DNA of 32,541 bases, taken from Diploschistes diacapsis. Lineage: Eukaryota. Each line of letters begins with the position of its first letter. Within the stretch, counting starts at the first letter, position 1. The stretch spans positions 1 through 32,541 of the forward strand of contig JALAIB010000101.1 in the NCBI GenBank assembly GCA_023645945.1. Direction: 5' to 3'. The position numbers and the translations under genes were made by a program. Below, in pieces: positions 1-32,541 of the stretch. The notes beneath the pieces were generated by a model. The model ran no database searches. It was not told the origin of the DNA and was given only the letters and a program-made list of their open reading frames with translations.

Positions 1-498
1 GGTGAAGGGGCAGGCAAGGGGAAGAGGATGCGCAGCAGGGTAGGGGAGGGAGATGGGAAGAAGGCGGGGCTGAACAAATGCCGTTTTCTGCGTGTTACAT
101 CGTTTTTGCGTGCGTAGCATACAGCAAAGTTCATTTGGATCTGTATCTAGCTCTCTATATCTAGCTCTGGTTTCTGATTCTGAGATGAAGGCATCATCGC
201 TTTTGTGATGCTCCGCTTTGCAGCAATCATGCCCTATGGCGGTATTGTACTCGGGTAGCATATAAATGAAAGACAAGATGCCAGATATGCTCATGTGCGG
301 TAACATTGTGGCAAAGTGTGATACAATCTTCACTGCTTCCTTTCCGGAGCCCATTCTCATTCTGGACATTCGTAATCCGGTAGAAGCATACAGGCTCCCG
401 TATATCAAAGATGTATCAAGTTAGTGACAGCAATTCTCCAAGTATTTCGAACGATTGTGTTCGTGCGACCATGCATTTATTCACAGAAGTCATTCGTT

Positions 499-1623
499 TC
501 AAACCTCAATCCCCGCGGCCCCAAACGCAAATTCCTCCTTCTTTGATCCAACCCACGCGTCGCTCCCGGACTCGTAGCTGCTGGTGGGCACGACTGTCTT
601 CGCCTTGATCGCAAGCCGTGGCGGCTGCGGCGCCGTAGTACGATTCAACCCATCAATCGCTGTCGTCGCCCACAGAGAGGAAAACGGCAAGAAGATGGCC
701 ACGAGCGTGAGCACAAAGGACCCGATGGCCGGAAAGTTGATGAGGTACTGGAGAGCGGAGAAGAAGGCTTCGAAAAGGTTAGTGCGAACGGCTGAATGCC
801 ACTGCCTCGGCAGAAGGTGCCGGAGGACAATGGCGAGCAGGTACCTACCGGGAATGATCAGGGTCTGGCAGCCCATGGTGAAGATTATATGCATCGAGCC
901 CCATCTCCTCAGGCCGAGTTTCCTGCGCCGATGGATAGCGTGTCCGAGCTTGGCCACGAAGACGGCCGAGAACCAGAAGATGCTGGCGGTCGTGACGAAG
1001 TTGGTGATGGCCTCGACACTGGACATGACGGTGCAGTCGTTTGTACCAAGAGTGCATTGAATATTGACGACTGCGAGGTACAGACGCCAGCCGATGTCTA
1101 CGGCGCCAATCATGGAAGAGACGCCAAGCAGGATTTGGCGGTAGATGCTCGCCAAAGTGAGGCAGACGACCTGGGTTTGAAGGATGAGTGAGAGCTGGAC
1201 CAGTATCAGGACCATCACTGTCCCAATCTCGGCAGTGATGGAGACGCCGTATGCGGAGGTGGGAACATCGTCGTAGTCAAGTGCTAGTACTGTGTAAGCT
1301 TCGGAGAAGGGACCCCCGAAGTAGAGGCAGGATAGTAGGAGGCGGAGAAAGTTGAAGAACAGGGCTGCCGCGTTAATTAGAAAGATGGGCGAGTGGCGCT
1401 TGTCAGGTTTGGTGAGGAGAGCCAGGGTGACGAGGAGAATTAGCGAGGCGCCAAGCTGAGTGGCGTACTCGATGCTGACGTAGACGCTGTAGGAATACCA
1501 GGCATCGAGGTCGGAAATGCTCAGGTTGAAGGGGGTGCCGTCTGGCATGAGTAAGGTGAAGCTCTGGTTGTAAGGGTTGGCGGGTGGCATAGGAGCTGCC
1601 ATGCTGGTGTTATCTGAGGACAT
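499..1623 (-). CDS. STE2: Alpha-factor pheromone receptor, STE2/PreB/Pre-2 family GPCR; exons 1623-849 and 767-499, about 347 aa after splicing
   Basis: The N-terminal NPYNQSFTLLMPDGTPF motif, QLGAS in TM1, KRHSPIFLIN, RRRKLGLRRWGSMHIIFTMGCQTLIIP and LVAIFLPFSSLWA are typical of fungal Ste2 receptors. There are seven hydrophobic segments and one intron (GTAGGT...CACTAAC...AAG) inside the ORF. Confidence 0.95.
   Translation of the reverse strand: MSSDNTSMAAPMPPANPYNQSFTLLMPDGTPFNLSISDLDAWYSYSVYVSIEYATQLGASLILLVTLALLTKPDKRHSPIFLINAAALFFNFLRLLLSCLYFGGPFSEAYTVLALDYDDVPTSAYGVSITAEIGTVMVLILVQLSLILQTQVVCLTLASIYRQILLGVSSMIGAVDIGWRLYLAVVNIQCTLGTNDCTVMSSVEAITNFVTTASIFWFSAVFVAKLGHAIHRRRKLGLRRWGSMHIIFTMGCQTLIIPGRYLLAIVLRHLLPRQWHSAVRTNLFEAFFSALQYLINFPAIGSFVLTLVAIFLPFSSLWATTAIDGLNRTTAPQPPRLAIKAKTVVPTSSYESGSDAWVGSKKEEFAFGAAGIEV
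768..848 (-). other. Spliceosomal intron of STE2, 81 nt, phase 1, in frame and stop-free
   Basis: Donor GTAGGT at 848, branch CACTAAC, acceptor AAG ending at 768. Removal gives TLIIPAFFSALQY, restoring a continuous TM6. Confidence 0.85.
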
Positions 1624-2149
1624 GGTGAGGTTCGCTGCTCGACAGAGAGAAAGATGTGTAAGATGATATAGATTCTGGAAGATTCTCGATCGAGATAATT
1701 AAGCTCCCTAAACGTTACCTCGATCTGGAGGATGATTCAGAGGGAATAGATCGAGGAGGGGTTTTCCTGAGGCACGATCTGAAGTGGTGAGTAAACAGGA
1801 AGAGGAGAAGGTTGAAGAATCGCACGACGAGCAGGAAGAAGATGGCATCTAGGGGTACCTGGAAAAACGGCATCTAGGCACCATAGACGAGAATAGCATG
1901 GCGGTCTCACATCGCCTGGCTGGATAATATGGTTTGCTTCTGGATAAGAATAGGAGAGTGAGAGTAAGAGATGTGAAGAAACAATATGGAATGTACATGA
2001 CCAAATATTGAGAAGACGAGGTAGCAACGATGCCATGGCCAGTCGTTGTCTTACGACGACAATATTAAGGACTTGGAAGAAATCAAAATTAGTACCGAGA
2101 CAATGACAAGATACATTTTGCCGTGGCATGCTTGATATTGTTCTGTTGT

Positions 2150-2163
2150 TGAAACCTGTTTCA
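2150..2163. promoter_or_regulatory. Inverted pair of pheromone response element (Ste12-type TGAAACA) motifs upstream of STE2
   Basis: The sequence TGAAACCTGTTTCA holds TGAAACC on plus (1 mismatch) and a perfect TGAAACA on minus, about 530 bp upstream of the receptor ATG. Confidence 0.5.
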
Positions 2164-2670
2164 CAACGGTCCGGTTTTTGGATCGCCACAGAAGAGTGAC
2201 ACTGGCAAAGGTGTGTATTTTCTTTGGCCTGGAAAGCGATATAGATGTACGATATACGATATACGTAGTACCTGGACGGTAGGTGATGATGTTCACTTTC
2301 AAACAATGTGCACGAAAAGACGGTGGCTACGGTGAGAGAAGAGCAACCAAGTAGCGCGTTCTGCCATTTACTGCCTTATCAGGCATGAAAAGAAGGGGAT
2401 GTGCTAACGATCGAGCAAGGCTAGACTGTAAGCGAGTAATTTTACCAGCTTATCACTTTATCCTACCGTTAGCGTAGAGCAAGTTATATGAGTTTCACTC
2501 CGACAAAAAACAACCATACGCTAACGATCTGACTCGGCCTGACGCTTTACACCACATGTTTAACCCATGGAAGCTCCTTCAACGCTCCGTCTAACAATGT
2601 AGGACTAAAGTATTCACCCGCTGAGGCGGGCTACTCACAGCTGTGCTACTCGAGCTTTGGAAGGTCATCA

Positions 2671-5094
2671 ATGGGCCTTCAACCAAAGTACGTACGTACA
2701 CGGAGCTCAATGCTCGTGGACCGGCCCCCAGTAGCAAACATGCAGGAAGAGACCCGGCCAGACAGCGAAAGACAGGGGCACCAGGCATCGAAGCTCACCA
2801 TATGCATGATAGACCGAAGCTTTTTGTGTTTTGAGCCACAGGCCCCAAGCCCACAACCACTTCGTGTTGATGTTTCACTCCAGACCGGACCTTCTCACTA
2901 TCCAACTGATGCCTCTTTCAAATCTTTAGAAGCTGTTGCAAACACGCCAGATGGCTCTCCCAAACACCCGGATGGCTCTCGTAATACGTCTTCAACGACT
3001 GCAGATGCATCCAAGGCCTCATATTCTCCGAAGTCTTCAGACGCTCCAAAGACCTTGGATGCTCACAAGCATTCGAACGTTCCAAAGTCGTCAAACGTTA
3101 CAAAGACATCGAATGCTCCAGAGAAAGCAGGTGCTCTAAACGATTCAAACGATGTAGAGTCTTCAGGCCCACTGAAGGGGTCAAGTGCTCTAGAGAAGTT
3201 GGACGCGTCAAGGAACTCAGACGTTCCAAAGTCCTCTGGTGCTTCAAGGTCTGCAGCTGTCCCTAAGCAGGCCAATGCTTCACCCAAAGCCTCAAGGACA
3301 CAGAAGCCAAAAGACTCGTTAAAGCCCTTTGTAAAGCAGAAACGAAAGTTGAATGTGGTATCAGAACCTGGAGTCCGGCATCCACCACCTGGAGTTCCAG
3401 GGTCACCCATTACCGAACCGTCTAAAGTCAATGAACATACAACGTTACCACTCAATGGTTTACAGGACATAGTACCATATCTTTTGCATCCCAGAAAGGC
3501 TGAAGGCTCTGAAGAGCTTGAACTACCCAAAGGGTTCGAAGTGTCGGAAGAAGCCAAATCATTTGAGGCTTATCAGAATAACCTATCTACTAAGTCTCCA
3601 CTCATTCTTATCGCGTCCAAGTCCACACGCCACAATCACGATACCACGTATACGGAATTTCTCAACTCAACGGCTGTAGCTATCAAAGATCCGCATCCAA
3701 TTAGCCCGTCGAAAACCGAATCCCAGAAAATAGCTGCAGCACCGGACAATCTGTTCAAAGCTGCTGCCAGTGTTTCAGAGTCACAGACTCAGAACGCTGT
3801 CGAACTCGCTAACGCTGGTCAGATTTTAGACGCTGCATTAGCAGATGTCATGAAGTATGACGAGGACAAGGACTTCGCTGCAAAGGAGGGCGCGACTGAG
3901 GATGCTGCGGGTAGAAAGCACCGACAACAAGATCAAAAAGGTTCTCAAACTGGTGCGAGTTCTGAAGCTTCTTCAAATGGCATGACGTTCGCGGATAAGC
4001 GAGCTACTCAAGATCCCAAGCCTAGTAGATCTCAAGAGAAGGGAGAAGGTGGTGCAGATGAAGCTGTTGCGGCTGTTCGTACCCAAAAACATACCAAGGT
4101 CGTCCAGTCTTCTAAGGAACGCGCCAGTCGTGCGGGTGAGGATCAGGCGGTTTATTCTACGCAAAGATGCATTGTCGTGGCCCAGCCCTCAGACAAGAAG
4201 CGGGCATTCCCAGATGAGGAGGACCTGAACGCCACTCCGGCTCTAATGGACTTGAAATCCTCATCTTCACCTCCAAAGCGCCAGAAGACAAAGGGGAAGA
4301 TTGCACCACGTACAAGTGGTAGCCGGAGTCCGAGCAAGCAGTCGACACTATCTGAAACATCTAGTTCAAAAGTTCAGGGCTCTCGCATGAACAAAAAATC
4401 ATCTTCTACTCATGACCGCGACAATACAAACGTCTTCTTTTCTACCTCGTCCACCTTAGGCAACCTCGGTAGCAAGTCAAAGAAGATGAAAGACTTACGA
4501 GAGCTCGGCATCAGCAGGCCCGAAGATGTGTCTAAATGCAACATCTTCTGCACCGGCCCCTCCTTCAAGAAAACCCCCAATTTTCTGCACGCCCTAGTCC
4601 TGGGCAAGCCCATCGTCACCGACGCCTGGCTCGAGGACAGCCTAAAGGCCAAGCTCCTGAAAGACCACTCAGCATATTTGGCTCGGGACGTCGTCCAGGA
4701 AAAAGAATGGGCCTGCAAGGTCCGCGAGGCGTCGGAAAAGTTCCGCAACGGCCTCAAGCTGTTTGAGGGCAAGGGCATCGCCATCACGCCAGCCCTCAAG
4801 TCCGAACTGGGAGACAACTACGGCGGCATCGTCGCGGTCGCCAGGGCTGCCGGCGCCGAGGACGTCGTGAGCAGGAGCCCGCGCACTAGGGAAGACGTCG
4901 AGGATGTCGTGTGGCTGGCCAGGGAGAAGGATCCGCTGTTGATGGACTTTCCAGAGGGGCAGAGGGTCTTTGGGAAGGACTTGATTTCGATGAGCATTCT
5001 GAGGGCGAAGCTCGATCTGGAGTCGGAGGAGTTCCGTCTGGACATTGAGGGTGTGAAGGAGCCGCCGAAGAAGGGGAGGAGGAAGAAGGCTTGA
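2671..5094 (+). CDS. BRCT-domain protein with a long Ser/Lys/Pro-rich disordered region, possibly Mdb1/MDC1-like; true N-terminus unresolved
   Basis: 807-aa ORF. The C-terminal CNIFCTGPSFKKTPNFLHALVLGKPIVTDAWLEDSLKA matches the BRCT pattern (KT.KFL.AL..G.PIV...WL..S). A second BRCT-like unit (LFEGKGIAITP) and a basic NLS-like end (PPKKGRRKKA) follow. The frame is open back to 2533, so an upstream exon is possible. Confidence 0.75.
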   Translation: MGLQPKYVRTRSSMLVDRPPVANMQEETRPDSERQGHQASKLTICMIDRSFLCFEPQAPSPQPLRVDVSLQTGPSHYPTDASFKSLEAVANTPDGSPKHPDGSRNTSSTTADASKASYSPKSSDAPKTLDAHKHSNVPKSSNVTKTSNAPEKAGALNDSNDVESSGPLKGSSALEKLDASRNSDVPKSSGASRSAAVPKQANASPKASRTQKPKDSLKPFVKQKRKLNVVSEPGVRHPPPGVPGSPITEPSKVNEHTTLPLNGLQDIVPYLLHPRKAEGSEELELPKGFEVSEEAKSFEAYQNNLSTKSPLILIASKSTRHNHDTTYTEFLNSTAVAIKDPHPISPSKTESQKIAAAPDNLFKAAASVSESQTQNAVELANAGQILDAALADVMKYDEDKDFAAKEGATEDAAGRKHRQQDQKGSQTGASSEASSNGMTFADKRATQDPKPSRSQEKGEGGADEAVAAVRTQKHTKVVQSSKERASRAGEDQAVYSTQRCIVVAQPSDKKRAFPDEEDLNATPALMDLKSSSSPPKRQKTKGKIAPRTSGSRSPSKQSTLSETSSSKVQGSRMNKKSSSTHDRDNTNVFFSTSSTLGNLGSKSKKMKDLRELGISRPEDVSKCNIFCTGPSFKKTPNFLHALVLGKPIVTDAWLEDSLKAKLLKDHSAYLARDVVQEKEWACKVREASEKFRNGLKLFEGKGIAITPALKSELGDNYGGIVAVARAAGAEDVVSRSPRTREDVEDVVWLAREKDPLLMDFPEGQRVFGKDLISMSILRAKLDLESEEFRLDIEGVKEPPKKGRRKKA
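3010..3279 (+). repeat. Degenerate coding 18-bp tandem repeat, about 15 units, hexapeptide consensus P-K-x-S-(D/N/G)-(A/V)
   Basis: Units read SKASYS PKSSDA PKTLDA HKHSNV PKSSNV TKTSNA PEKAGA LNDSND VESSGP LKGSSA LEKLDA SRNSDV PKSSGA SRSAAV PKQANA. DNA consensus is near CCA AAG TCN TCA RAC GYT. Confidence 0.75.
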
Positions 5095-5613
5095 GGGGTA
5101 GGCTAAGGGATGGAGGGGTGTTAGTCGGCTTTTTTGCTTCTACCCTGCTTTACCGTTGCTAAGTACCCCGAGCTTGTATTCGCCATAGCTTCCCGGACAG
5201 GCGGCGTTCTGATGAGCTTATGCGCTTCGATGTTACGAGAGGTCATTGCGTTATGATCGTAACTGTTTTCGTTGCTGCGGTAGCCCATTGCTAGATTTCG
5301 CTAGATCATGAGGAACCTTGCTAGTTGTTGAAAAAGGGTTCTTCGCAGCCTTCCCTGCATTCGTTCTTTAATACATAGGGTAAGCCACGACCCAAACGAT
5401 ATCTTTCCAAACGCTACAAAATCGCCACAACTTGTCCAAGCACACTTTTGCGAAACATTTCTTAAAGGTAGCCTGAACATACGCCCAAAATATCACGCTT
5501 GCCAGCCACACACCCCCGGATGCATGCATAAATTAAATTCAAGCAGCGCTCTCGCAGCACTTCCATCTCACCCCCAAAAGCAAAAACAGAGCAAAACGAC
5601 CACACATATTAGC

Positions 5614-7281
5614 TCACCAATGACAAAGCCCCCCCTCGTTCTCATCGACCCCCCACGTGCCCGCAAGACCCACGATCTCCACCACGCCATCATGATGCTC
5701 CCCGACCTTCCCGAGCTCCACGCCCTTTTTCCCCTGTCCGACACGTCCCCAGCCGTCAGCTCCGCCTCCTGCTCCCCAACCGCCGTTGATTCCCGGCGCC
5801 GCCTTATCCCCCAGCAGTCTCCTCGCCCACGCATCGATGGCTGGCTCGCCCGTCTCGTCGCGCGCCTGCTTGAGGAAGGGGATGAGCGCGGTGCCGCCCG
5901 TGCCGCGCATCTTGCTCCTCCCGCCTCTCCTTCCGTCCACCATCCCGCCATTCCCATCCCCTCTCTCGCCAGCGCCCAACGTAGTCGCCGTCGCAATGTT
6001 CCTCCGTACCGGCGCATGCGTCGGACTCAGGCCACGCTCCCCGGCGCGGTTCTCCCGGCTCTTGACGATGATGTAGCGCGACACCATGGCGATGTGCTTG
6101 TCGCGCAGGCTGCGCAGCATGGCGAGCGCAGCGTCGTATGCGAGGCTCAGGGCGCGGTCGGCGGGGCGCGAGAGCACGAAGGGCCGGATGTTGGAGGTGG
6201 CGGTGACGTCGTGCAGGAAGCGCGCGTGCGGGCCCGGCATGTAGGCGCGCATCTCGTGGATGAAGTTGTGGGAGGGGCCTTGTTGGTCGGCGGACTGAGG
6301 GACGGACGAGGGGGAAGACGAGCTGTGCGGGTTGTGGGGATGCGATGGCGGCGGCGGCGGCGGCGGCCCAGTTCCTGTGGGCCGGTGCGTGACGCCGAGG
6401 ATTATGTCGAAGAACTGGATTAGCGAGCTCTGGGCGTTGGAGCCGCCGCCGTATTGACGGTATTTTTCCGCGCCCGAGCCGTCCTGGTAGATCACGCCGT
6501 TGGGGAGCCCAGCGTCGGCCATGTTCTTAGAGCCGGCGAGGAAGGGGCGGATACGGTGGTAGAAGACGTGCGGGTCGCAGTGCTCGTACATCCTGTTCAT
6601 CAGGGTGCCGAGCTCGTCAAGACGCTCGGCGAGGAGTTGGAGGGCAGCCGTGACGGTCTCCGAGTCGCCTTCGCGGGCGGCGGAGATGGCGTTGACGAGC
6701 AAAGGAATAAGGGGGGCGCCGCGGGCCTCGATGGCGACGGAGATGAGGTAGAACCAGGATTCGTCGAGGGAGCCGGTGAAGGTGGTGAGAGTGGCGAGGT
6801 TGTCGAGTGTGTTGATGGGTTCATCGACGAAGATGGGCTTGAAATTCCAGAGGCATACCCCGGCGTAGGTGGCGACCGGGGGAAGCTCGAGGATGGAGCA
6901 AATTTTCAAAAAGGGAATGGAGATCGAAGGAGGGATTCGCTGAGCACGTGTCAGTAAGGGGGAAGCCAAGTGATGAGTCGGCGAGCTTACTTCTGCGGGT
7001 GTGTCACCGCCCCAGATGTAGCCGTGGGTGATGAAGGCTAGGAGCATGTATGCCCGCCGCCATTCTGCTGGGTGCATGAGATGTGATGTGGAGAGAATGG
7101 GCAGCTTGCGCACCACCTCCCTCAGTCTGCGACATAGCAGCAAAGCCTGCAAGTTGCCTGCTATAGCCTCCCATTGGTTGTAGTATGGGTCTGGAAGGAT
7201 CTGAAGTGGTAATTCTGATGGGAGAAAGCCATACTGCTCTGAGATGCCATAGTCCTCAAGGCGAGGCACGGGCGGCAGCAT
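5614..7281 (-). CDS. BNA2: Indoleamine 2,3-dioxygenase (IDO, Bna2 family); exons 7281-6991 and 6939-5614, about 538 aa
   Basis: Motifs include GFLP, ELPPVATYAGVCLWN, FTGSLDESWFYLISVAIE, FYHRIRPFLAGSKNM, YGGGSNAQSSLIQFFD, EMRAYMPGPH, LRDKHIAMVSRYI and RGTGGTALIPFLKQARDET. The ATG is at 7281 (MLPPVPRLEDYGIS). A 51-nt intron 6990-6940 reads GTAAGC...TACTGAC...CAG. Confidence 0.96.
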   Translation of the reverse strand: MLPPVPRLEDYGISEQYGFLPSELPLQILPDPYYNQWEAIAGNLQALLLCRRLREVVRKLPILSTSHLMHPAEWRRAYMLLAFITHGYIWGGDTPAEVSSPTHHLASPLLTRAQRIPPSISIPFLKICSILELPPVATYAGVCLWNFKPIFVDEPINTLDNLATLTTFTGSLDESWFYLISVAIEARGAPLIPLLVNAISAAREGDSETVTAALQLLAERLDELGTLMNRMYEHCDPHVFYHRIRPFLAGSKNMADAGLPNGVIYQDGSGAEKYRQYGGGSNAQSSLIQFFDIILGVTHRPTGTGPPPPPPPSHPHNPHSSSSPSSVPQSADQQGPSHNFIHEMRAYMPGPHARFLHDVTATSNIRPFVLSRPADRALSLAYDAALAMLRSLRDKHIAMVSRYIIVKSRENRAGERGLSPTHAPVRRNIATATTLGAGERGDGNGGMVDGRRGGRSKMRGTGGTALIPFLKQARDETGEPAIDAWARRLLGDKAAPGINGGWGAGGGADGWGRVGQGKKGVELGKVGEHHDGVVEIVGLAGTWGVDENEGGLCHW

Positions 7282-7820
7282 TACCGGTAACGATAGTTGG
7301 CGATATTCAGCTGATATCACTCAAGTTGTTCGAGATGAGAGTTTAGTGGTCACGTGCACCATTAGAAAAAGCGAGACTGAGCAGCAGGTGTGATCTGTGT
7401 CAAAAAAATGAAAATACGAGAAAACAAATCAGTTTAAGAGTAGTCTACTTATGAACTTGTAGAAAATGGATTGGAAGATGTGATGATTTTATGCTATCCC
7501 TGCAAGCTGGAGATGGAAGAAGTGGGCAAAGAGGAGAGAAAGTATCTACTTAGGTTATGACTCCTTGGGGAGCAAGCAGACTTTATCGGCTTATAAATAA
7601 TATAGAGCATTGTTCACTGTTGTTTCTTGTAATCACATCAAAGGTGAGAAGGGAGAGTACCCTTGGTCCCAATACAAATACACAGCATGGCGCACTGGAC
7701 TCGAACATGTTTTTTCTGCCGGATTTTCCCGCGCTGTTCATCCAGAAGAGACTAAAGACAAACTTCTGGGGGGGCCCAAGCTGAAATATCTACTTGGATA
7801 CACTACAACGAGATCAGATA

Positions 7821-7852
7821 CCTGCCTGCCTACCTACCTACCTACCTACCTA
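7821..7852. repeat. Microsatellite (CCTG)2(CCTA)6
   Basis: Read directly between the UTP21 3' end and the IDO promoter. Confidence 0.9.
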
Positions 7853-8155
7853 CTGTAGTATCTTATGCCTATGGGGTACCTGCTACCCAGTAATCGAGCA
7901 TCCTGCTGAACCAAACGCAGAGCAGACCCTGCATCTTTAGCTTCGAATTGCGCTGTTCTAGAATAAAACATCCGTCCGAGACAATTCGTCCGTGCATTTG
8001 AAGCGAAGGGCAGACAAGGCTTCCGTTAAGGTAGATACTAGCTGGCCTCTTAATGGTGGTGGTGAAAGTGATGCTAGCGGTTGTACTTCCACAGTGGTGA
8101 ATATTGGTCCCAAGGTTTTTGCGCTGTTACTGTATCTGACCACAGCTGTAAGGTT

Positions 8156-11100
8156 TCATCGTGTACTTCTTAGAAAAGAAACCACTCCGTTGCAGTAGCC
8201 AACAATCGACCCTAGTCGCTTGCTTTCCATCTCTTGCAATTCTGTCCATACTCGCAAGGCCTTGGTGACGTCGCAGTGCTCTCTGATGATTTCGCCGTGA
8301 ATCTTCAGGAACACGGACATCCAAGCCTGGATCACCTCGTAGTCTCGCCGCTGCCTCAGACGAGACGAAAGCACCTCGATAAAAAGCATCAGCTCGTTCG
8401 GCGAGCTTGCTGGATCCAGTGACCTAATCTCAATGTCTGCCATCGAGGGTGGCAGCGACTTGAAGTGTGCTATGAAAGCTTTAGGATCCTCGCGTGACTT
8501 GTGGAGTAGTTGTGTGAAGAAGCTCTGTGTGCTGTGGCGCTGCAGAGCTGAAATGCGCGAGCGCTCGGCTTGTGTGACTAACAAGTTGTCGGACCTTTGC
8601 TGGTCGACTCGGCCGTTGTGAAGCTTGTCCAAAGATGGCAGAAAGAATGGCGCTTTCTCTGGAGCTTTTGGTGGCTCTATCGGCTTGTTCCTCGTTGCAA
8701 TCGTTTCGAGGTGCAGAAGCGTCTGCCACCGGGAGCGAGGAACAAGAGAGAGAGTTGTCATGTCTGCATTAAGTTGATCCAGGGCCGAAGGTGCAGAATC
8801 GCTTGTCTGATGCCCGTTTTCACGCTGAGGCTCCTCGAGCGCCGCAGCCAGGAGTGTTTCGCCTCCTTCTCCGGATGCTGTTGGCATGGTCACTGTCTCG
8901 ATTGTGTCCTCGTCTATCTGCCGTACTGGAACGTGAGCGAAGAGTGACCGATTACTCCATATATTGATGCCGATCGAATCTGCGTGGGCTGTAGCAAAAA
9001 ACTCTCCAGTCGACGAAAATGCTAGGGCTGTACATAGCCCTGCAACTCGGATCGCGTCGATGAGGTGGCCTGTGGGAAGATCCCATACGCGTATGATTGA
9101 GTCCATGGAAGCCGCGACGATCCATCGACCATCTTCAGAGAAGCAAAAGTCTGTTATCTGCCCCACGCAGCCCCAGAGTTCTCTGACGAGTCTTTGAGTC
9201 TCGCAGTCAATCACCCTAATGGAAAGATCATCACAGCTGAGCGCAATCAGATCGTTTTGTCGCTGGATTCTTGACGCGGTAATCGGTGTCGATGAATGCA
9301 TTGCCATTTCGTGGCGAAGCGAACCTGTTGCAAAATCCCAAAACTTAAGCTTCCCATCAAGACTGCAACTGAAGACTGTCTTGTTCAAATTGTCAACCAT
9401 AATGCCCGTAATGCCTCGAGTATGCTTTTGTTTATCCTGTCTTGCGTCCTCGCTATATCCATTGGTAAGGATATTATGGCGAACCTGTAATTTGACCTTT
9501 CTAGCCTGGGCCGGCGTCAAAGAGGCTGGAAATTGCTGCCGGTGCTTGCCTGACTGCAAATTGAACATGTCAATCCTGCCACCGGCGGAGCCTACTAGTG
9601 CAAAAGTACCGCAAGCTGTTATTGCAACACTCTAATTTCGTTAATCTCGAGGACGCAGAATTGTTGGCTCGGAAAGTATACCTTAACTTCGGTCCCATCT
9701 TTGGTTTCGAAAGCCCATCTCCCCGCTTTCTTTCTCCCCCAGAACCAGGTCCTAGCATACTTGTCCCCTTTGTGCCCTGTCACGATGCTCTCCCAGCCTG
9801 ATGGTAGGGTATCGGAAGCACCTCCCTTGGTCTTGCCTTTGGCAACATTTGCCCATACACTTCCACCGCCCGTGGAGGCATCCATTCCACCATCACGGTT
9901 CAAACAGCAGGCCATGCAGGTGATTTCCGGAGCTTTGAGATCTTCGAGAGTGCTACGGGTTTCAAGATTTGTGTTAATGCCTAGAGCGACCAATTTCCGA
10001 GCCGCCTTCAGAACATTACCTTGGCTGATTTCGGTGCTTTGCCCGTCACGCCTGAGGCTCCAAGCCCAAAGACTTCGGTCTTGGCCAGCACTGATAAGCC
10101 ATTTGCCGATGGCATCTGCACCATCTGCTTCAGTTGGAGCGAACAGAAGCTGCGTGACAGGCGCTGCGTGACCACTTCTACTATGTAGGCCGGTAGGGAT
10201 GGATGTTTGGGCATTCTCGTGAAAAATCCAGGATTTTAAGGCGTTGTCACACCCAGCTGTAATTACAATGGGCTGTCCGGGTAGAAACTCTAGCCCTGTG
10301 ATACCACTGGCCGATCCTGTCTCGTTTGTCAGTGGTGGGTAATGTGCGTTTCTCAATACGCTCATCACACGTCCACCGTCATTGAGATCCCAGAAAGTGA
10401 CGTCTCCGTCTTCGATGCTAGCTGTAGCCATAACACCTTCTGCGTGACCATCTTGTCCAGCACCCAGACCATCAGTGCGGAACGATATTGACGTGATTCT
10501 GGTTGTAGCGAGTGAGGATGTGTTTAGCATAATGATCTCTGTATCTCTCCTGACGTCGTGTATACTCAATGAACCATCAGCACGAGCAATCGCGAGAAGG
10601 TTAAGAGCTGGCGAGGGTTCCAGCGCTGTTACGGAACCCGAGGTTAAAGCAGGAGGCGCTAGGGTATATACCAACTTCCCCACGCTGATGTTCCATAGCT
10701 CCACGCTCCCATCTGTCTTTCCAACAAAGATCTTATTGAGCATTGTGGGCATGGTACACAGGGAGCCCGTGAGCTTTTCATCCTGATGACCGAGCTGGGA
10801 GATAAGGGGAAATATCGTGGTGTAATGTTCGTATGTATCAGATTTCCAGACTTCAATGCGATTCGAACAGCAAGCAACTATCCAGGAGCCGAAGATGACA
10901 AGCTTGCGAACGCTTTCAACAAGACCGTTAGATAATTGAAGCTCTCTAATTTTCTTCCCCCTTTTATAAACCCAAATGCCGCCTTTACGATGGATCTTCC
11001 CTCCTCCCCACGCTGCGAAGACTCTGTCCTTCCATGCTAATGTTGCGGTTATCGGCACAGGCGTCTCCGGTCTGGAGACAAAAACCAGATTCAGTCCTCT

Positions 11101-11354
11101 CCGAAGATCGTAGGTATGCAACGATTTCCCAATAGTGGCAGTGATTTGAAACGTGGTTTTCCCCAGAGGTATGGAAGTAAACGGTACCTGGGTGGGAGAT
11201 ACAAGTCCTACAGTCTGTCAAATGTTAAAAGCTTCAGCAGTGCTTTGGGTGTGCTTACCCTGTAAGGCGCGAAAATCCGAGAGGCTTGAAAAGCCTGACC
11301 AACAGGCGCTTCAAGCTTCTGCCGCTTCGCTGTTGGCTCAACAAAAGAAGGCAT
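8156..11354 (-). CDS. UTP21: U3 snoRNP/SSU processome WD40 protein Utp21 (WDR36); exons 11354-11259, 11214-9682, 9631-8156, about 1034 aa
   Basis: It starts SRIFAPYR/TVGLVSPTQVPF, carries many WD repeats, and has the Utp21 C-terminal motif LSLVPRSRWQTLLHLETIATRNKPIEPPKAPEKAPFFLP. Introns 11258-11215 (GTAAGC..CAG, 44 nt) and 9681-9632 (GTATAC..TAG, 50 nt) join the three frames cleanly. Confidence 0.96.
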
Positions 11355-11504
11355 CACGAATACCCCAAACAAGCATGAGAGCTCCTCAGCTGCTGCGCGC
11401 AAAAAGAATTTTGATGCGGTCCCGGCTTTAAAGGCAAGCAAGGTAACTCCGGTCTAGCGAATGATTTGGGACGACGCCGAGCGGTTTTTTTCTCTGCCTG
11501 AGAC

Positions 11505-11598
11505 TCTCGTCTGAGCTCGTTATCTACAAACAAGTATAATGATTTGAATGAGGTTTCAAATGAACAAAGCTCAGACGAGACTCAAGGGAATACTTGTT
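11505..11598. repeat. Nested and interleaved inverted repeats (13, 9 and 7 bp) upstream of UTP21
   Basis: TCTCGTCTGAGCT (11505-17) pairs with AGCTCAGACGAGA (11568-80). AACAAGTAT (11529-37) pairs with ATACTTGTT (11590-98). ATTTGAA (11542-48) pairs with TTCAAAT (11555-61). Confidence 0.7.
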
Positions 11599-12706
11599 AA
11601 ACAGACTGCCAAACCATTCAGGCGATATCAAGAAAAATTTACACACCAGACACCTCTTCAACCACTTATGCCATACAACAACTTTGAGGATGCTTCAGAT
11701 CAAGTATAGAATAGGCCTGAACTACTTAGAGCTCTCTTCAGAACTTTCAGAATTGGTTTATAATTGATATGAAGCATCTCTCGAGCTCTTGTGAGGGCCA
11801 AAAGTGGCAGAAAGGGTGTTCGTAGTGCGAATCATTCCTAGTGTCCCATGCCAGTATCAGATCTCTCACACAGCTGCGAACCATCCAATGGATCACTATG
11901 ATACTATGTGGAGCTTGCGGGAAGCCGGAAGAGCTGGGAGAAGCTACATATATGGTCAAGCCTGGTACAGACGATGATAAAGAAGTTCAACCTGATAATG
12001 AAACCTCAGCTCAAAACGCTTAATTAACCGTGCATGGCCGTCTCAGATGATCATCCATAAGGTAGATAAAATCCATACACACGATTTGGGTTCAAGACTA
12101 TCCAATTTCATTAAGCTGGAAGGATTCTGTAAGGATATGATTACTATATACTATTGGTTCAGAGAGACGCGGCATGTTGGCCTTATATGAACTAGGTGTT
12201 ATACTAGCGAAGTGCATTCTATCATTAGGGTGAAACAAGCCACCAGCGTACCTTTATATTATCCACTAGTAAGACAATGCTCTGGTTTGTAGGATAAGTT
12301 CTTGATGCCTTCACTGAGGTTGGCCCATACAATAAGCTTTCAATCTCAAGGTAACGGGAAATCAAAATTTGCTGGTAGAAGCGGCAACTAGAACTGCACA
12401 AATCCCATGCACGGGACAAGGCCGACTTTGGCCTCTTAACTAGCAGACCAATACCTCCAGGCAAGCGAACCTTCTCTCATCCTCTGCTTTTGTCAGGTGA
12501 TCCAACGGGTGATATTCTGCTCGCGGTGAAAAGTTGTCTTTCCCGACCCCCACCTCAAGCCTCAAGAGCGTCTCAACAACAACTTGAAATATAACCCTCT
12601 TCATCTGGCTTCAGTAAAGAAGATGCTGGATCCATAAACCCCAAAAAGGTAGGAAAACCCGGGCGCGAGGGGCCCAAAAGTATAGACAATCAGAATTAGA
12701 TGGGCA

Positions 12707-15700
12707 ATGGAGATGGTTCCTAGCCCCAGTAGCCAGACCAGTTCTACTCAATTCAGATCGCCTCATATGGAAGCACAGACCACACCGACTACTATAATTG
12801 ACAACACACCTGCGCTTTCGTCTGCATTCACGTTGCCTACAGGTATGTCAAGATACCCGTGCTTCTCGTTCTCACTATCACACCCGGCTGACGTGGTTAC
12901 ATGATAGGAGCCATGGCTACAGGCAAAACCTCCGCACAAGGTGGTTCAGTATCAGTCCTCAAAGGTGCAGAGCATCGTGATTCGGGGTCACTTCCACGCT
13001 TGCAAAATCCTGGGCCAGACAGGCGTTCCAGGAGTAGGACCTCACGTCGGCCGAGTGTGAGCACAGGAGCTAGTAGTGCGAGTCCGAATAATTCTGAAAG
13101 AACGGAGCAGCAGCAGCGTGAGTACATTTCTGCAGCAGAACCCCGAGCCACACAATACCCCAGTACTTCTCTGACGTAGGGAAGATAAAGCATCATTAGG
13201 CAAGATAGGTGTATGTGCACTCGATGGCAAAGCACGAAGCAAACCGAGTCGAAACATTTTGACAAGGCTTCAAAACAATGGTGACTTCGAGGTCGTCGTG
13301 TTTGGCGACAAAGTGATTCTGGATGAGGGTAAGCGCACCGCCAGCTGGGAGCGTAATTGAGCTAATGTAGTTTTCGAAGCTGTGGAGAATTGGCCATTAT
13401 GGTATGCAGTGACGGTCACAAAAGATGTATAAAACCTCAAGTTACTAACCCCTCCTTGTAGTGATTATCTAATCTCATTCTTCTCTGAGGGCTTCCCATT
13501 AGACAAGGCAATTGCTTACGCCCAACTTCGGAAGCCCTTCTGCGTCAATGACTTGCCTATGCAGAAGATCCTCTGGGACCGTCGACTATGCTTGAGAATC
13601 CTTGATCACTTGGGAGTCCCTACGCCTCAGCGGCTAGAAGTCAATAGGGATGGAGGGCCAACTCTTGAATCCGAAGGCCTTGTGGACCATGTCTACCGTA
13701 CAAGTGGTGTGAGGATGAGGGGGCCTAAGTCCGAAATCGACAAGACCGTCCTCACTAGAAGTGTGGAGCTTTCTGAAGACGGCGATACACTCATAGTGGA
13801 TGGCGCATCGATGAAGAAGCCGTTTGTTGAGAAGCCTGTAAGTGGCGAAGATCACAATATTTGCATCTATTTCCCAAAAAGTAAGGATGGCGGTGGTGGC
13901 AGAAGGCTCTTCCGCAAGATAGGTAACAAGAGCTCTGAATGGGATAGCAGCCTAATCGTACCTCGCGCGATAACAGAGCAGTCTGAAAGCTACCTTTACG
14001 AGCAATTCCTTGACGTTGAGAATGCAGAGGATGTTAAGGCTTATACCGTGGGTCCTGACTTCTGCCATGCAGAGACGCGAAAATCGCCCGTTGTAGATGG
14101 GTTGGTAAGAAGAAATACTCATGGTAAAGAGATCAGATATATCACTAGTCTCTCGAAAGAGGAGGCTGCAATGGCTGCCAAAATCGCAACAGGGTTCGGT
14201 CAGCGCATTTGCGGCTTCGATTTACTGCGAGCCCAGAATACAAGCTTCGTCATTGATGTGAATGGCTGGAGCTTCGTGAAGGACAACAATGAGTATTACG
14301 ACAAATGTTCTCGAATTCTTAAGGATATATTCATTATGGAAAGAGAGAAACACGATCGATCGAGACCTACAGCCGCAGAAGTTACTAGTGACGGTCAAAC
14401 TGACGCAACGGTCAGGCCAAATGTGCCTCATCACAGAGAGACGCTGAAAGGCCTCTTCAAGTCCCCCAGCTTGTCCAAATTGAAAGAAACGCTTCATCAT
14501 CGCAAAGCTGGTAACTCTACTGATGCCTCATACGCGACTACGCCTGTGTTTTCGACACCTACAACAGAACGCTTAGATCCTACTACAATAGCCTCTCCAG
14601 CCTCGCATATCGATGAGAGAGAGGTCTTGTCTCCTAAGTCTAACACTGAAGCTGTAACCTCAGGGGTGATGTCCTCTTCTGCCGATCATCTACCGGCAGA
14701 GCACATACCCCCACCAGCCGCAAAGCATTCTTGGAAGCTGAAAGGCATGGTGGCAGTCATCCGACATGCGGACCGAACGCCCAAGCAGAAGTTCAAATTC
14801 ACATTCCATACGCAACCATTTGTCGACCTTCTGAAGGGACATCAAGAAGAGGTGCTGCTAAAAGGTGAAGATGCTCTCGGTAGCGTACTAGATGCAGTCG
14901 ATCAAGCGATGAAAGAAGGCAAAGAAGATCATACTAAGCTGCGGCTTCTTAAAACTACGCTTGTCAGAAAGGGGACGATGAGCGGCACAAAGGTACAGAT
15001 CAAGCCAATGTTTAGAAAGCGGAAGCCAGAGGAGATTGCCGTGAAGCTTGGTCCAAAAGGGAGGGAGCCTGGAGAAAGGGATAACAGTTCCAAGGACGAG
15101 ATTACCGAAGAAACCTTGCACCGCGTCCGTACTGGCAGAAATGATTCGCTGGCCGGCGTGACCCTATCTCGTTTTGCTGCAGCAGAGAATGGCTTGGTAC
15201 TAGACAAGCTTCAACTGATCCTGAAGTGGGGCGGAGAGCCGACACATTCTGCACGCTATCAATCGCAAGACCTAGGAGAGAACATGCGGAACGATCTTCT
15301 CCTCTTGAACCGGGACATACTAGGGGACGTAAGAGTCTTTACAAGCTCTGAGCCTCGAGTAAGTACAAGCGGTAAGACTAGCTACCTAGATAAGCAATAG
15401 TCCCATACTAATCGTGATTCTAGCTCAAATCTGGGCAGCTTCATTCTTAAACCAGAAGGATATTCCCGACAGCTTTATATCCGTGAGGAAAGACCTCCTG
15501 GATGATTCAAACGCTGCAAAAGATGTTGCAGACAAGGTCAAGAAGAAATTGAAGGGTCTACTAAGAGAGGGCCACGAAGCACCCAGCCAATTCGCATGGC
15601 CTCCCAATACACCCGAACCGTCTGTGGTCGTCCGTCAAGTTGTCGAGCTCATGCAATTCCACCGCAGGGTAATGCATCACAACCTCAACAAAGTCAACCC

Positions 15701-17081
15701 CGCCACCTCCTCCTTTTCTGCTATTAACGCCTCAGAAACCTCCTCCGCCTCCACCTCACCCTCTTCAACCCGATCTGTCTCCCAATCCGAGCATGTTTCC
15801 CGCATCCAAGCCCGCTGGTGCACTAACGAAGATGCCGAACTCTTCAAGGAGCGCTGGGAGAAGCTTTTCACCGAGTTCGCCGACACAGAGAAGGTCGACC
15901 CCAGCAAGATCTCAGAGTTGTACGATACGATGAAGTATGACGCGCTGCACAACCGACAGTTCCTCGAGTGGGTATTCACTCCTAGCGCAGCCATTCTCGA
16001 AGAGATATCGCTAGAGGAAGAAGGAAAGAGGTCTTATGACGACCCTTCGACAGTCCGGAAAGCACCGCTGGAGAAGGTCTTGGGTGATGCCGCGCTCGAA
16101 GAACCAAAAGCAATCCCCATGGACGTCCCAACCCGAAAACAAACAGTTTCCCAGAGCAATGCTGGTGAGCGTATCAGGCCGCAAGATAGTATAGCCCAGC
16201 GCATGGGCTTTCGAAGGAAATCCGTCTATAATACGCCCATCTCACCGGGAACGATGGCACCTGATGGTGTTGCACACAGCAACAGCAATACCGTGGCAGA
16301 TAGCTACTTCAAACTTTTCAATGGCAACGGCCCGACGCGCACGAAGCAGGACAAGCGCCTGACGAGGTTGCGCGAGCTCTATCGCCTATCGAAGATCCTG
16401 TTCGACTTTATATGTCCGCAAGAATACGGGATCTCGGACGCCGAGAAACTAGAGATCGGATTGCTTACTTCTCTCCCGCTGCTCAAGGAAATAGTATCCG
16501 ACCTAGAGGAGGTGCAGGCCTCGGAAGGCGCGAAGAGCTTCATCTATTTCACGAAGGAGAGCCATGTTTATACCCTTTTGAACGCCATACTGGGAGGTGG
16601 TATAGGGATTGGCGGCAAGACGAAGATCAAGAGGAATGCGATACCGGAGCTAGATTATCTGAGCCAAATCGTGTTCGAGCTGTATGAGGCAGAGGACAAG
16701 GAGGGCGGCGCTTATACCCCGGGTGCAGCAGGCGCAAGTGCTAGCAGCAGCACCGGCTCAGCATACAGCTATTCGATAAGGATATCTATCACGCCGGGCT
16801 GCCACACGCAGGATCCGCTGGACGTGCAGCTCGATAGCCGGCACTGCATAGGTTGCGCGCCGCGGCGGAGTCTCACGGCACACCAGGATTGGAAGGAAGT
16901 TATCGAGACGCTGAGGAGGAAGTTTGATAGTGTCAAGCTGCCAAAGAGCTTCCTGGCTGTGAACCTGAGTGATTGGCATAAGAAGGAAGGGAGGAGTCGC
17001 GAGGAGGTGAAAGAAGTCCTTGAACATGAGGTTGAGGGGGAGGAGGGAAAGAGAGTAGAGGAGACAGTAGCGAGAGGATGA
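12707..17081 (+). CDS. VIP1: Inositol hexakisphosphate/diphosphoinositol-pentakisphosphate kinase with histidine acid phosphatase domain (Vip1/Asp1/PPIP5K); exons 12707-12842, 12908-13117, 13191 (or 13185)-13328, 13380-13401, 13462-15371, 15424-17081, about 1357 aa
   Basis: Motifs include [78 protein letters not shown], the phosphatase motif [10 protein letters not shown] and FTKESH. Five introns have consistent phases. The start codon is the least certain part. Confidence 0.95.
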
Positions 17082-18274
17082 GGAAGGGGATACACGATAG
17101 AGGTATCGAACGAGGTCCTTGAGCTGAGAAACGTCCGGAGTGTGCTGTGTAGAGAGTCGGCGGCACATTTCTCGACTGAGCAAAAGAGCGCATTGAGAGC
17201 CAATATACTGGGATAAGTGGCGTTTCTGTCTAAGGTACCGCCAGAGAGGGCAGGGCAACGGTAGCCAGGAATAGAACGAGAGAAAAGGCCCCAAGACAGT
17301 CCACTCCCTCAACTCGCTTCAGGGCCCTTATCATCAAGAAGCATACCACGCCCTGAACAGTTCAAGGGGTGAGCGCCCCTTGTTCTATAGCCATCCTGAT
17401 AAACTTTTCAGCACGGGCTTCATGATTCTGGGTGAAGGTATTCTTTTAGAGATGGCGATCAAAGCCCCGTTTCTCCGATCGAGACTCCGAAACAAGAGAG
17501 AGCCCGACGTTGTTGTTGTTAAGGGTAAAGGGCTTCCAGTGGCCACGCGCCGTAAAACAGTCCCAGGATAGGAAGATTGCAAAGCCAAGGCAGACAAGCT
17601 CTTCATTGCGTTCGAGCCCATTCCCGCGCATCGATCGTGCTTGCTTCAAGGGCGGGCATGTCCGATGAAGATGACGCTGAGATGCTCTGGGAGCTTCCAG
17701 CGGAAACTTCGTCCTTGGTGGCAGATATGTCTGTCTCAGAATGTTACAAGAGGTTGTTCTGGTTTGATAGGGAAGGTCTGGTGGCGAAGGGCTAGGAGAG
17801 GGGAGATACCGCCAAATCAAAGGCACGGAGATGATAATTGTGAATCAGAAATTGAGCCCTTGTGTCTAAAGGGGAAGATTGGTTGGAGGTGGCAAGTCAG
17901 AGTGGGAATCGCGGAAGACTGAGGAAAAGAGCAAGGAAGTCAGCCAGGTGTGGGTTCGAGCAGTCGCATCTGCCGTAGCGTTAGTAGTAGGAACGCCCTT
18001 GTGAATAACCATCTGAAGGGGGATGCTATAGCCCATAACAGATTCCTTCTTCAATAGCCTTGAATTTCCTCTTTGAGCGCAAGGATGCAAATTATAGGGT
18101 TTCGTCGGGATAATCCGTGATAACCGGTCAAGTTGTGCCCACCCACCCAAGAGCTGATGGGACGCTTCAGATTAGCGGCGAAATAAATCGAACAATCTCA
18201 GATAGTTTTAAGTATATGTAGCCAGCTAGTTAGGCTCGAACCAAGGCAGTGTCAGTCATACAACATCCACCCAC

Positions 18275-18303
18275 GCTCAATCGTTAGCTCAATCGTTAGC
18301 TCA
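18275..18303. repeat. 12-bp tandem duplication (GCTCAATCGTTA)x2 plus GCTCA
   Basis: Read directly. Confidence 0.7.
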
Positions 18304-18629
18304 TCTCATGCCGGAAATGGGGCCGGCTAACATTTTAACACGGCTGGACAGGACGCTGTGGAGGGGAACTCAGACCTAGGCCGGTACGAGGGCTTGGCTC
18401 GCGATGAAAACTAAACTGGGCTGGTGGTTGGTAACGTAGGAGAAAGTCGTAGCCAGATCTGTGAGCGTAGTGGTGGCAGGGGTGTGGGTGAATAAGGGTC
18501 GGCTACCGGCGGGCGGCATTTCACTTTTGATCGAAGAAAAAACCTGAAAACTCTTTTGACTCAGATTGCCGACGGGGTTTTTCTTGCCCTTGCTAGTGGG
18601 TCTTTGAATAAGCCTATAGAGACATCATG

Positions 18630-18719
18630 ATTGGCCTTAGAAGTATCTAGCAGATTCGGCTTCCCTCACACTAAGCCAATCAGAAGCCTGGATTTGTAAG
18701 ATTCTGAAGATTTCATTGG
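18630..18719. promoter_or_regulatory. Cluster of three CCAAT boxes (possible HAP/CBC sites)
   Basis: ATTGG at 18630-34, CCAAT at 18676-80 and ATTGG at 18715-19, in the contexts TGATTGGC, AGCCAATCAG and TCATTGGCTG. Confidence 0.4.
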
Positions 18720-21700
18720 CTGAAAGTGGCACAAGCAGGTTCTGCCGAAGAAGCGAAAAAGTAAAGAAGGTCACGAGATTCGAGAGATTCGTGTGCCATG
18801 AGCCATGATGATGCCCTGCACCCTGTTCTTCATTAATTTTCTAATGGAGCAAGACGTCGCGACTTTCTTTCGTGCGTAAATTGTATTCTGTAACCGAGAT
18901 GCAATGAACTTCGTCAAGCAGGCCTTGTGTCCTTTGGTCTTCCGATTGGTCGAGCTCGTGGCGGCGCTGCTTGCCACTCACTGGTGAAGTGCTTGCGTTC
19001 CGGAAATGGAATGTGGCTTCCAATGATCTCCATCAAGAATTCAAGATATATACGCGTACGTACGTAAAGAGCAAATTCATGTGCTTCGTAACATTTTTCA
19101 CGGCAGGTTGGTGGACTTCCGAATATTGAACGTTTGAGGTCCTCCCAAGATAAGACGTTAGCGTTAGCGTCATTTCTACATGCTGCTGTAGGGAGACCTT
19201 CAGCGTCCGGCCACCTGGGCCGACCACGAGTTCTCATGTTCCCCACGTGGCGAACCCGATCAAGTTGACATATCTACAAAATGAACGCTACCTTGCACGG
19301 CTCTCATGAGACAATAGTCACAAATTATCGACCTGAATTGAGCTTAAGACCTGCCGGTGCTTGCTTTTGCTGTTACTGCAGGGACGCACAGATCCTCTTT
19401 GCTACGGTCAAGCACAAGACAGAGAGGCTTGTCAGATCCCTATACTCCAAAAAAGCCCTCTTATTTATTGCGTGGTAGGGTAGCCAAGGCATTGATGTTA
19501 CGGGAGGACCCATCGAGTATTGTCTCAAAGCTCGCTTGCACATAGGTCGTTGGGGGCGAGCCAGCACACTGATAACGAACAATAGAGCCGGCATACCTGA
19601 TCCTATTATCGTTGGGTGTGGGAATCTAGCTACAAATAGGAATAGCATGCTGCAGCCACAGCATCAACGCACTAACACTCCGCGGAGCTGCACGATTATT
19701 ACAGCTAGCTCGCATATTATACGATTTCTGACGAGTATATTACACCATTACACCGATGCGAGAAAGACATGTTCAAGTGCCCTCTGGGCTGAACAATTAG
19801 AGTTTCCAGTTTGAACAGCTGGTGCATTGTGCGTTTGCCACTAACACAGAGAGATCTAGCCCTTGCCGAAGGTTTCCCCTTTCAGTCGAACATCTTTTCT
19901 CGTACATTTGCCCACCCTGACCTGACCTTGATTTTCTCTACGTATTAGTGGTTGAATCGTTGATAGCATTTGGCACACAATGCAAATACGTAACTTTTCA
20001 CTATGCTTTTAGTCTCATCCAAAGCTTTCATGTGCATTATACTTTCATACGCGCTGTGAGGTTCTTCGCTTTGTCTGAGCCCGTTAGCCAGTGGTAAGCG
20101 CATAGGCTCATTTTTTCTCAGTATACTCTGTGCAACAACTTGTTCCAGAACAGATCACCTCGTGCTACGAGTGAGGCTGCTACCTCCGATCAGTCTAAGC
20201 CGCCAAGCCCCATGCCACAATCTCTCCCACGTACGATTCCATGGGCAGCCGATGGTGACAGTGGCTCGTCAGATCTGACACCACGGATAATGCGGTGAAA
20301 CCGAGATATGCTGTTGCACATGAGACCCAGACGCTCCATGAGAATTTCTTATTCCGATCTCCGCTCGGTCAACGTCATCCCCAGCGACTGGATCTTGCTG
20401 CGCCAAAATGGTCCCTTGCGCCCACATTGGTCTTATACCCGGATGCTTGGTAAAGATCACGCTCGATGCGCTAATCTTGGCGATCGGGCCCCTGCAATGG
20501 TAGGACTAATGCCCAAAGGACTTCAAGCCCCCAAGGCAATATTAATAATCAATTTGCACGGCAGATACCGCTTCCACAGCAAGGGAGAGCTTCGAGTATC
20601 TTGGAATTGTTGCCTAGTTAATCTGAAGCATTCTTTGAGCTCTTGTATAGGGTATAAGCTGGTGGCGGGATGAGGTATTTGTTGTGCAAAGTATTTAATG
20701 TCGCCTGAACCATTACACCAAAGAAAGTTTCCAACGCACACTGTCGGTAATGGTTCGAGGAGGGGAGAGCATAATCAGGGGTGTCGCTTTTCCAAGTTGT
20801 CGCCTCGTGCAAAGTTGTACTTAACGATAACAAGCAAAAGAGCTCCAGTGGAAAAAAAAAAAGATCCCCGCAACAATTACTTTGTTTGTAGAGCTGTCAA
20901 AGCCACAAAGCCTGCGGATTTCCGGAGGACCAGGGTCCCTGAAGTAGGATTTCGATTGTTCAAAGCTCGTGGGCGTAGCCGTACAAAGCGTATCCAAATA
21001 CTACGTACCGGGCTCGAAGCTCCCTTCCAGCTCTTGATAAGAGAGGGTCAGAAAGGGAGCGTGGTAGGTGGATCTACGATGACTCATTTATCCGAGCCAG
21101 TGTGCTGTGAGAGCATTCCACCTCAAAGACCAACCTGGGCCAGAATTTGCACACCCCTGCACCGGATGTCTCTACTATTCAGCCCCCTTGGATTGGGCTG
21201 ACTATTACGGAGAGCAAGATGCGCGCAGATCTCTCGTGATGGATTTGATTCATTACAGGGATCCACTTACGACCTAGTGAACCCATCAGGTAATTGAGTT
21301 GTCCCCTCTACAAGACCTTTTCGAAAAGAAGTATCTACCCTGTAAGTGATGATGATTTTGCGCCAGCCCTTTGCAAAAGCGGATTTCAGAAGTCGTAGAA
21401 TTGCAGGATAATTATAGGCCAACTGCAATTGACATTGCTGTGAAAGGCCCCAGCCAAGGGACAGCATACTGATAATATAATACAAAGAAAGACCCCACTC
21501 CGATACAGGATACAGGACCCCCCTGTCGTGATCCGTTGTCGGTCCGCACAACCGCCACACGAAAAGGGGCATGCCTGGGTTATTATATCAGCAATGGCAG
21601 ACAAGCGCCGAGCTTTGGTTGGGCAGATAAGGCATAAGACGACGCAGTTACGTGTGCTTGTCCGTAACCAATTCCACGCCAGTAATACTAGTGCTGTTAC

Positions 21701-22381
21701 GAAGAAACAAGTGAGCTTGTTATATTACCGTGACGGCTGCACGATCATCAACCACCCCTTTTTTTTTCTCTTGCCGTTTCTTCCCCTAACCCATTGGGAT
21801 TGGGCTGCTTGGCCAGCACCACGCCCATGCTCTCTGCTAAGGCCCCGGTATCACCCAATTGTCCCACCCCCGGACTGCGGGCTTCCCTCCAAAACCGAAA
21901 AAAAACCTACCTTCCCGGCTTTCAACGTTCTGTAGCATCCGATACGGCTAGCTTGATCTATAGGCAATCGAGATCTTGCAGGGTTCCGTAAGCACACACA
22001 TCACCGCAACGGCCGTCTCCTCCTACTACTATTGCTAAACTTTCACACTTCACCCTTACCCAACAACAACTTGTGAACAATCATTCCATCATCGACCCAG
22101 TCGTTCTAACATCCTTCATCTCGGAACATTCGCCAATACTGCAGTACTCGAAAAGAGCTATTCATTGTTAGCGGTTACGTTACTTATCGACCTTACTGGT
22201 TCTTATTGACTCGTCCCGCCCAGTAGCGGCACCAGTGTGACTGTACCCACTTGTCGCGATCGGAAGCAGCAGGCTAAAGGAAAGGAGAAAAAGACATTGC
22301 GCGTGCGCAGTTTTGGAGAGGCGTGTAGCTCGTTTATGGATTGATCGCGAACTAACGTGCGGTCTCTAACTGGCGGTAGCC

Positions 22382-24130
22382 ATGGAGGGCCCGCCTCTTC
22401 CTCTATCGTCGCCGACATGGAGGCCTCCCACTCAGCGTCAGTCGTCTGTTGGCACACCGCACCCAAGCGAAAAGAGCGCTTCCAGACTGCCAGCGTTAAA
22501 CTTCTTGGATCTCGAAAAGATCAAGAAGGAAGCGCAGGACTTTGAGCATAAGCATCCGACCGCAATCACCACAAGTGCTCCAGCAACATCGTCGGGGCCT
22601 CAACACCCGCTGGCAGGCCCTCAGAGCATGTACTCTGGTCCTCCACCTCCGTATTCGTACCCCTCGTCAGCGGCCCATGCGTCCCTGGCATTTTCAGGCT
22701 ATATCTCTCCACCGGACTCCAGACGTCTATCTGACGCCGACAAGGAGCCGCAGCCTCATCGCCAATCGCTTCCCTCGATCCATGAAGCATTGGGGAAAGA
22801 CCAGTCGATTCTCTACTCCGGTCCTCCAGCCGGAGCCACTGTTGCCACGAAGAACTCACATTCCGCTACGGCTCCAAGTCCTGGCACTCCTATTCCGCGT
22901 TCTCATCCAGAAACTATTTTATCCGGGCCACCCAATCCGTACGCCTCCTCGCAACTTCCTTCCCCGTTCCCTGGTGAGCCCACGGACAGCCGAATGCATC
23001 CAACCTTTCGGACGAGCTCAGCCAGTGAAGAGCAGCCGCCGTTATCCTCGGGATTACCACCCCCAGATTCGGCTCCTGCTACCGTTCACAATACACCAGC
23101 CAGCCCAGCGCCCCCACAAACACATCGCAGCCCTCGCGCAATCAACGCCCCGCAGCCATCAAACGTCTATCATTCGACCCCTCAACCAGTTCAACCGATC
23201 CAGGCACCTCAACCAGTAACCGCGCAGCCAACCTATCCGTCTCATCCTCCAGCCTACGCTTATCCACCGGCGCCTGGTCTTCATGCTGCATACTCGCACT
23301 TTCCTTCGTCCACGCCTTGGCGTTCGGACGGGTTTGAGATCGACAGGGCGGAGGAGGTACGGAAGGCAGCATCCAAACAAAGCTCGGGCTCTCAATCCTA
23401 TGGTGAATCTGTCAAAAGGCATCTGGATATATTCGATCTGGAGACTTCGCTTAACGAAGTGAGTTCCGGTGTGCCACCAGCCCGAGTCGGAACTAATATG
23501 GCTACAGATTGCCGAAGGTAGTGGCCGTGCGCTCGATTTTTCCAGACATCACGGTGCGAAGGCTCATCAAGCGCAACGATCTGGCCCTCTTGCTGCGCTG
23601 CCGACACTTGCCGAATGTGACGACATGATCGGACGGCAGAAGCTCGTGCTTGCTGCGATGGGCCGCATTCGGGACGTTGTGGTCGCCCAACAGCAGGCCC
23701 TTGCGGAACAGCGAAGTCGAAACGAAGCCAATAAAGCGAGACAAAGCGAACTGAGCGAGGACTCATCGTCTTTCTCCGAAAAGCAGGAGGGTGGTGGAGG
23801 ATTTGCTGGTGCGGATGCGAAGAGGCGGCGTGGCGTATGTATAACCTTGTGCAGGTGACCGCATTCAGCTCACCCGCCCGATAGCGTAATGCGCCTCCGG
23901 GACGATGCCACAGCTGTAATAGAGCAGAGACGCCTGAGTGGCGGCGAGGACCTGACGGTGCACGTACTTTGTGCAACGCTTGTGGGCTCCGTAGGTTTCA
24001 CCTATCATTACCTTGTTCTGTTGACCGCTAACATCTTCTGGACTATGCAAAGCTTACCCGTAAGCTTGGGCCCAAAGCATCTATCGGAAGCTCGAATCTT
24101 CGACCAAAAGAGGCCGCCCCTTCCTCATGA
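22382..24130 (+). CDS. nsdD: GATA-type sexual development transcription factor NsdD (SUB-1/Pro44 family); exons 22382-23458, 23508-23834, 23885-23990, 24042-24130, about 532 aa; last acceptor is non-canonical
   Basis: Motifs [22 protein letters not shown] and [20 protein letters not shown] precede the C-X2-C-X18-C-X2-C finger [33 protein letters not shown] and the tail HYAKLTRK...NLRPK. Introns are 23459-23507 (GTGAGT..CAG), 23835-23884 (GTATGT..TAG) and 23991-24041 (GTAGGT..TGG). Confidence 0.93.
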
Positions 24131-24503
24131 GCATTTTCCGTTTAACGACCCCACAATCTTCCGGTATATATATGATGGTTTTGGCATGGCATGGCGTTGG
24201 GACTTCTCTGCATCAACTAGTCGGCAACCCATTACACGCATACGACTCGGCGTTTTGGGACCTTGGGATTCAGTCTCGAATCGTTCGACATTTTCAACCA
24301 GATTTTTGTTGAGGGCAACCTTACCCATCCTCAGTCGCCCTACGTTTTTCTCCATCGTCATTCTCCAAGGCATTCCATGGGATGCCTTCCACATCCCTAT
24401 GGTCCATACTAGGCCCCCGCTTTCGCCCGTACACGACTTGTTTATTTGTTTGGCTATGATACCATTCTACGATCCGGTTCATATTTCCTCGCCTTCTAGG
24501 CCC

Positions 24504-24527
24504 TCGCCTAGGACTTCGCCTAGGACT
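24504..24527. repeat. 12-bp tandem duplication (TCGCCTAGGACT)x2 in the probable nsdD 3' UTR
   Basis: Read directly; a degenerate third copy precedes it. Confidence 0.7.
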
Positions 24528-26415
24528 CTTGAAAGATTTGAGAGTACGGTGTGTTACTAAGATATGGCGTTAATTACACTATTGGCGTCCAGAAAGAGAT
24601 GGAAAAGGTTACGATCAAGCGCCAATGGAGTCGGTCGTTAGCTTGTGGCTAGGATATAAAGGCTTCGGACTGATACACAGTTCGACGTCTATTGTATGTC
24701 CAAACTTAGCAGGGAATTGAAACTTTGCACAGCAGGGCGTGCGCGGAAATGGCCATGTTACGTCCACCTTCGTCTTGGATCACCTGCTCTTCCGAGCCCG
24801 TATGGGCACCCAAATGGGATTTTCTTGCTCGTATTGGAAGAGTACCATCCAGAGCAGCCAATCGCGATGATCATTAAAGTCTTATTTACACCGAGTTTCG
24901 AACATTTGGGCTGCCGAATCGCTTCAGTTCTTTTTTCTCTGCAGCTGTCTTCTTAGCTTCTCACAACGCCTCTACACCCTCCTGCTTCTCTTCTTCCTCC
25001 TTGCTTTTATTCCCCACAATACTCTAGACGGTTCAATGATCGATCCTTGTTTTTCTTGTGAACCAAGTGATGCCATTGCCGGAAAGCTGCATGGCCTCTG
25101 TGTTAATGTTGGCAGGGCCGTTTAGGAGCGCGTCGACGAGGTTACCACGACCGCAAACGGACGGAGAAAAACCTCGCTTACTCCAATGGCACTCTGGTTG
25201 GGGCAAGGCACTCTCATTTCAGCTTATGTGACGTGTCCTGTGGGATCTCGCAGCTGTCATTCTTGCAGCCCCCACAAACCAAAGCTTCCTCTTCGACCCC
25301 TCGGGCGAATGAATGGCACGGCACGCAAGTCCACGAAGGTGCCATGCAGAAGGGCTCGAAACATGATGCAGTGGAATCTGGGTAGTTCGGCTCCTTCAAT
25401 CCGCCAAAGCCTTGCAGTAGCTCTGTTATGCAACTAAATGCCGTAAGTTTACCGGAAGCCCTTCCAGCCAAGATGCGTAGCCAGCGATTGCCTAAAGTGG
25501 GCATCGGAGGCTGCCTGCAGCTGTCAAAGTACATATGCTGCAACACTGCAAACAGCAGCGGAGCTTCAACTACCTTTCTGCCTTGAGCCAGCCCTTCTGG
25601 CGTATCCAACCCGCTTCTTCACCTCCCCAACATCATCCGATAAAATACATGTTGCCCCTTGAAATTCCTTCATGCCAACAACCAGATCGATCCCCGCGTC
25701 ACATGCCCTCCCTACCTTTCTTTCCTGCACGATCCCCTCCTGCAAATGCAAGTTTGACAGCTGTTACTACCCGGCCAACCCTAATTAAGAAGGTACGGAT
25801 AGAGAGTTGATTGACAGCTTTTGCTAGCGTTGGCTACAGTATAGCAAAACTCGGTTAAAAACCCCACTTTGGAGGGGGAAAATATTGTACTGACAGCTAA
25901 GCAGCGAGCGAGCCTTGTCACCACCCTTTGTGTATATATCACATCCCGCTCGCTTACTGTTGACCTACAAAATAATTCGAGCCGTCCCAGCCCTGAGCAA
26001 CATGCAACGACCTCCTTCTTTTGACTTCGCTTTCCCTTCAGTGCCTCGCCTCGCCGTATGAAAGCGTGCTCTAAGCAGCGCTGGACATGCGCTTTTGCAC
26101 ATACCATCGCGTGATCACCAACCTGGTTCCTGGCAGGGTGTCAGTGATGCCGATAGTTTTTTCACCTTCCACAGCATCTGATTTTTTTCATCTCGAGGCT
26201 GTCGAGGTCGCCGATCTTACCCTTGGATTCAAACCGCTTGGGATGACCAGATCGCACAAAGTTACGAAGGCAACTCACCCCTCCAAAGTCGGAATCCAAA
26301 CAAATACAGCACATACTTTTCATCCGCTGATAGCTTATCCTTGAAGAAGCAAAACCTAGTGGGGCTCGCGCGTGACGGGCTGTTTGTTGATTGCATAGAC
26401 TTCAGGCTACGACAG

Positions 26416-26439
26416 TTGCTTGCTTGCTTGCTTGCTTGC
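26416..26439. repeat. Microsatellite (TTGC)6
   Basis: Read directly. Confidence 0.9.
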
Positions 26440-26715
26440 TAGTTTTACCGGGGCGAACCAACCTGTTCGCTCATTTAGCCTTGTGTGCGCTATGTCCGTA
26501 AGGAAGCCGAAGTCATTCAGATACCATGTCGAAAGTTAGCGGTAGACTAAAGCGCTACTCGACCTCGAACTCTCAACAAATAAATTTAAGCTTTTCGGAC
26601 TGTACGGGTACAACAGCCGTAGGTCTCTCTCCGCCTGTTCAGAAGGGGCTTGAGGCTGGTTTCGGAGGTGGAAGCATCGACTACGGATCAGGGGATTTAT
26701 GTTCCGCAAGCAAGG

Positions 26716-26734
26716 CACACACACACACACACAC
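26716..26734. repeat. Microsatellite (CA)9
   Basis: Read directly. Confidence 0.9.
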
Positions 26735-27224
26735 CGGACACTTTGAAAAGTTTACTCGGGCTGGCCGAAAAGCTAGCAGCTTAACCTGCGAAGAAGCCAA
26801 TCGAATCGAATCGCATGCTTATAAAAAAAAAGGGTGAAGGAGAAGCTAGCTTGCTAAGCGACAGACCCCGACCCACTTTTACCTGGTCGTACGGTGACAG
26901 CACCCAGCCATGGTCCCCTCCCCCGTCCTTACAGCACGTTTTCGGTCTCTTTTCTCCTCCTCTATCTATCCTATTAGCCTGCGTCCCCCCATGCATCCAT
27001 CCACTCTAATTGATTCTCCTAACCAAATTGTACGCCTGTCGTACCCGCACCTACCACTGCTGCCCTTGACCCTCTACCCCTCCTCATTCCCCCCCGCTCT
27101 TCCATCCTGCATCTGCACAACTGACACCGGCCAGCCACATAGAATAACCCTTGGTCGCAGCCCCAGCCCGCCAGCCGGACAGGCACGCTGCTTAGCCAAG
27201 ACTCTCAGATCTCCGATTGTCTCG

Positions 27225-27254
27225 CGAGCTAGCCAGGCGATGCTGGCTAGCTCG
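27225..27254. repeat. Perfect 12-bp inverted repeat with 6-nt loop
   Basis: CGAGCTAGCCAG-GCGATG-CTGGCTAGCTCG. Confidence 0.85.
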
Positions 27255-28034
27255 GGTTATCGGCCGATTGGTCTCCCCATTGGAGGACACCTCCTCCGTA
27301 GGGGGGAGGGGAGGGGGGGGTGTTTTGCGGGAGATTGTCACTAGGTGATACGGCAAGATGGGGTTGTGAGCGCCCCCCCCCCATCTTGTGGTGCTATGGC
27401 GGGCATGGAGCCATGCGAGATCTTCTTCGTATGGACTCGAGGCCGCAGGACCTGTGCAATGGAGTGGGATAGGCCACAACATAGTATGGACAATGATGTT
27501 TTCGCTCTTTCCTGCTGTACCAAGATTTTGAGGGCCTTTACATAGTGGCTGTTTGTGCTTCGGTTCGGAGGCAAAAGGGTCAGCTTTGGATATGGGAGGT
27601 GATGGGATCCGTGACATGGTTTTTTCTCCCTTGATAAAGTCGGAACGGAGTTGGCTAAATGGGCGCAGCAGAAGTGACAAGGGGAGAACTGGTCGGTTAC
27701 GTTACGTGAGAGTGACCTCCCAGAATAAAGGGTTAGCGCCGATTAGTGTGCGCAGGGGCCTTTTTCACCCATATCAACATTCACCATTCAGGACACGGTT
27801 GAGCTTTTTTTTTGGTATGGCGCCACAACTAATCAGCGCTAGCCTTTTATTCTGGTGGGTAACTTCGTACCCAATGCCATGCAGACACCCAATTCCATGC
27901 AGTTCAATGCAGGCTGGCAGTTTCTTCTGCCCCCCCTGTCAAGGGCTCGATAACTCAAGGTCGGCCAGAGGGGGCATTCGGGTGCTGCTTTTACTGCGGG
28001 CGGACAGGGGCGGAAGGGGGCTACGTATTGTGAC

Positions 28035-28063
28035 GGTACTGGTACTGGTACTGGTACTGGTAC
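28035..28063. repeat. Hexanucleotide repeat (GGTACT), nearly 5 copies
   Basis: Read directly. Confidence 0.9.
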
Positions 28064-31000
28064 GTGTACGTATGGTTTTGGCTCCGGTGTTGTTCCATAC
28101 GGGGTAAGTTATCTATCTATTGTTCTACTTGCTTTCCGATAGAGTCGGGCTTTGGGATACGTGCGCAACGCGATACGGGGAGCGGGGCTGGGACTTGGAA
28201 GGGAATTGCGCGGTAGGCGCTTGCGTTTTGGCATCTGCTTGCTTGATTCCCTTTGAGCCCGGGAAGGAGGTGCCAAAGGAGCGGCGATGGAGTAAGGAAA
28301 GCTTTCTACTGTTGCTCCTTCCATATGTTTAGACATGTACTCTCTTCTACCTACTTTGTACGTTCGTGAACCCAGGCATCCTACAGCACGCTTAGCCATC
28401 TCTGTCTCTATCATATCCTTGCACCACTTTTTAGTGCCGGTTCTCTCCTTTAGTATATACTGCTGAGTAAACTCTACTTTCTGTCGCGTCACTGTTAGCG
28501 TTGGCAATGCAAAGCTTTTCGAGTGGGCAGGGCCACGGTGGTTCAAGCGATGCCGCAGTAATTTAAATGCATCTTCGCAGAATCTGGGATATTCGCGAAT
28601 ACAGCGCTTCGAAAAGACTCGTAACAATGGGAATCGATGGATTCCTAAGGATTACCGGACGTTCCCACCGTCTATCGTACGGTAGCGCCGGTGGTGGTCG
28701 GGGGGAGCTTGCAGCCACGGTTCCGGGTCGGTATGCAAACATCACATACCTACCGCGCTACAGCAAGGAGCGATTGATCTTGGCTAGCCCAGGACGCTAC
28801 TTTCCTTGGGCTTTGTTCTTCGTGGTGAACGCAGCACACAACAAGGAATACTCCTGCCGTCCGTGGCTGTCTCAAGACGATCAAGGAGCCCTTCCACGAT
28901 CCGGATGGGTATCTGCTTCGTATCTCACAGTGCCTGGACGCCGGGAGAGAAGCTGGTACCTTTTTTCGCTCACTGACGCCGCCACGACGAGGGGTCTGGT
29001 CCCTCCTGTATAGCACGCGCAAAAGCTAGATTTATCTCTGCAAAAATGTCATTGGGAAGTTCGCACAGCTTGAAGCGATTCAGGTCGGTACTGGGGCGGC
29101 GCTAAGATATGTCCCTTTCGAGATACACGTACGAGAATAGCCATGCTCGGTTATTTCCCTCGGCTTGCCGACATGATCGTGAGGGAGTCCGAGTACATTT
29201 CTCTTCTGATGAGGCAGTAGCAGCGTCCCCATCCATGTACGGTGGCAGCATCAGTGGTTGGGGGAGATCCTGCATTCTGCTTCCCGAAACAGATCCCGCG
29301 GGTGAGTTTCGCAGCATGGGAGAGAGTTCCGCTAGAGTTGGCAAGGCACAGTGTCATCCATTTACAGAAACGAGGTGCATCGACCTCCCCTAGAGGGTCG
29401 GATATCCTTTTACTATTAGAAAAGTGGGATTTACAAGCGCCGTTGGCGGCAATGAATCAAGCAGAGAGAGGCGCCTAGGCAAGCCTCTTCGGAGCCACGT
29501 GGTACAAACGACTCTGATGAACTCAGATCCAACCAATCCGAGCATGAATATGCGTCGGATCCACGCCTCGGCGCCCATGGCGACGGGACAGTTCCACACA
29601 GATCATGCCGAGAGTCACCGCCAGAGGATCCGGAGAAGGATTGAGACGATTGGCTGGGTCAGTGCCGTGAGCCATGCAGCCTTTGGCCCAATTGTGAGAT
29701 TTGCGCTAAAAGACTGCTAGGGGAGCTCTCAAGAAGCGTTTCAAAATCGTGAGCTCTCATCGAGGCACAAAAGCATCCATCAGATGCAAACATGAGATTC
29801 GCCGTCTTTTCTCACTAGGCAAAGCCATGGACTTGCAGCAAGATTCAGTCCTTCTTGGTCTCTAGCTCCAGTATTAATCAGTGTCCGGAGTGTTTGCAAT
29901 AAGGCAACCGTCTTTCCCGAGGCTGTCTTGCTCGGACCTATCTTCAGCTTCTCTTTCTGTTGGCATATTCTTCGCAAAGAACAATATCCCCTCTCGTCAA
30001 GAGTTTCATCGATTAATCATTACGAGCCCCGTAGACGATTCCACTGTGAGCAGTTCAGGATGATTGCGTCATGAACAGCAGCCATGCCGATCGTCAGTCG
30101 CTATACCTCCGCCACAGGTTGAAGGAGCACTGTTTGAGCGAAGAGCAACGTCTCGGCGGTGGGTTCTCCTGATAAGCTTACGCGCTGCAACTAGGCCCGA
30201 AGCTGCGTACTGTGCCCAATAGGTTTAGTATGTGAAGCCTGGCCGAGACAATGATCTCCCGACGATGAGCTGCAGCCGAGCTCAAAGGCACCGGAGGCAC
30301 TCTTCCAACTATCTCGATTACATGCATTCTCTAATTTTCGTAAGGCATTGGCAGATTGTGCTGGCGGTTCTCCAACGACGATTGGGTTCTTGAGCCCATC
30401 CGAGGCACTACTGATGGCGGCGTTCGTACTGCACCATTATCTGCAATTGCTAGGGACACGGGGGGGAAGAGCAGGAGGGCAAGATTGACGGTCGGTGATC
30501 GATTGTCGATAAGGGGACGCAATGACAGAACGCGTACGGAACGAGAATCAACGGAGCACTTGAACGAAAGGAAGCGCATGCGTAGAAAGGAAGGAAGTTC
30601 GTCGCATGCTCTTTGCAGGGCTTCCCGCAGCGATGCTTTGGCACCGAAAGCCCCTGTCACAATATGCCCGCGGCTAAGAATATTTTCCAGTGGCCAGCCA
30701 AGGTCTGAAATACTCGTCCAAAGCACAATGGATGAGATTACCTTGCCCCCAACGGGATCAACATTGTATGAGGGAAGATCGGAAGCGACCACCAGGGTGC
30801 TCCCAGAGCGGGCACCACGAGTCAAGTAGTCAGAGACTGATGATACGCGCTTAAGTGGTATTCTCGGTGCAGCGAACCGTATATCGCGATTGCGACTCTT
30901 GTTCATGAGCAAGGAGGAGGAGGAGGATGTGTAAGCTTCATGCGGGTTTCGGTGGAAGCCAATGCCTCTTCCTCCTACTTGAGTTGTCCGTTGCCTCGAT

Positions 31001-31179
31001 TCATTCGTCCAAGCTGAAGCTCCAGTCAATTGTCCTGACTTTGAAACAGGCAGAAGAGCCAGTCCCAATCCAGAGAGCAAAATGCTCGATCCAGGCCTGC
31101 TAGGTCATCGATATCCCTTACCCGTACCGGGGCCGTACACGAAATCGGCGATGTCAAAGCGAAGAGGGAGGGGGATATA

Positions 31180-31285
31180 CAGTACTAGGCCAAAAGTAGT
31201 TAGGTACACCATAAGCGGCAGTAAAGAGTTGACTGTCTCTTTACTGCCGCTTATGGTGTACCTAACTACTTTTGGCACCTGACTG
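31180..31285. mobile_element. 106-bp MITE-like element with Tc1/mariner (impala-like) ends, almost fully palindromic, flanked by TA
   Basis: The layout is TA | CAGT-ACTAG-[40-bp arm 31189-31228]-TTGACTGT-[perfect reverse complement 31237-31276]-ACCTG-ACTG | TA. CAGT termini and a TA duplication are characteristic of Tc1/impala elements. Confidence 0.75.
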
Positions 31286-32541
31286 TAAGTCAAGAAGCAT
31301 ATGAATATTCTCTAGCCGAAGCTATACAAATCCCTGACCATGCCAGCCAGCAACCACCGCATCGTCGTGCATAGATTGACAGCCCGCTAAGCTTTCCTGT
31401 GGAAAGAAACCGCCTACCTGATAACCTAAGTACAAGCAATTGTTTTGCTCTCTCCTAGGTGGTCCCGAGTGGCATAGTAACTCGGAACTGTACATTTAGA
31501 GCAATAAGAATCCGTATATCGTCTACTACAGCCATTCATGTCGCTCTTTTCTTTTCTTTTCTAAATGATTTGTCTCAAGCCATTGCACGATTCAACCCAG
31601 TGCCCCGCAGATGGTATAGGTTCTTGAGCCGATGGCCTCAACCTTTGAGTTCAATCCACGGAGGCCTGCCCTGGGAGGCATATCTCCGAATCGATTTTGC
31701 AACCATCAACATGCCAACGCTATCTGCTTGGGCCTATCTACACCCACACGCGATCAGCCATGGCTCTTGGATAATCCGGAGATGGCCAATCGTGATGGGG
31801 GGTCTTACCTATTGGCCATAGGGTTAATAGCGTGGTTACACAGTATATTGTTCGCTCTGGCGGGCGACGGAGCTTCCGAACCGACGAGCGCGGCTGTCTT
31901 TCCTTTGCATTGAATGCCCCGTTCTATATGGACTTCCCTTAAGCCCATCCGAAGGTATCTTTGAATTCGGGCCCTGATCGCGGAGGGTTTTTTCCCGACA
32001 GCGGAAGCAGTGCTTCCGAAGGACCAAGCGAGCTAGGTCGGGCCCTTATCAAATACTCAATCAAGATTTTCGTGGTCAATAATCCAACCAAAGCTGCAAA
32101 AAGTCCCGACAGCACCGACAGCACCCGCCAAACTTGCAAGGGCATGTCGAGGAGGAACCGAGATACACCGTATAGCGGAACCGCGTGCCCGAGCCTCTGA
32201 GGGTTCCATCAAGATGGCCACTCGACACACCACTTTTCCCCTTCGAGGCCTGCTCGCGGATTACAAGCGTCCGTTCCTGCACATTGCAGCACAATGCTCT
32301 ATCTATCCGTCTTCCGCAGTCGACGCACCGGGGGGTGCTTTCCCGGCTTTTCCACCCCCGCCAGCACCCCATCTTCCAATCCTCAATCCTCATGCCCCCT
32401 CAGATCTCCATTCCATGCCTCCCCCCCTCTCAGATACCCGTCTTCTCCCAGAACACCGAATGCGTTTGTTTACGAGCAGACCAACCACAACCACAGCCGC
32501 AAACCACAAAAAAAAAAGGGGAAAAAAAAAAGATGCCCGAA

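Follow-up and report, generated by a model that had tools for sequence, protein, structure and literature searches.

Background

Introns that combine a GT donor with a GG acceptor have been reported in Ganoderma lingzhi and Fusarium graminearum. The part of the G. lingzhi study that deals with splice-site pairs counts 38 RNA-supported GT-GG introns, or 0.041% of splice-site pairs, which makes them the third commonest non-canonical type (PMC11590231). For F. graminearum, the corresponding passage places GT-GG among the non-canonical sites that a manual check of RNA-Seq gene models revealed in 28 genes; Sanger sequencing confirmed seven of these genes, with the site types of those seven unspecified there (PMC3577648). 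In yeast, mutating any of the invariant nucleotides at the intron ends impairs mRNA formation, as recounted in the relevant portion of a structural study (bioRxiv 10.1101/212811), and 3' splice sites other than YAG are normally rejected, according to the comparable portion of a study on such sites (PMC12707134).

Here we describe a gene of the NsdD type, encoding a GATA factor, in a 32,541-nucleotide stretch of Diploschistes diacapsis DNA (the whole of contig JALAIB010000101.1, forward strand; hereafter, the window), in which the third intron appears to end in TGG. NsdD is also known in other fungi as SUB-1, Pro44 and Ltf1. The names NsdD, SUB-1 and BcLtf1 are given in PMC7457929, whose passages on NsdD and intron positions make no mention of such an acceptor, and in a search of the literature on NsdD introns and alternative splicing, which was not aimed at acceptors, no non-canonical nsdD acceptor appears in the titles and abstract openings of the matches listed. 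A first-pass annotation, made from the letters of the window alone, had offered three explanations for the missing AG: a real GT-GG intron that gates sexual development through its low efficiency, a recent loss-of-function allele in a sterile strain, or a base-call error at position 24040. We consider it fairly likely that this is a working GT-GG intron, derived by a change from YAG to TGG and probably spliced less efficiently, its junction being predicted from sequence comparison.

Results and discussion

A four-exon NsdD-type gene

The NsdD-type gene occupies positions 22382-24130 of the window, on the plus strand like all of its features, and is predicted to consist of four exons with a coding sequence of 1596 nt (532 codons) that contains no internal stops. 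Exon 1 (22382-23458) begins with the ATG at 22382 and is an open frame of 359 codons, collinear with NsdD of Aspergillus clavatus (31% identity, E 4e-17) and ending at the common ...LE(T/S)SLNE. Intron 1 (23459-23507, 49 nt, phase 0) is canonical, with GTGAGT, ACTAAT and CAG as donor, branch site and acceptor, and its removal joins ...SLNE to IAEGSG, matching the orthologue consensus. Exon 2 (23508-23834, 109 codons) encodes a family-specific conserved region, with 48% identity to the A. clavatus protein (E 6e-29) and 53-87% to Lecanoromycetes orthologues. Its nearest relatives are lichen-forming Lecanoromycetes (such as Xylographa, Calogaya, Villophora and Psora, with identities of 53-66%), and the top match is a raw open reading frame, P0003, at 87%. 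Intron 2 (23835-23884, 50 nt, GTATGT..GCTCAC..TAG) is again canonical.

Exon 3 (23885-23990) encodes the GATA zinc finger, CX2CX18CX2C, and continues to CNACGL plus a C that forms the first base of a His codon. Its translation matches Pfam PF00320 GATA (E 2.4e-13, 49.9 bits against a cutoff of 26.8) and holds a single, C-terminal finger of the form CHSC, 18 residues, CNAC. Beyond intron 3 (23991-24041, 51 nt, GT..GG), exon 4 (24042-24130) opens with the AC of the same His codon, followed by TAT GCA AAG..., and so reads (H)YAKLTRK; its 28 residues, which include the basic tail of the finger, end at the TGA at 24128-24130 and align with the C-terminus of A. clavatus NsdD (60% identity, E 2e-5).

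The A. clavatus protein (P0126), to which exons 1, 2 and 4 align in order, bears the source name 'GATA-type sexual development transcription factor NsdD', and a profile built from 14 lichen orthologues matches several source-named NsdD proteins with E values of 1e-128 to 1e-139. Aspergillus NsdD is collinear with the window gene across all four exons and has the same single C-terminal CX2CX18CX2C finger; it runs on into HYAKLTRK, as the finger of the window gene is predicted to do. Identity between the two proteins is only 31-60%, and an NsdD function in the lichen fungus is putative. Given the ordered exon matches to a named NsdD and the Lecanoromycetes as nearest relatives, we are justified in regarding the gene as an orthologue of NsdD from a lichen-forming ascomycete whose closest named relatives are Lecanoromycetes.

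The predicted third intron ends in GG

Intron 3 is 51 nt long, compared with 49 and 50 nt for introns 1 and 2 of the same gene. It has the donor GTAGGT at 23991-23996 and a branch motif, CGCTAAC, at 24026-24032 (GCTAAC at 24027-24032), which places the branch adenosine at 24031, 10 nt from the intron end. Nine pyrimidine-rich bases separate the branch motif from the end of the intron at 24041, and the last of them read ...TTCTGG. Held against the pattern of a U2-type GT-AG intron, it has the GT donor and the CTRAY branch site, and where the terminal AG should be it has TGG (24039-24041); the acceptor dinucleotide at 24040-24041 is thus GG, with a G at position -2, where AG introns have A. If the intron is retained, the frame stops at the TAA at 24029-24031. 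The first AG 3' of the branch point lies at 24051-24052 (AAG, 24050-24052), 21 nt from the branch adenosine, and is a likely competing acceptor; splicing to it yields CGLPYP followed by a stop. The donor, the branch motif, the exon start at 24042, the TTCTGG, the retention stop and the truncated CGLPYP product had all been read in this way in the first-pass annotation, and all are borne out by the sequence.

That annotation had further argued that the exon must start at 24042 for (H)YAKLTRK to be made. We enumerated all in-frame joins between 23900 and 24127 that keep the exon 4 tail (n = 965). Exactly one of the 965, the GT..GG join 23991-24041, produces CNACGLHYAKLTRK, in agreement with the earlier argument. 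Joins of the type GT/GC..AG number four, and all four lose the finger cysteines, HYAK, or both. The HYAKLTRK tail, encoded in exon 4, would be fused to the finger only via the GG acceptor at the predicted junction. All 14 aligned full-length orthologues have it without a change; they were picked from 17 matches with CNACGLHYAKLTRK by leaving out the short or partial P0009, P0016 and P0017. Because this tail is invariant, and because the phase-1 place of the intron is exactly that of the orthologous introns described below, the GG join goes beyond what chance would offer.

Several other ways in which a functional protein could arise were considered and set aside. Shifted intron borders are excluded, as the flanking bases differ and the join is unique. 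U12 or AT-AC splicing would call for ends that are absent here. A-to-I editing at the acceptor acts in the wrong direction, a change of G to A being impossible by this route, and retention of the intron with read-through of the TAA would insert 17 residues into the finger.

The orthologous introns end in AG

To establish the ancestral state of the acceptor, we scanned metagenome contigs with the orthologue alignment, which gave 79 loci, 77 of which match the pattern of the finger end followed by YAKL. In 50 of these 77 loci the His codon (CAC or CAT) is uninterrupted. The remaining 27 have an intron at the same phase-1 place within that codon, and these represent 17 distinct sequences, 48-60 nt long, every one of which ends in AG (8 TAG, 8 CAG and 1 GAG). 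Judged by the last branch-like motif found by the script, 15 of the 17 have their branch adenosine 10-14 nt from the end, and in the two remaining the regular expression returned a distance of 26 nt or no motif. The orthologous introns of Pezizomycotina NsdD genes thus interrupt the His codon that comes after CNACGL just where the window intron does, behind its first base and in the same phase, and have a similar length, a CTRAC branch site and a similar distance from branch to end; they differ from it in ending in AG, where the window has TGG.

The best match among these loci reaches 69% nucleotide identity to the window over 444 bases. As they include nothing close to the window, their use is that of an outgroup panel, which speaks to the ancestral state and not to the time of the change. 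A nearer comparison is provided by P0003, whose raw open reading frame reads through intron 3; the last three bases of that intron make up a Gln codon (CAA or CAG) in alignment with the TGG of the window, read there as a Trp codon, which puts an A at position -2 in the nearest outside relative. Taken together, these sequence comparisons indicate that the TGG acceptor is derived from YAG and is lineage-specific. A search of the protein collection with the out-of-frame window ORF 23859-24557, in which TGG is read as Trp, retrieved only the window's own ORF. For the acceptor comparison in other samples and relatives that had been proposed in the first-pass annotation, the outcome is AG in 17 of 17 orthologous introns, A at -2 in P0003, and TGG in the samples X2 and X3 described below.

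Four protein models in which the finger is skipped or the frame shifted (P0012, P0020, P0023 and P0041) were examined as possible further cases of non-AG acceptors and rejected after their codons had been worked through: they fit false donors combined with a normal AG acceptor followed by AC, or are undecidable at third positions. As a separate observation, the finger is missing from the predicted protein in 20 of 44 database relatives.

The same acceptor in independent samples

Positions 23300-24400 were compared with the contigs of four sequencing runs (X1, X2, X3 and X5), all of DNA type; the comparison showed no spliced joints. X1 consists of the Logan contigs of the probable source run, a lichen metagenome, and is an independent contig set with a depth of 96; X2 comes from another study and covers the whole stretch in one contig at a depth of 88; the relevant contig of X3 (record 5), a rock metagenome, covers 23817-24399 at a depth of only 5. 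X5 gave no match to 23300-24400. Relative to the window, X1 has no difference in 1101 bases, X2 has 23 substitutions and 10 gap letters in 1101 bases, and X3 record 5 has 11 substitutions in 583 bases. Contigs conceal rare variants; at the level of the contigs, 24040 and 24041 are unchanged in all three, and the acceptor reads TGG throughout. The differences closest to it are at 23994 (X2 and X3), 24009 (X3) and 24097 (X2). The first of these, a G to A change, gives X2 and X3 the donor GTAAGT; the GTAGGT of the window recurs in the metagenome loci L028 and L029. X2 and X3 also have small deletions within intron 2, which fits non-coding sequence.

X2 and X3 have eight states in common against the window, and so two lineages, about 2% apart, carry TGG. 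The change is therefore not private to one strain.

Constraint on the coding sequence and alternative explanations

A gene whose last exon is no longer reached by splicing should gather replacements, frameshifts and stops, and across the two lineages this pattern is not seen. Within the 678 coding bases covered, X2 and X3 show 13 distinct substitutions relative to the window, a count that leaves aside four differences without a listed position, of which X2 has one and the short exon 1 pieces of X3 have three. Eleven of the 13 are synonymous and the other two are conservative (Ala to Val and Glu to Asp); with an expected synonymous share of one third, the probability of at least 11 in 13 would be 2e-4. 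In exon 4, the four differences (24097, 24103, 24106 and 24127) are all synonymous third-position transitions (p ~0.013). No indel occurs in the 678 coding bases, and the 270 bases after the stop hold 10 substitutions and 9 indel places, a density that would predict about 2.9 indels for a length of 86 bases. Both lineages carry TGG, so the coding changes most simply postdate it, with the proviso that some of the flanking variation may be older than TGG if the three samples represent one recombining species. The test rests on small numbers, 13 coding differences with four in exon 4. A dead NsdD allele is unlikely, and the gene is probably still functional.

This bears most directly on the explanation that TGG is a fixed hypomorphic or null allele, in which correct splicing has been abolished, the transcript is spliced to the AG at 24052 or retains the intron, and the product lacks the basic finger tail, for example in a lineage that is mostly asexual. 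Such an allele has several points in its favor, as AG is near-obligatory in model systems, the next AG past the branch point, 21 nt away, is near enough to be used and could attract the bulk of the splicing, and TGG is unique among all sequences compared, from the 17 orthologous introns to the nearest relative. It predicts, however, that exon 4 is untranslated and varies without regard to frame. What we find, in two lineages that both carry TGG, is an indel-free exon 4 with purely synonymous change directly beside a 3' flank rich in substitutions and indels, and an excess of synonymous over replacement changes in all of the coding sequence covered. We accordingly regard a null or hypomorphic allele as unlikely, though it deserves more weight than the other alternatives, and the narrower proposal of a recent loss-of-function allele in a single sterile strain is disfavored by the occurrence of TGG in both lineages, by the 11 synonymous and two conservative changes and by the lack of coding indels.

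Because a single base decides the matter, an error of sequencing or assembly, with A as the true base at 24040, was a reasonable worry; nothing in the data speaks for it. X1, X2 and X3, at depths of 96, 88 and 5, all have G there, X2 and X3 despite differing from the window at 23994, 24009 or 24097 close by. With TGG in all three, the suggestion of a base-call error is refuted, and we give it practically no credence. A further explanation looks beyond this gene, to a genome-wide relaxation of 3' splice-site choice, for instance through a variant of the Prp8 alpha-finger or of a second-step factor, which would make the NsdD intron one of many. There is precedent in yeast, where a single change in the Prp8 alpha-finger relaxes the requirements at -3 and -2, as stated in the part of PMC12707134 on this mutant. 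The other introns at hand do not follow suit: the two in the same gene end in CAG and TAG, and introns of neighboring genes, read by eye with approximate borders, end in AG (about 13328-13380, 13404-13461 and 15360-15423 and, for the minus strand, about 9680-9630). A general relaxation thus seems quite improbable. A real GT-GG intron is, by this indirect sequence evidence, the best supported of the three explanations offered in the first-pass annotation.

A model for splicing at the GG acceptor

On the reading of a working GT-GG intron, intron 3 would be an ordinary short U2-type intron whose acceptor changed from YAG to TGG in the lineage of the species. With the donor intact and a strong CTAAC branch site in place, the spliceosome would assemble, and in the second catalytic step the trinucleotide at the usual distance of 10 nt from the branch adenosine would be docked. 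In the P complex, as described in the part of the structural study on the 3' splice site, the final G of the intron pairs with the 5' splice site's G(+1), and the A at -2 contacts the branch adenosine (bioRxiv 10.1101/212811). In intron 3, the final G would remain able to pair with the intron's first G, and the A-to-G change would weaken the contact of the -2 base with the branch adenosine. Exon ligation would take place between 24041 and 24042, probably at reduced efficiency; we infer this site because the last G is kept and because it lies 10 nt from the branch adenosine, nearer than the AG at 21 nt. The GG site would compete with the AG at 24052 and with intron retention, both of which lead to truncation right after the fourth cysteine, and enough correct mRNA would presumably be made to keep the full-length 532-aa factor under selection.

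One could go further and suppose that the weak GG acceptor, by rendering the productive splicing of the finger inefficient or dependent on conditions, sets the ratio of full-length NsdD to a finger-truncated isoform, and in this way gates or tunes fruiting-body development against vegetative or asexual growth within the lichen symbiosis. The truncated isoform, whether the CGLPYP form or that of the retained intron, could act with its 504-residue N-terminal part as a competitor. We put this forward as a speculation with a small chance of being right.

Implications

The most immediate consequence concerns annotation. Standard gene finders cannot model intron 3, so that a truncated or finger-less NsdD is to be expected for this species, and in lichen genome annotations the 3' end of the NsdD gene is often mispredicted even with canonical sites, as the 20 of 44 database relatives mentioned above illustrate. 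With regard to splicing, the locus would represent a clean natural A-to-G change at the -2 position of an acceptor, fixed and followed by an exon under selection, for which the AG-bearing orthologues are built-in controls. It may thus serve as a natural test case for the use of UGG by a filamentous-fungal spliceosome at a short distance between branch and acceptor. For lichen biology, the gene affected is a predicted regulator of sexual development; any tie to reproductive mode is hypothetical.

Comparison with known GT-GG introns and acceptor mutants

Both the yeast reporters with non-YAG sites (PMC12707134) and the structure of the P complex (bioRxiv 10.1101/212811) address, in the parts considered here, the same question as the window intron, namely the effect of a change at position -2 of the acceptor. 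The yeast cases are artificial S. cerevisiae mutants, and those covered in these parts include GAG and UCG but not UGG, whereas the variant in the window is natural and fixed, and its bearer is a filamentous ascomycete.

GT-GG introns are already known in fungi, and by analogy with them the lichen NsdD intron would be a further example. Like those of G. lingzhi and F. graminearum, it would be a short U2-type intron whose GT donor is normal and whose acceptor is GG, belonging to a rare minority in ordinary genes. The Ganoderma and Fusarium cases are supported by transcripts, whereas the case made here is comparative, and consists of an AG ancestor, fixation in two lineages and a constrained downstream exon. 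Set beside the GT-GG passages of those two studies, which are the basis of this comparison, the window intron is further distinguished by its place within the DNA-binding finger of a predicted developmental regulator.

Variation around the third intron of NsdD

The donor of intron 3 of the NsdD gene (22382-24130, plus strand), whose acceptor is TGG, reads GTAGGT in the window and GTAAGT in the DNA contigs of both the sample from another study (X2) and the rock metagenome sample (X3), a G to A difference at intron position +4 (23994). Since the donor varies within the lineage that has the GG acceptor in common, it does not represent a compensating change that became fixed. The same contigs also differ in the 3' UTR, where the copy number of a TGGCA unit (24172-24186) varies between samples: relative to the window, one additional unit is inserted behind 24181 in X2, and two in X3.

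A more distant homologue is present in the rock metagenome, on a 5.5-kb contig (X3 record 6) that matches window positions 23890-23996. Over these 107 bases it shows 19 differences from the window, and each one listed falls at a third codon position. This homologue lacks intron 2, because its coding sequence continues through the loose end before 23890. Directly after the intron 3 donor it departs from the window, indicating that an intron lies at the same place.

Neighboring genes and their introns

By-eye reading of the introns inspected in window genes around NsdD found AG at their 3' ends. Among the neighbors identified by Pfam, the gene for a PPIP5K/Vip1-type inositol pyrophosphate kinase (13433-17081, plus strand) comprises two ORFs separated by an intron, read by eye as GTAAGT..ACTAAT..TAG at approximately 15360-15423, and Utp21/WDR36 (8156-11217, minus strand) likewise consists of two ORFs, with an intron between them near 9630-9680. 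The other neighbors encode a BRCT-domain protein (2533-5094, plus strand) and indoleamine 2,3-dioxygenase (5614-7320, minus strand; E = 2e-162). A 399-amino acid open frame at 499-1698 on the minus strand matches STE2, a family of fungal pheromone receptors (PF02116, E = 8.3e-87), thus placing a mating-pheromone receptor gene approximately 21 kb away from NsdD.

Annotation of the NsdD 3' end in database relatives

Among 44 database relatives (P0003-P0046), 20 have a predicted protein without the zinc finger, and another five extend into intron 3. The relatives sourced from ENA and Logan are raw ORFs in which introns are read through, and several NCBI lichen genome models terminate within intron 2, change reading frame over the finger, or leave the finger out. 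Mis-annotation of the NsdD 3' end is widespread among lichen fungi, including cases with apparently canonical splice sites.
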